Positions 1 to 64,000 of a stretch of 64,000 nt of DNA are shown here, one piece after another. The stretch spans positions 96,001 to 160,000 of the forward strand of contig JAVZLQ010000003.1 of NCBI GenBank assembly GCA_038883655.1, in the 5' to 3' direction. Position numbers and translations under genes: made by a program. The DNA is from Candidatus Bathyarchaeia archaeon (GTDB lineage Archaea > Thermoproteota > Bathyarchaeia > Bathyarchaeales > Bathycorpusculaceae). The first letter of the stretch is position 1. Each line of letters opens with the position of its first letter. The notes under the pieces are model-generated. The model saw only the letters and a program-made list of their open reading frames with translations. It was not told where the DNA came from and searched no databases.

Positions 1-2
1 GA

Positions 3-671
3 CTCGTGAACGAACTCATGCCTAACATAGTTTTGTGCATCAAACAAGGCGACGAGATAACCCCCCTAATAAACGCTCTAGAAGACTTTAGAAAACTTGT
101 TGTCGAATCGCCTCGAGCCATAAAACAGAGAAGCAGAGAAAAACGCAAGAGTCTAAGGGAGCTTGGATACATAAAATATTTGAAGAACGCTAAGGTGCAA
201 TCGATCCCGTTAAGCTGGATCAACATCGAGGGAAACGAGCTTCTCAATTTAAGCAAAATTTCTGAAAAAAGCAAGAGGGCGAGAATCATTTACGATTTAC
301 TGGGGATGAAGCCATTGCATTTTGTGGAGTTGAAAGACAAAATTTATGTTGTTATAGGTAAAAGTCGATGGATAAATGATGAAAATGTTAGAAGGGTCGA
401 GCAGTTCGTCGAAAAAAGGGTTGAAGTAATCCGAAAAGGGCAAGAGGAAGGAGCGCTTACAGCCCTATACAGTAGCGAAAGAAAATTTTTAGGGATAGGC
501 GTTCTGCAAGAGGTCGACTATCTTAGAAAAACACTAAAAATTCTTACACCCGTGTCAAAGGAAATTGCGACAATAGTTGTTGGGAAGGTTAAGCTTGACA
601 AGAATTTAAAGGAAACCCCGTTCTTTGAAAATGCGAGTCCGCAAAATTACCCGTTCATACAAAGGCTCTGA
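3..671 (+). CDS. Clp1/Nol9-like polynucleotide 5'-kinase family protein, C-terminal part (5' truncated by window)
   Basis: Open from the window edge. 'IKQRSREKRKSLRE' helix and C-terminal 'FLGIGVLQEVDY..TLKILTPV' beta domain resemble archaeal Clp1 C-termini. The P-loop is not in the window. Confidence 0.6.
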   Translation, partial: LVNELMPNIVLCIKQGDEITPLINALEDFRKLVVESPRAIKQRSREKRKSLRELGYIKYLKNAKVQSIPLSWINIEGNELLNLSKISEKSKRARIIYDLLGMKPLHFVELKDKIYVVIGKSRWINDENVRRVEQFVEKRVEVIRKGQEEGALTALYSSERKFLGIGVLQEVDYLRKTLKILTPVSKEIATIVVGKVKLDKNLKETPFFENASPQNYPFIQRL

Positions 672-676
672 GGAGC

Positions 677-1342
677 TTAATTAACGCTTTTCAAAATTTT
701 CGGGCAGAGTGCATTTACCACGCATTGTGCGCACAACGGTTTTTTTGCTCTGCAATATTTTCTTCCAAGCAAAATCAACAAAATGTGCACATCTAAATAA
801 TCCTCTTGGTTATAAAGCAATTGCAAAGATCCACGCACAACCTCATAGTCGCCAACTTGGGGGGCTAAACCAAGCCTTCGCGCAACACGATTAATATGCG
901 TGTCAACTGGTATCGTCGGCTTCTTTGAACAGAAAAGCAGTACGACATCAGCCGTTTTAGGTCCAACCCCTGGAAGCTGCAAAAGTTTTTTACGTGCTTC
1001 CTCGAGTGGCAGTGATAAAATTTGGTTTATGTCTCCGCGAAATTTTTCAGATATGATTTTTGATGCACTTTTTATTGTTTTGGCTTTATTCCTATACAGT
1101 CCAGCCACTTTCAAGCATTCTTCAATTTGTCGTGTTTCAGCCTTCGCCAAAATTTCGGGCTTTATTTGGAAGCGCTTCGAAAGATTTTCGAAAGCCCTAG
1201 CAGTGTTCCTGTCGGCAGTGTTTTGTGAAATTATCGTTATAATCAAAGTTTCAAAGGGGTCGTTCCTCGATGAAATCCACTTTGGCTTCGTAAATGATTT
1301 GCGGAGAATTTGAAGTATCCTTTCAGCTCTCTCCTTTGTCAT
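677..1342 (-). CDS. nth: Endonuclease III (HhH-GPD DNA glycosylase, 4Fe-4S)
   Basis: DPFETLI..IISQNT, HhH LPGVGPKTA, VDTH and C-terminal C-X6-C-X2-C-X5-C. Confidence 0.93.
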   Translation of the reverse strand: MTKERAERILQILRKSFTKPKWISSRNDPFETLIITIISQNTADRNTARAFENLSKRFQIKPEILAKAETRQIEECLKVAGLYRNKAKTIKSASKIISEKFRGDINQILSLPLEEARKKLLQLPGVGPKTADVVLLFCSKKPTIPVDTHINRVARRLGLAPQVGDYEVVRGSLQLLYNQEDYLDVHILLILLGRKYCRAKKPLCAQCVVNALCPKILKSVN

Positions 1343-1416
1343 GCGCTTGCCTCAACATTTTGAAAATAATAAATAGTGAATCGTAAAGCTATAAATAAGC
1401 GACGGAGAAAAGCCTC

Positions 1417-1788
1417 ATGGAACGCGCAAAAATCGTGAAAGAAGAAATCATCGAGCAGAATGTGCATTTTTTGGCAATATGTATGGAGACAAAAAACGCG
1501 TTTCTAATCCTACTAAGCGAGAGAGAAGACAAACTTGGAACGCTCGCCGTAGCAGTTCCAAAAACTGGAGACATGCCAGGACCAGTTTCATCATCCGTCC
1601 TTTTAGGCGACAAAAACGCGATTTCAGCCCGCATGTTCGCAGAGTATTTAGCTTCACGGAAAAAAAAGATAGCCCTTGTTTCTGTCTACCTTGAAACGCT
1701 TAGCGAAATGCAAGCACAATCGATTTTTATGCGTCTAATCGAAAAGGTCACTCATCAAGCATCTGGGAAAGAGGGGACAACCGTATGA
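1417..1788 (+). CDS. PAC4 (proteasome assembly chaperone 4)/LpdD-like small alpha/beta protein
   Basis: 123 aa with 'LGTLAVAVP...SSSVLLGD...ARMFAEYLASR.KKIALVSV' pattern like the PSMG4/PAC4 fold; ATGA overlap with ubiD. Confidence 0.55.
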   Translation: MERAKIVKEEIIEQNVHFLAICMETKNAFLILLSEREDKLGTLAVAVPKTGDMPGPVSSSVLLGDKNAISARMFAEYLASRKKKIALVSVYLETLSEMQAQSIFMRLIEKVTHQASGKEGTTV

Positions 1789-3125
1789 GCCTTAGAGATT
1801 TTCTTGAAAAAATGGAAAACGAGAAAGAAGTTTTGCACATAAAGGACGAGGTTTCAACAAAATTTGAAATTCCTTACATAATGAAAAAGTTTGACAATCA
1901 AGGTCCAATTCTGCTCTTTGAAAAGGTCAAGGATTACAAGACAAAGATTATTGCAAACGTTTGCGGAAAAAGAAGCAGAATATGCAAAGCGCTCGGCATA
2001 AGCCAAGAGCAACTCTATCAGCATTTAGCCAACGCCTGGCTTTCGCCTAAAAAGCCGAAAATTGTTTCAGACGGACAAGTAAAAGAGGTTGCCAAAAAAG
2101 ATTTGTCAAATATTCCCGTTTTGACTCATTTCGAAAAGGATGTTGGTCCATATTTCACTTCGGCGGTTGTTTACGCCAAAAGTGTTGATGGTACGGTTGA
2201 GAATGTTTCTGTGCATAGACTTCAAGTTTTGGATAAGAATCACTTGGCTATTCGTTTGGTTCCAAGACATCTTTTCAAGCTTTGGCAGATGGCAAAAGAG
2301 GCAAATAGAGACTTGGAAGCTTCAATCTCCGTTGGCGTTCATCCAGCAGTCATGCTTGCGGCATCCTCGCCCCTACCATTTGGTGTTAATGAATTTGAGG
2401 TGGCGAACACGCTCATGGATGGAAGACTTCGCCTAATAGAATGCGAGCATATTGACGCGTATGCGCCAGCAGATGCGGAGCTTGTTCTTGAAGGCATAAT
2501 CTCCGTAACAAAGGAGGTTACAGAGGGACCGTTCGTTGACATAACTGGAACGTACGACATGCAGAGAAAACAACCCGTCGTTAAAATTGTGGGCGTAATG
2601 CATAGAAAAGACTACTTTTACCAAGCGCTTTTGCCTTCTGGAGCTGAACATAAACTTCTGATGGGCTTGCCACGCGAAGTACTCATTTGGGAAGCAGTTT
2701 CAAAGGTTGTGCCAAAGGTTTACGCGGTAAATCTCTCGGAAGGCGGAAGCGGATGGCTCCACGCAATCATATCCATCGAAAAACAGCTTGACGGGGACGG
2801 AAAAAACGCTTTGCTAGCTGCTTTTGCGGCGCATCCAAGCCTAAAGCATGCTGTTGTTGTGGACTCGGATATAAACGTCTTTGATATCCATGATGTTGAA
2901 TGGGCTATTGCAACACGCTTTCAAGCATCAGAAGACCTAATTGTCATAAGTAACGCGCGCGGCTCCACCTTGGACTCATCAGCAGACCAAGAGACTGGGT
3001 TAACTACTAAAATGGGGATTGACGCCACAAGACCATTCAACAAACCTAAAGAAAAGTTTGAAAGAGCAAAAATACCAACAAGTAAAGATGTCGAAAAAGT
3101 GTTGGAAAAGCTGTTAAAACAGTGA
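1785..3125 (+). CDS. UbiD family prFMN-dependent decarboxylase (likely anhydromevalonate phosphate decarboxylase)
   Basis: NVSVHRLQ, EGPFVDITGTYD, VVVDSDI..VEWAIATR, KMGIDAT motifs. Confidence 0.9.
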   Translation: MSLRDFLEKMENEKEVLHIKDEVSTKFEIPYIMKKFDNQGPILLFEKVKDYKTKIIANVCGKRSRICKALGISQEQLYQHLANAWLSPKKPKIVSDGQVKEVAKKDLSNIPVLTHFEKDVGPYFTSAVVYAKSVDGTVENVSVHRLQVLDKNHLAIRLVPRHLFKLWQMAKEANRDLEASISVGVHPAVMLAASSPLPFGVNEFEVANTLMDGRLRLIECEHIDAYAPADAELVLEGIISVTKEVTEGPFVDITGTYDMQRKQPVVKIVGVMHRKDYFYQALLPSGAEHKLLMGLPREVLIWEAVSKVVPKVYAVNLSEGGSGWLHAIISIEKQLDGDGKNALLAAFAAHPSLKHAVVVDSDINVFDIHDVEWAIATRFQASEDLIVISNARGSTLDSSADQETGLTTKMGIDATRPFNKPKEKFERAKIPTSKDVEKVLEKLLKQ

Positions 3126-3191
3126 AGTAGAGAATCGCACACCATTTTATATATGACATTTACAGAAAAGATAGAGGAAGCTGGTGGTCCA

Positions 3192-3686
3192 TTGTCTGAA
3201 GAAACGGAAGAGGAGAAGGAAAGCGGACTGACATTAAAGGTTAGCGACGTAATGATAAAAGAAGTCATAACAATAGACGAAAACGCCACTGTTAAAGAGG
3301 CTGCTGAAATAATGAACAAGTTTGAAATAGGCTGCCTAATCGCTGTTAGGAGGGGCAAAGCGATGGGCATAATAACCGAAAGAGACCTTCTGAAAAGAGT
3401 CGTTGCAGAGGCGAGAGACGCAAGCAAAACGAAGGTTAAGGATATTATGTCAAGTCCACTGGTTGTTGTTGAGCCAAACATGGATTTGGAAGACGCTGTG
3501 AGGCTAATGTTTCAGATGAAGATTAAGAAGCTGCCAGTTGTTGAAGGGAAGCGCCTAGTAGGCTTGGTCTCCTTAACAGATATAGCGCGTTTCCAACCGC
3601 AAATGATAAAAATCCTTAAGCAACTTGCCGCGAGGCAAGCCCCTCCAAAAAGCATCAAAAAAGTCATAGACTACTATGTTGTCTAA
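3192..3686 (+). CDS. CBS-pair domain protein
   Basis: Two CBS repeats (VSDVM..GIITERDL; VKDIMS..GLVSLTDI). TTG start at 3192 follows GGTGG; the ORF is open from 3153. Confidence 0.85.
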   Translation: MSEETEEEKESGLTLKVSDVMIKEVITIDENATVKEAAEIMNKFEIGCLIAVRRGKAMGIITERDLLKRVVAEARDASKTKVKDIMSSPLVVVEPNMDLEDAVRLMFQMKIKKLPVVEGKRLVGLVSLTDIARFQPQMIKILKQLAARQAPPKSIKKVIDYYVV

Positions 3687-3753
3687 CCTCTGCCCTTTTG
3701 TTTTAACGCAAGAAGCTTAAATGCCACTTAGACCGCATTAATCTGGAGCAAAC

Positions 3754-4815
3754 GTGAAGCAAACATTAATACTAAAAGTTGATTCACAAAACCCAGAGCT
3801 AGAAAAAATACGCATAGCAGCAGACTTTATTAAAAAAGGCGGCTTAGTTGCCTTTCCAACAGAAACCGTTTATGGCTTAGGGGCGAATGCACTAAATGCA
3901 ACAGCGGTTCTAGCATTATTCGAGGCAAAAAGAAGACCATTAGACAACCCGCCAATAGTTCACGTTGAAAAAGCTGAAGAAGTCTATAGATTGGCAAGGC
4001 GTGTTCCAAAAAAAGCCGAAGAATTAATGGAAAAGTTTTGGCCCGGTCCATTAACGTTGATTTTTGAGCGTTCAGAAATTGTTCCAAGCGTAACCGTGGC
4101 TGGACTGGACACTATAGCGATTCGAATGCCACGGCATAATGTGGCTTTAGCTTTGCTTAGGGAAAGCCACTGCCCAATAGCCGCTCCAAGCGCAAACCTT
4201 GCCGGAAAGCCAAGTTCAACAAGTGCCGAGCATGTCCTTGAAGATTTGAATGGGAGAATAGACGCGGTTTTAGATGCTGGACCAACAAACATTGGTGTGG
4301 AATCCACAGTTTTGGATTTAACAAGCGACCCGCCGCAAATTCTCCGTCCAGGAGGAACACCATACGAAGAATTGAAGAAAGTTCTCGGAACAGTGGCGAT
4401 TCATCCAGTTGCAGTTGCGGATAGGGAAATACCAGTCGAAAAAGCCCGCTCGCCAGGCGTCAGACATAAACATTATGCACCAAAAGCTGAAGTTATTGTT
4501 GTTGAAGGAGAAGCCCAAGCGATTGTAAAGAAAGCAAGAGAATTAGCAGAACAGCACGCAAAGAGGGGTTTAAAGGTTGGTGTTCTCGCAACAGACGAAA
4601 CAGCTGCCCATTATGAAGGAGGCTATGTTGTCAAATCTTTGGGAAGCAGAAGAGATTTAGCGATAATAGCCAAAAACTTGTTTAGACTTTTAAGGGAGTT
4701 TGACATGGAAAATGTTGATGTTATAATTGCCGAGGGTGTATCATCTCACGGAATTGGCTTGGCTGTTATGAATAGGCTTCGTAAGGCTGCCGGATACAGA
4801 ATAGTTAAGGCTTAA
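3754..4815 (+). CDS. sua5: L-threonylcarbamoyladenylate synthase Sua5
   Basis: AFPTETVYGLG, KRRPLDNP, WPGPLT, APSAN plus C-terminal SUA5 domain (SPG..HKHYAP). Confidence 0.95.
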   Translation: MKQTLILKVDSQNPELEKIRIAADFIKKGGLVAFPTETVYGLGANALNATAVLALFEAKRRPLDNPPIVHVEKAEEVYRLARRVPKKAEELMEKFWPGPLTLIFERSEIVPSVTVAGLDTIAIRMPRHNVALALLRESHCPIAAPSANLAGKPSSTSAEHVLEDLNGRIDAVLDAGPTNIGVESTVLDLTSDPPQILRPGGTPYEELKKVLGTVAIHPVAVADREIPVEKARSPGVRHKHYAPKAEVIVVEGEAQAIVKKARELAEQHAKRGLKVGVLATDETAAHYEGGYVVKSLGSRRDLAIIAKNLFRLLREFDMENVDVIIAEGVSSHGIGLAVMNRLRKAAGYRIVKA

Positions 4816-4922
4816 GTTTTAACCGTCGGATTCTTCTAGAAATGTTTATATAGAAGCGTTTTCCGTCTAAAATTTGCTTGTTTAACCTCACCTATCACAC
4901 CAAGAGTGTGGAGGTGATGGGA

Positions 4923-6572
4923 ATGGCTGTTGCACCTTCTGGAACTGTTCCGGTTTTAATATTGAAGGAAGGAACAAGCAGAACAAGCGGAAGGGAAGCC
5001 CAAAGAAACAACATTATGGCTGCGAAAATAATAGCTGAAACCATAAAAACGACTCTTGGGCCTCGCGGAATGGACAAGATGCTTGTCAGTAGTTTCGGTG
5101 ACGTGTCAATAACAAACGACGGCGCAACAATAATGAAGGAGCTTGACGTGCAACATCCAGCAGCAAAAATGCTCGTTGAAGTAGCCAAGGCACAGGATAA
5201 CGAAGTTGGCGACGGAACAACAACCGCCGTGGTTTTGGCTGGCGAGCTACTTTCGAAGGCTGAAAATCTCCTCGACCAGAACATCCACCCAACAGTGATT
5301 ATCGACGGCTACAAGAAGGCAAGCGAAAAAGCGCAGGAAGTTCTAGAGAGAATGGCAATTCCAGTAAGCATCAACGACGAAAAGCGCTTGACGGATGTCG
5401 CAGTGACATCTATGGGAAGCAAGGGAATAACCGTGGCAAAGGAACACTTTGCAAGGCTTGCAGTTGAAGCCGTCAAGCAGGTTGCAGAGGAGAAGGATGG
5501 GAAGTTAAAAGCGGACATTGACCTAATAAAGGTTCTAAAGAAGCATGGGAAAAGCTTAGATGAGACGGAACTTGTTAAGGGCATGGTCATCGACAAGGAA
5601 GTTGCACATCCGCAGATGCCCAAGATTGTTAATAATGCGAAAATTGCTCTGCTAAACGCGAAGCTTGAAATTGAGAAGACAGAATTCGACGCAAAAATCA
5701 ACATCGAAACTCCAGAACAGATGAAGCTTTTCCTGGACGAAGAAGAACGCATGCTCAAGGAAATGGTTGACAAAATCGCAGGGGCTGGCGCCAATGTGGT
5801 TTTCTGCGAAAAGGGCATCGATGATGTTGCATTGCATTTCTTGGCGAAACGAGGCATTTTAGCCGTTAAAAACGTTAGCAGCAGCGACATGGAGAAACTA
5901 TCCAAAGCCACTGGCGGAAAAATCGTTGCAAGCGTCAAGGAACTAACGCCAGACATGCTCGGAGAAGCAAGGACTGTTGAGGAGGTTAAAATCGGCGAGG
6001 ACAAACTCGTTTATGTGCGTGAATGCAAGAATCCAAAGGCTGTAACCATAGTCATCAGAGGCGGAACAGAACACGTTATAGACGAGGCTGAACGTTCGCT
6101 TCATGACGCACTTTGTGTTGTAAGAAACGCCATTGAAGATGGAAAAATAGTTCCGGGCGGTGGTGCACCAGAAGCAGAAGTCGCCAAGCAGCTTAGAGAT
6201 TACGCTGTTAAAGTGGGCGGAAGAGAACAACTAGCCATAGAGGCGTTTGCGGATGCCGTTGAGTCCATTCCATTGACGTTGGCAGAAAATGCGGGGTTAG
6301 ACCCAATCGACATAATGGTAGCATTAAGAGCCAAACACGAAAACGCTGCAAGTCCATCATACGGCGTCGACGTTTTCTCTGGAAAAATCAAGGACATGCT
6401 AGAGCTAAATGTTGTCGAGCCTTTAAGAGTTAAGCAGCAAGTCATCAAGTCAGCAACTGAAGCCGCCAACATGATACTGAAGATCGACGATTTAATTGCT
6501 GCTAAGGGCATGGAGAAGGAGAAGGAAGGAAAGAAGCCGTCCAAAGAACCTTCAGAGTTCGGCGAAGACTAA
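4923..6572 (+). CDS. Thermosome subunit (group II chaperonin), copy 1
   Basis: [29 protein letters not shown]; SD GGAGGTGA at 4910-4917 before ATG 4923. Confidence 0.97.
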
Positions 6573-6600
6573 AACCTTCATTTTCCACAATTTTTCTGTT
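6573..6600 (+). terminator. T-rich archaeal terminator after thermosome 1
   Basis: CATTTTCCACAATTTTTTCTGTT directly after the stop codon. Confidence 0.4.
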
Positions 6601-6682
6601 GCGATAACGCTTCGCGATTTCGGCTTTTACTAAAGAGTTTTATACCATGTTATGTTTTCACGTTTAGTAAGGTGAAGAAAAT

Positions 6683-6946
6683 TTGAAGGTTAGCTGGCGA
6701 ATCTTGGTTTTAGCTGTAGTTATCGGCGTTTGCATAACGACACTTACTGGTTTTGTCGAAAACAAGTCAAGCGGCATTATTATCCCAGAAAACAAGTGCT
6801 ATGGATTTCCAGTGGTTTGGCGAATAAGCGACGCGTTTACGGGCGAAAAAATCTTGTATTACGAATTTTTCCTTGATTTCTTGTTCTGGATTACAATAGC
6901 CGCAATTATAATTTTACTACTGAAAACTGTGAGCCGCCTACTTTAA
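6683..6946 (+). CDS. Small hypothetical membrane protein (2 TM)
   Basis: Two hydrophobic helices flanking 'YGFPVVW'; AGGTGA SD upstream. Confidence 0.6.
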
Positions 6947-8596
6947 CATCGGCATTTTAATGCCCTTTTCTTTGGCGATTTTCCGTGCCTTCTCATAACC
7001 TGCATCTGCATGGCGTACTATGGCTGTTCCCGGATCTGTTGTTAGAACCGTTGTTATGCGTTTTTCTACTTCCTTTGTGCCGTCAGCCACCAAACACATG
7101 CCAGCGTGTATGCTGTAGCCTATTCCTACGCCTCCGCCGTGGTGGACGCTGACCCATGTGGCTCCGCCTACGGCGTTAATCAAAGCGTTGAGTAGTGGCC
7201 AGTCTGCAACCGCGTCACTTCCGTCCATCATGCCTTCTGTTTCGCGGTTTGGTGATGCAACGCTACCGCCGTCTAGGTGGTCTCGTCCGATCCATACTGG
7301 ACCGCTGATTTTACCGCTTGCCACCATGTCATTCATTATTTTGCCGAAGCGGGCTCTCTCGCCGAAGCCAAGCCAGCAAACCCTCGCTGGCAAGCCTTGA
7401 AACTTAACTTTTTCTTTTGCTTTTCTTATCCATCGGCACAACTCCCTATTATAAGCGAACTCCCTTAAGATAACATCGTCAAGCGTGTAAATGTCTTCAG
7501 CACTGCCAACAAGTGATGTCCAGCGAAACGGCCCTCTTCCCTCGCAGAACATTGGTCTAATATAGCGTTGGACGAAACCTGGATATGCGAATGCTCTTTT
7601 GAAACCGGCGTTGTATGCTTGTTGGCGGAGGTTGTTGCCGTACTCGAATGTTATGGCACCTTTCTCCATCATCTTAACCATAGTTTCTACTTGTAGGCGC
7701 ATGCTCTCGCTTGCACGGCGCAGATATTCTTGCGGGTCATTTTTTCTAAGCTCGTCTGCCTCCTCCTTCGACAAGCCCGCCGGATAATAGCCATTTAACG
7801 GGTCATGGGCGGATGTTTGGTCTGTTAAAATGTCTGGTATTATGCCTCTCCGCAGTAGTTCTGGATGCACCTCTGCTGCGTTGCCAAGTAGACCTATGCT
7901 TCTTGGTAAGCCTTCTCTTTTTGCTTCTAAAGCTAGTTTGATGGCTTCGTCGAGGTCGTCTGTCCACACTTCCAAATAGCCATGTCTAAGCCTTCGTTCA
8001 ATTGCCCTCTTATCAATTTCAACAATTAAAGCAACGCCTTCATTCATTGTAACCGCCAATGGTTGAGCGCCACCCATTTCGCCTAAACCAGCGGTTAAAA
8101 CAAGTCTACCCTTTAAGGAGCCGCCAAAATGTTCTCTGGCAACAGCAGCAAGCGTTTCATATGTGCCTTGCAATATGCCTTGCGTTCCGATGTATGCCCA
8201 TGAACCAGCAGTCATCTGTCCAAACATGATTAATCCCTTTTGTTCAAGCTCGTAGAAGTAGTCCCATGTAGCCCATTTTGGCACAAGCATGGCGTTAACA
8301 ATTAGGGCTCTTGGAGCCCACTCGTGAGTTTTAAAAACGGCAACTGGTTTGCCGCTTTGGACGAGCATGGTCTCGTCTGGTTCAAGCTCGATTAGGGTTT
8401 CAACAATTTTTTTAAAGCATTCCCAGTTCCGCGCAGCCTTGCCAGTTCCACCATAAACAATAAGCTTTTCAGGGTCTTTCGCCACTTCAGGGTCAACAAC
8501 GTTAAAGAGCATTCGTAGGATTCCTTCAATCTGCCAGTTCTTACAGTGCAGCTCATGCCCAGTTAAAACCTTAACTGGCTTTTCAATTTTAAGCAC
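6938..8596 (-). CDS. hutU: Urocanate hydratase
   Basis: [50 protein letters not shown]. Confidence 0.97.
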
Positions 8597-8671
8597 TTTT
8601 CCACCGTCATAAACTAAAGCAGAAACACTCTATATGTTTTGCTAAATTGTCGAAGTTTACTAAAACCGTTA

Positions 8672-9997
8672 TCATTCAGTTTCGCTTGGAATCACAGGTT
8701 CATAGCTCTTTTCTCTGTCAACAACCAATCTACCATTCTTTATAACCTTGTCAACAAGATTCGCCCCAAAACGGTAGCCGAGAAACTTGTGGTTAGGTAC
8801 ATCCAAAACGATAACGTCAGCCTTTTTCCCCGTTTCCAAACTTCCAACTTCGTGAGCTCTCTTAATGGCGTGCGCCGCGTTGATCGTCGCCGCGGTTATG
8901 GCCTCTGCTGGCGTTAACCTCAAAAAATGGCATGCAAAAGTTATTACTAACTGCATGTTTTCCACCCAGCAGCTTGGGTTAAAATCTGTTCCAATGGCAA
9001 CTGGGACTCCGCTTTCAATCATTTTCCTTGCATCTGCATGTCGCCCACTCATTAAACTGAATGATGCGGCGGGTAATAAAACTGCAATTACGCCTTTGTT
9101 TGCAATGGCTTTGACGCCCTCATCAGACGCATAAAGCAAATGTTCAGCAGAAACTGCTTCAACCTCCGCCGCAAGTTCCGTTCCCCCGCACGTGCTCATT
9201 TCGTCAGCGTGAATTTTGGGACTTAAGCCATAATTTTTTCCTGCCAGCAAAATGCGTTTGCTCTGTTCCAACGTGAAGACTCCTTTCTCGCAGAAGACAT
9301 CACAAAATTCGGCAAGCTTCTTCTCTGCCACCGCTGGAATCATTTCATCAACAACCACGTTAACGTAGTCTGATGGCGCATTCTTGTATTCGGCGGGAAT
9401 TGCATGTGCACCCATAAAAGTCGGCACAACATCGACTGAATGCAACTGCGCGAGACGTCTTATTGCTTCCAGAAGTTTCAGCTCATCCTTTGTAGTTAAT
9501 CCGTAACCGCTCTTAGCTTCAACAGTTGTTGTCCCATATTCTAACATGACATCAAGAGTTTTCAATCCCAAATCAACAATTTTGTCGATGCTTGCCTTTC
9601 GGGTCTCCCTAACAGTTTTTAGTATGCCGCCACCAGCGCTGAGAATCTCCATGTAATAGGCGCCTTCAATACGCATCTGAAATTCATCTTCACGCGAACC
9701 AGCAAAAACAAGATGCGTATGCGGGTCAACGAAGCCTGGTAAAACAATTTTTCCATCCGCACTTATTATTGTTTCAGCCCTAAAGGTTTTTGTTATTTCG
9801 GAAGTTTTTCCAACCGCAGCTATTCTGCCGTCTTTGATTGCTAAACTTCCATTGTGGATTATTCCTAACTCGCGCATCTGCTTGCCAACGCGGGGCTTCT
9901 CGTTTCCGCCAGCAAGCGTAACAAGCTCGTTGGCATTCACTATGAGCAAGTCAACTTTTTCTCTTGCTTTGGTTTTGATGCTCTTACTCAAGGGCAC
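8672..9997 (-). CDS. hutI: Imidazolonepropionase
   Basis: PGFVDPHTH, EAKSGYGL, GAHAIP, HADE, TDFNP. Confidence 0.95.
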   Translation of the reverse strand: MPLSKSIKTKAREKVDLLIVNANELVTLAGGNEKPRVGKQMRELGIIHNGSLAIKDGRIAAVGKTSEITKTFRAETIISADGKIVLPGFVDPHTHLVFAGSREDEFQMRIEGAYYMEILSAGGGILKTVRETRKASIDKIVDLGLKTLDVMLEYGTTTVEAKSGYGLTTKDELKLLEAIRRLAQLHSVDVVPTFMGAHAIPAEYKNAPSDYVNVVVDEMIPAVAEKKLAEFCDVFCEKGVFTLEQSKRILLAGKNYGLSPKIHADEMSTCGGTELAAEVEAVSAEHLLYASDEGVKAIANKGVIAVLLPAASFSLMSGRHADARKMIESGVPVAIGTDFNPSCWVENMQLVITFACHFLRLTPAEAITAATINAAHAIKRAHEVGSLETGKKADVIVLDVPNHKFLGYRFGANLVDKVIKNGRLVVDREKSYEPVIPSETE

Positions 9998-10907
9998 CGC
10001 CTTTTTCCATGGCTTTGTAAATCGCCATTTCTAAAACTCTATCTTCGGTTAAATTGTCAATTTTTAGGTAGTACGCGGCAACGTCGATAAGCGCCTTTAA
10101 CGGAGCCATACCGCAAAATTCAGAGCTGACTATCGGAACATTATAGCGTTCACATTCGACCCGTATCATTTCAAAAACACGGTAAAGAGGAGTTTTTTCA
10201 AAATCTGATATGCTCATTCCAATTTGCGTAATATTCTTTTCTGGAATATGCGCAGCCATAGCCTTAACAGTTGAAAAACCACCCCTTTTTGCATGTAGAG
10301 CCTTAGCAATCTTTTTGGCGATGCCCAAATCAGAAGTGCCCAAGTTAACGTTAAACCCAGCCATAACCCTTCTTGCGCCAGTAATCGTAGCGCCAGCCGT
10401 TGGATGTGGTGACGCTGGACCAAAATCTGGTTTCCGCTCGGGCCTGGCGATCATTTCGGCAAGCCGCTCATACTCGCCCTCTCGAATCCAGTCCAAATCC
10501 TTTCTTTCGGGGCTTGTTGCAGCTTCGCCATAAAGGTAAACGGGCACATTGCATTTTTTGGCTAGTTTTTCGCCGAAATCCCTTGCAAGCTTGACGCAAT
10601 CTTCCATTGTGGCGTTTCTTAATGGTATGAATGGAACAACGTCCACGGCGCCGATTCGCGGATGCTGCCCTTTATGCTGACGCATGTCAATTAGCTCTAT
10701 CGCTTTGAAAGAAGCCTTAAGGGCGGCTTCAAGCACAGATTTTTTGTCGCCGACGAATGAAACAACTAGCCTGTTATAATAATCATCAAATGTATAATCT
10801 AGTAAGAAAGTTTTCGGAGTACTCCTAATCTCATTCATTATCGCCTCAACAACTTTCGGGTTTGAGGTGCTAAAGTTCGGCACACATTCTATGATGCAAA
10901 CCATCAA
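9984..10907 (-). CDS. ftcD: Glutamate formimidoyltransferase (no cyclodeaminase domain)
   Basis: IECVPNFS, HKGQHPRIGAVDVVPFIP, PDFGP, HPTAGA; adjacent to hutI and hutU. Confidence 0.92.
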   Translation of the reverse strand: MMVCIIECVPNFSTSNPKVVEAIMNEIRSTPKTFLLDYTFDDYYNRLVVSFVGDKKSVLEAALKASFKAIELIDMRQHKGQHPRIGAVDVVPFIPLRNATMEDCVKLARDFGEKLAKKCNVPVYLYGEAATSPERKDLDWIREGEYERLAEMIARPERKPDFGPASPHPTAGATITGARRVMAGFNVNLGTSDLGIAKKIAKALHAKRGGFSTVKAMAAHIPEKNITQIGMSISDFEKTPLYRVFEMIRVECERYNVPIVSSEFCGMAPLKALIDVAAYYLKIDNLTEDRVLEMAIYKAMEKGGALE

Positions 10908-11070
10908 GATTCTCTCCTTTTCTAAGCACAGACATTAAGAGACAGCGAATGAGATAAGTGTATTTCGGAGAAAAGAAAACGTTTTCCTTCTACACTCTTA
11001 GCCTGTGCATGATGTGTTCCGAAAATTATATATTGCATATACCATGAAACCATTGCTTTAAGGTGATTTA

Positions 11071-12042
11071 ATGAAAAAATCACATATAGCAATAATATCG
11101 CTGGCAATGTTGTGCATTTCTTTTGTCGCGCCAGTAAGCGCAGGCATAACTAGCCCCCCGACATGGATAAAACCAGTGTGGAAGAATAAGACGGGTCTTA
11201 GTGCTGACCCGTTTTTGGGGGACGTTTCAGTAGCTTACATTGAAAATACAACATGGACACTAAACATTTGGGTTAAAAATACTGAACGCAATGCAACCGG
11301 GCACCCGGTGGACATAACAGTTAAAAACATTGCAGTGTGGTTTGACTGGAACAAGTTTTACAACACAACAATAAACGTTCTAATAAAATTCAATGACGAA
11401 TACTTATTCACTGTTAGCAACACAACGGAGTCAACAACAATCGCTTCGAACTTCTTCACTCACAGATACAGAATTTACATAGAATTTGAATACACAACCG
11501 TAAGTGGAGGCGTACCAGCAACCATAAAAGGCTCATGGACCTATGATGGTGACCGATTCGCAGTTTTAACACAAGCACAATTTAACGCCTCACAAGCTTC
11601 TTGGGAATACTCATTCCTAAAGAACACGGTAAGCACTTATGTTGCTAGTTATGCTGAATCTTACAGCCTTTACGTCCAAGCGGAAACAGAGGCAAACACA
11701 GCGCTTTATTACTATACACAAGGCGAGTTCAACGCCTCATTACAACATTATCAAACGGCAATAAACTTGATAAAACAAGCATGGACGGTCTACGTAGGCA
11801 TAAAAGCTGAATACGACGAAAATAAGCTGAACAAGGATAAAGCTGAGGCAAACAAACTTCAAGCAGAAGCAAACGCGCTGAACGCAAATGCCACAGCAAG
11901 ATTGATTGAGGCGAATGCGCTTGCACAAGCCATGGTTATAAACGCTGTGGCGCTTGCAATCTTTGGGCTAGGCTTCATGTTCTTCGGCATCGCAGCAATC
12001 GTTTATGCGTGGAGAAAGCCAAAGGCGCCAGCGCAAACATAA
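11071..12042 (+). CDS. Hypothetical secreted, C-terminally membrane-anchored (glyco)protein
   Basis: Signal peptide, several N-x-S/T sequons, beta-rich N-domain, helical/coiled-coil region, C-terminal TM followed by WRKPK. Confidence 0.75.
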   Translation: MKKSHIAIISLAMLCISFVAPVSAGITSPPTWIKPVWKNKTGLSADPFLGDVSVAYIENTTWTLNIWVKNTERNATGHPVDITVKNIAVWFDWNKFYNTTINVLIKFNDEYLFTVSNTTESTTIASNFFTHRYRIYIEFEYTTVSGGVPATIKGSWTYDGDRFAVLTQAQFNASQASWEYSFLKNTVSTYVASYAESYSLYVQAETEANTALYYYTQGEFNASLQHYQTAINLIKQAWTVYVGIKAEYDENKLNKDKAEANKLQAEANALNANATARLIEANALAQAMVINAVALAIFGLGFMFFGIAAIVYAWRKPKAPAQT

Positions 12043-12121
12043 GCTGCGCGCTTTTTAAATCCCAAATTTTTTATTTTTAAGATTTCTCAAACAGAACAAG
12101 TGCTGTCAGGAGAAAAATGAC

Positions 12122-12718
12122 TTGAATATTGAATTTGAAGTTCCAACGTGGAATCTAATATACAAAATGCTGTTGAACCTCGCTGAAAAAATAAGAAAAG
12201 ACGGGTTCAAACCAGACGTAATTGTTGGGGTATCACGCGGAGGTTGGCCGCCGGCAAGAGTCCTATCAGACCTATTGGACAACCCGAACATTGCCAACGT
12301 CAAGGCTGAATTCTATTTGGGTGTGGCTGAAACAAAGGGCGAGCCTGTCTTGACACAGCCTGTTTCCGTAGATGTTGCGGGTAAAAAGGTGCTTGTTGTT
12401 GATGAAATTGCGGATACGGGTAAAAGCTTGAAGGTTGTTAAGGAGCACTTGCTAGCGAATGGTGCAAAGGAAGTTAAAATTGCCACGGTATATTATAAGC
12501 CCTGGAGCATAGTGAAACCAGACTACTACGAAAGGGAAACACGGTGCTGGGTTGTCTTTCCATGGGAAACGAAGGAAACTGTTAAAAAAATTGTTAAGAA
12601 GTGTAGGGAAACTGGAAAGCCCATTGACAGCGAGATTACAAAGCTTATCGCGGCTGGAGCGCGGAAAAGCCTTGTCAAAAAATTTTTAAAAGAAGCGCTT
12701 AGGGAAGAAAATTGTTAA
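12122..12718 (+). CDS. Type I (purine) phosphoribosyltransferase
   Basis: VSRGG and PRPP loop VLVVDEIADTGKSL; WVVFPWE. Confidence 0.88.
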   Translation: MNIEFEVPTWNLIYKMLLNLAEKIRKDGFKPDVIVGVSRGGWPPARVLSDLLDNPNIANVKAEFYLGVAETKGEPVLTQPVSVDVAGKKVLVVDEIADTGKSLKVVKEHLLANGAKEVKIATVYYKPWSIVKPDYYERETRCWVVFPWETKETVKKIVKKCRETGKPIDSEITKLIAAGARKSLVKKFLKEALREENC

Positions 12719-13272
12719 AATATGTTGAAGAATTCGGAAAATACGTGCTTATTGCTGGTTTGAAGGGCGCAAAAATTGAGGATACAGAAAAGTTTCTAAA
12801 AAGATTCAGCAAAGAAAACCTCGTGGAGATTCAATTTTTTAATGCATGCTTTGTTGCTGGTTGGCAACACGTGTACTTCGCAGTTTTGAATGCACTAACA
12901 GCCTTCAAGAACAAGCGTAACATTTCAAAAAACTTGGCTATTGAAACAATTCTTTATGCGTCGGCGCAACGCCAGATCAGAAAGGCGTTGGAAAATCTTG
13001 GAATCAAGCCTAAAACCATGGAATTAGCGCTGATAATAGTAGGAGAGGAGCCGAGAACGTTAAAATCTGCTTTGAACGCAATAATACGCGCTGCCAAAGC
13101 AAAAAGAGACGACACGGTTCTCGAGTTGACGGATGAAAAAATTGCTGGTATACGGAAAATCTTTGGAATTTCAGATTTGGAACTCGAAGCGGTCATGAAG
13201 AAGGGCGACCTGAAGAAAGCGCTAGCCGATATTGTGATAGAGCGTATGGCACTTTTGGCAACGCAAGTTTAG
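12712..13272 (+). CDS. cgi121: KEOPS complex subunit Cgi121
   Basis: HVYFAVLNAL..RNISKNLAIETILYASAQRQI..AL..LG, C-terminal IERMALL. Confidence 0.9.
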   Translation: MLKYVEEFGKYVLIAGLKGAKIEDTEKFLKRFSKENLVEIQFFNACFVAGWQHVYFAVLNALTAFKNKRNISKNLAIETILYASAQRQIRKALENLGIKPKTMELALIIVGEEPRTLKSALNAIIRAAKAKRDDTVLELTDEKIAGIRKIFGISDLELEAVMKKGDLKKALADIVIERMALLATQV

Positions 13273-13275
13273 CTT

Positions 13276-13809
13276 TTAAAGAACCTTCTCTTTGATAACG
13301 GCTAAAATGTCATCCGGCTTTATCACGGATATTCCAGTCAAACCGCCAACAACCTCAACTAAAAGTATCTTGTCAGGTTTGTTCAGGTCCACTTTCCGCT
13401 CGATGTTTGCCGCAGCCGCCTCAATAATATCGCGAGTTGAAGTTTCTGTAAACCGCTTTTCCACGGTGACCCTAAAGGTTTCGTTCTCGCTTATTTTTGA
13501 GCTTAGCTCTGTGGCAACCCGCTGGATTTCGCCAAGGTCTGTGCGTACAACTTTCTCGATGGGAATGACCCTAAGAGTGTAACGGAACTCGTATGGGCGT
13601 TCACGCAGGATTTTGCGCAGCTTCTCCACAGCCTCAAACGGGTTCAAAACAGTTTTCACGGCAACCAAGCCAGCGACACCTGTCTTATCAACAACGGGTG
13701 CGGAATCGCCTATTTCACCTAGAAGGTACCAAAGTTCGGAGCAACATTCATCTTCATTGCCTCTTGAAGTTGTAACTAGTAGGTTAAAATCACGAATCAT
13801 GAGTGTCAA
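13276..13809 (-). CDS. Stand-alone THUMP domain RNA-binding protein
   Basis: TFRVTVEKR...VDLNKPDKILLVEVVG THUMP motif. Confidence 0.85.
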   Translation of the reverse strand: MTLMIRDFNLLVTTSRGNEDECCSELWYLLGEIGDSAPVVDKTGVAGLVAVKTVLNPFEAVEKLRKILRERPYEFRYTLRVIPIEKVVRTDLGEIQRVATELSSKISENETFRVTVEKRFTETSTRDIIEAAAANIERKVDLNKPDKILLVEVVGGLTGISVIKPDDILAVIKEKVL

Positions 13810-13869
13810 CCTCTATAGTAACAGTTTCTCTAATGCCTCTTTAACTTTTAAAATAAAGAAGAGGGGAGA

Positions 13870-16800
13870 TTAGGGTTTTGGTTTTAGTTTCCTAATGATT
13901 AAAACGGTCAACGTTACAAGAATTGTTATAGCAAACACTGTAGCCCCAAATGTTGCCCATAAAACCTCGATGCTTAGCGGAAGCTGCTCTTGGACAATCT
14001 TGTTTGCTGCCACTTCGATGCTGCCAACATGTGTTTGTATGCTGGCAACCCCATTTTTTGTTTCAGTGATGTTCCCCATGATTGTGTCTAACAATGTTCT
14101 TATCTCAACGGTTCTATCTGAAACTTGCACTATCGTACCGTTCAGCTGTTCCAGTGTTAGGCTGAGTGAACCAAACTTTGTTCCAACTTCAGCGATTACT
14201 TCGCCTTTTGCATTATTTATTAAGCGTTGGATTCCATCGAGTGCTAAAGTGATGTTGCCTAGCTCAGAAACAATTGTTGCAGTGGAGTTGTTAATTACTT
14301 CAATGTATCCTTGGACTGTTCCAAGTGTTGTTTGAATTTCTATAAGCCTATCAGAAAGTTGCGTAAGAGTCACATTAATCGCATCATTTCCACTCTGAAT
14401 CAGCGCCTTTAGTTCTTCAAAAGAAAGCGTCACCGTGAAGGCTTGAATGCTATACGCAGTTGCGTTAAAGGACGGAAGCGTATAGTAAACTTCAGCCTTC
14501 ACAGACACAAAGTATGTTCCAGGCGTGGATGGCGCTAGAAAACTCACGCGGTACTCTCCCACATTCACACGCTGATAGGACAATGGCACAACTTGCGTGG
14601 GCGTGATCAAGTTTACAGTTAGATTCGCATCGGTTAAAACACCGTTTAACACAACGGCTATCCTAACACTGACGACGTCGCCTGGTTCGTACTGCGTCCC
14701 ACTAGCAATAATAACATTTAGTCTTGACGCGTCTGGAAATGATAAGACAATTTCTTGTCTGAATAGCGCGGAGACTTCTGGCGGCGGTGGCATAGGTCCT
14801 ATGAAAGAGATTATTATGAAGTATTTTCCGGGATTGAATAGTGGAATTGCAAAATCCGTTTCTGCGAAGCCATCCGTAGGTATTGGTATGTACGCGACGC
14901 CCCAGCCGCCAATCGTTAAATAGGCTTCATCTGCAGGTATTATGTTAAGTCCAAAGATTTCAACATGAATCATGGAGCCCGGAGTTGCATTGGGATATTG
15001 TGCAGAGAGTCCGGCAGATATTACGTAGAATCTGGCTTCAACTCCCTTCGCTTTTATTTTGAAAAGCATTAGACCGTTTAGGGTTCTATTGGTGGTTACG
15101 GTTATGCTTGCCTCGCCATTGTAAATTTGGGTCTCAAAAGCGGCTGCGCTTTCATATCCATCCAGGAGGGGGCCAGAAAAGTATGTTTTAACAACTTTTA
15201 CGTTTAGTTTTTCACCTGTCGCGTTAACTCGAATTGTTGCTTCTCTGAACGATTTGAAAATCGGTATTGTGCCATTTGTAATTCCACCCACCTGAATAAA
15301 GTAGCTTGATTCGACTGAAGCGTCAATGTCTAAAGCGTTCACATCATCTATTCTTTCATTGCTGAATGGGTTTTCATAGACTGGAAGTTGTAGTCCAGGG
15401 TCTCCGATGATGTTTAACATGAATATGTTTGCGTAGACATAGTCTAGTATCGTGGGATCGAATAGCGGAACAACCGTGCTAACATATTCTTTTAGCCCTT
15501 CGCTGAATAGTTCGCCTAGGCTTACATTGGTCCGTGTTCCCATAAGCTGATTGTAAGCCTTTAAAATCATCGTATGTAGCATTGTAGCTCCATAGAATTC
15601 AGTGTTCAAAAGTCCTTCATCAAATAAAAAGTATATGCCAACTTCGAATGCTGATCTTGCTGAACCGATGTAGGCTATACCTGCGGCATTAGACATTAAC
15701 AGAGCCTCGCCAAAGCTTGGGACTGGATAGAATGGTGGAGGCAATATACTTTCATCCCAAGCACCATTCATGCAGGCAACGCTGGAAACTACTGGGAGAT
15801 TATTGTTGGAAGCATACGCGTAAAGGTCTGTGATGCTTGCCAATGTTTCAGCGGAAAACGTTGAATCGACTATTATGTAGTCTTCGAGGCTTATGCCTGA
15901 GCCATGACATAGCACAAAAAGCCATCCAGCGCCTCCGTTTCTCAAAATGTTTTGTATGGCACTTCTATTGTAGTTTTCATCTGTGCGCGTCAAAAGGGTT
16001 GTGTTAAACATTTGGTATATCCTTGACGAGTTATGCTTGAAAGCGCTGACTCGCCAAACATGTAGGTGAGACCAAACGGGTATCCGCCGGCCATAAAGAG
16101 GTTTCGCATCCAGTTGGATTGTATCGGAAACGTTGCACTGTACCATGAAAGGATTTTTTGTTAACGACTTTTTGCACACTTGCACTGTCGCTGAATGGTA
16201 TGCGCCCAACCGAACGTTCAGGTATCAGGTCATAATCAGCGCTTGCGTAAAAGTAGTCTGTGGGAATCCATCCTTCCCAAGAATCCATACGGGAAAGGTA
16301 TGCTGATTGATAGTAGAAGCTTGGTGGGACATCCTTAGCACTGCCTACCAATAAAACATTTTTCGGTTTAGTTTGGTTTATGTAAGAGATAATTTTCAAA
16401 GCCAAGGTCCAGTTGTATCTGCTCCTAAGCGTGGAGTATGCTGAATCAGAAGTGAGCGGAGCATAGAAGCCTGGAAATTCTGTGATGTTCTTTGCCGGTG
16501 GATATGTGCTATAAATGTTATCGGTGTTTTCAACTTTTGTAGTAATTCCTAAAGTGGAGTTATAATACTCTGCGAGTGGCTGGACTTTTTCGATTAACCA
16601 TGGAGTTGTGATTATAACCATTTCTTCAGAAGCCTCTTGATATTGCACCAAATTGTACTTAATGAGCACCTTAAAACTTTCAAAAATTGCCAAGTTGTAG
16701 GTTGCTGAATTATACTGCAGAGGATACAAGTGCAAAGTTATAATTGTTTTTCCACTAGATCCATAGCCCACATTATACTTAACTAAGCATCCCGGAAAAT

Positions 16801-17269
16801 ATCTGTTCTGCGCATAAATTTCCCTGTTTTCCTCGTAAACAATTGATTGATTTATTGCCGTTGAGTAATACAATGGTTGATGTGATGGCGCTACTTTACG
16901 TTCAAGGGATTCAACCCTGTACGTCACAGACGTCAAATCAACACTTACGTTTTCTATAACATATTTGTTCGGCAACTCAATGACTTGCACATCATAAGGC
17001 AATGCTGGGTATCCAGGAATGCTTATCCTCGCATCATAGCCTTCAAAGTTCAGAACAATGTATTTGTCAACTCTTTCTTTACTGTAGCCTTCCAGCTTGA
17101 AATTGTAGGAAATTGTTGCATCCGAGTTTTCAGAGAAAGGCCCAACTATCCCCATGCTGTTAAGGATTTCAATGCTTGTTGGTGTGACATTGGAAAAAAC
17201 TGGCGAAATAAAAGCGGAGAAGAGCATCGCCAAAATTATTTTCGCACAAAATTTGCTGTTCTTCTTCAT
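13870..17269 (-). pseudogene. Gingipain-like C25 family cysteine peptidase, surface-anchored, interrupted by frameshift(s) at about 16154-16159 and 16011-16013
   Basis: ORF 16031-17269 has a signal peptide, C25 propeptide (PGYPALP, YPLQYN) and PTDYFYA..VGRIP. ORF 13870-16209 has catalytic CHGSG and VACMNG, IIGDP, Ig-like domains, coiled-coil and a TM anchor. May be a sequencing artefact. Confidence 0.8.
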
Positions 17270-17337
17270 TAACGATTCCCAATTCTATCATAAAGGGCTT
17301 AACATATAAAATAGTGGTGTGAAGAGTTCGTTGAAAA

Positions 17338-17404
17338 ACGGTCAGTGCAGGTTAGTGGCTTTTTCACAGCTTTAGGGCTCTTAGCCGTCGCCTCACATCA
17401 TCCC
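17338..17404 (-). ncRNA. Candidate C/D-box sRNA
   Basis: Minus strand reads GGG-ATGATGT(C)-gaggcgacgg-CTAA(D')-...-GTGAAAA(C')-...-CTGA(D)-CCG; 60 nt C-to-D; intergenic; boxes imperfect. Confidence 0.4.
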
Positions 17405-17438
17405 AAAAGATAAATGCCTACTGCAAAATTTATCTTTT
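17405..17438. promoter_or_regulatory. Perfect 11-bp inverted repeat, possible operator
   Basis: AAAAGATAAAT-N12-ATTTATCTTTT between the divergent C25 peptidase and asparaginase genes. Confidence 0.45.
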
Positions 17439-17520
17439 TTGAATTTGTTAGGACGTTAACCTTAAATTTAAGCGGAACAATTGCACTTGTCTAAAAAGCG
17501 CGGAGGGAGGATACAGGCAC

Positions 17521-18495
17521 GTGTTGAAAAAGGCATCTAGACCCGTCATTGTTGTTCATGGAGGCGCTGGAGCTTGGCATCCAGAACGAAGTCAACATGG
17601 GTTGGAAGGTGTTAAGCGTGCGGCGAAAATTGGCTTTGACATTTTGAGCAGAGGCGGAAGCGCTGTTGATAGTGTCGTAGAGGCTGTTGCGGTTTTGGAG
17701 GATGATGGTTCCTTTAATGCTGGTTATGGCTCAAGCCTGAATATTGAGCGTGAAATCGAGATGGAAGCCTCTGTTATGGATGGAAAAACCCTAAACGCTG
17801 GTGCTGTTGGACTCTTGAGGGATATTAGAAACCCGGTTCGTTTAGCGAGAATAGTTATGGAGAAAACTGACCACGTTTTTGTTGTCGGCGAGGGCGCTGA
17901 AAGACTTGCCAAAATTTATAACCTTGAGAGGAGAAACCCGCTGACGGAGCTTAGGCTAAAGTATTACGAGACGTACAAGAAGGCTTTGCTTGAGGGAAAG
18001 TATGAGTTGCCAAGGCTTCGTGAGCTGGTAAAGAGTTTTCCAGAAATGTTTAAGCTTGAAACTGTTGGGGCGGTTGCCCTAGACAAGGATGGCAATGTTG
18101 CGGCTGCAACCTCAACAGGGGGATTCCCGCTTAAGCTTCCCGGAAGAATCGGCGACTCACCATCAATTGGATGTGGCACCTACGCGGATAACAATTCTGG
18201 AGCCTGTTCAGCCACGGGTGTAGGCGAAATAGCGATAAAGCTTGTTTTGGCAAAGACTGTTTGCAATTACATGGAAAGCGGTAGAACAGCACAAGAGGCT
18301 GTTGAGATGGCGATAAAACTTGTTAATAAGAGGATAGCTGGAGTTTACAATCACATGGGTTTGATTGCCGTTGACGTTTATGGCAGGTTTGGCGCAGCGC
18401 ATAATTCTCCAAATCTCTGCTGGGCTTACGCTACATCGGAAACTTCAGAGCCAGTAGCCTCGCTAACCGCGAAAATGGTGAAGGAAAGTTTGTAG
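17521..18495 (+). CDS. Isoaspartyl peptidase/L-asparaginase (Ntn hydrolase)
   Basis: VVHGGAG, FNAGYGS, autocleavage site E|TVGAVA, ATSTGG, PGRIGDSP. Confidence 0.93.
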   Translation: MLKKASRPVIVVHGGAGAWHPERSQHGLEGVKRAAKIGFDILSRGGSAVDSVVEAVAVLEDDGSFNAGYGSSLNIEREIEMEASVMDGKTLNAGAVGLLRDIRNPVRLARIVMEKTDHVFVVGEGAERLAKIYNLERRNPLTELRLKYYETYKKALLEGKYELPRLRELVKSFPEMFKLETVGAVALDKDGNVAAATSTGGFPLKLPGRIGDSPSIGCGTYADNNSGACSATGVGEIAIKLVLAKTVCNYMESGRTAQEAVEMAIKLVNKRIAGVYNHMGLIAVDVYGRFGAAHNSPNLCWAYATSETSEPVASLTAKMVKESL

Positions 18496-18614
18496 GTTGC
18501 ATGTGAAAGTTTGCTTTAGTGATGCGTTTATCGACAGTTGCCGAAGAAAAATGTTTAAAATGTTGTTGTGCTGCTTCACTACGCACCGACAAAAGTTTGG
18601 GAGGTGAAAATGGA

Positions 18615-18686
18615 ATGCGAGAGGAAGAGGAAGAATGGGAAGAAGACTGGGAAGAAGAGGAAGAGTGGGAAGAGGAAGAATGGTAA
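18615..18686 (+). CDS. Acidic Trp-repeat micro-protein MREEEEEWEEDWEEEEEWEEEEW (23 aa)
   Basis: SD GGAGGTGA at 18600-18607, ATG 7 nt downstream; BRE/TATA-like GAAGAAAAATGTTTAAAA at about 18543-18560; T-rich tract after the stop; mixed GAA/GAG codons. Confidence 0.6.
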   Translation: MREEEEEWEEDWEEEEEWEEEEW

Positions 18687-18804
18687 GCTTTTAAGCTTAT
18701 AGTCTCGTTTTGCTTTTTCTTTCATAAAATTTTCGTTACAATTTTGCCGTTTTTAGGCGCATGTTTATAACCAACAAGTGGTTTCCTTCATTTTCGAGTT
18801 TACG

Positions 18805-20595
18805 ATGACACGCGTAGCGGTGTTGGACGCTGACAAATGTAAACCGAAACGTTGCGGTAGATTATGCTATCGTTTCTGTCCAATCGTTAGAAGCCGCGTT
18901 GAAGCCATTAAATTTGATAACGAAAAGCCAGTAATTGTTGAGTCCCTATGCACTGGATGCGGAATATGCATAAAAAAGTGCCCTTTTAAGGCGATATCCA
19001 TAGTCAACCTTCCAGATGAGTTGGAAAAGGATTGCAGCCACCGCTTTGGAGAAAATACATTCAAACTTTATAGGCTGCCAACACCCTCTGAAGGTGTTGT
19101 TTTGGGATTGCTTGGACAGAACGGCATCGGCAAAACAACAACGCTAAAGATACTTTCTGGCGAGGTAAAACTTAACCTTGGAAGGTACGCTGAACCACCA
19201 GGCTGGGAAGAAATCATCACGCATTTTAGGGGTTCAACGCTTCAGGATTATTTTGCAAAGATGGCTGGTGGAAAACTCAAGGTTGTGCACAAACCGCAGT
19301 ATGTAGATAAAATTTCGAAGGTTGTTTCTGGCAATGTTGGAGAACTCCTAGAAAAAGTGGATGAAAGGGGAAAAATGACAAAATTAGCCGAGCAGCTTGA
19401 ACTGAAACCACTTTGGAACCGCCCACTTGAAGTTTTAAGCGGAGGCGAGCTTCAGCGGGTTGCTGTTGCCGCGGCAATCTGCCGAGAAGCAAACGTTTAC
19501 CTTTTCGACGAACCGTCAAGCTACTTGGATGTGAAGCAGAGGCTTGAGGTAGCCAAAGCAATAAGAAGTTTGAAAGACGATGGGAAAACAATAATTGTTG
19601 CAGAACATGACCTCGCCGTAATCGATTACCTTTCAGACCAAATATGCATATTTTATGGGGAGCCGGGCGTTTACGGCGTGGTTTCAAACGTTCACGGCGT
19701 ACGAGTGGGCATAAACATTTACTTGCAGGGTTATATTCCAGACGAGAATGTTCGCTTTAGAAAGGAATCGATAATTTTCCATGAGAAGCCGCCAACGGTG
19801 AGCTTCGGCGTCGGCGAAACAATGCTGAAATGGGATAGAATTGAAAAAACTTATGAGGGGTTTAGGCTCGTTGCTAATGCTGGCGAAGTAAAACGCGGAG
19901 AAATCATCGGTATTCTGGGGCCCAACGGTATAGGCAAGACAACATTCATTAAGATTCTCGCTGGAATCGAGGAGGCTGACGATGGCAAAAAGTTCGACAC
20001 GCTTAAAGTGAGTTATAAGCCGCAGTACATATCTGCCGAGTATGAAGGAACGGTCCAAGAACTTCTAATAAGCGTGGCAAAAGAGAATTTCAATTCAAGC
20101 TGGTACAGAACGGAGATAATTAATCCTTTAAAACTGGATTTCCTCTTTGACAGAAAAGTCAATGAACTAAGCGGAGGCGAACTACAGAAAGTAGCCATAG
20201 CAACATGTCTATCAAGGCAAGCGGAGCTTTACTTGCTTGATGAGCCAAGCGCATACTTAGATGTTGAAGAAAGGCTGAACATGGCTAGGGCGGTCCGCAG
20301 AGTCGTTGAAAACTACAACGCAACAGCCTTTGTAGTCGAGCATGACGTTGTTGCCCAAGACTTTATCGCAGACCGCCTAATGGTGTTCACAGGAGAACCG
20401 GGCGTTAGAGGCTTTGCAAATTCGCCGACAACTCTAAGAGACGGCATGAACACGTTCTTGAAGGAGATGGGCGTTACTTTCAGAAGAGACCCAGCGACTA
20501 GGAGACCAAGAGTTAACAAGGAAGGCTCGAAGCTTGACAAATTTCAAAAGGAGATCGGAGAATACTATTATGTTCGTTCGTTGGATAAAGAGTGA
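18805..20595 (+). CDS. rli: Ribosome recycling ATPase ABCE1/RLI
   Basis: N-terminal FeS domain (CKPKRC..C..CP; CTGCGICIKKCP) and two NBDs (GQNGIGKT, GPNGIGKT, LSGGELQ). Confidence 0.97.
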   Translation: MTRVAVLDADKCKPKRCGRLCYRFCPIVRSRVEAIKFDNEKPVIVESLCTGCGICIKKCPFKAISIVNLPDELEKDCSHRFGENTFKLYRLPTPSEGVVLGLLGQNGIGKTTTLKILSGEVKLNLGRYAEPPGWEEIITHFRGSTLQDYFAKMAGGKLKVVHKPQYVDKISKVVSGNVGELLEKVDERGKMTKLAEQLELKPLWNRPLEVLSGGELQRVAVAAAICREANVYLFDEPSSYLDVKQRLEVAKAIRSLKDDGKTIIVAEHDLAVIDYLSDQICIFYGEPGVYGVVSNVHGVRVGINIYLQGYIPDENVRFRKESIIFHEKPPTVSFGVGETMLKWDRIEKTYEGFRLVANAGEVKRGEIIGILGPNGIGKTTFIKILAGIEEADDGKKFDTLKVSYKPQYISAEYEGTVQELLISVAKENFNSSWYRTEIINPLKLDFLFDRKVNELSGGELQKVAIATCLSRQAELYLLDEPSAYLDVEERLNMARAVRRVVENYNATAFVVEHDVVAQDFIADRLMVFTGEPGVRGFANSPTTLRDGMNTFLKEMGVTFRRDPATRRPRVNKEGSKLDKFQKEIGEYYYVRSLDKE

Positions 20596-20611
20596 ATGTG
20601 TGTGAAATTTT

Positions 20612-21034
20612 ATGGTTAAACTTGGGAAGGAAGAAAAGATGCTTCTGGAGGCTGCTGCAAAGGCGCTTTACAAGGCATATGTACTTTGGGGTTTCAGAGT
20701 TGGCGCCGCCGTGCTTGGAGAAGACGGCAAAATTTATGAGGGGTGCAACGTAGAAAGCTGGATTTCCGGGCTCGGTATATGTGCTGAAAGATGCGCCGTA
20801 AACCATGCAGTACTGCATGGAAATATGAGGATTAAGGCGGTGGCTTTGGTCATGGAAAAAGAGAACGGTGAAGACCCAAAGCCATGTGGTGCATGTCTAC
20901 AGTACATGGCGGATTTTGCTGAAAATTCCAAAATTAAAATTGTTATGGCAAAAGTGGAAAATGACAAAGTTCTATTTGAGACTGTTAAAGTAAAGACTCT
21001 TGAAGAGTTGCTGCCTTCCCCCTTCAAAAGATAG
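20612..21034 (+). CDS. cdd: Cytidine deaminase family protein (homotetrameric type, divergent)
   Basis: FRVGAAV, GCNVE, CAER, PCGAC zinc motifs. Confidence 0.8.
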   Translation: MVKLGKEEKMLLEAAAKALYKAYVLWGFRVGAAVLGEDGKIYEGCNVESWISGLGICAERCAVNHAVLHGNMRIKAVALVMEKENGEDPKPCGACLQYMADFAENSKIKIVMAKVENDKVLFETVKVKTLEELLPSPFKR

Positions 21035-21124
21035 TGAGAAACTCCTTTTGAGCGTAGTTAAATTAAAGTGTGGGCAAAACATTATCCTAAAAAAGCAGTA
21101 GAAAGAGCGTTGGTGAAGCTCAAC

Positions 21125-22651
21125 GTGGCTCAAGTAACCTTCGAAGAAATCAGCGCTTCAGACTTCTTCTACCGAAACAGGGACATAGCGGGCTTCACAA
21201 ACCCTTCGAGAGCCATATTTGCGGCAATAAGAGAACTTGTTGAAAACTCGCTTGACGCCGCCGAAAGCATAAAAGTGCCCCCAGAAGTTTACGTGCGACT
21301 ATCTTATGAAGGCGAAGCAAGCAAAGAAACCCAAATCTACAAACTACGCGTAGAAGACAACGGTACGGGCGTCCCGCCGAGACACATACCATCAGCCTTT
21401 GGACAAGTGCTCTTCGGCTCAAAATATAAGCTAAAACAGCAAAGAGGAACCTTCGGCTTAGGCGGAAAAATGGCAATACTATATGGACAGATCACCACGC
21501 ATCAGCCAGCGTGCATAATCTCAAGCACGGGCATGTCTAGGATTTACATGTATAAGCTTATGATCGACATCCAGCGAAACCGCCCAATAATAGTTGATAG
21601 GAAAGTTTTTTTGAACAAGGAGGGGTGGCGTGGAACAATCGTCGAATTTTGCCTTGAAGGTGACTATCTTAGGGCGATGCCTAAAATTTTGGATTATTTC
21701 AAGCAGACAGCCCTTGTCAACCCATATGCAAACCTAACTTTCGTAGACCCAAAAGGAAGGCTATACAAGTTCACAAGGGTCACAAAGGAAATGCCTGAAC
21801 CCCCAAAAGAAACGTTGCCGCACCCTTATGGCGTTGACGTTGAGCTTCTTCAAAGGCTTATACAAGTTACGCCTCACAAGAACATGCTTGACTTCTTGAA
21901 AAATCATTTCCACAGAGTTGGAGAAATAACCGCGCAAAAGTTTCTTGAATTCAGCAACATAAGCCCAACGAAAAACCCGAAGAAACTTTCACATGAAGAA
22001 ATAGTTAGGCTAATGCAGATGCTTAAAAAGTTTAAGGAGTTCCTTCCGCCAGATGCAAGTTGCCTATCGCCACTTGGCGAAGAACTATTGAAGATGGGAA
22101 TATTAAAGGAGTTAAAACCAGAATTTGTGGCGGTTCACCAGCGCAAGCCAGCAACATACGCTGGACACCCATTCATAGTCGAGGTTGGCATTGCTTATGG
22201 TGGAGAAATCCCAAAGAAGGGGAGCTTCATAATTTACCGTTTTGCCAACCGCATACCTCTGCTTTATGACGAAGCAAGCGACGTTTCAGTTAAAGTGATT
22301 AACGCAATGAACTGGCGCAGATACAAGGTCACACCTGACATGCCAATAGCCATACTCGTACACATTTGCAGCACAAAGGTTCCATACAAAACTGTTGGAA
22401 AAGAGTTTATCGCAGATAGACCAGAAGTGCGGAGAGAAGTTGCAAATGGACTCCGCGAAGTTGCCCGTCAACTTCAGCACTTCCTAACAAAGCGTGAACA
22501 CGTGGACAGACAGCGGAAACGCTTGGGAGTTTTCAGCAAATACCTTCCGAAAATAGCTGAGTTTTCAGCCAAGTTGGCGGGTAAGGATAAGCTCCCAGAT
22601 ATTGAGAAACTTTTAAGGAGTGTGGAAAAGTTTGGAGCAGAAGAAGTTTAA
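21125..22651 (+). CDS. top6B: DNA topoisomerase VI subunit B
   Basis: RELVENSLDA, EDNGTG, QRGTFGLG, RFANRIPLLY; GTG start at 21125 after GGTGA. Confidence 0.96.
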   Translation: MAQVTFEEISASDFFYRNRDIAGFTNPSRAIFAAIRELVENSLDAAESIKVPPEVYVRLSYEGEASKETQIYKLRVEDNGTGVPPRHIPSAFGQVLFGSKYKLKQQRGTFGLGGKMAILYGQITTHQPACIISSTGMSRIYMYKLMIDIQRNRPIIVDRKVFLNKEGWRGTIVEFCLEGDYLRAMPKILDYFKQTALVNPYANLTFVDPKGRLYKFTRVTKEMPEPPKETLPHPYGVDVELLQRLIQVTPHKNMLDFLKNHFHRVGEITAQKFLEFSNISPTKNPKKLSHEEIVRLMQMLKKFKEFLPPDASCLSPLGEELLKMGILKELKPEFVAVHQRKPATYAGHPFIVEVGIAYGGEIPKKGSFIIYRFANRIPLLYDEASDVSVKVINAMNWRRYKVTPDMPIAILVHICSTKVPYKTVGKEFIADRPEVRREVANGLREVARQLQHFLTKREHVDRQRKRLGVFSKYLPKIAEFSAKLAGKDKLPDIEKLLRSVEKFGAEEV

Positions 22652-23723
22652 AAGCAGCATAATGGAGAAAAGAAAAGAAGTTTTGGCAAGTTTACAGAAT
22701 TTTGGGTTGAAAATTTACAATCAGATGGATAGCGGACACTTTCCAACAGTGGACATGCCAAGTCGTTCAATAGAAAATATTTACTACGACCCAAACCTGA
22801 GGCAGTTCGTTCTTGGCGATAGGCGCATACGCAGAAGCACACGCAACATACGCCACATAAAACCCTTCACGCAACTCGTTTGGGCGGCAGCCTTCTCATA
22901 TGAGTTGACATCGCAAAGGAAAACCTCAACCTTGAGGGACGTTTACTATTCCGCGCAAGCCTATGAGATGACGTTCACAGACCAGCAAGAATCAAACAAC
23001 ATAATAACGGATTTGGAAACAGTCTTGGGATTTTCAAGAGAAGACTTCAACATTTTCCCAGAAGAACGTTCAGCAGTCTTCGGAGACCTAACAATAGAAT
23101 ACACCGTGCCAGGCTACGAGGGCAGAACACTAAACCTGACTTCGCACCCAGACGGCGTCCTTATCGGACCAGCCTTGACTTCCGCAGAGTTCGTTAAAAC
23201 AACAGCCGACAAAGTCATAGCCATAGAGAAAGGCGGCTTGTTCACGCGTTTCATAGAGGAAAACGTACACAAGAAGTTCAATGCGATACTTGTTTTGACT
23301 GCTGGACAAGCGCCGAGGGCTACAAGACATTTTATTAGGCGGTTAAACAGTGAGCTTAAACTCCCAGTTTACATTTTCACGGACGGCGACCCATGGGGAA
23401 TGCACATAGCCATGGTCATAATCTCCGGTTCTGCAAACGCCGCGCATCTACGCGAACTAAACACGCCAGACGCCAAGTGGAGCGGAGTTTGGGCGACTGA
23501 CATTGTTAATTATAAGTTGCCAACAGACCCGTTAGACGATGTGGACATGAAGAGGCTCTACGAGTTGCAGCGCGATCCGCGCTACAAGGACCCACTTTGG
23601 CAGAGGGAAATTAAAACTTTCATGAAAATTAAGCGGAAGGCGGAGCAAGAGGCTTTCAGTAGATACGGCTTAACATACATCGTTGACGAGTATTTGCCAG
23701 CAAAACTTGAGGAGACACGATAA
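22620..23723 (+). CDS. top6A: DNA topoisomerase VI subunit A
   Basis: TLRDVYY catalytic Tyr, TOPRIM IEK..DGDPWG, KAEQEA; start codon uncertain. Confidence 0.96.
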   Translation: MWKSLEQKKFKSSIMEKRKEVLASLQNFGLKIYNQMDSGHFPTVDMPSRSIENIYYDPNLRQFVLGDRRIRRSTRNIRHIKPFTQLVWAAAFSYELTSQRKTSTLRDVYYSAQAYEMTFTDQQESNNIITDLETVLGFSREDFNIFPEERSAVFGDLTIEYTVPGYEGRTLNLTSHPDGVLIGPALTSAEFVKTTADKVIAIEKGGLFTRFIEENVHKKFNAILVLTAGQAPRATRHFIRRLNSELKLPVYIFTDGDPWGMHIAMVIISGSANAAHLRELNTPDAKWSGVWATDIVNYKLPTDPLDDVDMKRLYELQRDPRYKDPLWQREIKTFMKIKRKAEQEAFSRYGLTYIVDEYLPAKLEETR

Positions 23724-23795
23724 GGCGAAAAGAGAAGTTTAAAATAACCGTTCATGTTTATGATGTAAAACATTCGTGAACTGGATGGTTAGGGC

Positions 23796-23996
23796 ATGAG
23801 TGAAGGGGGCGGTGGTTTCGGCTTAACCTTGGCTGAAAAGTTTTTCGGATTACTACTGCTTATTGTGGGTGGTCTCACAAGCTACTACACCTTCACAAGC
23901 ATTGGTGATTTGGGAAGCTACATTTGGCTTTTTGGCTTCTTATCAATTTTCATGCTTGCGCTTGGAATGTTTTTGATAACCGCCAAGACGGAGTGA
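23796..23996 (+). CDS. Small hypothetical membrane protein (2 TM)
   Basis: 66 aa with two hydrophobic helices; fills the intergenic gap. Confidence 0.6.
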   Translation: MSEGGGGFGLTLAEKFFGLLLLIVGGLTSYYTFTSIGDLGSYIWLFGFLSIFMLALGMFLITAKTE

Positions 23997-24002
23997 AAGC
24001 AT

Positions 24003-24320
24003 TTATTCTCTTTTTTCGACGACTATTTTACATTTTGTAACGAGTGCTGCTATTACGCCTAGGGCTGCAAGCCAAGGAGCCAAGACAGCGCCAATAACGC
24101 CAACTGTTGCCGGTATCTCCAGCAGCACGTTTCCCTTCTCGTCCTTGACTATTATCCGCGTAATGTTTCCTTCCCGTAGGAGCTGCTTCACCCTTTCGAT
24201 TAGGTCGTCTGCGGAAACCGAAAATTCTTCGCGGGTGATTTTTGCAGCTGGGGCGCCGCAGGCATAGCAGAATTTGTCTTCATCTTTCAGTTTTGCTCCA
24301 CATTTTGGGCAGTATGGCAA
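24003..24320 (-). CDS. Zinc-ribbon + DUF4342 protein
   Basis: CPKCG..FCYACG; 'VKQLLREGNITRIIVK..LLEIPATVG..LAPWLAALG' DUF4342 pattern. Confidence 0.8.
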   Translation of the reverse strand: MPYCPKCGAKLKDEDKFCYACGAPAAKITREEFSVSADDLIERVKQLLREGNITRIIVKDEKGNVLLEIPATVGVIGAVLAPWLAALGVIAALVTKCKIVVEKRE

Positions 24321-24419
24321 TTTTTCACCACAAGCTTAGTGACGCGCAGAGGCTTAAAAGTGTTTATTAGGGTATGCAGCATTATTTTTGAAGGGCGTCA
24401 TGAAAAGAGGGCGTTTGCC

Positions 24420-26201
24420 GTGTCTATTCGTCAGCCAATAGTGTGTGTTCTTGGTCATGTGGATACTGGGAAGACTTTGCTTTTAGATAAAATTCGCAAA
24501 ACAAGCGTCCAAGCAAGGGAAGTTGGCGGAATCACACAGCATATCGGCGCTAGCTTCTTTCCAGTTGACACTCTTAAACAACTTATCGGTCCATTGCTGT
24601 CGATGGTTAAGGGCGAAATTGAAATTCCAGGTTTGCTCGTTATCGACACGCCTGGGCATGAGGCTTTTACGAACCTGCGTAAACGCGGCGGAAGCGTTGC
24701 TGACATCGCCATTCTCGTGATTGACGTGCTGCGTGGTTTTGAGGCGCAGACTTACGAGTGTATTGAAATTTTGAAGGCACGTAAGACGCCTTTTCTTGTT
24801 GCTGCTAACAAGATTGACCGCATTCCAGGGTGGAAGTCTCTTCCGGACACGCCTTTCATGAAGGCTTACCAGATGCAGGACCCTTACGTGCGCGAGGATT
24901 TGGATAACCGGCTTTATGATATTATTGGGGTTTTTTCGCGCCTAGGCTTTAGGGCAGACCGCTTTGACCGCATAAAGGATTTTACGAAGACTGTGGCTAT
25001 TGTGCCTACAAGCGCCAAGACTGGCGAGGGCATAACAGAACTTCTCATGGTTCTTGTTGGTTTAACGCAGCAGTACTTAAAGAAGCGCTTGCAGACAACC
25101 GAAGGACCAGCCAAAGGCACGGTTTTGGAAGTTAAGGAAGAACCCGGTCTTGGTTTGACACTTAACACCATTGTTTATGATGGCACTTTGCGTAAGGATG
25201 ATCTGGTTGTTGTTGGCGGTAAGGAAAAACCTATTGTTACGCGGATTAGGGCTATTTTGGTGCCTAAACCACTTGATGAAATTAGGGACCCGCGTGACCG
25301 TTTTTCCTCTGTGGATTCCGTTTCTGCAGCGGCTGGTGTAAAAATAGTCGCGCCTGATTTAGAAGGCGCATTAGCTGGGGCGCCTTTGTATGCTGTTGGT
25401 GAGGGCGAAAGCATCGACAAGTATGTTAGGGCTGTTTCTGAGGAGATTGAGCGTATAAGGATTGCTACCGACGTTGATGGCGTTATTCTGAAGGCTGACA
25501 CGCTGGGTTCTTTAGAGGCTATTGCCGAACATTTGAAGCGCAACAACGTGCCGATCCGGATGGCTGATGTTGGTGATGTTTCAAAGCGTGAGGTTACGGA
25601 GGCAGCCATTGTTAAGGAGCACCAGCCATTTTACGGGGCTATTTTAGCATTCAACGTTAAAGTTTTGCCAGATGCTGAAGAAGAAGCAAAAAATAAGGGC
25701 GTCCAGATCTTTCAAGAACGAATAATTTATCATTTGATAGATAATTATTTGTCTTGGCTTAAAGCTCAAACTGAAGCAAAAATTGAGCATGAATTTGCGA
25801 ATCTGGTTAAGCCAGCGAAGATCCGCATTTTGGAAGGCTATGTTTTCAGAAGGGCTAAACCAGCAATAGTAGGCGTCGAAGTACTAGCGGGAAAAATAAA
25901 GCCAAAACTTGCGCTTGTAAGGGCGGAAGACGGCGAGGAAATAGGCGAAATACTGCAAATTCAAGAGAAGGGACAAGCGCTTTCAGAAGCAAGCAAAGGC
26001 ATGCAAGTAGCCATAAGCCTAGACAAGCCAACAGTTGGAAGACACATATTCGAAAAAGACATATTATACGTGAAAGTCCCAGAACAACACGCTAGGGCTT
26101 TGCAAACAACATTCATGGACAAGCTGACAACAGAAGAGCAAGAAGCACTAAACGAGTACATAAACATAATAAAAAAGAAAACACCATATTGGACGGCATG
26201 A
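24420..26201 (+). CDS. infB: Translation initiation factor aIF5B (IF-2)
   Basis: RQPIVCVLGHVDTGKT, GGITQHIGA, DTPGHEAF, NKID. Confidence 0.97.
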   Translation: MSIRQPIVCVLGHVDTGKTLLLDKIRKTSVQAREVGGITQHIGASFFPVDTLKQLIGPLLSMVKGEIEIPGLLVIDTPGHEAFTNLRKRGGSVADIAILVIDVLRGFEAQTYECIEILKARKTPFLVAANKIDRIPGWKSLPDTPFMKAYQMQDPYVREDLDNRLYDIIGVFSRLGFRADRFDRIKDFTKTVAIVPTSAKTGEGITELLMVLVGLTQQYLKKRLQTTEGPAKGTVLEVKEEPGLGLTLNTIVYDGTLRKDDLVVVGGKEKPIVTRIRAILVPKPLDEIRDPRDRFSSVDSVSAAAGVKIVAPDLEGALAGAPLYAVGEGESIDKYVRAVSEEIERIRIATDVDGVILKADTLGSLEAIAEHLKRNNVPIRMADVGDVSKREVTEAAIVKEHQPFYGAILAFNVKVLPDAEEEAKNKGVQIFQERIIYHLIDNYLSWLKAQTEAKIEHEFANLVKPAKIRILEGYVFRRAKPAIVGVEVLAGKIKPKLALVRAEDGEEIGEILQIQEKGQALSEASKGMQVAISLDKPTVGRHIFEKDILYVKVPEQHARALQTTFMDKLTTEEQEALNEYINIIKKKTPYWTA

Positions 26202-26248
26202 AACGTTAATAAGATTCTACGTCATTCATTGTTTTATAGGTGCCAACG

Positions 26249-26464
26249 ATGAAAGTTAGTGTTACCATACACAAGGAAGGAGAATGGTATGTGGCTGTTG
26301 ACCCTGTTACTGGAGTAGCTAGCCAAGGCAAAACTATTGATGAAGCCTTAAAGAATTTTCAAGAAGCCTTTGAATTATGGTTTGAAAACGCAGAAGAATG
26401 GGAGAAAGAACGAGCAATAAAAGGCGAACCAGTCGCCACAATGGTTATTGAGATAAAAGTTTAG
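26249..26464 (+). CDS. hicB: HicB family antitoxin (short, no DNA-binding domain)
   Basis: IHKEGEWYVA..GVASQGKTIDEALKNFQEAFELW. Confidence 0.88.
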   Translation: MKVSVTIHKEGEWYVAVDPVTGVASQGKTIDEALKNFQEAFELWFENAEEWEKERAIKGEPVATMVIEIKV

Positions 26465-26694
26465 CTTTTCTCAGTTAATTTAATGAATTCTTCTGGTGTT
26501 AGTCCAGCTTGAAATAAAATGCCTCTCAAAGTGCCAATGGCTATTTCTTCATGTTTGGGAACAACCACTGTCCGCTTTTTGTCTTTATAAGAACCTTTTA
26601 AAACTATGTGACTTCCCCTCTGCCTCACGACTTTAAAGCCAAGCTTATTCAATATTTTGATTATACTCTTATATGAATGTGGCTTAAGCTTCAA
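26461..26694 (-). CDS. hicA: HicA family toxin (mRNA interferase)
   Basis: LGFKVVRQRGSH..VVVPKH.EI..GTLRGIL.QAGL. Confidence 0.9.
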   Translation of the reverse strand: MKLKPHSYKSIIKILNKLGFKVVRQRGSHIVLKGSYKDKKRTVVVPKHEEIAIGTLRGILFQAGLTPEEFIKLTEKS

Positions 26695-26763
26695 TCAAAC
26701 CACATTCAAAAGACTAAATGTTTAGCAATAAAAGGCTTTACTAACTTTTTAATCAGCAGAGTA

Positions 26764-27876
26764 TCACGAAAGCAAATGCACATTTCCTATGCGTATGTTT
26801 TTTAGGTGTTTTTGGGCTGTTTTTTGGCATTCTGTGGCTTGTTTTCGTGTTGTTGTTGGCAAATCATTCATCACATAGCATGGATAGAAAGCCAAAAGCG
26901 TGTACGGAATATTCGGGTTTATTTGGCTTATGAACTGCGCTATTTTCTCCACTTCTTCCGCGTCTACGTAGCCTGGCACAAGCAGAGTGCTAGCCGTTAG
27001 TACTGGCAGTTCTTCGCGTTTGTGATAGTATTTTTCTCCTATTAGGCGAAAGTTCTCAAGTGAAGGCTTGTTGGATACGCCGCAGAGCGCAATTGATAGT
27101 TCTTCGCTATAGGCTTTTAAGTCAAATTTTATGTTCCCGCCACTTTCAAGCGCGTACTCCGCCGCCCTCTCAGCCAACTTCGGATTCATGTAGCCATTCG
27201 TTTCCCAGCAAACACGCAAAATACAATTTTCAGCTTTCGCCTTCTCCAAAGCCGAACGGCTTGTTTCAAGCGAATGAGGCATTTGAGGCGAAGGGTCGCC
27301 ACCAAAATAGCATATGCACGAAACATGCTTATCCACTTTAGAGGCTAACTCGGCAGCGCTCAAAACGGGCTTATGCTTAACAGACAAGCGACGATAATGC
27401 CAGTTCTGACAGTATAGGCAATCATAACTGCAAGCGCCGTAAAAAACAGCCAAATTCGAATAGCCATACTCTGCAGAAGGCTTATACGCATACCGTGGAT
27501 AACCAGCGCCAGTGCAGCCGGGACAAAACCACCAGCTAACGCAGTTGGTTGGCAAACCATCATAATACCACTCTAAAACGCCCTTCTCCGCTGTGCCGCC
27601 ATAACGCACCAAACGCCCACCAACATTCCAAACCAGACCGCAAAAACCGCACTTACCAACACCAATAACGCAGTTGTTGGCGCAAACACCACACGCAAGC
27701 CCATCAGAATCACGCGGCGGCTCAGCTGGCAAACCATAAAAAGCCCGACTTTCAGCATGCACACGTCTAGTAACTTCCAAAGCTTGCTGAGGCTTCTCCC
27801 TAATACATTTTAAACAGGCACCAATACCATCCGATATTGTGGGCGACTTCTCGCCGCAAACCTTGCATTTTCCCAT
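26764..27876 (-). CDS. Radical SAM protein (PFL-activase-like / AmmeMemoRadiSam-related) with Cys-rich N-terminus
   Basis: CSYDCLYCQNW, FGGDP, WETNGY, FDLKA, TLLVPGY; extra CxxC motifs. Confidence 0.88.
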   Translation of the reverse strand: MGKCKVCGEKSPTISDGIGACLKCIREKPQQALEVTRRVHAESRAFYGLPAEPPRDSDGLACGVCANNCVIGVGKCGFCGLVWNVGGRLVRYGGTAEKGVLEWYYDGLPTNCVSWWFCPGCTGAGYPRYAYKPSAEYGYSNLAVFYGACSYDCLYCQNWHYRRLSVKHKPVLSAAELASKVDKHVSCICYFGGDPSPQMPHSLETSRSALEKAKAENCILRVCWETNGYMNPKLAERAAEYALESGGNIKFDLKAYSEELSIALCGVSNKPSLENFRLIGEKYYHKREELPVLTASTLLVPGYVDAEEVEKIAQFISQINPNIPYTLLAFYPCYVMNDLPTTTRKQATECQKTAQKHLKNIRIGNVHLLS

Positions 27877-28019
27877 AACAAACTCAAAAATAACTAGAAT
27901 AAACAAGCCTAAAAACCTATAGAGGGTATCCAATTTAACAGCACAGAACTGCGCAAAATTGACACGGCAAAAATCTAGAGAGGTCTATCACTATTGCAAT
28001 GGAAAAACACCAAAAAATG

Positions 28020-28952
28020 TTACCTTTTCCCATGTGACGCCCCTCTTGCAAGGGCAACACGCTTACAGTAGGCGCAAACACCGGTAAGCGAAGGAAAACC
28101 ACAGTTTTTACATGGAACAAGCGTTGGCTTCTCCACGGCTTTCTCAAGCAAAGGCAAAAGCTTCAAAAAACTCCTCAACACCTGATGTCTAAAATAGGGG
28201 TTGTTCCGCGACAAAGAATCCAAAAGCGCAACGTTTTCACGTGTTCTGGTGCCCTTGGCAAATGGGCATTCAACCTCACGGAAAGGTATGTCAGTGTATA
28301 GGCAGTAGAGCAAATTCTCATTTTCAGGCGACTTGATTAGAGGCTTGACTTTAATCGTCAAGTTCGGCATGGAGGGCTGCAAAACGGGCTTAAGCCTCAC
28401 AAGTTGGCTCCACTGTCCAGAGAAGAAGTTGTTAAGCATAAAACCGGCAACATCATCCATGTTATGTCCAGTCGCCAAAACCTTGACGCCGGCCCTCTGC
28501 GCAAGCTCATCAAAAGCATGACGCTTAAGCGTACCACAAGCAGAACAAATCTTAGCCTTAAAAACGGTGCGCCTAAAATTCTCAACACTAATGCCTAACT
28601 CCTTTCTGAAATCAAAAACATGAAAATCAATACCCAAAATTTTCGCTAGTGCTTCAGCCTTTGCTTGGCAATGCTCAGAATAACAAGAAATCCCAAGGTT
28701 TACGTGAAGCGCAAAAAGCCTTAGACCCGGAAAGGCAAGTCGCAAACCATGCAAAAGTGCAGCACTGTCCTTTCCGCCGGAAACAGCAACGCCAACAGCT
28801 TCGCCTTCCTTAAACATGTCAAAATCTTCAACAACACGCCTCAAACGCCTAACAAAAAACTGCAAAAAACACTCGGGACACAAGCTTAACCTCGCATAAG
28901 GAATGTGCACCTCAGCCTTGCGCTCATGACACTTGCCGCAAGCCACTGGCAT
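28020..28952 (-). CDS. tRNA 2-thiolation protein, TtuA/Ncs6 family
   Basis: N- and C-terminal Zn fingers, PP-loop VSGGKDS, CSAC, ATGHNMDD, KPL, ECP. Confidence 0.88.
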   Translation of the reverse strand: MPVACGKCHERKAEVHIPYARLSLCPECFLQFFVRRLRRVVEDFDMFKEGEAVGVAVSGGKDSAALLHGLRLAFPGLRLFALHVNLGISCYSEHCQAKAEALAKILGIDFHVFDFRKELGISVENFRRTVFKAKICSACGTLKRHAFDELAQRAGVKVLATGHNMDDVAGFMLNNFFSGQWSQLVRLKPVLQPSMPNLTIKVKPLIKSPENENLLYCLYTDIPFREVECPFAKGTRTRENVALLDSLSRNNPYFRHQVLRSFLKLLPLLEKAVEKPTLVPCKNCGFPSLTGVCAYCKRVALARGASHGKR

Positions 28953-28988
28953 ATTCCCAATTTACACCCAAAACATTAACTTACAATG

Positions 28989-29279
28989 TTAGCCGCCGCC
29001 AACAGGCGGAATAATCGCTAAAACATCACCATCAGAAAGTTCAGTCGCCAAACCCTTAAGCGTTGAAGCGCTTCGACCGTTGATGAGGAACTGCAAGAAA
29101 CCCTTAACCTCGCCACCAGCATCATAAACATATTCCACAAAACCCTTCCCGTAACGCTCAGCTAAACGCTTAAGGACAGCATCAACAGTAACGCGTTCAT
29201 CATCAGAGAATTCTAAAACTTCCTCCCGTTTACCAGTTAACTCTCTAAGGCTTGTGAAGAAACGCACCGAAATTCGCAT
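28989..29279 (-). CDS. Ubiquitin-like small archaeal modifier (SAMP/MoaD/TtuB)
   Basis: Beta-grasp pattern VRFFTSLRE...LINGR...DGDVLAIIPPVGGG with C-terminal GG. Confidence 0.9.
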   Translation of the reverse strand: MRISVRFFTSLRELTGKREEVLEFSDDERVTVDAVLKRLAERYGKGFVEYVYDAGGEVKGFLQFLINGRSASTLKGLATELSDGDVLAIIPPVGGG

Positions 29280-29437
29280 GCATAACCCCCTCAAGAAAAT
29301 ATCCGCGCAAGCCATAAATTTAACTGTTACAAAAACGCATGTAATCCGCAGAGAAGCTGGGTAAAAGTTTATATTTTAGTGCATTTTGGTTATCGGAATA
29401 GCTGAAAAACGTTCTAGAGTAATTGGAGGAACCTTGT

Positions 29438-31090
29438 ATGGCTTACTTAACAACAACACAGTCGGGACAACCAGTACTCATCCTAAAAGAGGGGACCACG
29501 CGCAGTAGAGGAAGAGAAGCCCAAAGAAACAACATAATGGCCGCACGCATTATAGGCGAAGTGCTAAAAACAACTCTTGGACCACGCGGAATGGACAAAA
29601 TGCTCATTGACAGTTTAGGCGACATAACAATAACCAACGACGGCGCGGCGATCCTGGACGAAATAGAAGTGGAACACCCAGCGGCAAAAATGATGGTTGA
29701 AATAGCAAAAACCCAAGACGACATGGTAGGCGACGGAACAACAACCGCTGTGGTTTTGGCTGGCGAACTCCTCAAAAAAGCAGAAGAACTCCTAGACCAA
29801 AACATACACCCAACAATAATTGTAAGCGGCTACCGAAAAGCAGCCCAAAAAGCAATGGAAGTAATAAACAAAGTCGCTACGCTGGTAGATATCGAGGACA
29901 GAGAAACGCTCAAAAAAGTAGCATTAACATCAATGGCAAGCAAAGCCGTCGGACCAGCAAAAGAGCACCTAGCAGAAATAGCCATAGACGCAGTTAAACA
30001 AATAGCAGAAAAACGCGGAGAACGCATGGTCGCAGACATAGACAACATCCAAATAATAAAGAAAACAGGAAAAAGCCTCTTCGAAACTCAGCTTGTCAGA
30101 GGCCTAATAATAGACAAGGAAGTCGTTCACCCTGGAATGCCCAAAAAAGTGGAAAATGCAAAAATCGCGCTCTTGGACTGCCCACTAGAAATCGAAAAGA
30201 CGGAGTTCAGCGCAGAAATCCGCATACGAGACCCAGCCCAAATGAAAGCCTTTCTAGACCAAGAAACAAAAATGCTCAAAGAGATGGTTGACAAAATAAA
30301 GGCTTCAGGCGCAAACGTGGTCTTCTGTCAAAAAGGCATAGACGATATGGCTCAACACTTCCTAGCAAAAGAAGGAATACTAGCAGCGAGACGCATAAAA
30401 CAGTCAGACATGGAAAAACTCGCAAGAGCGACAGGTGGAAGAATAATCACAGACCTTGACGACTTAACAGCGCAAGACCTTGGCGAGGCTGGACTTGTTG
30501 AAGAACGAAAAATCGGAGAAGACAAAATGATTTTTGTGGAAAAATGCCGAGACCCACGCTCAGTTGCGATACTTATCCGTGCTGGACTTGAAAGAATGGT
30601 TGACGAGGCAGAGAGAGCCTTAACAGACGCCTTGTCGGTGGTTTCAGACGTGATAGAAAACAACAAGATTGTTGCTGGCGGAGGCGCGGTAGAAGTCGAA
30701 ATAGCAAAGGAACTCCGCGACTACGCCACGAAAGTCGGTGGGCGCGAACAATTGGCAATAGAAGCCTTCGCAGACGCAATAGAAATAATACCGAAAACGC
30801 TGGCTGAAAACGCAGGACTAGAACCAATAGACATAATCGTAGAACTAAGGGCTAATCACGAGAAAAAAGACGGTGTGCACATGGGTGTAAACGTCTTTAC
30901 AGGAAAAGTTGAAAATATGCGAGAAAACGGCGTAGTTGAACCGCTAGTCGTTAAAGAACAAGCAGTAAAAAGCGCTGCAGAATCCGCCTCAATGATACTG
31001 CGCATAGACGACGTAATAGCAGCAACAAAACCAAAAGAAGAGAAGGGACCAGAAAAACCGCCAGGTGAAGGCGAAAGCGAAGAATACTGA
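29438..31090 (+). CDS. Thermosome subunit (group II chaperonin), copy 2
   Basis: [22 protein letters not shown]; SD GGAGG upstream. Confidence 0.97.
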
Positions 31091-31215
31091 TTCCAGTTTT
31101 AAATAATCCCCTTTTTCTATCCGCACTTTATTCTTGATTTTGAGTCTGTCTTATATTAATAATCCATAAAATATATATGATGGAAATCTTGGAAAGTTTG
31201 GAAAAGTGGTGAAAA

Positions 31216-33528
31216 ATGAGAAAGTGCGCTACACTCTTTGCCATCGTCTCCTTGTTCTTGTCTTTGATGGTTATCGTGCACATGGATGTTCCATCTGTCA
31301 GAGCTGCAGACATGTTCTATTATGGAGACTTGATACTTAACGGAAACAACGTCACTATAATCGACAATCAAATTCTCCACATAAACGGCAGCATAATTAT
31401 CACAGAAAATGCCACGCTGATAGTGCGCAATCATGGAGGCATAAACTTTACGCAACAATACAGCGACCAATTTAACATGACTCTCAAAAACCCTGCTAAT
31501 GGAAATCCACGACTCATAATAGAAAATTACAGCGGCATAACAGGAGGCAATTATTTTCTAACCTTGTATTTTTATGGCAACAGTACACTAGAGACATATC
31601 AAGCCACCACCCCTGAAAACGTCATTTTCATCTTCTACGACTCTTCTGTTGCCAACATCACCGAGTCCGAGTTTTGGAGTATTTACGCCCATACTAACAC
31701 AGTCCTCCACATAACAAATGCTTGGATAAATTATGTCTTTCTTTATGGCAACGCAAAAGCCACCATAAGCAACACAGAAATTTATAACAGACTTTTCGCC
31801 GGCGTCTTCTCTGAAGTCGTTATTTCAAATTGTGATATAAGCAATGCAGAAGCTCGTTATCATGTGAAATGTTACATTTACGATTCACTAATTGACAATG
31901 CAACATTATATGACGATGCAAGAGCATGGGTTTTTAACACAACCGTGACTAATGGAAGAGCATACAACAATTCCATTGCCTACATATACTACTACCTTGA
32001 TGTTCACGTAACAGACCTTGTTGGGCAAGATGTTCCTTCAGCGAATGTTACTGCATATGACGTTGAAAACGTTTTAGTGGATTCGAAACTAACTGGAACT
32101 GATGGAAAGGCAAGATTAACGTTAATGATTGGTTTCGCCAACGAGACAGACTTTTACTGGACAGGAGCATACACGGTTGTGACGCATTACATGGAATGCT
32201 CAAACTCAACATCAGTAGACATGTATGGCAATACGGAAATAGAAGTAAAATTAAACTTATTTTACAGCTACCCCGCAAGCTACAATGGCGATATTATCCT
32301 CAGAGACAACGAATGTTTATGTGTAAATGGGCTGCTTAACCTCAACGGCAGCATAATCGCTGAAGAGAACGCGACGCTAATACTGCGTAACGCGTGGATA
32401 AACTTTACACAAACAGGTAATTACCAGTTCACAATGACGTGTCGAGGAAACGCTAGTCTCATATTGGAAAACAGCAACATAACATCAGATTATTCCTTCA
32501 ATATACAATTTGAAGGCAATAGCACAGCAACAATAGATGGTCTATTAACAAATGCCTTTATGCTTACTTTCATGCAACACTCATCAGCAGACATCACCAA
32601 TTCAATGCTACAAAAGAACTTGTACGTTTACGGCCCCGCGAAAGTTTCCGCTTCAAACTGCACAATAGACAGAAGCGTTGTACTTTTATACAACGCAGAA
32701 TGTGTTTTCTCAAACTGCACAATAAACGACTGGATAAGCATAACAGTATCTTACGCAAACGTCACAATAGCGGACTTAGAACCAGGCTACATAAACTACT
32801 GGAACTTTCTGGAAAACTGTTCTGTCGAAGTCTATCCAACAGGCTATGCTCCAAACGTGACAATAATCGAAACAAATGTTGCTGATGGATTGGCCCTGCA
32901 CTGCTATGGCTCCTCAAACATAACAATCTTTAGATCCACGCTCTTTACTCTCTACTTCTACGAGTCAACAAAGGCTGAAATTTACAATTCAAAAGTCACC
33001 GTCTTCATAGGCACCAATGAAAACGCTTATTGCTATCTAGAAGATACAGAAACATACTACCTACACTTATATGGTAACTCAAGAGTCTGGGCTTTCAACG
33101 CAACAATACACATCACTCCAAACATTTACGATAACGCCAAGCTCTACGTAGGCTGGTTGCTAAAAATACACGTAATAGACCAAGCTCAACCTCCAAACGA
33201 TGTCCCGAACGCAAACGTGACAATAACTGCCCCAGGATTTGGCACAGTCGCTTATGGCAAAACACAATCAAACGGCTGGGCAGCCTTCAATCTGCTAGAA
33301 AAAATAGTCAACGCAACAGGAACAGAATATGAATTTGGACCATACACCATAGAAGCAGACTACGAAGGACACTACAACAGCGAAACCGTAACAATGAACG
33401 GAAACCAAGAGATAACTATAACACTACCATTCATAATACCAGAATTCACCCTACAAATAATGCTAGCAACACTAATAGCACTAACACTCACAACACTGCT
33501 ATACAAAAGAAAACAAAACCGCAAATAA
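31216..33528 (+). CDS. Secreted beta-helix surface glycoprotein with internal duplication and PEF-CTERM-like anchor
   Basis: Signal peptide; two (beta-helix + carboxypeptidase-regulatory-like) units; many N-x-S/T sequons; ends IPEF-TM-KRKQNRK. Confidence 0.75.
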   Translation: MRKCATLFAIVSLFLSLMVIVHMDVPSVRAADMFYYGDLILNGNNVTIIDNQILHINGSIIITENATLIVRNHGGINFTQQYSDQFNMTLKNPANGNPRLIIENYSGITGGNYFLTLYFYGNSTLETYQATTPENVIFIFYDSSVANITESEFWSIYAHTNTVLHITNAWINYVFLYGNAKATISNTEIYNRLFAGVFSEVVISNCDISNAEARYHVKCYIYDSLIDNATLYDDARAWVFNTTVTNGRAYNNSIAYIYYYLDVHVTDLVGQDVPSANVTAYDVENVLVDSKLTGTDGKARLTLMIGFANETDFYWTGAYTVVTHYMECSNSTSVDMYGNTEIEVKLNLFYSYPASYNGDIILRDNECLCVNGLLNLNGSIIAEENATLILRNAWINFTQTGNYQFTMTCRGNASLILENSNITSDYSFNIQFEGNSTATIDGLLTNAFMLTFMQHSSADITNSMLQKNLYVYGPAKVSASNCTIDRSVVLLYNAECVFSNCTINDWISITVSYANVTIADLEPGYINYWNFLENCSVEVYPTGYAPNVTIIETNVADGLALHCYGSSNITIFRSTLFTLYFYESTKAEIYNSKVTVFIGTNENAYCYLEDTETYYLHLYGNSRVWAFNATIHITPNIYDNAKLYVGWLLKIHVIDQAQPPNDVPNANVTITAPGFGTVAYGKTQSNGWAAFNLLEKIVNATGTEYEFGPYTIEADYEGHYNSETVTMNGNQEITITLPFIIPEFTLQIMLATLIALTLTTLLYKRKQNRK

Positions 33529-33622
33529 ACCCAAAACTTTTTCTCCCACAACCTTTTCAAAACCAAAAAGAAGCACCCATATACTAAAATATACTAAAAA
33601 CCAAAAATTAACTACTGAAAAA

Positions 33623-33697
33623 GCTCCGGTAGTATAGTCCGGTCAAGTATAGCGGCCTCTCGAGCCGCGGACCCGGGTTCAAATCCCGGCCGGAGCA
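33623..33697 (+). tRNA. tRNA-Glu (anticodon CTC), intronless, CCA not encoded
   Basis: Acceptor GCTCCGG/CCGGAGC; anticodon arm GCGGC-CT-CTC-GA-GCCGC; T-arm CCGGG-TTCAAAT-CCCGG. Confidence 0.96.
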
Positions 33698-33825
33698 TTT
33701 CTATTCTTTAACCGGAATGCTCGGTTGAAAGTTTGTCAGAGTAAAGTTAAATTAGGTTTGTTCCTATTGAAGGTTACTTTAACAGCATCGCATAATGAGC
33801 TGGGCATGCTGGGGGAAGATGATGT

Positions 33826-34044
33826 TTGGGAAGTGTGCGGACAGAACAAATTAAGCGGGTGGCTAGGGAGCTCCTTAGACGTTTTCCAGATAAGTTTTCA
33901 AATGATTTTGAGCATAACAAGCGTGTGGTAAGCATGCTCACGCAGGGGGCAACGATTAAGGTGCGGAATCAAGTTGCTGGTTATATAACGCATGCGCTTG
34001 CTGGATCGGTACCGCAAAATCAAGAGGGGGGAAAAAGCGAATAA
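33826..34044 (+). CDS. rps17e: 30S ribosomal protein S17e
   Basis: MGSVRTEQIKR..F..DFEHNKR..KVRNQVAGYIT. Confidence 0.93.
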   Translation: MGSVRTEQIKRVARELLRRFPDKFSNDFEHNKRVVSMLTQGATIKVRNQVAGYITHALAGSVPQNQEGGKSE

Positions 34045-34096
34045 CGTTATTAAGATACTATGTCAAATTTTGAAATTGCCATAAAAGAGGAGAAAA

Positions 34097-34474
34097 ATGA
34101 TGATGGACGCTTACAGAAAAGGGTGGGCGCTTAGGTATCTACGTGAAGCCAAAGCAGAACTTGAAGCAGCGAGGAAAATGCCCTACATGGCTCCAAGCCT
34201 CATTATCGAGGCTATTAGAAAAGCCCGCAACGCGATTTATTACAGCCTAGGAGAACCAGCTTTCATAGAAATAGTTGTAAGAGAAGCTGTGGAAAGGGCA
34301 AAACCAATTGAAGATCCATTCCTACGTTTTCTCATAGGTATGGAAGAGATGATGCAACAGCTAGCGCAAGTGGAAGGGGTCGATGGTGAAAAGGCGATAA
34401 AAAGGGCTGACAGCCTAATCCAGGCAGCATCAGACATCGTGGAAACAATGACTGGAGAAAAAATAGAAGATTAA
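34097..34474 (+). CDS. Hypothetical all-helical protein, possibly a degenerate HEPN fold
   Basis: SD GAGGAG; N-terminal 'ALRYLREAKAELEAA' resembles HEPN helix 1. Confidence 0.5.
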   Translation: MMMDAYRKGWALRYLREAKAELEAARKMPYMAPSLIIEAIRKARNAIYYSLGEPAFIEIVVREAVERAKPIEDPFLRFLIGMEEMMQQLAQVEGVDGEKAIKRADSLIQAASDIVETMTGEKIED

Positions 34475-34484
34475 AACGCGCTAC

Positions 34485-35666
34485 CTATCTGTTTTTAAGG
34501 AAATGCGCTATTCTATCCAGAGCCTTCTTTATGTTCTCGATGGAATTTGCAAAGGACAAACGCAAATAGCCCTCACCATACTCCCCAAACGATGTGCCGG
34601 GCAAAACTGCAACTCCAGCCTCTTTAAGCAAGCGATCTCCAAACTCGCGGCAACTCATCCCGGTTCCAACTATGTTCGGAAAGACGTAGAAGGCTCCACG
34701 AGGCTTCTTACACGTTATGCCCTCAATCTGGTTCAATCCGGAAACTATGACTTCTCGGCGCTTTTTGAATTCGGCGACCATCTTTTCAACAGCGTCTTGC
34801 GGTCCCCTTAAGGCTTCAACACCGGCCATCTGGACAAACGCGCATGTGCACGAGTTCGAGTTTATCATGAGTTGGGTAACCTTTTGTGCTAAGTCTTTGC
34901 GCATTACACCATAGCCGAGCCTCCAGCCAGTCATGGCGTAGGTTTTTGAGAAGCCATCCAAGATTATGGTTTTCTCCTTCATTCCTGGAAGCGACGCAAT
35001 GCTTTCGTGTTCGCCTTCATAGATTATTCTGCTGTAAATTTCATCTGAAAGAACGAGGATATCGTCCCTATCAGCAATGCAGTCAGCGATAAACCTTAAA
35101 TCGTCTCTTGTTAGAACGCCGCCAGTTGGGTTTTCAGGCGAATTCAAAATGATCATTTTAGTTTTCTTTGTCAATTTCTTCTTAAAATCTTCATGGTCAA
35201 GCCTAAAATCGTTCTTCTCCAAAAGTGGTATTGGCACTGGTTTTGCTCCAACAAAGTTTATCACTGATTCGTAAATTGGAAAGCCTGGGTTAGGATACAT
35301 GACCTCTTCGCCTTCGTTTACGCATGCGAGAATGCTGAAAAACATGATTGGCTTTGCACCAGGCGTCACAACGACCTCTTCAGGGTCAACCTCTATCCGT
35401 CTAGTTTTGGAGACATATTCAGTTATTGCCTCGCGCAGTTCTGGAATTCCAGCGGCTGGGACATAATGTGTATAACCAGAATAAAGCGCCTTCACGGCAG
35501 CCTCTTTTATGTTCTTTGGCGTGTCAAAGTCTGGCTCGCCGATCTCTAGGTGAATAACTTCCTTTCCTTGTTTTTCTAGTGCTTTGGCTTTTGCGAGAAC
35601 TTCGAAGGCTGTTTCTGTTCCGAGAGTATCCATCCTCTTCGCAAAGATAGAGCGCACACAAACCAC
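34485..35666 (-). CDS. PLP-dependent class I/II (aspartate-type) aminotransferase
   Basis: IGEPDF, NSPENPTG, SDEIY, GFSKTYAMTGWRLG. Confidence 0.93.
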   Translation of the reverse strand: MVCVRSIFAKRMDTLGTETAFEVLAKAKALEKQGKEVIHLEIGEPDFDTPKNIKEAAVKALYSGYTHYVPAAGIPELREAITEYVSKTRRIEVDPEEVVVTPGAKPIMFFSILACVNEGEEVMYPNPGFPIYESVINFVGAKPVPIPLLEKNDFRLDHEDFKKKLTKKTKMIILNSPENPTGGVLTRDDLRFIADCIADRDDILVLSDEIYSRIIYEGEHESIASLPGMKEKTIILDGFSKTYAMTGWRLGYGVMRKDLAQKVTQLMINSNSCTCAFVQMAGVEALRGPQDAVEKMVAEFKKRREVIVSGLNQIEGITCKKPRGAFYVFPNIVGTGMSCREFGDRLLKEAGVAVLPGTSFGEYGEGYLRLSFANSIENIKKALDRIAHFLKNR

Positions 35667-35747
35667 CTTTTCGCTCCTAACAGAAGGTTAAAGGTAAAAA
35701 TTAATGGGATATTTAACCCTTACAGTGCGGCAAACACCAAACTCATG

Positions 35748-36761
35748 TTAAAACAGTTTTTTTAATGGACGAACTTTCATTACGTCTGGATTGACAAGGT
35801 TCGGCGGCGTTTTTCCTTTAAAGAAGGCTACAAGATTTTCGGCAACCATCTCAGCCATTCTGCTTCGCGTTTCATAGCTCGCACTTGAAATGTGCGGGGC
35901 AACAACAACATTGTCAAGTTTAAGCAGAGGATTATCAACAGGCGTTGGCTCCTGCTCAAAAACGTCAAGCCCAGCGCCCGCTATTCTGCCCTCCTTTAGT
36001 GCTTCGTATAGGGCTTTTTCGTCGATGACTGGCCCTCTGGCGTTGTTGATTAGGTAGGCTGTTTTCTTCATAAGCCTAAGCTTTTCCGCGTTTATCATGT
36101 GATACGTTTCCTTCATCAGCGGAACGTGTATGCTGACGAAGTCTGACTCCTTTAAAAGCGTATCCAAATCGACACGTTTCGCGTCGAGTTCCTTCTCCAT
36201 CTCTGGTCTTGGCACAACATCGTAGTATAAGATTTTCATGTTGAAGCCCTTAGCCCTCTTCGCAACTGCATACCCGATCCTTCCAGCGCCAACAATTCCT
36301 ATGGTAGCGCCGTGAACATCCCTACCCAAGAGCATGCTGGGATGCCATCCAACCTTCCACTGTCCAGTGCGCACGTATTTGTCAGCTTCAACAACGCGCC
36401 TCGCAACAGCCATGAGCAAGGCCCAAGCGAAATCAGCCGTTGTGTCGGTTAAAACCTCTGGCGTGTTAGTCACGTATATGCCTCGTTTTGTAGCTTCTTG
36501 TATGTCGATGTTGTCAAAGCCGACAGCCATCTGAGAAACTATTTTCAGCTTTGGCGCAGCGTCAAAAACTTCAGCGTCAATCTTGTCTGACAAAAGCGAA
36601 ACAAGACCATCAATGTCCCTAACTTTCTCAATTATCACCTTTTTAGGTGGTGGCGCATATTCAGGCCAAACTTCAGCGTCGAAATGCTCCCTAATTATTT
36701 TTAGGCCTCTTTCTGGAAGTTCACGTGTAACATAAACTTTTGGTTTAGGCATGGAGTTCAC
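35748..36761 (-). CDS. gyaR: Glyoxylate/hydroxypyruvate reductase
   Basis: [38 protein letters not shown]. Confidence 0.88.
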
Positions 36762-36848
36762 CGTTTAAATGTTGTAATTCTTTTATTAATGAGCTGTTTA
36801 TTACACTTACGCAACGCAAAACCTAAAGTCTATGATGGGCTATGAGAA

Positions 36849-38225
36849 ATGATAAAAATAAAAAATATGGATGAGCTTACCGAAAACGGCGAAAAAAGGC
36901 TTGATAAGAAGGCTAGGGCATTGGCCCTAAAGAGTCTTGAAAAAGCGTTGAACACTGTTGACCCCAAGCAGATAATAAAGTCGCGAGTTTCCTTAAAAAA
37001 CTCGACACTTTATGTTGACAAATATTCATTTAACCTAAAAGGGTTTAGAAATGTATATGTTATAGGCGGTGGCAAGGCAAGCGGTTCAATGGCTGAAGCG
37101 CTTGAAAGGATTTTGGGCGGTCGAATCAATGATGGAATTGTAAACGTTCCATACAACAGCAAAAGCAGAACGCGCATAATTAAAATTCATAGTGCAAGCC
37201 ATCCAATTCCAGACGAGAAAGGTGTGGAAGGAACAGGGCGGATGTTGGAGATAGCTGAAAATGCGGATGAGAAGGACTTGATTATATGCCTGATTTCTGG
37301 CGGCGGTTCAAGTCTTATGCCCATGCCTCGAAACGGGATATCATTGGCGGATAAACGCGAAATAACCGACGCCTTGCTGAAATGTGGCGCGACAATAAAC
37401 GAGATTAACACTGTGCGCAAGCATATCTCGGATTTTAAGGGTGGGTGGCTCGCGAAAAAGGCTTACCCAGCAACAATAATAAACCTAATTTTATCCGACG
37501 TGGTTGGCGACCCATTAGACTTCATTGCGTCTGGACCAACAGTCCCAGATTCAACAACATTCACAGACGCAATAAACGTCCTAAAAAAGTATAACCTTTG
37601 GGAAAAAGTCCCAGAATCCATACGCAGAGTTTTAACAGACGGAGAAAAGGGAATAATTCCAGAAACACCAAAGGAAGGCGACGAAGCCTTCAAAAAAGTA
37701 TTCAACATTGTTGTTGGAAACAATAGGCTTGCAAGCCAAAAAGCAAAGGAATACCTCGCATCTCAAAGGTTAAACACGCTTTTGCTGACGACAACGCTTG
37801 AGGGAGAAGCCAGACATATTGGGACAATGCTGTCCGCAATAGCCAACGAGATTGCAAAAAGTGGTAACCCTATTGCGAAACCGGCTGGCATAATCGCTGG
37901 CGGAGAAACAACAGTTACAGTTGTAGGCAAAGGCATTGGTGGAAGAAACCAGGAAATTGCTTTGTCAGCCGCAAAAAAGCTAAGTGGCATGGAAGGCGCA
38001 GTAATAGCCTCGCTAAGCACAGACGGTATCGACGGACCCACAGATGCTGCTGGAGCGATTGTGGATGGAAAAACGTTAGCGAAAGCACGTGGGATGGGGC
38101 TTGACCCAGAAAAGTTTCTGGCTGAAAATGATTCCTATCACTTTTTTGCCGAGCTCGGCGATTTAATTTTCACTGGGCCAACTGGAACAAACGTCAACGA
38201 CATTTCCGTCATAGTAGTCCTATAA
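36849..38225 (+). CDS. Glycerate 2-kinase (MOFRL family)
   Basis: GGGKAS, HPIPD, ISGGGSSL, SDVVGD, GGETTV, GGRNQE, TGTNVND. Confidence 0.93.
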   Translation: MIKIKNMDELTENGEKRLDKKARALALKSLEKALNTVDPKQIIKSRVSLKNSTLYVDKYSFNLKGFRNVYVIGGGKASGSMAEALERILGGRINDGIVNVPYNSKSRTRIIKIHSASHPIPDEKGVEGTGRMLEIAENADEKDLIICLISGGGSSLMPMPRNGISLADKREITDALLKCGATINEINTVRKHISDFKGGWLAKKAYPATIINLILSDVVGDPLDFIASGPTVPDSTTFTDAINVLKKYNLWEKVPESIRRVLTDGEKGIIPETPKEGDEAFKKVFNIVVGNNRLASQKAKEYLASQRLNTLLLTTTLEGEARHIGTMLSAIANEIAKSGNPIAKPAGIIAGGETTVTVVGKGIGGRNQEIALSAAKKLSGMEGAVIASLSTDGIDGPTDAAGAIVDGKTLAKARGMGLDPEKFLAENDSYHFFAELGDLIFTGPTGTNVNDISVIVVL

Positions 38226-38241
38226 GCGGATGTGAAAGAGA

Positions 38242-38526
38242 ATGGCTGTTACTTTCAAATTTGTTGGTGCTTTCCGAAGCCTTGCTGGAAAGGAAAAGCA
38301 AACATTACGCATTAGAGAAGTTATTTCATTGCGAGAAGCGCTGTGGAAAATTGTGGAAAAAGAAAAGCAGCTCAAAAGGGCGCTTATTGACCCGGAGTTA
38401 GAAGACCCGCGTCCTAATGCGCTTATACTTGTGAATGGAAAGGAAATCAGCATCTTGAACGGTTTAGACACTGTTCTGGCGGACGGCGACGAAGTTGTGC
38501 TCGTCCCAGTTATTCATGGAGGATAA
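38242..38526 (+). CDS. MoaD/ThiS/SAMP ubiquitin-like protein
   Basis: LILVNGKEI..L.DGDEVVLVPVIHGG. Confidence 0.88.
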   Translation: MAVTFKFVGAFRSLAGKEKQTLRIREVISLREALWKIVEKEKQLKRALIDPELEDPRPNALILVNGKEISILNGLDTVLADGDEVVLVPVIHGG

Positions 38527-38528
38527 AA

Positions 38529-39290
38529 ATGGAACTTTACGCTATAAAAACGGAGACGGTGAAAGTTGGCGACGACCTCGCTGAACTTATTCTTGAATCT
38601 ATCGAGAAACAGAACTTACAGCTGCAGGACAATGACATTATAGTTTTAACTTCAAAAATTCTGGCTTACGCGCAAGGACGCGTAGTAAAGCTTGCAGACG
38701 TAATGCCTTCAGTGGACGCGCATAAACTTGCAGAAAAATATTCGCTGCAGCCAGAACTTGCGGAGCTAATTCTACGCGAAGCAGAGAAAATCTACGGCGG
38801 AGTAACGCGAGCTGTTTTAACGCTTAAAGATGGAGTTCTAACGGCAAACGCTGGAATAGACAACAAAAATGCTCCGAACAATTATGTTGCATTATGGCCC
38901 CAAGACCCTAAGAAGTGGGCGGAACAAATTAGAATGAAAATAAAACAAAAAACTGGCAAACGAATTGCTGTGCTGATAATTGACAGTGGCTTAACACCGC
39001 TTAGGAAAGGCACGATAGGCGTCGCGTTGGCAGTTTCAGGGTTTAAGCCCATCAAGGATTACAGGGGAGAGAGGGATATCTATGGAAAGCCCATAGTCAT
39101 CACTCAAAATGCAGTTGCGGATGACATGGCTTGCGCGGCACAATTAATGATGGGGGAGGCTGCAGAAAAAACGCCGGTAGTTTTGGTTAGAAATGCGCCA
39201 GTTGAGTTTGAAGAAAAAAGCTATGGACCAAAAGATATGATGATGCCTTTTGAAGAATGCATTTTTATGGGAAGTCTCAAAATAAAGTAG
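38529..39290 (+). CDS. cofE: Coenzyme F420-0:L-glutamate ligase
   Basis: GDDL, TSK, ANAGIDNKN, IIDS..PLRKG, RDIYG, MGEAAEKTP. Confidence 0.85.
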   Translation: MELYAIKTETVKVGDDLAELILESIEKQNLQLQDNDIIVLTSKILAYAQGRVVKLADVMPSVDAHKLAEKYSLQPELAELILREAEKIYGGVTRAVLTLKDGVLTANAGIDNKNAPNNYVALWPQDPKKWAEQIRMKIKQKTGKRIAVLIIDSGLTPLRKGTIGVALAVSGFKPIKDYRGERDIYGKPIVITQNAVADDMACAAQLMMGEAAEKTPVVLVRNAPVEFEEKSYGPKDMMMPFEECIFMGSLKIK

Positions 39291-39293
39291 GCT

Positions 39294-40022
39294 TTACGAT
39301 TTATGCGCTTTCAAGAAGCTTGTTGAAACCAAAATTCTGTGTATTGGCAGTCCTAGCAAAGCCGCGCCAAACGCAATAAGCGTTCGCTCTATGGGATAGA
39401 TTAATGTTGTAGCTTGCCAAATTCCCTTCAAAACATCTGTGTTTACGGTTAAAGGCCAAGAAATAAACTCAAAAATCAGTGAACCCGCAATTTGTCCCGC
39501 TAAAGTTGCTGTTAAGAAGATTAGGAAAAAGCTGAAGAGCGCTTTTATGTTGGCGTCGGAATTTAGGTTCTTCAGTGCTACCGACTGGATCGGCGAGACT
39601 AGAATTATGAAGCCTACCAGTTGAAACCATAGCAGTGGCGGATAAAGCCAAACCGGACCAGCAAGCGGGTAGAAGGCAAACATGAAAAGCAGAGAGAAAT
39701 AAATGAAGGCGCATGCAAACCTTCTCCTAGAATATAATAAGCCAGCACATAAGGCGGTGACCACGCCAGCGGCGAGTCCCATTGGAGAAAAAAGTGGATT
39801 AAAGAATAACGCGATTATTCCTCCAAACAACGTGGAAATCGAGCCCAAATAGACCCCAAGAATCATGCCAATCACTGGCGCTGCAACGTTTGCGGCTGTT
39901 ATGACTTTGCTGAAAAAGCCGATTACTTGAGAAAGGGGTAGAAAAGAAAGCACCGCATATAATGCAGTGAATAACGCTGTTAGGGTCAGATCGAGTGTCG
40001 TCAGCCTATTTGTCGATCGCAT
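39294..40022 (-). CDS. Multi-TM membrane protein, ECF S-component-like
   Basis: About 7 hydrophobic helices; 'ALFTALYAVL..P..G.ILG..G' and 'YPIER' pattern. Confidence 0.6.
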   Translation of the reverse strand: MRSTNRLTTLDLTLTALFTALYAVLSFLPLSQVIGFFSKVITAANVAAPVIGMILGVYLGSISTLFGGIIALFFNPLFSPMGLAAGVVTALCAGLLYSRRRFACAFIYFSLLFMFAFYPLAGPVWLYPPLLWFQLVGFIILVSPIQSVALKNLNSDANIKALFSFFLIFLTATLAGQIAGSLIFEFISWPLTVNTDVLKGIWQATTLIYPIERTLIAFGAALLGLPIHRILVSTSFLKAHKS

Positions 40023-40125
40023 GTTCGCACTTCACGTAAGTGCTTATGCGACTTATGTTTTGTTGTTTATAAAGAGATAGCATTATCTTCTCCAGTTTAA
40101 ACATAAATTTTGGGAGCAGTGACCA

Positions 40126-40974
40126 TTGAAGAACCCCATAATAACCTTGACAACAGACTTTGGATTGAAAGACCCATATGTAGCGGAAATGAAAGCGGTG
40201 ATTTTGAGCATATGCCCAAAAGCGCAAATAATAGACATAACCCACCAAATAGAGAAGTTTAACGTTCGAATGGGTGCTTACACGCTTGCTTGCGCAGCAC
40301 CATACTTTCCAAAGAGCACCGTTCACGTGGCAGTTGTAGACCCAGGCGTTGGAACCAGAAGACGACCATTGCTTATAGAGGCTATAAAGGATTTCTTCAT
40401 AGGACCTGACAATGGTGTTTTGGCTTTAGCCGCAAAAGCCCAAGGAATAAAACGTGTATATGAAATTTCAAATCGCAAGTTTATGCTGCCGCAAATATCC
40501 AGCACATTTCATGGAAGGGACGTTTTCGCCCCAGCAGCAGCCCACATAGCAAATGGAGTGTCTCTATCAGAATTTGGGCCGGAGATTGAAGAGATTATGG
40601 TTCCAGAATTTGCCAAACTTGTCAAGAGAAAGGATGCTGTTATAGGCGAAGTTTTGCATGTGGACGGTTTCGGGAACATAATAACAAATTTCGGAGAGAA
40701 GGAGCTTAAGCTGATGGGAGTAAGCGACACTGTTAATGTTAAAATCGAGAGTAAGCTGCTGGAGTTGAAGTTATGCAAAGCTTACGCAGAAGTCCCGCTG
40801 AAAAAGCCATTAGCAATAATAGGAAGCCACAACTTCCTGGAAATATCCATCAATCAAGGCAACGCCGCTGAAAAATTCAAAGTGAAAATTGGAGACAAAA
40901 TTGCCTTGTGCGTGGACGTCGGAAAATCTAGAGGGGGCTACTATTGCAGTGGAAAACAGCCAATAAAACATTGA
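40126..40974 (+). CDS. SAM hydroxide adenosyltransferase (DUF62, chlorinase/fluorinase family)
   Basis: TTDFG.KDPYV, VVDPGVGT, GPDNG, STFHGRDVFAP, DGFGN. Confidence 0.93.
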   Translation: MKNPIITLTTDFGLKDPYVAEMKAVILSICPKAQIIDITHQIEKFNVRMGAYTLACAAPYFPKSTVHVAVVDPGVGTRRRPLLIEAIKDFFIGPDNGVLALAAKAQGIKRVYEISNRKFMLPQISSTFHGRDVFAPAAAHIANGVSLSEFGPEIEEIMVPEFAKLVKRKDAVIGEVLHVDGFGNIITNFGEKELKLMGVSDTVNVKIESKLLELKLCKAYAEVPLKKPLAIIGSHNFLEISINQGNAAEKFKVKIGDKIALCVDVGKSRGGYYCSGKQPIKH

Positions 40975-40983
40975 ATTTCTCAG

Positions 40984-41508
40984 TCACACTTTATCGCTCT
41001 TAACTAAGTCCCGAAGCCTGTTCACACCATCAATCCCTTTTATGAAAGCTGCCACACTTTTTGGAACAAGCTCCTCCCAACTCTTGTCTTTAAGCATTCT
41101 TTCGCGGATTTCCGTTGAAGAGTAAAGCTTCCTCTCATGGAAACGAATGTTTTTCACTTCATATCCAGCTTCAATGAAGAGCCTACGTGTCAGAGGCTCA
41201 TTCGAATAAACAACATCGAAGTGCGGAGTATAGCCCTCCACGGCGGAAACCCACATCATATGCAAATGCACGTCTGGAACTGGCACAATCCAAAATTTCG
41301 AGTGAGGTATTTCAGCCTCTTCAAGTGCTCTGCGAATCATAACAAGCCTTTCGCCTGCCGTGAATGGATTATTTAGGTTGTGGCTGTATTGCGCGCTCCC
41401 GATGACAATGACCAGCTCATCCACTTCCTTCAAAATGTCCTTTATCGCGCCGAGATGCCCCAAATGGAAAGGCTGAAAGCGTCCAACATAAAGCCCACGC
41501 TTAACCAT
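40984..41508 (-). CDS. nadM: Nicotinamide-nucleotide adenylyltransferase
   Basis: GRFQPFHLGH, GSAQ, NPFTAGER, SSTEIR. Confidence 0.94.
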   Translation of the reverse strand: MVKRGLYVGRFQPFHLGHLGAIKDILKEVDELVIVIGSAQYSHNLNNPFTAGERLVMIRRALEEAEIPHSKFWIVPVPDVHLHMMWVSAVEGYTPHFDVVYSNEPLTRRLFIEAGYEVKNIRFHERKLYSSTEIRERMLKDKSWEELVPKSVAAFIKGIDGVNRLRDLVKSDKV

Positions 41509-41598
41509 CAAACCCCTCGCTTTTTGGTTTACCCACCGCACATTTATTATTTACGATAAAACAGCACAAACACGCCGACAATTAAGCCGTTCAAATAG

Positions 41599-42192
41599 TT
41601 AATTTTCTTCTCTAACTCTGTTTAGCACATTCTCGACTGGGAATAAAAGTAGTCTTTTACCATTCAAGTAAATTTCTCTTTTTGAAATATAGCCTCGACT
41701 TTCCCGCTTCAAAAGTTGAAGTTTAACGTTTAAGCCGCCTCCATACCCGCCTAACGTAAAGTCTGAACAGACAATCCTATGGCATGGAACGAGCGGTGCA
41801 AAAGGATTCATAGCCATAACACGCCCAACAGCCCTTGGACTTCCACCAACTGCTTTGGCAACATAACCATAGAAGGAAACGTATCCAACGGGGATTAGCA
41901 AAACAGATCTTATCACGTTTTGTGCATACGTGGATAACTGCTCCATAGCCAACGGTACATCGACCACAACGTCCCTTCCATAATAAACATTTTTGACTAA
42001 TTCCAGAACATGCCCAGCAAACGGAGAAACCTCTTCAGAATACTGAAAGGGAGAATCAAAAGGAATTCCTTCCAAAAGACTCTTTAGCACAGAAGCCTTG
42101 CTAAAGCCGAAACTAGTGGCAAAAACTTTTCTTTCATCACATGCCACTCCAAACCAAACGCCATCATCGCATCTTACGCAGAGACTTATCAT
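41599..42192 (-). CDS. ogt: Methylated-DNA--protein-cysteine methyltransferase
   Basis: RAVG..NP...VPCHRIV active site, GGYGGG. Confidence 0.88.
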   Translation of the reverse strand: MISLCVRCDDGVWFGVACDERKVFATSFGFSKASVLKSLLEGIPFDSPFQYSEEVSPFAGHVLELVKNVYYGRDVVVDVPLAMEQLSTYAQNVIRSVLLIPVGYVSFYGYVAKAVGGSPRAVGRVMAMNPFAPLVPCHRIVCSDFTLGGYGGGLNVKLQLLKRESRGYISKREIYLNGKRLLLFPVENVLNRVREEN

Positions 42193-42264
42193 TTAACAGC
42201 ACCTGCAGAAAAAATGGACACAACATTATTAAACAATTCTCCGCGATATACTTAAGGGAATGAT

Positions 42265-43551
42265 TTGCAAAACACTACGGAACAAGTAAAGGTTCTCCCA
42301 GTTTTAGTTTGCAGAAAAGGGCAAGTTTCAGAGAGATTTCTAAATGAAAGAATAAAGCAGCTCAATAAAAACTTGAAAATTAAAGCCGAAATTTTAGAGG
42401 GAATAACAATCAACGACGAAGAAGACCTCGCAATTTTTGATGTACATGCGAAGGATGCTGACGTCATACTCTTATACAAGCCACATCTCGGCTTAGGAAA
42501 CTGCGTAACTGAAATAGCAAAGCGTGGGCTACCAATAATGCTTTTCAATGATGAGGGATTAGTAAACAACCCGTTAGACGCGCTGGAATATGTGTACACG
42601 CGCAATAACGTTTGGGTTGCCCTAGATCACCAAGACATAAACGATTATCTGGAAACAATCTCGGTTAGGGAAAGACTTAGAAGAACAAAAATTTTAGTTT
42701 TAAATGAGGATTACCCTCACTGGGAGCGATTTTTATCACGTGTCCAGGGTGGACGCGAAGCCATCAAAAAGAGGTTTGGAATAGAACTTGAGTACGTTCA
42801 AAGCGAAGATGTAATGAAGCGATGGGAAAAAATAGATGACGCAGTTGCCGAGCAGCTTGTTGAAAAATGGATGCGCGAGGCAGATAAAATTGTTGAACCC
42901 TCAAAGACAGACGTCAAAGCAGTCGCCAAATTATACATTCTAATGAAAGATCTGTTGAGTGAGAAAAACGCCCAAGCGATAACAATGGCTTATGGCGACA
43001 ACCCATTGCCAGTTCCATGCTTCGCCTACACGAATCTGCGGGATGAAGGAATACCAGCAGCTTGCGAGGCGGACATCATCTCGTTACTTTCAATGGTAAT
43101 CCTCCATTACGTTGCAGAAAAACCATGCTTTATGGGAAACACGTTTGTTGACACAAAAGACGATGCGCTGGTTCTCAGCCATTGCGTATGCCCAAGAAAA
43201 ATGGAAGGCTACAACGCAGACGCATCGCCATACATTTTAAGGCGATACCATACGGAGAGTTTTACTGGAAGCCTAACAGCCTTCGTGAAAATGAAGATTG
43301 GACAAGAAGTAACAGTTTGTAGGTTAAGTGGAGACTTGAAGAACATGGTTGTCGCCAACGGCGTCATCATGGACTGCACGGAAATGGATAGCGAAAGGTA
43401 CTGTAGAATTACAGTTAAAGTGAAAATTAAAAATTCGCGCGAATTTGTCCATAAAACATCGGGCAACCACCATGTGATGGTTTATGGCGACTATAGAGAA
43501 CAGCTTAAAAGATTAAACAGCTTGTTAAATATAAACACTATAGAAATCTAA
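42265..43551 (+). CDS. L-fucose/L-arabinose isomerase-like protein
   Basis: PCFAY..L...ACEAD, SHC, VTVCRL, CR, GNHHVMVYGD. Confidence 0.75.
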   Translation: MQNTTEQVKVLPVLVCRKGQVSERFLNERIKQLNKNLKIKAEILEGITINDEEDLAIFDVHAKDADVILLYKPHLGLGNCVTEIAKRGLPIMLFNDEGLVNNPLDALEYVYTRNNVWVALDHQDINDYLETISVRERLRRTKILVLNEDYPHWERFLSRVQGGREAIKKRFGIELEYVQSEDVMKRWEKIDDAVAEQLVEKWMREADKIVEPSKTDVKAVAKLYILMKDLLSEKNAQAITMAYGDNPLPVPCFAYTNLRDEGIPAACEADIISLLSMVILHYVAEKPCFMGNTFVDTKDDALVLSHCVCPRKMEGYNADASPYILRRYHTESFTGSLTAFVKMKIGQEVTVCRLSGDLKNMVVANGVIMDCTEMDSERYCRITVKVKIKNSREFVHKTSGNHHVMVYGDYREQLKRLNSLLNINTIEI

Positions 43552-43615
43552 AAGAACAATACAATTAAGTTTAATAGGTTGCCCCGAATATATTCACGGA
43601 AAAGGTGAACACTCT

Positions 43616-44236
43616 ATGGAAGAGCAGTCACAACGAGGCGAATACTTGTGGATTCCAGGAGCAACAACGGTTGGGGTCGTATGCCGAGATGGCGTCATAC
43701 TTGCATCTGAAAAGCGCGTTTCGTACGGCACGCTAGTGGTAAGCAAGGGAGGAAAAAAGGTTTTCAAAATAACAGACCGTATAGGCGCCGCATGTGCTGG
43801 GTTAGTGTCGGACATGCAAATTCTCGTCAGGGAAGTTGAAGCCTTTGCAAACCTGTTCGCTCTCGAAACTGGAAGACCAATTTCCGTAAGGTCAGCGGCA
43901 AAACTGATTTCAAACGTGCTTTTTGAGCAGAGAAGAGCACCGCTAATAACACAAACGATCGTGGGCGGAATAGACGAAGAAGGCCCATCCATATACGTTC
44001 TTGACATCCTCGGTTCGCTTATATCTGAAAAGTACGCTGTTGTGGGCTCAGGAACAGAAATCGCCATGGGCGTGATCGAAGACGGCTACAAAGAAGATAT
44101 GCCTATCGAAGAAGCGAAGGAGCTTGTTGTTAGAGCAATAAAATCAGCCATAAGTAGAGACGTAATGAGCGGAGACGGAATAGACTTCCTTCTAATAACG
44201 AAAGATGGGATAAAGGAAGAATCGATAAAGTTTTAA
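43616..44236 (+). CDS. psmB: Proteasome subunit beta
   Basis: Propeptide then TTVG, ASEKR, GSG, RDVMSGDG. Confidence 0.94.
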   Translation: MEEQSQRGEYLWIPGATTVGVVCRDGVILASEKRVSYGTLVVSKGGKKVFKITDRIGAACAGLVSDMQILVREVEAFANLFALETGRPISVRSAAKLISNVLFEQRRAPLITQTIVGGIDEEGPSIYVLDILGSLISEKYAVVGSGTEIAMGVIEDGYKEDMPIEEAKELVVRAIKSAISRDVMSGDGIDFLLITKDGIKEESIKF

Positions 44237-44296
44237 CCTTAATAGTCTAGAAGGCTTACTGAGCATTCAGATTCACGCCTTCAGTGGAATGGAAAA

Positions 44297-44923
44297 TTGC
44301 CATTTGAACTAGACATAGAAGAAGGCAAATTACTAGTAAAACTTGCACGTGAAGCAGTAGAAGAATACCTAAAGACAAGACGCAAAACGAAAGCGCCAGA
44401 AAACATATCGGAAAAACTTCGGCAACCATGCGGCGTATTCGTCACAATAAACACTCTTACAAACGGAGAAAAAGAGTTAAGAGGTTGTATAGGATACCCA
44501 TACCCCACAACACCACTTGTTGAAGCTGTAATTGATTCCGCAATAAGCTCGGCAACGCAAGACCCGCGTTTTTACCCGCTCTCACTGAACGAACTTGACA
44601 AAGTAGTGTTTGAAGTAAGCGTGCTCACGCCACCACAACTAATAAGCGTTGAAAAGACAAGCGATTATCCAAACAAAATAAAAGTTGGAGAAGACGGTTT
44701 AATGATTGAAAGGGGCATATTCAAAGGTTTGCTTTTGCCTCAAGTTCCAGTTGAATGGGGATGGGACGAGGAGGAGTTCCTATGCCAATGCTGTATAAAG
44801 GCGGGGCTGCCGCCAGACGCTTGGCTCCTAAAAGACACAAAAATCTACAAGTTCCAAGCCATAATTTTTGAAGAGGAAAAACCAAGAGGCGAGGTTAAGC
44901 GCAAATCCCTTGGCGGGAAATAA
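44297..44923 (+). CDS. AMMECR1 domain protein (TIGR00296-like)
   Basis: GVFVT, LRGCIG, DPRF, EVSVL, GLLLPQV. Confidence 0.92.
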   Translation: MPFELDIEEGKLLVKLAREAVEEYLKTRRKTKAPENISEKLRQPCGVFVTINTLTNGEKELRGCIGYPYPTTPLVEAVIDSAISSATQDPRFYPLSLNELDKVVFEVSVLTPPQLISVEKTSDYPNKIKVGEDGLMIERGIFKGLLLPQVPVEWGWDEEEFLCQCCIKAGLPPDAWLLKDTKIYKFQAIIFEEEKPRGEVKRKSLGGK

Positions 44924-44927
44924 CTAT

Positions 44928-46109
44928 ATGAAAGTTTACTTTGCGCCATGCGGCATCGGTTTGGGTCACGTTGGAAGATGCATACCAATAGCAAAGAAAC
45001 TTAGAAATGCCGAAATAATGTTTTCCACATATGGCGAAGGCATAAGCCAAGTTGAAAAGGAAAAGCTGCCATTGATAAGGGCGCCCTCGATAGGTTTTAA
45101 GGTCAAGCCTGACGGAACAATAGACTTTAAGCAAACAGCGATCAACCCTGGACCATTTTTAGCTTCGTTCACTCTTCTAGAGCAGATTAATGCGGAGATA
45201 AGGGCTATTGAACGCTTCAAGCCCGATATTGTAGTTTCTGATTCGCGTGTTTCGCCGCTAATCGCAGCAAAAATTTTGGGAATACCAAGAATCTGTATTC
45301 TAAATCAGTTTCAAGTCATAATTCCCAGAAGAAAACGCTTCTTGCGTTTGGCAAGGTTCGCAGACTCCATAACATTAACGCTCATCGGCAAGATTTGGAC
45401 AAGCGGAAAATACGTTTTGATACCAGACTTTCCGCAGCCATACACAATATGCGCTGGAAACCTAAACATTCCAAAATTTTACAGAGAAAAGGTAAAGTTG
45501 ATTGGTCCAATCTTGCCGGTAAACCCGCATGCGTTGCCACCAAAGGAGAAACTGCGGAAAAAGCTAAAACTGCCTACGGATAAGCCCCTGATCTTTGTTC
45601 CGATAAGTGGTCCAATTAAAGAAAGAGCTTATCTAATCGGGATTTTAAGGAAAATTTTGCTTGAATTTCCAGAAGATTATGAAATAGTCATGTCGTTGGG
45701 CTATCCCAATGCAGATGATAAGCCAATGCGTTATGGCAATCTGACAATTTACAAGTGGATTCCAAACCGCTTTGAGTACTTAAAGTCGTGCGACCTAGTG
45801 ATTAGTCGCGCTGGACATGGAACCCTAACCCAATGCATATGCTATGGAAAACCAATGATACTTGTGCCGACGCCGAATCACACGGAACAAATCATCAACG
45901 CTAAACAAGCTGAAAAAATTGGCGCTGCAGAAATCATCCAACAAGAAAAACTTAACAAGGGAAGGCTGTTAAAAATTGTTGAAAAAATTTTGGAAAGCGA
46001 AACCCCACGGCGACTAATGGAGATACAGAAGGAAGCAGCCAAATACGATGGGTTAGAAAACGCTGTGAAAATGATAGCTGAGGTTGCTGGTGAAAAGCAA
46101 GTATTTTAA
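44928..46109 (+). CDS. GT-B glycosyltransferase (MurG/MJ1255-like)
   Basis: GIGLGH..R, PDIVVSD, ISRAGHGT, HTEQ..NA. Confidence 0.85.
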   Translation: MKVYFAPCGIGLGHVGRCIPIAKKLRNAEIMFSTYGEGISQVEKEKLPLIRAPSIGFKVKPDGTIDFKQTAINPGPFLASFTLLEQINAEIRAIERFKPDIVVSDSRVSPLIAAKILGIPRICILNQFQVIIPRRKRFLRLARFADSITLTLIGKIWTSGKYVLIPDFPQPYTICAGNLNIPKFYREKVKLIGPILPVNPHALPPKEKLRKKLKLPTDKPLIFVPISGPIKERAYLIGILRKILLEFPEDYEIVMSLGYPNADDKPMRYGNLTIYKWIPNRFEYLKSCDLVISRAGHGTLTQCICYGKPMILVPTPNHTEQIINAKQAEKIGAAEIIQQEKLNKGRLLKIVEKILESETPRRLMEIQKEAAKYDGLENAVKMIAEVAGEKQVF

Positions 46110-46131
46110 GCGAAAAGGCGAAGTTAAAAGT

Positions 46132-46986
46132 ATGTTCCTTCCACGCAAAATTTTGGAAGAAAAACTTCAAAGAATATTAGCCGAAGACGTTGGACAAGGA
46201 GACATAACAACCGCATTAGCAGTTCCGCCAGAAAAGATCGTTGGAGCGCAAATAATCATGAAAGAAAGCGGAGTTGCCGCTGGAATTGAGGAGACAAAGA
46301 CGCTTTTAGAAGGCCTTGGTCTTAAAGTTGAGGCTTTGGTTGCTGATGGAGCCAATGTAAAAGCAGGACAAGTTTTAATGAAAATTTCTGGTGATGCGCG
46401 GACAATATTAACGGCTGAACGCACAGTCTTAAACATTCTTTCAAGAATGAGCGGCATTGCAACAGCAACACGGAGACTCGTAGAAGAAATAAGGAAGGCG
46501 AAACTCAAAACGAAAGTTGCTTGCACAAGGAAAACAGCGCCTGGACTATTATACTTTGATAAAAAGGCTGTTTGGATAGGTGGGGGAGACACGCATAGGT
46601 TTCACTTAGACGACATGGTTTTGATAAAGGATAATCACATAGCAGTGGCTGGCAGCATCAAAGAAGCAATAGCTAAGGCAAAGAAGGGTGCCTCTTTTGG
46701 CAAGAAAATTGAAGTTGAAGTTTCAAGAATTGAAGATGTTTTGGTTGCTGCGAAGAGTGGAGCCGACATAATCATGCTGGACAACTTCACCCCAGAAAAA
46801 ATAAGGAAGGTTGTGGAACTTTTGAAGAAAAAGGGTTTTTACGGAAAAGTTATTTTGGAGGCAAGTGGCGGTATAACAACAAAAAATTTCATGGAGTTCG
46901 TTTTGACAGGCGTTGACGTTATAAGCCTAGGCGAAATAACAGCAAGCCCAAAAACTTTGGACATAAGCCTAGAAATCGTTAAATGA
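46132..46986 (+). CDS. nadC: Nicotinate-nucleotide diphosphorylase (carboxylating)
   Basis: EDVGQGDIT, TRKTAPG, HR..L.D..LIKDNH, IEVEV, MLDN, EASGG. Confidence 0.95.
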   Translation: MFLPRKILEEKLQRILAEDVGQGDITTALAVPPEKIVGAQIIMKESGVAAGIEETKTLLEGLGLKVEALVADGANVKAGQVLMKISGDARTILTAERTVLNILSRMSGIATATRRLVEEIRKAKLKTKVACTRKTAPGLLYFDKKAVWIGGGDTHRFHLDDMVLIKDNHIAVAGSIKEAIAKAKKGASFGKKIEVEVSRIEDVLVAAKSGADIIMLDNFTPEKIRKVVELLKKKGFYGKVILEASGGITTKNFMEFVLTGVDVISLGEITASPKTLDISLEIVK

Positions 46987-46989
46987 TGG

Positions 46990-47679
46990 TTAAGGAAAGA
47001 GAAGCGCCAAAGCCAGGACTATAAGATTCAATGTTGCATGAGCAGAAGCTGATATGGTGTACGAACGCCACTTATAATAAACGTAACCCAAAACTAAACC
47101 TAATAGAAAAGCGGCAATTGTGTAAACCATTTGCGGGTCAAAATGTAAGAGACCGAAAACCAACGAAGATGCAAATATGGCTACTCCAGAAGAGTATCTG
47201 CCACCTATGGCAGTTTGCAGAAAACCTCTAAAAGCGAATTCTTCGCATAGCCCAGCCAATGTTAGAGTTGCAACAACCAAAATTAATCCCTCTATAGAAC
47301 TGCTCATTTCGATTATTCGTTTATTGCTTTGTTCAACAGCTTCGCTTTGGCCAAGTAACATTGTTAATACTATGATAATGAAAATGTCAAATAAAAGCAA
47401 CAAAGCGCCAACAACAACACCCAATGCGATACTTTTAAAATTTATTTCAAGCCCTATGTACTTTTTAATGTCAACTCCTTTGTAAATTAAATAGCAGAAC
47501 GGAACAGCTGCGATGAGCAATTCTCCAAGCACCATGAAAATTTTCTCGCCAATTTCTTCGCCAAGCAGAGCGAAGACAAAAACTCCTAAAAACAACATAA
47601 GTAAGAAGCTGGCAATCACTGCTAGAACAGCCACACCCGGCGATATTTCCTGCGTATCCTTTACCGTTTTGTTTTCCAT
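46990..47679 (-). CDS. CPBP (CAAX type II) intramembrane glutamic protease
   Basis: EEFAFRG, FGLLH, HATLN motifs; multi-TM. Confidence 0.9.
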   Translation of the reverse strand: MENKTVKDTQEISPGVAVLAVIASFLLMLFLGVFVFALLGEEIGEKIFMVLGELLIAAVPFCYLIYKGVDIKKYIGLEINFKSIALGVVVGALLLLFDIFIIIVLTMLLGQSEAVEQSNKRIIEMSSSIEGLILVVATLTLAGLCEEFAFRGFLQTAIGGRYSSGVAIFASSLVFGLLHFDPQMVYTIAAFLLGLVLGYVYYKWRSYTISASAHATLNLIVLALALLFP

Positions 47680-47680
47680 T

Positions 47681-48391
47681 TTAATCCTTTTTAGCTATTT
47701 TTATTATTCTGAAGCCTCTTGCAACTGGGTTTAACATTTCAGTAATATTAACTTTTTTTAAAACTTCTTTTTCGTCTATTGCATGGCCTCTCACATCGTG
47801 TTCAGCAAGCATCAGCGAATAAAGGTAAACCCTCCCTTCAGCGATTTTGTGCTGGCATTTTGAGGGCAAACCTAGTAGGAACGCTTTATCCTCTTTTAAT
47901 GCTTTCTCGCATACATACAAAATTGCGTGGGCTCCAGAAGTTAGTTCCGCTATTCGCACTGGTATGCTTTCCTTTCCAATGGCTAGGACGTCAACACCGT
48001 ATTTCTGGGTGATTTCGCCAGCAACTTTCCTTATCTTTGGAAAGATTTTTAGAAGGTGTCTTCTAGCTTTATTTGAAATTTTCATGTTTGAAAACTGGAT
48101 TGGAGAAAGCTGTTCAAGAGAAACCGCGCCTAAAGACATGTCAAGATGCACGACATCCGCTTTCACCTTGCCCAGCAGTTCCTTGCAGAGCTCCGCCTCT
48201 TTAATTATTACTTCATGTCCGTTTTTGGCATCCGCAAAAACTGGTTCAGCTATGCTAAGTGATGGTTCCCTATAGGGTGGGTCAACAACAACCGCCGCCG
48301 TCGCAACAATGTAAATTGGCTCAAATTTATTGTCCAGCACAGCGGAGGAAGAGTCTGCCGCAACAATTCGCAAAGGGGTTTCACCCAACAT
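47681..48391 (-). CDS. DUF4152-like protein (possible NurA/RNase H-like fold)
   Basis: IVAADSS, VVDPPY, VHLDMSLG, AIGKES.PVRIAE, NP.ARGF. Confidence 0.65.
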   Translation of the reverse strand: MLGETPLRIVAADSSSAVLDNKFEPIYIVATAAVVVDPPYREPSLSIAEPVFADAKNGHEVIIKEAELCKELLGKVKADVVHLDMSLGAVSLEQLSPIQFSNMKISNKARRHLLKIFPKIRKVAGEITQKYGVDVLAIGKESIPVRIAELTSGAHAILYVCEKALKEDKAFLLGLPSKCQHKIAEGRVYLYSLMLAEHDVRGHAIDEKEVLKKVNITEMLNPVARGFRIIKIAKKD

Positions 48392-48411
48392 AAAAATAGC
48401 GCTTAAAGGAT

Positions 48412-49038
48412 TTAATATTTGATGCTAGTCTTCTTTTTTAGGCGTAATCCCAAAATGAATATTTCTGAACTTTTAGCTCGACTTGCCTTTGGCTTTATAA
48501 CACGCACAACTTCAAAGCATCCACTAACTTTTTTTATAAAATCGTCAAGCATGTCGCCCTGAAAAACTTTGACAAAAAAGTTTCCAGAAGGCTTCAGCGT
48601 TTTCATCGCTATTTCGAGGGCATGTTGCGCCAAATCTATTTGCCGTGCATGGTCAACCTCCCAAACTCCAGAAATGTTAGGCGAGGCATCTGAAATTACG
48701 ACATCAGCATTATGGGGAAGAATACTCAAAATCTGTTCAACTGTTTCTTGTTCGGTTATGTCACCTATGATTGTGCGAACATTATCTTCTGGAAGAGGTT
48801 CTACGCGTTTGAGGTCAACGCCTAAAACAAAGCCTTTTTTCCCAACAACTTTTCTTGCAGCTTGAAGCCAGCCTCCCGGGGCCGCGCCCAGATCAACGAC
48901 CACGTCGCCCCTTCTCATGAAATGGTATTTTTCAACTGCTTGCAAAAGCTTGTAGGCGGCTCTTGAACGATAAAGTTCTTCCTTAGCCTTCTTGTAGTAG
49001 TAGTCCCTTTTCCTTTCCTGAATCCAAGCTTTGGGCAA
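48412..49038 (-). CDS. rlmE: 23S rRNA (U2552-2'-O)-methyltransferase RlmE/FtsJ
   Basis: YRSRAAYKL, DLGAAPGGW, SDASP, KVFQG, SR..SSE. Confidence 0.94.
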   Translation of the reverse strand: MPKAWIQERKRDYYYKKAKEELYRSRAAYKLLQAVEKYHFMRRGDVVVDLGAAPGGWLQAARKVVGKKGFVLGVDLKRVEPLPEDNVRTIIGDITEQETVEQILSILPHNADVVISDASPNISGVWEVDHARQIDLAQHALEIAMKTLKPSGNFFVKVFQGDMLDDFIKKVSGCFEVVRVIKPKASRAKSSEIFILGLRLKKKTSIKY

Positions 49039-49040
49039 AA

Positions 49041-49418
49041 CTAGCTGTCACCCAAAAGTGTAGGTTCATCCTTAGAAATTGAAATAAGCCACTGTGTAAG
49101 CCTCTCACATGTTTGCGGAGAAATGGCACTTGCGGGGTCGCATCTTGAAGCGTCCGGGCACATGAGGCATGGGCAGTCTGCTATCGAATCTATTGATGCT
49201 GGAAGCCTTTTTGGAAAAAGCCTATAAGTCCATCTACCATCGCGTAGCTCCTTTTCCCGCCTTATCAAACCTCTACTCTCAAGTTTTAGGGCTATTCTAG
49301 AGCCTTCTCTGCTGCTTGCGCCCAATTTACGCCATAACTCTGACTGGAGGACACCATCAGCGCCCATGCGCATTATGTATTGGAGGGCTCTCTGCTCCAA
49401 ATCATTATGTTTTGCCAT
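49041..49418 (-). CDS. TFE-beta (archaeal RPC34 homolog): winged helix + C-terminal FeS domain
   Basis: GVLQSELWRKL..SSREGSR...RWTY winged helix and CPCLMC..C...SP.TC..L..W cysteine motif. Confidence 0.78.
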   Translation of the reverse strand: MAKHNDLEQRALQYIMRMGADGVLQSELWRKLGASSREGSRIALKLESRGLIRREKELRDGRWTYRLFPKRLPASIDSIADCPCLMCPDASRCDPASAISPQTCERLTQWLISISKDEPTLLGDS

Positions 49419-49517
49419 TTCTAACCGTTCAGCCTCACCATCTACTAATATATGAAACATTTTAAATAAAAAGTGTATGCCTAACAACCCACTAAAGGAA
49501 CGTTGAGAAGGATTAGA

Positions 49518-50540
49518 ATGAAAAGAAAAGCCGCAGAAACAGTGTACTGCCTAGGAATAGAGTCAACAGCAGACGACTTCAGCGTGGGAATAGCAACATC
49601 AAACGGCGAGATCTTGGCAAACATCATAAGCGCATATGTGCCAGAAGAAGGCGGAATCCACCCACGTGAAGCAGCAAGACACCACGCAGAAAAAGCAAGC
49701 CAAGTCTTGGAAGAAGCACTAAAAAAGGCGGAAATAAAAGCAAAAGATTTGTCCATCATCGCGTTTTCGCAAGGACCAGGTTTAGGTCCATGCCTAAGAA
49801 CCGGCGCCACAATAGCCCGCGCTTTAGCATACTATTTGCGAGTCCCGTTAGTCGGGGTTAACCATTGCATAGCCCACATTGAAATAGGTAAGCTAAAAAC
49901 AGGAGCTAAGGATCCAGTTACGCTTTATGTTTCCGGGGGTAACACTATTGTTGCGGCTTTTGATTCTGGACGTTATAGGGTGTTTGGAGAAACCTTAGAC
50001 GTAGCCCTTGGCAACTGTATTGACGTTTTTGCGAGAGAAGCTGGTTTAAAGCAGAAAGAGGGCATGCCCTTTGGCGCTGTGGTGGAGAAACTTGCAGCTA
50101 AAGGGGAAAGGCTTGTTCCATTGCCCTACACTGTTAAGGGTATGGATGCTTCTTTCAGTGGTTTACTAACCGCTGCGGTGAATCTGCTAAAAAGCAAGAA
50201 GCATAGGCTTGAGGACTTGTGTTATAGCCTTCAAGAGACAGCCTTCTCCATGGTTACGGAAATAACTGAAAGGGCATTGGCACACACAGAGAAAAAGGAA
50301 GTTTTGTTAACTGGCGGTGTGGCTGCAAACAAAAGATTACAGTCAATGATTAAAGCTATTGCAGAGGAACATGACGCGAGGTTCTGTGTTGTTCCAAGCG
50401 AGTTCGCAGTGGACAATGGAGCGATGATAGCTTGGACAGGCATGCTAGCCTACAAGCATGGCATATTGACGCCGATTGAACAAAGTTTTGTTAAACTTAG
50501 GTGGCGTCTTGAAGAGGTTGAGGCTCCATGGGTGAAATGA
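49518..50540 (+). CDS. kae1: KEOPS N6-threonylcarbamoyltransferase Kae1
   Basis: GIESTA, GGIHP, GPGLG, NHCIAH, YVSGG, GGVAAN, DNGAMI. Confidence 0.95.
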   Translation: MKRKAAETVYCLGIESTADDFSVGIATSNGEILANIISAYVPEEGGIHPREAARHHAEKASQVLEEALKKAEIKAKDLSIIAFSQGPGLGPCLRTGATIARALAYYLRVPLVGVNHCIAHIEIGKLKTGAKDPVTLYVSGGNTIVAAFDSGRYRVFGETLDVALGNCIDVFAREAGLKQKEGMPFGAVVEKLAAKGERLVPLPYTVKGMDASFSGLLTAAVNLLKSKKHRLEDLCYSLQETAFSMVTEITERALAHTEKKEVLLTGGVAANKRLQSMIKAIAEEHDARFCVVPSEFAVDNGAMIAWTGMLAYKHGILTPIEQSFVKLRWRLEEVEAPWVK

Positions 50541-51193
50541 AGCTCCGCTTAATAAAGAAGGGAGCGGAAGCAAACCTTTACCTTACGAGTTGGCATGGAA
50601 GAAAAGCCGTTATCAAAAGGCGTTTGCCGAAAAAATACCGTCCAGCACAACTGGATGATCGAATAAGAGCATATAGGACAATCCATGAGCCACAATTGAT
50701 GAGTGAAGCGAAGAAAGCGGGAGTTCCAACACCAACAATTTTTCTGGTTGATATCAGCGAAAACGCGATAATAATGGAGTTCATTGAAGGAACACAGGTA
50801 AAAATGTTGCTAAGCAAGATTACAAAAAGCGAAAGAAAAGCTATCTGCATAAAAATTGGCGAATTAATTGGAAGACTTCATGAAAAAGGCATAATTCACG
50901 GCGATTTAACAACTTCAAACATGATACTAGACCGCGAAGGAAAAATTTACTTCGTTGATTTCGGACTTGGCGAAAAAACAATGGAGATTGAAGCAATGGG
51001 GGTTGACTTACACCTTATGAAAAGAGCTTTACAAAGCACTCATTTCCGCTTCACGGAAGAATGTTTCAATGCCGTTATAGAAGGATATTCAAAAGTTTTA
51101 GGTGAAGAAAAAGCGAAAAGCGTTTTAGAAAAGGTTAGGGAGATAGAAAGAAGGGGAAGGTATGTTGCTGAAAGGAGAGAGAAAGAGGCATGA
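50528..51193 (+). CDS. bud32: KEOPS kinase/ATPase Bud32
   Basis: KGAEA, K.RLPK.YR, HGDLTTSN, DFGL, RRGRY. Confidence 0.95.
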   Translation: MGEMKLRLIKKGAEANLYLTSWHGRKAVIKRRLPKKYRPAQLDDRIRAYRTIHEPQLMSEAKKAGVPTPTIFLVDISENAIIMEFIEGTQVKMLLSKITKSERKAICIKIGELIGRLHEKGIIHGDLTTSNMILDREGKIYFVDFGLGEKTMEIEAMGVDLHLMKRALQSTHFRFTEECFNAVIEGYSKVLGEEKAKSVLEKVREIERRGRYVAERREKEA

Positions 51194-51600
51194 TTAAGAC
51201 TGTCTGGTGCGTAACATTCTATGTTTCAGATCTGAAGACGACAAAAGAATTTTACGAGAAAATTTTGGGTTTAGAGAAGAAGTATGAATATTCAAGCTAC
51301 GTAGGCTTTGAGTGCGGTGGAATCGAGATTGGTTTGATCCCGAAACTGGAAAAAGGACAAAAAGTAGGTCCATCATCGCCTTCAGTGGAATTTCTTGTAG
51401 ATAACGTTGAAGAAGTATATGAAACGCTCAAACAAAGGGGTGTAAAGTTCATTAAAGAATTGCATGAGGAACCTTGGGGTGGAAAACAAGCAAGTTTTAC
51501 GGACCCCGACGGCAACATCCTAGAAATAGTGCAGATGAACTGGGAAAAATATTTTAGCGTGGCTGCGGAAGGCGCTAAGAAAAGCTGTGAGAAACAATGA
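51190..51600 (+). CDS. VOC/glyoxalase family protein
   Basis: FYEKILG, F.VDNVE, EPWG, FTDPDGNILE. Confidence 0.88.
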   Translation: MIKTVWCVTFYVSDLKTTKEFYEKILGLEKKYEYSSYVGFECGGIEIGLIPKLEKGQKVGPSSPSVEFLVDNVEEVYETLKQRGVKFIKELHEEPWGGKQASFTDPDGNILEIVQMNWEKYFSVAAEGAKKSCEKQ

Positions 51601-52193
51601 GTTTCCCATTGAAGGGCAAAGTAATATTCTTCGCAACAAACAACATCAACAAATTCAACGAAGCACGCGTCGAACTGGCAAAACACAAAATTGCAGTTGG
51701 AATGCTGAAAGTTAAAACATTAGAAATTCAGAGCGAAAGCCTAGAAGAAATTGCAAAAACAAGCGCCATAGACGCATATAAAAAATGCGGTTTACCAATA
51801 ATAGTAGAAGATGCAGGACTCTTCGTAGAAGCCCTAAACGGTTTCCCAGGACCATACGCTTCCTACGTGTACAAGACAATAGGCAACGATGGTTTACTTT
51901 GCTTAATGGAAAACTTGGAAAACAGAAAGGCTGTTTTTCGCTCAGTAATTGCCTATTGCTCCTCAAATTTTGTCGCCCCAATATGTTTTGTTGGAGAGGT
52001 TGAGGGTGAAATAGCGAGAGAAGCGAGGCGAGACGAAAATCAATCTGGTTTTGGTTTCGACCCTATTTTTAAACCGTTAAACAGCACCAAAACTTTTGCT
52101 GAGATGAGCATAGCCGAGAAGAACATGTTTTCGCATCGTGCAAGGGCTTTACGCAAATTCGCAGAATGGTACACAAGTTCCAAGCAAAAGTAA
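51597..52193 (+). CDS. rdgB: XTP/dITP diphosphatase (Ham1/RdgB)
   Basis: ATNN..K, EIQ, EDAGL, GFPG, FGFDPIF, SHRARA. Confidence 0.94.
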   Translation: MSFPLKGKVIFFATNNINKFNEARVELAKHKIAVGMLKVKTLEIQSESLEEIAKTSAIDAYKKCGLPIIVEDAGLFVEALNGFPGPYASYVYKTIGNDGLLCLMENLENRKAVFRSVIAYCSSNFVAPICFVGEVEGEIAREARRDENQSGFGFDPIFKPLNSTKTFAEMSIAEKNMFSHRARALRKFAEWYTSSKQK

Positions 52194-52265
52194 AAGGATA
52201 AGCCTCCATCAATAATTTTAAATATTTGGCTACCATCGCTCATACAGAGTTTAAAGGGGTAAAAG

Positions 52266-52706
52266 ATGCCAAAACGAGAAAAGGGAAAATCCCATCAAAC
52301 AAGACCAGTGAGCAAGAGACCACCAAGCTGGTGCAAATACCAACCAGAAGAAGTTGAAGCTCTAATCATCAAGCTTGCTAGGGAAGGACATCCGCCAAGC
52401 CGCATAGGCACGATATTACGCGACCAATACGCAATACCGCTGGTTAAACTCATAACTGGAAAGACAATAACGAAGATACTGCAGGATGCTGGACTTGCGC
52501 CTTCAATTCCAGAGGATTTAGGAAACTTGCTCAAGAAGGCTGAAAGCCTCGCCGCTCATCTTGAAAAGCACAGAAAAGATTTGCATAACAAAAGGGCGCT
52601 GCAGCTTATAGAGGCGAAAATCCACAAACTTTCAAGATATTATAAGAGAGAAGGCGTATTGCCGCCAAATTGGAAGTATGAACCAAAAATAGCTTCCGTC
52701 GCCTAA
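52266..52706 (+). CDS. rps15: 30S ribosomal protein S15 (uS15/S13e type)
   Basis: IGTILRDQY.IP, IPEDL, IEAKIH.L.RYYK. Confidence 0.95.
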   Translation: MPKREKGKSHQTRPVSKRPPSWCKYQPEEVEALIIKLAREGHPPSRIGTILRDQYAIPLVKLITGKTITKILQDAGLAPSIPEDLGNLLKKAESLAAHLEKHRKDLHNKRALQLIEAKIHKLSRYYKREGVLPPNWKYEPKIASVA

Positions 52707-52749
52707 AGCCACATTTAATCCTTAAATAATTAAGTGTCCTAGCCTTTCT

Positions 52750-54213
52750 ATGATTACGATGGATATCGACGAAAAGCAAATGTCAGAATTTCTAGATTCC
52801 GCAAACCGCGCAGCCAAAACAATTTTGGATGTCGCCAAAGAGGATGGTTTTATTCATGTCTTTTCACATTTAGACGCTGATGGTGTTGCAGCGGCTGGAA
52901 TTGTTGGAAAAATGTTGTCTAGGCTTGATGCTAGGTTCAGGATTAGAATAACCCAATGGGTTGACGAAAAAATTGTTAGCGAAACCCTGTCAGACAAGCC
53001 CCAACTCATAATTTTTACGGATTTTGGAAGCGGATACATGAATCTACTAAACAAGAAACTTGCAGATTTTAAAATAGTAATTTTAGACCACCATCAAGCA
53101 ACAGAAAAGGAGTTGCCAAGTTTCGTGCAAGTAAACCCGCATTTGCATGGAATAGATGGTGCACGTGACATTAGCGGCGCTGGAGTCGCCTATTTTGTGG
53201 CAAAAGCTGTCGATAAGGATAATGTGGATTTAGCGCCCATAGCCATTGTTGGAGCGTTAGGCGATTTACAGGACAAGTATAACCAGCGGATGCTCGGCGG
53301 AGTTAATGCAAAAATAGTTGAAGACGCGTTAAGGACTGGGTTAGTAACAGTTGAGAAAGATCTGATATTTTTCGGTAGGGAAACACGCCCAATCCATAAA
53401 AGCTTGGCTTCAACAACAAACCCCTTCATACCAGATATAAGCGGAAGAGAAGACAAAAGCGTAGAATTCCTGGCAAGCCTAAACATAAAGTTAAAGGACG
53501 GCGAGAAATGGCGCGCCTTAAGAGACCTATCTGAGGAAGAAAAGAGAACCCTTTGTTCAGCCATTGCTGACCACTTACTCTCGAAAGGATTGCACTACGA
53601 AATTGGAAACCTAATAGGACACGTTTACACCTTAAAAAATGAGGAACCTTGGACACCTCTTAGGGACGCAAGAGAATTTGCGGTATTGCTTAACGCGACT
53701 GGACGCATGGATAAACCAAGTCTCGGCGTCTCCATTTGCATGGGAGATAGGGGATCAGCTCTTGAAAACGCGATTAAGGTGCTTGAAGAGTACAGGGGAA
53801 CAATCAGCAAATATCTCGGATGGATTATGGAAAAGCCTGCTGAGAGAATGCGTGAGATGGACAACATTTATGTTGTTTATGGCGAGGATTTCATAGACGA
53901 CAAGATAATTGGGGCTGTTTCATCAATTTTGTCAACAAGCCTTCCAAACCCAGAAAAACCTTTAATTGCATATGCAAATGTTGAAGAGGAAAATCTTGCA
54001 AAGTTCTCGGCGAGAACAATAGACATGATGGTGAACAAGGGCATAAATCTCGGAGAAATAATGCAGATTGCTGCGGAGAAGTGCATGGGAAATGGCGGAG
54101 GACACAACGTCGCGGCTGGAGCGCAAATTCCAATCGAAAATGTTGAAGTGTTCATTAAAATTGTTAATGAGCTTGTTGGGAAGCAGTTGAGAGGCGAAAA
54201 AGTTGGAGGCTGA
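52750..54213 (+). CDS. DHH/DHHA1 family RecJ-like phosphoesterase
   Basis: HLDADG, TDFGSG, LDHH, GALGD, GGGH; conserved position after rps15. Confidence 0.9.
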   Translation: MITMDIDEKQMSEFLDSANRAAKTILDVAKEDGFIHVFSHLDADGVAAAGIVGKMLSRLDARFRIRITQWVDEKIVSETLSDKPQLIIFTDFGSGYMNLLNKKLADFKIVILDHHQATEKELPSFVQVNPHLHGIDGARDISGAGVAYFVAKAVDKDNVDLAPIAIVGALGDLQDKYNQRMLGGVNAKIVEDALRTGLVTVEKDLIFFGRETRPIHKSLASTTNPFIPDISGREDKSVEFLASLNIKLKDGEKWRALRDLSEEEKRTLCSAIADHLLSKGLHYEIGNLIGHVYTLKNEEPWTPLRDAREFAVLLNATGRMDKPSLGVSICMGDRGSALENAIKVLEEYRGTISKYLGWIMEKPAERMREMDNIYVVYGEDFIDDKIIGAVSSILSTSLPNPEKPLIAYANVEEENLAKFSARTIDMMVNKGINLGEIMQIAAEKCMGNGGGHNVAAGAQIPIENVEVFIKIVNELVGKQLRGEKVGG

Positions 54214-54454
54214 AATAACGCTTGAATACGTGGATAGCAAAGTGGCAAGTGCTATAGCAAATGCTGTTTCACCAGACAATTTTAAGACGCCGAAAGGCTT
54301 GACCGTAGACACTTTTTGCGAAAATTCGAAAGTTGTCACCAGAATCAAATGTTATAGTAAATTTCAAACGTTTATTTCCACAATTGACGATTTGCTCTTC
54401 TGCGTTTCAGTGGCGGAGAAAAGCTTGCACGTATTAAAGAAAAGTGGACGATAG
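54203..54454 (+). CDS. pcc1: KEOPS subunit Pcc1
   Basis: 83 aa with A..IA.AV.PDN and STIDDLL; conserved position after the DHH gene. Confidence 0.8.
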   Translation: MEAEITLEYVDSKVASAIANAVSPDNFKTPKGLTVDTFCENSKVVTRIKCYSKFQTFISTIDDLLFCVSVAEKSLHVLKKSGR

Positions 54455-54455
54455 C

Positions 54456-54695
54456 TTATTTTGTTTCTTCAACCGCCATCAAGGTTAACGTTGCCTTTAC
54501 ATTGTCAAGTCTTCTAATGCGCCAAGTCACGATTTCCTTAAGCTTATCCATAGTGTCAGACTTAACTTTTACTATAATGTCGTAGGTTCCGTAAACGTTA
54601 AATGCTTCCTCGACTCCTCCGATTTTCTTCAATTCCCGCAACACATTGTCTTCAGAACCCAACTCGGCGTTAATTAACACGAAGGCTGTTGGCAT
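54456..54695 (-). CDS. Stand-alone Lrp/AsnC ligand-binding (RAM) domain protein
   Basis: AFVLIN..G.E..V...VYGTYDIIVKV...IRRL..V..T.TL; no HTH. Confidence 0.85.
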   Translation of the reverse strand: MPTAFVLINAELGSEDNVLRELKKIGGVEEAFNVYGTYDIIVKVKSDTMDKLKEIVTWRIRRLDNVKATLTLMAVEETK

Positions 54696-54845
54696 AACCA
54701 CCCGACCAGAAACAAAAATGTTTAGACGTATGAGAATAAAACACTTTCCTATATTCGCCATGTTTATATCGCAAGGTTAAATAGTTAATTCAAAATGTAA
54801 GTTAGAAGGCTAAAATAAGCCATAACCCTAGTCTCGCGTGAGAAA

Positions 54846-56135
54846 ATGCTTGACATCAAACTTATACGCGAAAACCCAGAGTTCGTGAAAAACAATATGA
54901 TGAAGAGGGGAGACCCAGAAAACATCAAGATACTTGATGAGCTAATTGACTGTGACCGTAAGTGGCGTCAACTATTAACGCGGCTGAACGAGCTCCGCCA
55001 TGAAAGGAGAATTTTAACCACAAAAATTGCGACGTTAAAGAAGAAGGGGGAAAGCGCCGAGAAGGAACTTGCAAGGGCAAAGGAGATCGATTTAGAGACA
55101 GAAAATATTGAGAAGCAAGTGGCGGATTACGAGGAAAAAGTGCACAGTTGCCTGATGCGTTTGCCAAACCTCTTGCATGAAAGCGTGCCTGTGGGCAAAG
55201 ATGAAAACGATAATGTGCCGATAAGGTTTTGGGGGGAAATACCAAAATTTAATTTTCCAGTTAGAGATCACATCGACATAGCACTGAAACTTGACATAAT
55301 GGATGTGGAAAGAGCTGGAAAAATTGCAGGCGCCAGATTCTTTTACCTAAAAAACGAAGGGGTGCTTTTGGATATGGCGCTGATGAACTTTGCTCTAGAA
55401 GAGATGATTAGGAGAGGATATAAGCCAATAGAACCACCATTCATGATGCGAAGAAAACCCTATGAGGGTGTGGTTTCACTAAGCGATTTCGAAGATGTCC
55501 TATACAAGATTGAAGATGAAGACCTCTATATGATTGCAACTTCTGAGCATCCCATCGCAGCCATGTACATGAACGAGGTTTTAAAGGAGGAGGATTTGCC
55601 GCTAAAATTTGTTGGAATAAGCACAAACTTTAGGAAAGAGGCGGGAGCACATGGCAAAGACACCAGAGGAATATTTAGAACACACCAGTTCAATAAGATT
55701 GAGCAGTTCATATTTTGTAAGCCAGAAGACTCGTGGAGCATGCATGAAGAACTCATAAGAAACGCGGAAGAACTAATCCAAAAGCTTGGGTTGCCCTACC
55801 GCGTGGTAAACGTTTGCACTGGAGACATTGGAACTGTTGCCGCGAAAAAGTATGATTTGGAAGCATGGATGCCAGCTCAAAACGCCTACAGAGAAATAAT
55901 CTCATGCAGCAACTGCACGGATTATCAAGCTAGAAGGCTAAACATAAAGTATAGGGAGAAGGAAGGAGCTCCACCAAAGGGATTCGTGCACACGTTAAAT
56001 TCAACAGCCATAGCCACTGGTAGAACAATTGTTGCCATACTTGAAAATTACCAGCAAGAAGACGGGTCTGTTGTAATTCCAGAAGTCTTGAGAAAATATA
56101 TGGGCGGCATAGAGAAAATAGAAGCGAAACGGTAA
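54846..56135 (+). CDS. serS: Serine--tRNA ligase (bacterial type)
   Basis: MLDIKLIR, ATSEHP, FRKEAG, RTHQFNKIE, SCSNCTDYQ, HTLNST. Confidence 0.97.
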   Translation: MLDIKLIRENPEFVKNNMMKRGDPENIKILDELIDCDRKWRQLLTRLNELRHERRILTTKIATLKKKGESAEKELARAKEIDLETENIEKQVADYEEKVHSCLMRLPNLLHESVPVGKDENDNVPIRFWGEIPKFNFPVRDHIDIALKLDIMDVERAGKIAGARFFYLKNEGVLLDMALMNFALEEMIRRGYKPIEPPFMMRRKPYEGVVSLSDFEDVLYKIEDEDLYMIATSEHPIAAMYMNEVLKEEDLPLKFVGISTNFRKEAGAHGKDTRGIFRTHQFNKIEQFIFCKPEDSWSMHEELIRNAEELIQKLGLPYRVVNVCTGDIGTVAAKKYDLEAWMPAQNAYREIISCSNCTDYQARRLNIKYREKEGAPPKGFVHTLNSTAIATGRTIVAILENYQQEDGSVVIPEVLRKYMGGIEKIEAKR

Positions 56136-56186
56136 AACTTTTAATACTTTGATGTGAATTTCAAAGCTACAACATGGAGGATAAAC

Positions 56187-56795
56187 TTGTCAACAAAAAC
56201 AAAGAAGGTTCGGGATAAGTGGCGAAGCAAAGCGTGGTACACCGTGCTGGCACCACCATACTTTGGAAATGTGGAGTTAGGTGCAGTGCCGGCAGACGAA
56301 CCAGAAAAACTCATAGGGAGAGTTATCGACTCGACACTTTACGATATTACAAATGATTTTGCGCATCAATACTTGAAAATGTACTTTCAGATAACAGAGG
56401 TTGATGGAAAAACAGCCAAAACAATGTTCAAGGGACATGAATATGCGAGAGATTACCTACGCAGCCTAGTTAGGAGAAGAACAACAAAAATTGATGGAAT
56501 ATTCAACGTCACAACAAAAGACGGATACAAGCTACGTTTGGCAGCATCCGCATTCACGCTTTCAAGAATCAAAACATCACAAGAAAAGGCTGTCAGAGCA
56601 ATAATGGAAAAAATAATCAAAGAAAAGGCTGCAAACCTAACATTAGACCAGTTTTCCCAAGAAATAGTTCTTGGAAAGATAGCCTCAGACATTTACAACG
56701 AAGCGAAAAAAGTTGTTCCGCTGAGGCATGTGGGCATAAGAAAATCAAAGCTAGTGACACAGGTGGCGCAACCGCAAACGCAAAAAGCTGGGTGA
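56187..56795 (+). CDS. rps3ae: 30S ribosomal protein S3ae (eS1)
   Basis: DKW.SK.WY.V.AP, DYLRSLVRR, PLRHV.IRK.K; SD GGAGG before TTG. Confidence 0.95.
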   Translation: MSTKTKKVRDKWRSKAWYTVLAPPYFGNVELGAVPADEPEKLIGRVIDSTLYDITNDFAHQYLKMYFQITEVDGKTAKTMFKGHEYARDYLRSLVRRRTTKIDGIFNVTTKDGYKLRLAASAFTLSRIKTSQEKAVRAIMEKIIKEKAANLTLDQFSQEIVLGKIASDIYNEAKKVVPLRHVGIRKSKLVTQVAQPQTQKAG

Positions 56796-56797
56796 AA

Positions 56798-57343
56798 CTA
56801 GCTTTTCAGAAGGTTTTCCCCATAATTATAGCCCATCTCGAAAGCTTTTAGGTTTAGCTCTTCAGTTCCTTTGGGCACATTGTCTTTGATGGCGTTTTTT
56901 AAAGCGTCCTTATCAACGAGTTTGGTGATTGCTGCAAAAGCACCAAGCATGACTATGTTGGCAACGATTTTTCTGCCAAGCTCTTCAGCAATCCGCGTGG
57001 CGGGCACACGAAAAACTTTTATGCCATGTAGATCTTTCTCATAAGGAATCATGTCTGGATCTAGAAGTACGGTTCCGCCAGCTTTCACGTTCCCAGCATA
57101 TTCGTTGTAGGCATGCTGAGACATCACAACGAGCACGTCTGGCTCGACAACTTTTGGAAAGTCTATGTTCTCTTCGGCTATCACAACTTCTGATTTGCAA
57201 GCGCCGCCCCTAGATTCTGGACCATAGGACTGCGTTTGAACAGCATTTTTCCCGCCATAAATACAAGCAGCTGATGCCACGATTATGCCAGACTTTATTA
57301 TGCCTTGACCACCGAAACCTGCAAACCTAACTTCAACTCGCAT
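56798..57343 (-). CDS. 2-oxoacid:ferredoxin oxidoreductase gamma subunit
   Basis: AGFGGQG, QSYGPESRGG, NIVMLGA. Confidence 0.92.
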   Translation of the reverse strand: MRVEVRFAGFGGQGIIKSGIIVASAACIYGGKNAVQTQSYGPESRGGACKSEVVIAEENIDFPKVVEPDVLVVMSQHAYNEYAGNVKAGGTVLLDPDMIPYEKDLHGIKVFRVPATRIAEELGRKIVANIVMLGAFAAITKLVDKDALKNAIKDNVPKGTEELNLKAFEMGYNYGENLLKS

Positions 57344-58190
57344 ATTTTGAATCACCCCACATCTTCTCTTCATTTATATGCGCTATCTTCTCATGAAGAA
57401 GCTTCTCGTAACTCACCTTATTTATATTTACAAATTCTCCAACAACTATTCTTTCCGGGGTTATTTCAGCCTTTGCGGGGTCGGAAAAGTTTTCCACGAC
57501 GGAGCTTCTTCTAAACCACTCCATCATTTCAAGCCCTGTTCTCATCTTGTTGTGTCTACCATAAATTTCGGGACACGGTGAAACAATTTCGATAAAACCG
57601 AAGCCATCTTTCTGTAAAAGCCTTTTAATTGACTGCGTTAGCCTACGCACATGGAGTGTTGTCCACCTAGCCACATAAGTTGCCCCAGAAGCCGCTGCAA
57701 GATGGACAAGGTTGAATGGATGCTCAATATTTCCGTACGGCGTTGTGGTTGTGATTGCTTCAAGCGGTGTTGTTGGTCCTTGCTGTCCGCCAGTCATTCC
57801 ATAGTTGAAGTTGTTTGCACAAATCACCTTTATCCCTATGTTTCTCCGCGCTGCATGTATAAAGTGGTTTCCACCAATAGCAAAGAGGTCGCCGTCGCCG
57901 CTTATGACGACTACTTCAAGGTTGGGGTTAGCAAGTTTCACCCCAGTGGCAAAGGCTATTGGGCGACCATGCGTTGTGTGAAAGGAGTTCGTGTTTATGT
58001 AGCCCGCAGCCCGCCCAATACAGCCAATTCCAGAAACAACCACAAGCTTGTCCAAGTCCATTTGCAGCTCATTCACAGCTTGAACAAAGCAGTTGAGTAT
58101 TATGCCGTTGCCACATCCAGAACACCATATGTGAGGCATCATAGCCTTTCGCAAATACCTTGAAAGCGGATGCTCAACCTCCGTTGTCAT
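57333..58190 (-). CDS. 2-oxoacid:ferredoxin oxidoreductase beta (TPP) subunit
   Basis: WCSGCG, SGIGC, HGR, GDGD..IGGNH, NYGMTGGQ. Confidence 0.93.
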   Translation of the reverse strand: MTTEVEHPLSRYLRKAMMPHIWCSGCGNGIILNCFVQAVNELQMDLDKLVVVSGIGCIGRAAGYINTNSFHTTHGRPIAFATGVKLANPNLEVVVISGDGDLFAIGGNHFIHAARRNIGIKVICANNFNYGMTGGQQGPTTPLEAITTTTPYGNIEHPFNLVHLAAASGATYVARWTTLHVRRLTQSIKRLLQKDGFGFIEIVSPCPEIYGRHNKMRTGLEMMEWFRRSSVVENFSDPAKAEITPERIVVGEFVNINKVSYEKLLHEKIAHINEEKMWGDSKYAS

Positions 58191-59350
58191 AAACTATTCC
58201 TCCTAATTTCCTCCAAAATTTCCATAGGCGTATGCGGTTCCTCACCCAACTTTGGAAGGAATGAAACCGGAGTTTCCTTTGCTGCTCTCTGAACCTCGCG
58301 TAAGATTTGACCACAGTTCATTTCCGCAACAACTATTTTCTTCGCTTTTCTAGCGGCTTTTTCCACGTGCTTCTCTGGGAAAGGCCACAGTGTTATTGGA
58401 CGAAGAAGACCCGCTTTTATTCCCTCTGCCCTAGCCTTTCTCACAGCGCTTAGTGCAGCCCTTGCAACTATACCGTAGGCTACAACCACGACATCCGCGT
58501 CCCCAAGCATAACCTCCTCAACCTTCACTATTTTGTCAGCGTTTTTCCTTATCTTGTCGCAGAGCCTTTTAACAAGACGCTCTTGAACTTCTGAACTTTG
58601 CGTTTGTGGATAACCATGCTCGTCGTGTGTCAAACCAGTAGCATGAAAAGCGAATCCTTCTCCAAAACAAGCCATGGGTGGAACAAGGTCGTCGTCGGGC
58701 ATGAATGGCAGATACTTTTCTGGCGGAACATTCGGCCTTTTGCGGTTAACAATTCTTAAATTTTCGGGTGGAGGAATCACCACTTTCTCCCACATGTGCC
58801 CAACAACTTCATCAGCCAGCAATATTGTTGGAACACGGTAAATCTCGGACAAGTTGAAGGCTTCAATTGTCAAGTCAAACATTTCTTGAACTGAGGAAGG
58901 CGACAAAGCAATAATTTCATAGTCTCCGTGAGAACCCCACTTGGCCTGCATAACGTCTTGCTGTCCCGGCAGTGTTGGCTGTCCCGTGCTCGGTCCACCG
59001 CGCATCACATCAACAATCACGCATGGAGTTTCTGTCATAACAGCCAAACCGATGTTCTCTTGCATTAAACTAAAGCCTGGCCCAGAAGTAGCGGTCATGG
59101 CCTTTAGTCCAGCATAGGACGCGCCTATAACCGCCGCAATTGATGCAATTTCGTCTTCCATTTGAATGTAAATTCCACCTACTTCTGGCATCCTTTCCGC
59201 GAGACGCTCGGCAATTTCCGTTGCTGGAGTAATTGGATATCCCGCGAAGAACCTGCAGCCCGCCACTACTGCTCCCTCTGCACATGCAAAGTCGCCGTTC
59301 ATGAAGTGGGCGCCCGTCAGTATAGCCTTCCTTTTAATTGTGCTTGACAT
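58187..59350 (-). CDS. 2-oxoacid:ferredoxin oxidoreductase alpha subunit (KorA-like)
   Basis: AGYPITP, QMEDE, TATSGPG, RGGPSTG. Confidence 0.93.
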   Translation of the reverse strand: MSSTIKRKAILTGAHFMNGDFACAEGAVVAGCRFFAGYPITPATEIAERLAERMPEVGGIYIQMEDEIASIAAVIGASYAGLKAMTATSGPGFSLMQENIGLAVMTETPCVIVDVMRGGPSTGQPTLPGQQDVMQAKWGSHGDYEIIALSPSSVQEMFDLTIEAFNLSEIYRVPTILLADEVVGHMWEKVVIPPPENLRIVNRKRPNVPPEKYLPFMPDDDLVPPMACFGEGFAFHATGLTHDEHGYPQTQSSEVQERLVKRLCDKIRKNADKIVKVEEVMLGDADVVVVAYGIVARAALSAVRKARAEGIKAGLLRPITLWPFPEKHVEKAARKAKKIVVAEMNCGQILREVQRAAKETPVSFLPKLGEEPHTPMEILEEIRRNSL

Positions 59351-59624
59351 TTTCTTTCAGCTCCTTCTTTTCAATCACAAATATTGCAAAATCTGGACAA
59401 ACTGAAGTGCAAAAACTGCATAAAACGCATTTGCTTTCGTCAACAACTCTTGGTGGATGAACGCCGCGCGCATTAATGTCATTTGATTCTTCTAAAACTT
59501 TTTGGGGACAGTATTGAATGCAGAAGCCGCAGCCTTTACACTGATCACGAATTATGTGAATTTCCGCTTTCGGCAGCATTGCTTTCTCGCTGTCAAGGGG
59601 TTTGCGCCAAATCCTTTCAGGCAT
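59334..59624 (-). CDS. 2-oxoacid:ferredoxin oxidoreductase delta subunit (2[4Fe-4S])
   Basis: CKGCGFCIQYCP and CVLCSFCTSVCPD. Confidence 0.9.
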   Translation of the reverse strand: MPERIWRKPLDSEKAMLPKAEIHIIRDQCKGCGFCIQYCPQKVLEESNDINARGVHPPRVVDESKCVLCSFCTSVCPDFAIFVIEKKELKENVKHN

Positions 59625-59627
59625 GCA

Positions 59628-62069
59628 TTAATTTCCTCCAAAAGCTTTTTCAAAAGCCTTTTTAGAGCGCTCTATTTCTTCAAGCGAAATTTTCTCTATC
59701 ATTTTTTGCATCTCACGGATTTTTGAGGCGATTCTTTCGCCTTCCGCCGCAGAAACCCACAAAAGTTGAAGCCTCTCCTTATTCAATTCCAACTGTTCCA
59801 TTCTTTTCCAGAAGCGTTCCACACGCCTTTGGGTTTGGTAGTTGGCGTTTATGTAGTGGCAATCTCCTGGATGACAACCAGCAACAAGCACTGCTGCGGC
59901 GCCTCTGGCGAAGGCTCTTTCGATGAATTTTGGTGAAACTCGTCCAGAACACATCGTTCTTATTATTCGGACACTTGGCGGATACTGCATTCTGCTCACT
60001 CCAGCGAAGTCCGCGCCTGCATAGGCGCACCAGTTGCAGCAGAAGGCAACAATCTTTCTATGTGCATCATGTTCCGTTACGGCGTCTATTTGCGCAAGAA
60101 TCTGCTTGTCTGTGAAGTGTTTTTGAGTTAAGGCTTCAAATGGGCATTCGGCTGCACATGTTCCACAGCCGCCGCAAGCCGCCTCTATCACTTCTACACG
60201 CTTAAGCTCTTTATTTAGCGTTAAAGCGTTGTAGGGACAAACTTTTGTGCAAAGTCCGCATGCCTTACATTTTTCCGTAAAAGTCACAGGTGTTATTGCC
60301 TCAACGGCTATTTTGCCCTTGGCCATTAAAATTCCAGCTCTAGCCGCGGCAGCGCTTGCTTGTGTCACGCTGTCCTTTATGTCTTTAGGCGCTTCGGCGC
60401 ATCCTGCAAAAAATATGCCGCCAGTTGCGGCATCCACGGGCCTAAGCTTTGGATGTGCTTCCATGAAGAACCCGTATTGTGTTCGGGAGAGAGTTAGCAG
60501 ACGCTGTATCACTTCGCTGTCTTTTCGCGGTTCCAAGCCAACTGACAAGATTACCATGTCAACATTTATTTTGTACAACTCTTTCTGCAACGTATTTTCG
60601 CCAACAAGCCACAGGCTATGCGTTTTCTTATCTTCAATTATTTCTGCTGGCAGCCCACGTATGAATTTGACGCCTTCCTCCCTTGCCCTTCTATAAAGAT
60701 CTTCGAACCCCTTGCCATAAGCCCGTATGTCAACATAGAAAACGTAAATTTCAGTTTCAGGCCAGTGCTCCTTGATTAGGAGGCTGTCCTTAATCGTGTT
60801 CATGCAGCAGACGTTGCTGCAGTATTGTCTTTCGTTTCTGTTTGAGCGGGAGCCGACGCATTGAACGAATGCCACGCGCTTTGGTATTTGCTTGTCGCTT
60901 GGCCTTATTAGGCGCCCGCCAGAGGGCCCACCAGCATTAATAAGCCTTTCAAATTCGAGCGACGTTATAACGTTTGGATATTTTCCATATCCATAGTTTG
61001 GCAAGTTTGAGGGGTCAAAAATGTCTGCGCCTGTTGCCACAATTATTGTGCCGACGTCGATTTCTATTGTTTCGGGTTTCATGTCAAAGTTTATGGCTTG
61101 TCTTTCACATGCGCGCATACATTTATCGCAGACAATTATGCCTTCCTTGTTTAGGCAGAGGTTCATGTCTATTATGTATGTTGCTGGAACCGCTTGCGCA
61201 AAAGGAGTGTAAATTGCGTGTCTCATGGCTAAGCCCGCGTCGAACTCATTTGGGGCTGTGACTGGACAAACTTTAGCACATTCGCCGCATGCAGAACAGT
61301 CCTTCGTGACGTATCGGGGTTTTTTCAGTATTTTTACATGAAAATTGCCGATGTAGCCCTTCACGTCTACAACTTCGCTGTTGGTTAAAAGCTCAATGTT
61401 CGGGTGATGCCCAACATCAGACATCTTAGGCGCAAGAATACATATTGAACAATCCATCGTTGGAAACGTCTTGTCTATCCGCGCCATCATGCCGCCGATG
61501 CTTGGCTCTTTCTCAACAAGATAAACTTCATAACCAGTATCTGCGAGATCTAAGGCGGCTTGAATTCCAGCAACACCGCCGCCAATAACCAACGTCTTTC
61601 GAAGTATTGGAACTTCAATCTCCTCAAGGGACTGAAGCAGAGCAGCCTTTGCAACAGCCATCTTCACCAAATCTTTGGCTTTTTCTGTGGCAGCTTCACG
61701 ATCATATAAGTGGACCCAACTGCATTGTTCGCGTATGTTCGCCATCTCAAAAAGGTACTTGTTCAGCCCAGCTTCCTCGCAAATCTTTCGGAATGTTGGT
61801 TCATGAAGGCGCGGCGAACAAGATGCCACAACAACACGGTTAAGCCTATGCTCCTTAATATCATTCTTTATCATGGCTTGCCCTTGATCTGAACACGTAT
61901 ATCTATAGTCCTTGGCAAGAACAACATGTGGAAGCGTAGAGGCGAATTTGGCTACTTCTTCACAATCCACAGAGCCAGCAATGTTCAATCCGCAATGGCA
62001 AACATAAACGCCTATACGAACCTCTTCAGAAACCTCACCAGCTTTCTGCTTCTCATCCTCAACCATCAC
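59628..62069 (-). CDS. hdrA: Heterodisulfide reductase subunit A fused to C-terminal MvhD
   Basis: GVYVCHCG.NI, CSP, NIREQC, GGGVAG, DKTFPT.DC, QCVGSR..CSNVCC, EAHPKL, ferredoxin inserts; MvhD CCNWC, MCSGR, GCHPGDCHY. Confidence 0.92.
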   Translation of the reverse strand: MMVEDEKQKAGEVSEEVRIGVYVCHCGLNIAGSVDCEEVAKFASTLPHVVLAKDYRYTCSDQGQAMIKNDIKEHRLNRVVVASCSPRLHEPTFRKICEEAGLNKYLFEMANIREQCSWVHLYDREAATEKAKDLVKMAVAKAALLQSLEEIEVPILRKTLVIGGGVAGIQAALDLADTGYEVYLVEKEPSIGGMMARIDKTFPTMDCSICILAPKMSDVGHHPNIELLTNSEVVDVKGYIGNFHVKILKKPRYVTKDCSACGECAKVCPVTAPNEFDAGLAMRHAIYTPFAQAVPATYIIDMNLCLNKEGIIVCDKCMRACERQAINFDMKPETIEIDVGTIIVATGADIFDPSNLPNYGYGKYPNVITSLEFERLINAGGPSGGRLIRPSDKQIPKRVAFVQCVGSRSNRNERQYCSNVCCMNTIKDSLLIKEHWPETEIYVFYVDIRAYGKGFEDLYRRAREEGVKFIRGLPAEIIEDKKTHSLWLVGENTLQKELYKINVDMVILSVGLEPRKDSEVIQRLLTLSRTQYGFFMEAHPKLRPVDAATGGIFFAGCAEAPKDIKDSVTQASAAAARAGILMAKGKIAVEAITPVTFTEKCKACGLCTKVCPYNALTLNKELKRVEVIEAACGGCGTCAAECPFEALTQKHFTDKQILAQIDAVTEHDAHRKIVAFCCNWCAYAGADFAGVSRMQYPPSVRIIRTMCSGRVSPKFIERAFARGAAAVLVAGCHPGDCHYINANYQTQRRVERFWKRMEQLELNKERLQLLWVSAAEGERIASKIREMQKMIEKISLEEIERSKKAFEKAFGGN

Positions 62070-62070
62070 T

Positions 62071-63525
62071 TCATGCCCCCTCAGCCTTCAAGTAGCGGTC
62101 AATTGAGTTGGCGGCACGCTTTCCAGCGCAAATAGCTTCAATAACTGACGCTGGACCGGTGACAACGTCTCCGCCAGCGAAAACTCCGCGCATACTTGTC
62201 TCCATGGTTATGGGGTTAACCCAAATTGTTCCATCTTCATTAAGAACAACGTCTTTAGGCAGAAACTCTAAGTCTGGGGTCTCGCCAATAGCCAAAATGA
62301 CAGTATCTGCTTTGAAAACAAACTCTGAACCTTCTATTGGCAACGGTTTTCTTCTACCAGACTCGTCTAATTCGCCTAGTTTCATGCGAATAAATTCGAT
62401 GGCTGAAATTCGTCCATCTTCTCCCAGAATCCTCTTCGGAGCCGTTAGAAACTCCATCTTTACGCCTGTTCCTTCCGCTTCTTTAACTTCCCATGGATTT
62501 GCGGGCATTTCAGCCTTTGACCTTCGATAAAATATTGTCACATTTTCTGCACCAAGTTCTAAAGCAGTCCTTGCAGCGTCTACAGCCACGTTTCCGCCGC
62601 CAATAACTGCAACGTTTTTGCCAAGCGCAACGTTTACACCGTTCTTGACACGCCACAGAAAATCTAAAGCGTTAACCACGCCTTCTAGGTCTTCACCCTC
62701 AATTTTAAGCTTCTGACTCTTGTGGGCACCGACACCAACAAAAATAGCCTTATAACTCTTATCCCACAAACTGTTAAAACTTAAGTCCTTACCAACATGC
62801 ACGTTAACCTTAAACTCAACACCTAAATTACTCAAGAAACATAATTCTTCCTCCAAAATATCCCTCGGCAAGCGATGCTCTGGTATGCACTTTCTAAGCA
62901 TCCCCCCCAGTTCTGGCAGAGACTCAAAAACCGTTATTGGATAGCCACGTTGAACAAGTTCATAAGCAACAGTTAAACCTGCGGGTCCAGAGCCCAAAAC
63001 AGCTACTTTACATTCATCGTCTTTTAGCGCCTTTCTTGTTTTTGGTTTAGTGCGCTTGTCTCGAATTTTTTCTAAAATGTCTTGTATGTTAAGTCCGACG
63101 CGTTCTGGATGCAAGCATACAAGTGTGACCACAAGGGGTAATGGGACGTTTCGTGCAACTTTTTGCAAAGCTTTTTCTATGGGATTTAAGCAACCTCGTT
63201 TCACGGCGATTGTTCGCATAACAAGAAAGATTTCCGGAACTTCCAGAGCTTGGGGGCATCGCCTATAACATTTGTAGCACCATGCGCAAAGCCAAAGCTC
63301 ATGTGAAGATAAAGCATCTTCAGCGTTTAAGAAAATTTTTCCAAGAAGCCCTCGTGGATTATAATCTTCGCCGAGCAGTTCAGCCATTGAACAGCTTGCA
63401 GTACAAATGCCACATTCAAAACAGTGCTTAAGCTTTTCAATGTTTAGAAGCCTTCTGATTTCTTCATGCGTTGTGGCTTCCGCAGTAGCCAAGACTTGAG
63501 CCCTCTCATAGTTTGAGTTTTCCAT
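62071..63525 (-). CDS. HdrC-like 2[4Fe-4S] domain fused to GltD/NfnB/SudA-like FAD-NAD(P) oxidoreductase
   Basis: N-terminal CFECGICTASC and LWLCAWCYKCYRRCP; then GSGPAG, IP..RLP, GGGNVAVD, YRR, FAGGD. Confidence 0.82.
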   Translation of the reverse strand: MENSNYERAQVLATAEATTHEEIRRLLNIEKLKHCFECGICTASCSMAELLGEDYNPRGLLGKIFLNAEDALSSHELWLCAWCYKCYRRCPQALEVPEIFLVMRTIAVKRGCLNPIEKALQKVARNVPLPLVVTLVCLHPERVGLNIQDILEKIRDKRTKPKTRKALKDDECKVAVLGSGPAGLTVAYELVQRGYPITVFESLPELGGMLRKCIPEHRLPRDILEEELCFLSNLGVEFKVNVHVGKDLSFNSLWDKSYKAIFVGVGAHKSQKLKIEGEDLEGVVNALDFLWRVKNGVNVALGKNVAVIGGGNVAVDAARTALELGAENVTIFYRRSKAEMPANPWEVKEAEGTGVKMEFLTAPKRILGEDGRISAIEFIRMKLGELDESGRRKPLPIEGSEFVFKADTVILAIGETPDLEFLPKDVVLNEDGTIWVNPITMETSMRGVFAGGDVVTGPASVIEAICAGKRAANSIDRYLKAEGA

Positions 63526-63635
63526 GGATATAAAGGTTTACAAACGTAAAGGTTTCTAAATAACGCTCAACTCTACAAATGCGCAAGCACATTTTATAAG
63601 CTAAAATGGTGAAAAGAAAGGAAGGTGAAATGCAA

Positions 63636-64000
63636 ATGCGAAAAATAAGGGTTATTTTATTTGGCGTTGGTGCCGTTGGAACGCTGATCGCCAAATTTCT
63701 ATTAGAGAAAGATGGAATCGAAATTGTTGGGGCCGTGGACATCGCGAAAGATAAAGTAGGCAAAGACTTAGGTGAAGTGTTAGGAGTTCAAAGATGTCTT
63801 GGAATAAAGATTTTAAACAATGTGGATGAAGCATTGTCAAAGGTTAAAGCAGATCTGGCAATTCACACAACAACATCCTATCTCAAAGACACGTACCAGC
63901 AAATAGCTTCACTCATAAAAAACAGCGTAAAAGTGATATCCACATGTGAAGAATTAACTTACCCATACTACACCGAGCCAAAACTTGCAAAAGAATTAGA
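63636..64000 (+). CDS. NAD(P)-dependent amine/2,4-diaminopentanoate dehydrogenase-like (DapB-like N-terminus), 3' truncated
   Basis: Read manually: MRKIRVILFGVGAVG...IVGAVD..KVGKDLGE...HTTTS..VISTCEELTYP; SD AGGTGA; open to the window end. Confidence 0.75.
   Translation, partial: MRKIRVILFGVGAVGTLIAKFLLEKDGIEIVGAVDIAKDKVGKDLGEVLGVQRCLGIKILNNVDEALSKVKADLAIHTTTSYLKDTYQQIASLIKNSVKVISTCEELTYPYYTEPKLAKEL

What the first reader, a model, noticed from the sequence alone, without database searches (positions are those of the whole stretch)
18543..18725. Unannotated stand-alone micro-gene encoding a 23-aa Glu/Trp peptide upstream of ABCE1
Seen: BRE/TATA-like GAAGAAAAATGTTTAAAA, a perfect SD GGAGGTGA (identical to that of thermosome 1), ATG 18615, MREEEEEWEEDWEEEEEWEEEEW-stop, a TAAGCTT/AAGCTTA inverted repeat and a T-tract. 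Seventeen of 23 residues are acidic, with a Trp every 4-6 residues and at the C-terminus. GAA/GAG variation falls at third positions, as expected for coding DNA. Known: acidic tails ending in aromatic residues act as docking motifs, and the archaeal stalk protein aP1 C-terminus binds ABCE1 and translational GTPases. Inference: a nucleic-acid-mimic, stalk-tail-mimic or chaperone peptide too short for gene callers.
Basis: partly seen in the sequence, partly recalled or inferred. Interest (0 to 1): 0.7.

Follow-up and report, generated by a model that had tools for sequence, protein, structure and literature searches.

The report
Conserved acidic-tryptophan micro-gene beside ABCE1
A 23-codon gene for a glutamate- and tryptophan-rich peptide just upstream of the ribosome-splitting ATPase ABCE1 is real, unannotated and kept by many archaea, so it probably encodes an unknown small helper of protein synthesis whose function is still untested.

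Summary
ATG 18615 to TAA 18686 encodes MREEEEEWEEDWEEEEEWEEEEW, preceded by a BRE/TATA and GGAGGTGA and followed by a T-tract.

It is not a chance ORF:
- It is the only (D/E)3-W-stop frame end in the 1.42-Mb genome.
- 24 of 28 usable relatives have the same kind of ORF upstream of ABCE1.
- 55 of 132 genomes sampled across the phylum have it, in 14 of 30 families.
- A blind scan of 185,579 species genomes for WEEEEW-stop returned almost only archaeal loci; 65 of 80 lie beside ABCE1.
- 74 of 78 distinct copies end in Trp, and all three stop codons are used.

Divergent and unlinked copies, and toxin-antitoxin-like gene pairs inserted between the ORF and ABCE1, argue for a trans-acting peptide rather than a leader.

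Function is inferred only. My best guess is an acidic/aromatic docking peptide of the ABCE1/ribosome recycling-initiation machinery, working like the eIF3j N-terminal acidic motif or the stalk tail without being a member of either family.

No Pfam or NCBIfam family matches, 9 of 10 peptides are absent from public protein sets, and no paper was found. No RNA evidence was obtained. Earlier notes of this scan report the same kind of gene on other genomes.

The parts
18532..18544 (+). Imperfect dyad CGACAGTTGCCGA, 22 nt upstream of the TATA element; a candidate regulator-binding site
   Evidence: CGACA-N5-CGA is present at a fixed 22-nt distance from TTAAA in 14 of 18 aligned family and order relatives. 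The longer motif occurs only once in the own genome. That it binds a regulator is inferred.
18543..18560 (+). BRE/TATA-like promoter of the micro-gene (TATA core TTTAAAA at 18554-18560)
   Evidence: Seen. CGAAnaAAAAtgnTTAAA is the most conserved non-coding block in the alignment of 18 relatives. The transcription start was not mapped.
18577..18587 (+). Conserved CACTACGCACC block at the distance from TATA where an archaeal transcription start is expected
   Evidence: Consensus CACTAnGCAC in alignment A2. The start-site role is inferred from spacing only.
18600..18607 (+). Shine-Dalgarno GGAGGTGA, 7 nt before the ATG
   Evidence: GGAGGTG lies 5-9 nt upstream of the start in 23 of 25 copies of the order, with near-matches in the other 2 (read by eye).
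18615..18686 (+). Micro-gene CDS: MREEEEEWEEDWEEEEEWEEEEW plus TAA
   Evidence: Conservation of frame, acidic/Trp composition and terminal EEEW-stop is shown. The copy is unique in the genome.
18707..18723 (+). T-rich tract GTTTTGCTTTTTCTTTC; a candidate archaeal oligo-T terminator of the micro-gene
   Evidence: A TTTTTCTTT-like tract 25-45 nt after the stop is conserved in alignment A2. Termination itself was not shown.
18764..18770 (+). TATA box TTTATAA of ABCE1's own promoter, 35-41 nt before its ATG
   Evidence: catATTTATAAc is conserved before ABCE1 in most loci printed. It implies ABCE1 need not depend on read-through from the micro-gene (inferred).
18805..20595 (+). ABCE1 (ribosome-recycling ATPase), the conserved neighbour
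   Evidence: Pfam Fer4_RLI, Fer4 and 2 x ABC_tran. E = 2.4e-215 to solved archaeal ABCE1 3j15_B.

Best explanation
Window 18615-18686 is a genuine, independently transcribed protein-coding micro-gene. It has its own regulated BRE/TATA promoter, a strong SD, an ATG, 23 codons and an oligo-T terminator.

Its product is a disordered, strongly anionic peptide: runs of 2-5 acidic residues punctuated by Trp every 4-6 residues, always ending in EEEW-COOH. It acts in trans.

I infer that it belongs functionally to the ABCE1-dependent steps that link ribosome recycling to re-initiation. In this reading:
- The acidic runs steer the peptide electrostatically to a basic surface of ABCE1 and/or the small subunit.
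- The Trp side chains, above all the C-terminal Trp with its free carboxylate, plug hydrophobic pockets.
- This modulates ABCE1 recruitment, ATPase timing or release. The Trp-bearing N-terminal acidic motif of eukaryotic eIF3j/Hcr1 and the acidic-hydrophobic tail of stalk protein aP1 work this way.

What is shown: gene anatomy, conservation of the reading frame and the peptide end, wide phyletic spread, and linkage to ABCE1.
What is inferred: translation, trans action, the partner and the mode of docking.

My odds:
- real translated gene: about 0.9
- acts in trans: about 0.75
- partner is the ABCE1/ribosome machinery: about 0.45
- the specific site is the ABCE1 NBD1 pocket or cleft: about 0.2
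For: Coding:
- In 78 distinct copies taken from ABCE1-centred samples, which were not selected for a terminal Trp, 74 end in Trp. Positions -4 to -2 are Glu in 73, 74 and 76 copies.
- The stop codon varies (TAA 33, TAG 29, TGA 16).
- Length varies from 15 to 52 codons without loss of frame.
- Glu uses both codons (GAA 944, GAG 610). Asp codons, which break the purine run (GAC 137, GAT 90), are tolerated, so selection acts on the peptide and not on a purine-rich RNA.
- An SD lies 5-9 nt before the start in 23 of 25 copies of the order.
- Promoter block and T-tract are conserved.

Linkage to ABCE1:
- 24 of 28 usable relatives of the order have the ORF upstream of ABCE1.
- So do 55 of 132 usable genomes drawn evenly across the phylum, in 14 of 30 families.
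- So do 16 of 22 named loci, including 10 of 10 Sulfolobales-type records (Acidianus, Stygiolobus, Saccharolobus, Ca. Aramenus), where it sits 42-79 nt upstream.
- In the reverse test, the collection-wide scan for WEEEEW-stop, 80 loci had full flanks. ABCE1 lies downstream on the same strand in 61 (46 within 300 nt) and divergently in 4. A single-copy gene placed at random would lie within 1 kb of ABCE1 in roughly 0.1 of 132 genomes.

Trans action:
- There are 4 divergent copies (L061, L084, L092, L100).
- There are 8 intact unlinked copies in the pattern scan and 3 more in families that lack an ABCE1-linked copy (G034, G050, G139). Some have only convergent neighbours.
- VapBC-like gene pairs (named by eye from their sequences, not searched against any family library) or other genes are inserted between the micro-gene and ABCE1 in 15 loci while the peptide stays intact.
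- ABCE1 keeps its own TATA box.

Precedent for the mechanism:
- aP1's C-terminal residues bind a cavity of ABCE1 NBD1 (PMC6125642, passages).
- 10 of the 13 contact residues listed there are identical in the window's ABCE1 (my mapping).
- Density assigned to the eIF3j N-terminus reaches the NBD1/NBD2 cleft at a position described as similar to the aP1 peptide (PMC7780240, passages).
- A conserved Trp of the eIF3j N-terminal acidic motif sits in a hydrophobic pocket of its partner (PMC2824034, abstract).
Against: - There is no direct evidence of a transcript, of translation or of any binding.
- The peptide is absent from within 1 kb of ABCE1 in 77 of 132 sampled genomes. It was not found anywhere by pattern in 6 of 10 genomes checked from such families, so it cannot be a universal ABCE1 cofactor.
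- Unlinked copies show that adjacency is not required.
- No ABCE1 alignment column separates 25 lineages with the gene from 20 without it; the best class overlap is 0.34.
- Part of the linkage may be inherited gene order. Kin are not independent, although the linkage survives across classes and across inversions.
- The peptide lacks the hydrophobic helix-forming LxxLF motif that fills the NBD1 pocket.
- Low-complexity acidic/aromatic peptides could bind many basic proteins.
Confidence: 0.45

Rival explanations
1. General polyanionic chaperone or nucleic-acid mimic. The peptide acts in trans but not on ABCE1. It shields or escorts very basic proteins (ribosomal proteins such as the Lys-rich small ones, chromatin proteins, RNA-binding proteins), in the manner of prothymosin-alpha or DNA-mimic proteins (recalled, no call). 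Its place beside ABCE1 would then reflect co-expression with translation genes only.
For: - Composition is 64.6% Glu, 9.4% Asp and 13.1% Trp, with no fixed length or register.
- Unlinked copies exist.
- In Desulfurococcales-type loci the neighbourhood also holds S17e-like and thermosome-like genes, named by eye from their sequences.
- Earlier scan notes report Lys-rich micropeptide partners in other genomes (not confirmed here).
Against: - The linkage is specifically to ABCE1 across several classes and both orientations.
- The invariant EEEW-COOH end points to one defined pocket rather than bulk charge.
- The own genome has no adjacent Lys-rich micro-ORF.
Confidence: 0.2
2. Cis-acting leader peptide (uORF) that senses translation status and tunes ABCE1. 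Either the N-terminal acidic run provokes intrinsic ribosome destabilisation, or the Trp-stop end stalls termination. Unrecycled ribosomes then read on or re-initiate at ABCE1 when recycling capacity is low.
For: - The ORF lies on the same strand immediately upstream in most linked cases (46 of 80 within 300 nt; 42-79 nt in Sulfolobales).
- Consecutive acidic residues at the N-terminus destabilise translating ribosomes in bacteria, yeast and human systems, and their handling involves recycling factors (PMC9718836, PMC12673854, PMC11162784; search listing and start of abstracts only).
- Trp is a frequent key residue of arrest peptides (recalled).
Against: - There are 4 divergent copies and at least 11 unlinked intact copies, some without any co-directional downstream gene.
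- Whole genes are inserted between the ORF and ABCE1 in 15 loci.
- A conserved T-tract follows the stop, and ABCE1 has its own conserved TATA box.
- The micro-gene has its own dyad-plus-promoter block.
Confidence: 0.15
3. Fe-S delivery adaptor. The C-terminal acidic-Trp end works like the eukaryotic CIA targeting signal or the C-terminal Trp of Lto1, which recruits Rli1/ABCE1 for insertion of its two 4Fe-4S clusters.
For: - Eukaryotic CIA clients and adaptors are recognised by a C-terminal [LIM]-[DES]-[WF] tripeptide. Lto1 and Yae1 act as adaptors that recruit Rli1, and the papers returned by the search for 'C-terminal tryptophan' were these (PMC10245660, PMC4523923; search listing and start of abstracts only). 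That Lto1's own C-terminal Trp is what is needed is recalled.
- The peptides end in E-W-COOH beside an Fe-S protein gene.
Against: - Position -3 is Glu in 74 of 78 copies, not Leu, Ile or Met.
- The peptide has no deca-GX3 or other client-binding module.
- Whether these archaea have a CIA targeting complex was not tested; from recall they lack Cia1 and Met18.
Confidence: 0.05
4. Not a gene: a GAR-repeat, low-complexity or regulatory RNA or DNA element whose open frames are a by-product.
For: - Three frames are open across the tract.
- Triplet slippage would keep any frame.
- There is no expression evidence.
Against: - Start, SD and Trp-stop are conserved, with all three stop codons in use.
- Glu-to-Asp replacements break the purine run.
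- The +1 Lys/Arg frame has a nearby ATG in only 13 of 80 copies.
- There is no Rfam match.
Confidence: 0.03

Closest known systems
N-terminal acidic motif (NTA) of eukaryotic eIF3j/Hcr1, an ABCE1-associated recycling and initiation accessory factor
   Same: - An acidic stretch with a conserved Trp that docks in a hydrophobic pocket of its partner (PMC2824034, abstract).
- The eIF3j N-terminus reaches ABCE1's NBD1/NBD2 cleft on the small subunit (PMC7780240, passages).
- The archaeal peptide is acidic, Trp-studded and genomically tied to ABCE1.
   Different: - eIF3j is a protein of about 250-270 residues (length recalled) with a dimeric helical bundle and a C-terminal tail in the mRNA channel. 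The archaeal product has 15-52 residues, is a repeat and ends in Trp.
- There is no sequence homology (no Pfam hit).
- eIF3b, the NTA's mapped partner, is absent from archaea (recalled).
C-terminal tail of the archaeal/eukaryotic ribosomal stalk protein aP1 (P1/P2)
   Same: - A flexible acidic segment ending in aromatic or hydrophobic residues that binds ABCE1 NBD1 and translational GTPases (PMC6125642, passages).
- The pocket residues are largely conserved in this ABCE1 (10 of 13).
   Different: - The stalk tail binds as a short amphipathic helix through Leu, Leu and Phe and ends in Gly. The micro-peptide has no such motif and ends in EEEW.
- The micro-peptide is free, not tethered to the ribosome.
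- The genome keeps a normal aP1.
C-terminal targeting tripeptide of the eukaryotic CIA system and the Lto1 adaptor of Rli1/ABCE1
   Same: A C-terminal acidic residue plus Trp with a free carboxylate, functionally connected to ABCE1 (listing).
   Different: - Position -3 is Glu, not Leu, Ile or Met.
- There is no adaptor domain.
- The archaeal machinery for this is unknown.
Acidic leader and arrest peptides (intrinsic ribosome destabilisation sequences such as MgtL)
   Same: A very short ORF that begins with a run of acidic residues, mostly directly upstream of a translation-related gene (listing; MgtL recalled).
   Different: - It has its own promoter and terminator.
- Divergent and unlinked copies exist.
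- The C-terminal residue is conserved.

Membership tests
eIF3j/Hcr1 | Sequence membership of the eIF3j family (Pfam model) | tested here: not met
   No Pfam family at E <= 1 for the window's peptide or a Sulfolobales copy.
eIF3j/Hcr1 | Acidic motif with a conserved Trp | tested here: met
   74% acidic residues, Trp every 4-6 residues and at the end. This is a resemblance, not homology.
eIF3j/Hcr1 | Helical dimerisation bundle and basic C-terminal tail | tested here: not met
   The product has 23 residues (15-52 across the family) and no such regions.
eIF3j/Hcr1 | Binds the small subunit and ABCE1 | not testable with these tools
   Needs biochemistry or cryo-EM.
Stalk protein aP1 C-terminal tail | Part of a Ribosomal_60s (PF00428) protein | tested here: not met
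   No Pfam hit. The genome's single PF00428 gene lies elsewhere (G000:C1).
Stalk protein aP1 C-terminal tail | Conserved hydrophobic Leu-x-x-Leu-Phe-Gly end that fills the NBD1 cavity | tested here: not met
   The peptide ends in EEEW in 74 of 78 copies. The own aP1 ends in GLGALFG. Contact residues are from PMC6125642.
CIA targeting signal / Lto1-type adaptor | C-terminal [LIM]-[DES]-[WF]-COOH | tested here: not met
   Position -1 is Trp in 74 of 78 and position -2 is Glu in 76 of 78, but position -3 is Glu in 74 of 78 instead of Leu, Ile or Met. The motif is from the abstract listing of PMC10245660.
CIA targeting signal / Lto1-type adaptor | Presence of the receptor complex (Cia1-Cia2-Met18) in the organism | not tested
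   No search was made.
Leader peptide / attenuator uORF | Always co-directional and contiguous with the regulated gene | tested here: not met
   4 divergent copies, 8 unlinked intact copies and 15 with intervening genes among 80 loci. 3 further unlinked copies.
Leader peptide / attenuator uORF | Downstream gene depends on the leader's transcript, with no promoter of its own | tested here: inconclusive
   A conserved TATA box lies 35-41 nt before the ABCE1 ATG and a conserved T-tract follows the micro-ORF. This is sequence evidence only; no transcript ends were mapped.
Intrinsic-ribosome-destabilising sequence | Consecutive Asp/Glu close to the N-terminus | tested here: met
   Residues 3-7 are EEEEE. 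The effect on archaeal ribosomes is not testable here.

The most novel reading that the evidence does not exclude
TACK archaea, which lack eIF3j, encode its working part as a free micro-protein. A 15-52-residue poly-Glu/Trp peptide would insert its Trp residues into the stalk/eIF3j site of ABCE1 (the NBD1 pocket or the NBD1-NBD2 cleft) and contact neighbouring basic small-subunit proteins. It would thereby time ATP hydrolysis and release of ABCE1 from the 30S subunit, coupling ribosome recycling to the next initiation.

This would be a missing archaeal translation factor. It could also be an evolutionary forerunner or analogue of the eukaryotic acidic-Trp motifs.
Probability: 0.17. Interest if true: 0.9.

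Novelty: categorically new. Interest (0 to 1): 0.78.

Why it matters
ABCE1 is essential and universal in archaea and eukaryotes, and how its ATPase cycle is timed on the ribosome is still open.

A phylum-wide, unannotated micro-protein gene that stays next to ABCE1 across Bathyarchaeia, Methanomethylicota, Sulfolobales and Desulfurococcales-type lineages is a concrete candidate for a missing accessory factor of archaeal recycling and initiation.

It occurs in cultivated Sulfolobales genera (Acidianus, Stygiolobus, Saccharolobus), where genetics, ribosome profiling and in-vitro splitting assays exist, so the question is directly testable.

It also shows that gene callers and HMM tools systematically miss low-complexity micro-proteins. 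Composition correction removed every hit, and trypsin-based proteomics would not see a peptide with almost no Lys or Arg.

Tried and rejected
- **RNA evidence.** No RNA holder was listed for this stretch. The one raw-read RNA run of the same study (X3) laid 0 reads with about 12% of the run read, so it is no test. Runs X1 and X2 are contigs that are probably DNA. Their pieces cover 18565-18689 and resume at 18789 and 18802, with none across 18690-18788, but contigs cannot show transcript ends and a hole proves nothing.
- **Complex prediction.** A Sulfolobaceae-type ABCE1 (alignment A1) was folded with its cognate 34-residue peptide. Result: no answer, score 0.01 against a mark of 0.32, controls not run. 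This is neither for nor against binding. The window's own 23-residue peptide was not sent because the tool asks for chains of 30 residues or more.
- **Rfam.** No family at E <= 1 over 17500-19500.
- **Sigma-70 promoter and hairpin-terminator scan.** Nothing relevant; the model is bacterial.
- **Homology search.** A 51-residue relative gave 3,286 word candidates, none at E <= 0.001. A low-complexity query defeats HMMER, so I did not spend a 'longer' search. Fused forms are therefore known only from the pattern scan: a 64-aa Zn-ribbon protein (L076) and a long protein that by eye looks like topoisomerase VI subunit B (L031), both ending in WEEEEW.
- **ESM Atlas.** Best score 0.78, all unnamed, not informative.
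- **ABCE1 residues that track presence of the micro-gene.** In 25 lineages with against 20 without, no column separates them (best class overlap 0.34). There are weak, phylogeny-confounded tendencies at residues 13, 523 and 169; residue 169 equals the aP1 contact Leu169 and is Lys in the window.
- **Overlapping Lys/Arg frame as a second gene.** It has a nearby ATG in only 13 of 80 copies, so I rejected it as incidental.
- **Lys-rich partner micro-gene** (a lead from earlier notes). There is none beside the gene. The only other SD-led Lys/Arg-rich short ORFs lie far away in the genome.
- **Naming Sulfolobus acidocaldarius.** Named close relatives were confirmed instead.
- **Literature.** Three searches of the held library (open PMC plus bioRxiv) found no paper describing such a gene. 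Subscription-only papers and supplementary tables of archaeal transcriptome maps were not seen and could hold a mention.
Full report
**1. What is there**

The 309-nt spacer lies between an Asparaginase_2 gene (17521-18495) and ABCE1 (ATG 18805; Pfam Fer4_RLI, Fer4, two ABC_tran). It holds, in order:
- an imperfect dyad CGACAGTTGCCGA (18532-18544)
- a BRE/TATA-like block GAAGAAAAATGTTTAAAA (18543-18560)
- a conserved CACTACGCACC block (18577-18587), where a transcription start is expected
- the SD GGAGGTGA (18600-18607)
- ATG 18615 opening MREEEEEWEEDWEEEEEWEEEEW, with TAA at 18684-18686
- a small inverted repeat (18684-18699)
- a T-rich tract (18707-18723)
- a second TATA box, TTTATAA (18764-18770), 35-41 nt before the ABCE1 ATG

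That includes the shared 8-mer SD with the thermosome gene at 4910; these are the only 2 matches in the window.

**2. Is it more than chance?**

Openness alone is worthless in a purine tract. The +1 frame (ATG 18610, a 30-aa Lys/Arg-rich peptide) and the minus strand (48 aa) are open too.

Two whole-genome counts argue against chance:
- This is the single frame end of the type (D/E)3-W-stop in all six frames of the 1.42-Mb genome.
- It is the single SD-led ORF of 10-50 aa with at least 50% acidic residues.

The decisive evidence is comparative.
- ABCE1 was found in all 41 genomes of the genus, family and order sample, and 30 loci were fetched.
- Of the 29 relatives, one had too little upstream DNA. 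24 of the other 28 carry a Glu/Trp micro-ORF 104-252 nt before ABCE1; L024, L026, L029 and L030 do not.
- In the 25 copies including the window's, GGAGGTG precedes the start by 5-9 nt in 23, with near-matches in the other 2.
- Starts are ATG in 17, TTG in 5 and GTG in 3.
- 22 of the 25 end in Trp.
- An alignment of 18 copies shows four conserved blocks separated by variable DNA: dyad plus BRE/TATA, SD, coding region and T-tract. The dyad sits exactly 22 nt before TTAAA in 14 of 18 and occurs nowhere else in the own genome.

**3. How wide, and how tightly tied to ABCE1?**

I tested this in two directions.

*(a) Starting from ABCE1.*
- Of 141 genomes drawn evenly from the phylum, 139 have ABCE1.
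- I fetched 1 kb upstream for the 135 not already in hand. 132 were usable.
- I scored any frame whose last 16 residues before a stop hold at least 10 Asp/Glu and at least 2 Trp/Phe/Tyr.
- 55 of 132 genomes, in 14 of 30 families, have such a micro-ORF. Examples: 13 of 13, 14 of 14, 5 of 5 and 3 of 3 in four families; none in 18, 12, 7 and 6 genomes of four others.
- Named records fetched through ABCE1 show it in 16 of 22 loci.
  - All 10 Sulfolobales-type records have it 42-79 nt upstream: Ca. Aramenus, Acidianus hospitalis, Ca. Acidianus copahuensis, Stygiolobus, Saccharolobus and others.
  - 3 Methanomethylicota records have it at 339-344 nt.
  - 3 of 4 Bathyarchaeia records have it.
  - It is absent from 2 Thermoplasmata, 1 Iainarchaeum, 1 Heimdallarchaeota and 2 unclassified archaeal loci.

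*(b) Starting from the peptide.*
- Of the 80 loci with 2.5-kb flanks, ABCE1 lies downstream on the same strand in 61: 46 within 300 nt, 12 at 301-1000 nt and 3 beyond 1000 nt. It lies divergently upstream in 4. It is not within reach in 15 (which corrects).
- Of those 15, five have bacterial titles. Four of these look like chance matches. The fifth, L053, looks like a true copy at a contig end.
- Two more of the 15 are ends of longer proteins (L031, L076).
- The remaining 8 are intact unlinked micro-ORFs.

**4. Coding, and in which frame**

Pooling the two ABCE1-centred sets gives 80 copies, 78 of them distinct.
- Length is 15-52 codons, median 31.
- Composition is Glu 64.6%, Trp 13.1%, Asp 9.4% and Phe 3.2%.
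- The commonest spacing between successive aromatic residues is 5.
- The last four residues are E (73 of 78), E (74), E (76) and W (74).
- The stop is TAA in 33, TAG in 29 and TGA in 16.

A terminal Trp kept in front of a freely varying stop codon is what translation predicts, and is not what a repeat or an RNA element predicts. The same holds for in-frame length changes, free GAA/GAG use, and 227 Asp codons that interrupt the purine run. The overlapping Lys/Arg frame has a nearby ATG in only 13 of 80 copies, so the 30-aa basic ORF at 18610 is incidental.

**5. Trans or cis?**

Several facts fit a separately expressed, trans-acting product better than a leader peptide of ABCE1.
- Four loci have the micro-gene and ABCE1 divergent (L061 from a complete Thermogladius chromosome, L084, L092, L100).
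- At least 11 intact copies are unlinked: 8, plus G034, G050 and G139 in families without an ABCE1-linked copy.
- Some of these have only convergent neighbours, leaving nothing downstream to regulate.
- In 15 loci whole genes separate the micro-gene from ABCE1. By eye these include VapBC-like pairs and a TFS-like zinc-ribbon gene.
- The micro-gene has its own conserved promoter block and T-tract, and ABCE1 has its own TATA box.

The leader model stays alive at about 0.15. Same-strand adjacency dominates, and N-terminal acidic runs are known to destabilise translating ribosomes (abstracts only).

**6. What it most likely does**

No tool gave direct functional evidence, so this part is inference.

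The peptide must be disordered and strongly anionic. Its only specific features are the regularly spaced Trp residues and the invariant EEEW-COOH.

Its one recurrent genomic partner is ABCE1. Two acidic peptide segments that bear hydrophobic or aromatic residues are known to act on ABCE1:
- The aP1 stalk tail binds a cavity of NBD1 through Leu103, Leu106 and Phe107 and is needed for ribosome-dependent ATPase (PMC6125642, passages).
- The N-terminus of eIF3j shows density reaching from h17 via the HLH into the NBD1/NBD2 cleft, 'similar' in position to the aP1 peptide (PMC7780240, passages). Its acidic motif uses a conserved Trp to dock into a partner's pocket (PMC2824034, abstract).

Archaea have no eIF3j (recalled).

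In the window's ABCE1, 10 of the 13 aP1-contact residues are identical. Val162 is His, Leu169 is Lys and Ala173 is Val. This is my reading of the alignment against the residue list. The genome keeps a normal aP1 tail.

I therefore rank first a free acidic/Trp docking peptide that modulates ABCE1 on or off the small subunit. It works like the eIF3j NTA or the stalk tail but is a member of neither family; the membership tests fail on homology, architecture and end motif.

Against it:
- The gene is missing near ABCE1 in 77 of 132 genomes, and is undetected anywhere in 6 of 10 genomes checked.
- No ABCE1 column tracks its presence.

**7. Rivals**

- A general polyanion chaperone or mimic for basic proteins (0.2).
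- A cis-acting leader sensor (0.15).
- An Fe-S delivery adaptor modelled on the CIA C-terminal [LIM]-[DES]-[WF] signal and Lto1 (0.05). Position -3 fails: it is Glu in 74 of 78 copies.
- Not a gene (0.03).

**8. Novelty**

- No Pfam or NCBIfam family matches.
- 9 of 10 peptides are absent from about 15 billion public proteins, and the tenth is unnamed.
- HMMER finds nothing.
- Three literature searches found no description. The held library is limited, and supplements were not read.
- Earlier notes of this same scan describe the same kind of gene on other genomes and named eIF3j and the stalk tail as closest known. I used them as leads and re-derived the conservation, linkage and trans arguments independently. 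Their claim for Sulfolobus acidocaldarius by name and their Lys-rich partner peptides were not confirmed here.

**9. Verdict**

This is a phylum-wide, undescribed micro-protein family with a specific, testable link to ribosome recycling.

Noticed in passing
window 18610-18702 (+): An ATG five bases before the micro-gene start opens the +1 frame, giving a 30-aa Lys/Arg-rich peptide (MECERKRKNGKK...) that overlaps the whole Glu/Trp ORF. A similar basic overlapping ORF exists in a Sulfolobaceae-type locus (L290). Only 13 of 80 copies have such an ATG, so it is probably incidental.
   Followed up: yes
window 18532-18544: An imperfect dyad CGACA-N5-CGA sits exactly 22 nt upstream of the micro-gene's TATA element. 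It is conserved in 14 of 18 relatives and unique in the genome, so it looks like an operator for an unknown regulator.
   Followed up: partly
L226, L229, L230, L231, L240, L241 (one family of the phylum sample): ABCE1 of this family carries an insertion of about 240-330 residues, ending in VVHNC, inside the second Fe-S cluster motif (after CIGCGIC). It looks like an intein. These genomes have no micro-ORF upstream of ABCE1.
   Followed up: no
L063, L067, L075, L085, L110: In several Bathyarchaeia a two-gene pair has been inserted between the micro-gene and ABCE1 (upstream of the micro-gene in L075). It consists of a small gene followed by a PIN/VapC-like gene, named by eye from the sequences. 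The micro-gene is left intact.
   Followed up: partly
L076 2327-2521 (Hadarchaeota record); L031 738-2528 (Nanoarchaeia record): Longer proteins end in the same WEEEEW-stop. One is a 64-aa four-Cys zinc-ribbon protein. The other is a 596-aa protein that by eye looks like topoisomerase VI subunit B. They may be fused or convergent uses of the same tail.
   Followed up: no
G000:C3:261507 (+), outside the window: An SD-led 37-aa Arg/Lys-rich ORF (MSREQDSRRKAKES...). It is the only other strongly charged SD-led micro-ORF with an ATG start in the genome. Its identity was not examined.
   Followed up: no
L033, L061, L100, L044, L095, L105: In Desulfurococcales-type loci the micro-gene sits in a recurring neighbourhood with genes that by eye look like S17e, a TFS/RpoM-like zinc ribbon, thermosome and fructose-bisphosphatase, with or without ABCE1.
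   Followed up: partly
window 18690-18788: In two runs labelled metatranscriptomic but probably DNA (X1, X2), assembled pieces cover the micro-gene and resume at 18789 and 18802, near the expected ABCE1 transcript start, with none across the spacer. This is suggestive only; contigs cannot show RNA ends.
   Followed up: partly
window ABCE1 residue 169 (about 19309-19311): The residue matching the aP1 contact Leu169 of Pyrococcus ABCE1 is Lys here. It is Lys in 10 of 25 ABCE1 from lineages with the micro-gene and in none of the four commonest residues among 20 lineages without it. The signal is weak and confounded by phylogeny.
   Followed up: partly

Follow-up and report, generated by a model that had tools for sequence, protein, structure and literature searches.

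A bathyarchaeial operon linking an HdrC-like::GltD/NfnB-like flavoprotein and HdrA::MvhD to a four-subunit 2-oxoacid:ferredoxin oxidoreductase: a candidate heterodisulfide-free, NADP(H)-linked complex

Which electron carriers could an HdrA serve when no HdrB is encoded beside it? The question is raised by six ORFs packed on the minus strand at 56798-63525 of the window, the 64-kb stretch of DNA analysed here. ORFs and domain profiles confirmed the gene order of the initial annotation: hdrC::gltD-like, hdrA::mvhD, then delta, alpha, beta and gamma of a 2-oxoacid:ferredoxin oxidoreductase (OFOR). Inspection of the ORFs and flanking genes also agreed with it that no hdrB, hydrogenase or fdh gene lies in the operon; its flanks are a convergent gene for ribosomal protein S3Ae and a divergent gene of the 2,4-diaminopentanoate-dehydrogenase family. 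The features are as follows:

62071..63525, minus strand: HdrC-like::GltD/NfnB-like flavoprotein (P0001), 484 aa, from ORF, Pfam, NCBIfam and PDB sequence matches
59628..62069, minus strand: HdrA::MvhD fusion (P0002), HdrA2 subclass, 813 aa, GTG start
59334..59624, minus strand: OFOR delta, 2x[4Fe-4S], 96 aa; best match OGOR_delta, 67.6 bits, below the cut-off of 125
58187..59350, minus strand: OFOR alpha, 387 aa; POR_N and PFOR_II; PRK08659, 595 bits (cut-off 411)
57333..58190, minus strand: OFOR beta (TPP-binding), 285 aa; PF02775; PRK09628, 269.6 bits, below the cut-off of 364
56798..57343, minus strand: OFOR gamma, 181 aa from Met11; PF01558; PRK08537, 250.7 bits (cut-off 235)
63526..63605, no strand: divergent intergenic region, 80 nt, common to the operon and the Ord-like gene, from sequence reading
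63606..64000, plus strand: divergent neighbour, NAD(P) enzyme of the 2,4-diaminopentanoate-dehydrogenase family (Ord-like), 357 aa, extending past the window

The junctions, in gene order, are a 1-nt gap, a 3-nt gap, a 17-nt overlap, a 4-nt overlap and the beta/gamma overlap. The last is 41 nt with the longest gamma ORF (56798-57373, 191 aa) and 11 nt with a gamma start at Met11 (57343), the residue at which the NCBIfam match begins.

Pfam and NCBIfam profiles located a Fer4_8/HdrC-like dicluster at aa 32-92 of the 484-aa protein and Pyr_redox_2 at aa 173-466. The proposed HdrC::GltD-like identity was thus borne out, as a dicluster domain of HdrC type joined to a GltD/NfnB flavoprotein of NADP(H) type:

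63166..63438, minus strand: HdrC-type 2x[4Fe-4S] domain, aa 30-120, from translation and a match to 5odc_C
62080..63018, minus strand: FAD/NADP(H) domains, aa 170-482, with the GSGPAG FAD motif, GGGNVA (GxGxxA) and YRRS..EMPA

The translation contains two CX2CX2CX3C(P) motifs, C35-x2-C38-x2-C41-x3-C45 and C80-x2-C83-x2-C86-x3-C90-P, in a dicluster fold of HdrC type that matches Fer4_8 and Fer4_17 and, in the PDB sequence search, residues 28-114 of HdrC (5odc_C, E 5.9e-17). In the alignment C35, 38, 41, 45, 86 and 90 are invariant in 43/43 sequences, and C80 and C83 are found in 38 of the 43. We named the domain HdrC-like and not HdrC because TIGR03290 (HdrC) scored 70.2 bits against a cut-off of 160 and matched over profile positions 2-87 of 144 only; neither the C-terminal part by which full-length HdrC holds HdrB nor a score above the cut-off was found in the protein.

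The remainder has the FAD and NADPH Rossmann domains of GltD/NfnB with GxGxxG, GxGxxA and YRR, and G309, G310, G311, A314, Y333, R334 and R335 of the last two motifs are invariant among homologues. These motifs are read as NADP-specific, in part after PMC12054007. The best NCBIfam matches are of GltD/NfnB type, all below cut-off; Fer4_20 (PF14691), the canonical N-terminal domain of GltD, gave no Pfam match in the 484-aa protein, and the ORF listing of the operon contains neither a GltB nor an NfnA partner. Bacterial relatives keep Fer4_20 (83-89 bits), and of its CGRVCxHPCExxC motif C137 alone remains here. The nearest solved relatives of aa 170-482 belong to the transhydrogenases NfnAB, NfnABC and StnABC (PDB 5jca, 4ylf, 9bov, 9n5u and 8oh5), with which it has NADPH-type motifs in common: NfnA 9n5u_A (E 4e-98) and NfnB 5jca_L and 4ylf_B, at E-values from 4e-98 to 3e-74. 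A structure model of the protein, predicted with confidence (pLDDT 89.9, pTM 0.89), was NfnB/GltD-like over its full length, with NfnABC, NfnI-L, StnC, GltD and DPD as top Foldseek matches (TMq 0.66-0.70 for the transhydrogenases). Unlike those enzymes, the 484-aa protein has its Fer4_20 replaced, and the operon offers it no NfnA/PyrK-like or Bfu partner; the partner is HdrA.

This HdrA aligns over its whole length, aa 15-664, with residues 2-649 of 5odc_A (857 bits). It has the thioredoxin-reductase-like FAD domain and all [4Fe-4S] motifs, those of the inserted and C-terminal ferredoxin domains among them, and every cluster cysteine is invariant in 38 sequences of the alignment. The motifs LEFERL (aa 371-376) and EAHPKL (aa 537-542), singled out at first reading, are present and their residues invariant in 38 homologues. 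Identity across 36 orthologues is 72-95%. A score of 1273.4 bits with NF040770 (cut-off 1100) and a C-terminal MvhD domain place the protein in the HdrA2 subclass:

59685..60059, minus strand: MvhD domain of P0002, aa 671-795; PF02662, 171 bits; 5odc_D, E 1.7e-44

The OFOR has the alpha, TPP-binding beta, gamma and 2x[4Fe-4S] delta subunits of the KOR/OGOR type. Alpha and gamma score above cut-off; beta and delta find their best matches in OGOR-type families, yet below cut-off. Neither Pfam nor NCBIfam detected an extra docking domain in the 96-aa delta subunit.

We propose, at a probability of about 0.55, that the product of the operon is a bifurcating complex of the HdrA family, heterodisulfide-free and NADP(H)-linked, that serves low-potential enzymes. 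Docking, electron path and substrates are what we infer from sequence. The dicluster domain of the 484-aa protein would dock on HdrA at the HdrC site and connect the flavin of HdrA with the FAD of the GltD/NfnB-like region, which would exchange hydride with NADP(H), so that NADP(H) would take the place occupied in HdrABC by the disulfide site of HdrB. Low-potential electrons (about -500 mV) would pass between the ferredoxin domains of HdrA and the KOR-type OFOR by way of the delta subunit or of free ferredoxin. As a portable adaptor, the pair would then join the pool of NADP(H) to enzymes that release or fix CO2 at very low potential, here OFOR and elsewhere formylmethanofuran dehydrogenase or a polyferredoxin.

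A bifurcating flavin needs three redox terminals, and NADP(H) and a ferredoxin-level enzyme supply just two. The complex may have three terminals and bifurcate or confurcate: the HdrC arm would serve NADP(H), the low-potential arm OFOR and the MvhD arm a mid-potential partner. We consider this a serious candidate, somewhat short of even odds. No mid-potential donor module was found near the 80 loci described below, and no hydrogenase is linked to them. It may instead be a linear 2-oxoacid:NADP+ oxidoreductase, by analogy with the ferredoxin:heterodisulfide activity of Methanosarcina acetivorans HdrA2B2C2, which we consider slightly less probable; an HdrA so large and so well conserved would hardly seem called for in a plain electron relay.

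Fusion and gene order, which had called for a synteny survey, proved to be conserved. The complete order was found in 51/80 related GltD-fusion loci and is therefore beyond chance, while kinship inflates such counts because S3Ae, seryl-tRNA synthetase and the Ord-like gene are also syntenic around the operon in many loci. Three more of the 80 loci keep the order up to the contig end, 11 end after HdrA, and of the 57 in which an HdrA adjoins and room suffices, 54 agree with the operon order. Region-wide synteny favours the view that the OFOR and the two genes upstream of it encode enzymes with no functional relation, adjacent through descent within the lineage. Against this, OFOR and HdrA are linked repeatedly, across at least three HdrA clades and in two different gene orders, and the operon junctions are tight or overlapping. 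The linkage also occurs on an Atabeyarchaeia chromosome (L081) and on a Chloroflexota contig (L087), where OFOR adjoins a 971-aa ORF comprising the GltD-fusion part together with MvhD and pieces of HdrA. We regard mere neighbourhood as very improbable.

Other Bathyarchaeia carry the same OFOR type without the GltD fusion, in the orders hdrC-hdrB-korDABG-hdrA::mvhD (L094) and korDABG-hdrC-hdrB-hdrA::mvhD (L119); in a further OFOR operon lacking the fusion (L102) HdrC and HdrB are divergent. In the tree all 17 GltD-linked HdrAs form a single clade (SH-aLRT 100) with the L119 HdrA as its sister (99). From the operon contents of L094 and L119 and this sister placement it follows that HdrC::GltD stands at the HdrC+HdrB position, which it replaces in gene order. 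None of the OFOR operons seen combines HdrCB with the GltD fusion, and the neighbourhood search found HdrB-like genes near just 2 of the 80 GltD-fusion loci and MvhA or hydrogenase near none. The initial annotation had placed an NAD(P)-linked flavoprotein in the HdrB position; this holds for gene order, and at the level of protein docking it is a prediction.

The HdrC::GltD and HdrA::MvhD pair is portable. Two loci (L069 and L075) read mtd-ftr-GltDfus-HdrA::MvhD-fwdDB-fwdA-fwdC, with formylmethanofuran dehydrogenase in place of OFOR, and in L076 a polyferredoxin accompanies the pair. Conversely, the flanks are unchanged in L091 and precisely these two genes are absent, and the OFOR is therefore not dependent on the pair. 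Movement of the pair as a unit, including this clean two-gene indel, would suit a self-contained NADPH:ferredoxin oxidoreductase (FNR- or Nfn-like) that reaches OFOR through free ferredoxin, the operon then reflecting co-regulation. So would an OFOR that is an ordinary four-subunit enzyme by family scores and has orthologues that work without the pair. We judge this unlikely, since the pair always adjoins a ferredoxin-level enzyme with gaps of 1-3 nt, and HdrA(::MvhD) alone directly follows gamma in 12/31 further OFOR loci, a linkage independent of GltD. HdrA is, moreover, hard-wired to a low-potential client in the solved Hdr-Fmd supercomplexes, as described in PMC13580544. Speaking against our proposal, another 12 of the 31 sampled loci have no HdrA nearby, and the close relatives G163, G256 and G265 keep the OFOR at 82% identity but not the pair. 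The earlier interpretation is supported in part, by the make-up of the 484-aa protein, its place in the gene order and the conservation of the operon; since the close relatives L091-L093 have the OFOR without the pair, direct coupling of 2-oxoacid chemistry to NADP(H) is a step that we infer.

A search of the rest of the genome for hdrB and mvhAG found canonical HdrB/HdrC with MvhA in at least three other clusters, where each HdrBC adjoins its own HdrA. The HdrB set comprises three genes encoding 292-302 aa, an HdrCB fusion and two CCG-domain proteins of greater length. Four MvhA-type genes adjoin other HdrA genes (C4 twice, C6 and C18); MvhD is a separate ORF in three of these clusters and was not seen on C18, a cut contig. 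Such HdrB genes would be needed if NADPH were the mid-potential donor and the 484-aa protein fed its electrons in, as Mvh, Fdh or Elp do, with HdrA and a canonical HdrBC from elsewhere reducing a disulfide and the second electron going uphill into OFOR for 2-oxoacids. This is thermodynamically the most comfortable split, from about -320 to about -140 and -500 mV. Values of -140 and -520 mV appear in PMC5296606. We nevertheless consider that arrangement improbable: the adaptor fused to GltD is of HdrC and not MvhD type, and the exclusion of HdrCB by the GltD fusion and the HdrA beside every HdrBC both speak against it. So does another cluster of the genome, in which a canonical GltD-like gene with Fer4_20 adjoins an MvhD-like gene, with HdrC, HdrB, MvhG and MvhA kept.

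Known systems share parts of the proposed NADP(H)-linked HdrA complex. In the phenylglyoxylate:NAD+ oxidoreductase PadEFGHI and the 2-oxoglutarate:NADP+ oxidoreductase of Azoarcus an OFOR core carries an extra flavoprotein. The operon similarly encodes OFOR with a flavoprotein that could pass electrons to NAD(P)+, but has HdrA and MvhD in place of a simple extra subunit, and the Pad NCBIfam models match its proteins weakly. We know of no pyridine-nucleotide-linked 2-oxoacid oxidoreductase containing HdrA or MvhD. HdrL of sulfate reducers joins an NfnB/GltD-type pyridine-nucleotide module to HdrA machinery, as the operon does. The same is true of Type III HdrA/HdrA9-11, in which, according to PMC12054007 and PMC9012536, the GltD/NfnB domain is inserted in the HdrA ferredoxin domain and HdrBC or Mvh is kept; in the operon, by contrast, HdrB is missing, and GltD is joined to an HdrC-type domain in a protein distinct from HdrA.

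Like M. acetivorans HdrA2B2C2, whose reported activities include ferredoxin-to-acceptor transfer via HdrC (PMC5296606), the operon has an HdrA fused to MvhD and above the HdrA2 cut-off, with no dedicated hydrogenase; a paralogue in the same genome shares even the polyferredoxin as a neighbour. It differs in having HdrC::GltD where HdrB2C2 would be. F420H2 is also an unlikely donor, because a search of the genome, which is 93% complete, found no F420 markers: CofH stayed below cut-off, and Mtd and FrhB were absent from the matches. The methanogen references were MvhAGD-HdrABC and the Mvh/Fdh/Elp-Hdr-Fmd(Fwd) supercomplexes (PDB 5odc, 7bkb, 8rvu and 9sw6; PMC13580544 and PMC12350162). In common with these, the operon has an HdrA with the full cofactor set, an MvhD module and a dicluster adaptor of HdrC type, and its HdrA shares the operon with an enzyme that fixes or releases CO2 near -500 mV; in L069 and L075 the enzyme is Fwd itself. 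Unlike Hdr-Fmd, it has no HdrB, disulfide site, polyferredoxin or hydrogenase, Fdh or Elp donor; its client is OFOR and its HdrC arm likely uses NADP(H).

More tentatively, and on balance doubtfully, Bathyarchaeia, some Hadarchaeota-like and Asgard archaea may possess a non-methanogen counterpart of Hdr-Fmd, a heterodisulfide-free HdrA bifurcase with NADP(H) on the HdrB arm, hard-wired to formylmethanofuran dehydrogenase or to a 2-oxoacid synthase. Cells could in that case run carbon chemistry at low potential directly off the NADP(H) pool, or feed its yield straight into that pool; in a variant a 2-oxoacid would be the donor, its electrons split to NADP+ and an acceptor below ferredoxin potential. 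The operon points to a linkage of carbon, NADPH and very low-potential electrons in an uncultured hot-spring Bathyarchaeon. A literature search found no description of such an operon; the replacement of HdrC+HdrB, the portability of the pair and the OFOR locus minus the pair are new here.

The divergent neighbour was assigned by PF19328 (186 bits at L090:9606-10679), and it was found near 54 of the 71 loci that extend 1.3 kb or more upstream. The 80-nt region that it shares with the operon contains the A/T-rich boxes TTTATAT and TTATTTAG upstream of ATG, which represent a putative promoter.

Six open reading frames, all on the minus strand, make up the operon in the ORF listing of the window. 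Their junctions are gaps of 1 nt and 3 nt and overlaps of 17 nt and 4 nt; the beta/gamma overlap becomes 11 nt if gamma starts at Met11, the first residue of its family match. Since one flanking gene is convergent and the other divergent, the operon was taken to consist of these six genes:

56798-63525, minus strand: HdrC-like::GltD/NfnB-like protein (484 aa; GltD fusion), HdrA::MvhD (813 aa), then delta, alpha, beta and gamma of a 2-oxoacid:ferredoxin oxidoreductase (OFOR)
operon flank, convergent: S3Ae ribosomal protein gene
63606-64000 (L090:9606-10679, in a region of the source genome G000), divergent from the operon: gene of the 2,4-diaminopentanoate dehydrogenase family (Ord-like; PF19328, 357 aa)

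Pfam and NCBIfam placed the OFOR subunits in the KOR/OGOR type, alpha and gamma scoring above cut-off. The window corresponds to G000:C3:96001-160000 of a 1.42 Mb genome (19 contigs, 93% complete). Its nearest public relatives are labelled Bathyarchaeia, and matching DNA occurs in hot-spring metagenomes. None of the sequencing runs with matching DNA is recorded as RNA; in two runs labelled metatranscriptomic and flagged 'probably DNA', short contigs cover the operon and its flanks alike. A promoter and terminator scan with bacterial models, which are not applicable to archaea, gave results at shuffle level (13 vs 10.5 expected and 10 vs 8.9).

The analysis of the 484-aa protein revealed an N-terminal dicluster domain (Fer4_8), the remainder being a GltD/NfnB-type FAD/NAD(P) part (Pfam, NCBIfam). 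The HdrC model TIGR03290 scored 70 bits, below its cut-off of 160. Residues 29-117 match solved HdrC (E 5.9e-17) and residues 173-481 match the NADPH modules of NfnABC, StnC, NfnB, GltD and DPD. These family and structure matches confirmed the fusion of a dicluster HdrC-like domain to a GltD/NfnB-type part proposed in the initial annotation. Two CX2CX2CX3C motifs are present. The N-terminus could be explained as a merely divergent form of the canonical GltD one. This was rejected based on the contrast with five bacterial relatives, which keep the canonical Fer4_20 domain (83-89 bits in two N-termini scanned), whereas the N-termini of the window protein and of the fusion at locus L075 gave no Fer4_20 match. 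Only C137 survives from the canonical CGRVCxHPCExxC motif, and a remnant of the canonical second motif persists as PLPL..VC.HPER. The protein has 42 relatives at 39-82% identity. Foldseek aligned almost the whole of its confident AlphaFold model (pLDDT 89.9, pTM 0.89) with NfnI-L (478 columns), NfnABC, StnC, GltD and DPD; since the alignments extend this far, the HdrC-type domain is predicted to lie beside FAD, roughly where such proteins usually have their Fe-S domain. YRR is a sign of NADP(H) in such proteins, and both YRR and GxGxxA are invariant in the alignment, which points to NADP(H) as the nucleotide. The GxGxxA rule is that quoted in PMC12054007.

The 813-aa protein scored 1273 bits with NF040770 'HdrA2' (cut-off 1100) and 171 bits with PF02662. 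It covers the full length of the solved 5ODC HdrA in the alignment (857 bits), and the tail of the protein matches MvhD. As the cluster-motif cysteines and the LEFERL and EAHPKL residues are all invariant in 38 homologues, the bifurcating flavoprotein looks intact and strongly constrained; 36 orthologues share 72-95% identity with it. A second HdrA::MvhD (815 aa, 54-55% identical) was found outside the window at G000:C1:369567-372961 (L089:7568-10961), with a 321-aa polyferredoxin upstream and a convergent amino-acid permease downstream. The same polyferredoxin and HdrA::MvhD arrangement is reported for hdrA2 of M. acetivorans.

The initial annotation had made conservation of the fusion and of the gene order a check on its proposal, and comparison of related loci bore this out.

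Table. Classes of the 80 related loci, assigned by tblastn
Complete order GltD fusion, HdrA::MvhD, delta, alpha, beta, gamma: 51 loci
Same order, OFOR partial up to the contig end: 3 loci
Contig end right after HdrA: 11 loci
GltD fusion and HdrA::MvhD without OFOR although there is room: 3 loci
No adjacent same-strand HdrA of at least 60% identity: 11 loci
Contig end after the first gene: 1 locus

The loci without adjacent HdrA are five bacterial ones, BA2, four whose HdrA is divergent or missing, and L087. An Atabeyarchaeia chromosome also has all six genes in this order. A full-length fusion was found in approximately 28 of 300 other sampled Bathyarchaeia genomes; from this and the locus counts, the operon is widespread, yet patchy in its distribution. 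Among L050, L066 and L069, contigs binned as Anaerolineales and Krumholzibacteriaceae carry genes of the Bathyarchaeia type (HdrA 79% identical), suggesting that they were assigned to the wrong bins. L069 is labelled 'Thermococci', a name that may here cover Theionarchaea-like archaea, which one paper groups with Thermococci. The Ord-like gene lies near 54 of the 71 loci that could be assessed, with a usual spacing of 86-170 nt to the start of the operon (the homologue in L015 scored 349 bits with NF040740, below the cut-off of 400). This neighbour hints at amino-acid catabolism, and lineage synteny may equally explain its presence.

For the operon itself, an explanation by mere synteny is very improbable in our view. 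The pair of GltD fusion and HdrA::MvhD is portable between client enzymes. At L069 and L075 the order is mtd, ftr, GltD fusion, HdrA::MvhD, fwdD/B, fwdA, fwdC (Fwd, formylmethanofuran dehydrogenase). At L076 a FwdF-like polyferredoxin comes after the pair, and at L072 its neighbours are a polyferredoxin and an AOR-like gene. Conversely, three genomes (G163, G256, G265) have the OFOR at 82% identity and lack the pair. In one of these (L091, G163:C1:8000-22000) the Ord-like gene, delta-alpha-beta-gamma, S3Ae and seryl-tRNA synthetase are present and the GltD fusion and HdrA::MvhD are absent. Its flanks are the same as those of the window, and the difference is therefore a clean two-gene presence/absence between genera of one family. 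Thus the OFOR can do without the pair. Coupling of the OFOR through free ferredoxin only would accommodate such loci; we consider it the less likely reading.

The link between OFOR and HdrA is independent of GltD. We inspected 31 loci with OFOR-alpha homologues (61-71% identity), picked from the top of the match table and thus not random. HdrA(::MvhD) directly follows gamma in 12/31; none is nearby in another 12, four could not be judged, L117 is rearranged, and at L116 HdrB and HdrA lie 3 kb from the OFOR. The remaining one, L119, has korDABG, hdrC (TIGR03290, 88 bits), hdrB (TIGR03288, 360 bits, cut-off 345) and hdrA::mvhD (66% identity). A further locus, L094, has hdrC, hdrB, korDABG, hdrA::mvhD. 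HdrB-like genes are near only two of the 80 fusion loci. HdrC::GltD and HdrC+HdrB therefore alternate in OFOR operons. The HdrA phylogeny agrees with this alternation: in a quick IQ-TREE run of 34 rows, with the careful search unfinished, several long branches flagged and deeper nodes unresolved, all 17 GltD-linked HdrAs fell in one clade (SH-aLRT 100). The first branches within it are the polyferredoxin-linked and Fwd-linked HdrAs, the HdrA of L119 is its sister (SH-aLRT 99), and nine OFOR-downstream HdrAs form a separate clade (SH-aLRT 95).

An eight-gene cluster outside the window (G000:C4:64236-74011; L125:1236-11011) encodes, in order:

canonical Fer4_20 GltD-like protein with a C-terminal dicluster (575 aa)
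MvhD-like protein (247 aa)
double-flavin HdrA (1009 aa)
MvhD, HdrC, HdrB, MvhG, MvhA

It resembles an Hdr that is linked to NADPH and H2 and has retained HdrBC. The NADPH module is beside an MvhD-type adaptor where HdrBC and hydrogenase are kept; it is fused to the HdrC-type adaptor where HdrB is missing. An HdrBC encoded elsewhere could in principle be supplied to the operon's HdrA with NADPH as donor; to this we give little credence.

Overall, the variants, the phylogeny and the contrast with C4 support the core proposal of the initial annotation, that the HdrC-type domain puts NADP(H) in the position of HdrB, with HdrA serving an enzyme at the ferredoxin level. H2 as a third terminal is not supported by linkage, because MvhA is near none of the 80 fusion loci and the four MvhA-type genes of G000 adjoin other HdrA genes, MvhD being a separate ORF in three clusters where seen. 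PMC5296606 reports MvhD-fused HdrA2 homologues to be absent from obligate H2/CO2 methanogens. Hydrogenase co-occurrence failed as a discriminator: PF00374 occurs in 257/301 sampled Bathyarchaeia genomes and in 26 of approximately 28 with the full-length fusion (the exceptions, G043 and G101, are 77-78% complete). F420H2, considered by analogy with HdrA2, was set aside for G000 since searches of this genome (93% complete) found none of the markers CofH, Mtd and FrhB/FdhB; mtd is present in the Fwd-linked loci. With H2 not supported by linkage and F420 markers not found, two versions were kept. The complex may be a three-terminal bifurcase with a further partner (probability about 0.4) or, slightly less probably, may pass electrons linearly from 2-oxoacid to NADP+, much as HdrA2B2C2 does in its ferredoxin:heterodisulfide activity.

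Among electron bifurcases wired by iron-sulfur clusters, HdrA complexes are understood best, and no characterised member is known to terminate in anything other than an HdrB-type site that reduces a disulfide. Non-methanogens such as Bathyarchaeia have many hdrA genes and no known heterodisulfide, according to PMC7886697. No description of this operon was found in full-text literature, subscription journals and bioRxiv supplements lying outside the search. Related arrangements have been published: GltD inserted into HdrA (PMC12054007, PMC9012536), HdrA2B2C2 (PMC5296606) and Hdr-Fmd supercomplexes (PMC13580544, PMC12350162). If the reading is true, an HdrA with an NADP(H) flavoprotein in place of HdrBC, encoded with OFOR or Fwd, would give orphan Hdr systems defined, assayable substrates. 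It would also reveal how NADPH, ferredoxin and either CO2 fixation or amino-acid fermentation are kept in balance by archaea abundant in sediments and hot springs. The natural operon series (HdrC+HdrB, then HdrC::GltD, with OFOR, Fwd or polyferredoxin as client) makes the replacement hypothesis directly testable.

Several further arrangements were observed. G000 has two copies of FwdA (C2, C11), yet no Mtd, FrhB/FdhB or CofH was found in it, which is unusual for a C1 pathway of the H4MPT type. At L117 (G123:C1:1471000-1487000) an N-terminally short GltD fusion, HdrA::MvhD (81%) and delta (74%) on one strand meet a more distant set of OFOR genes in convergent orientation (delta-alpha-beta-gamma, 65%); the alpha, beta and gamma genes that belong to the operon are missing. 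At L015:1436-8862 the Ord-like gene is separated from the GltD fusion by a TfrA-like fumarate reductase flavoprotein, a 232-aa protein without family match, a divergent HdrB/TfrB-like protein and an extra HdrA (43% identity). On the Chloroflexota-labelled contig L087 (5575-12215 and 16548-19148), the OFOR genes delta-alpha-beta-gamma precede a 971-aa ORF containing the GltD-fusion part, HdrA pieces and MvhD. An HdrA::MvhD encoded separately (59% identity) contains a single in-frame TGA, at codon 212, that possibly encodes selenocysteine.
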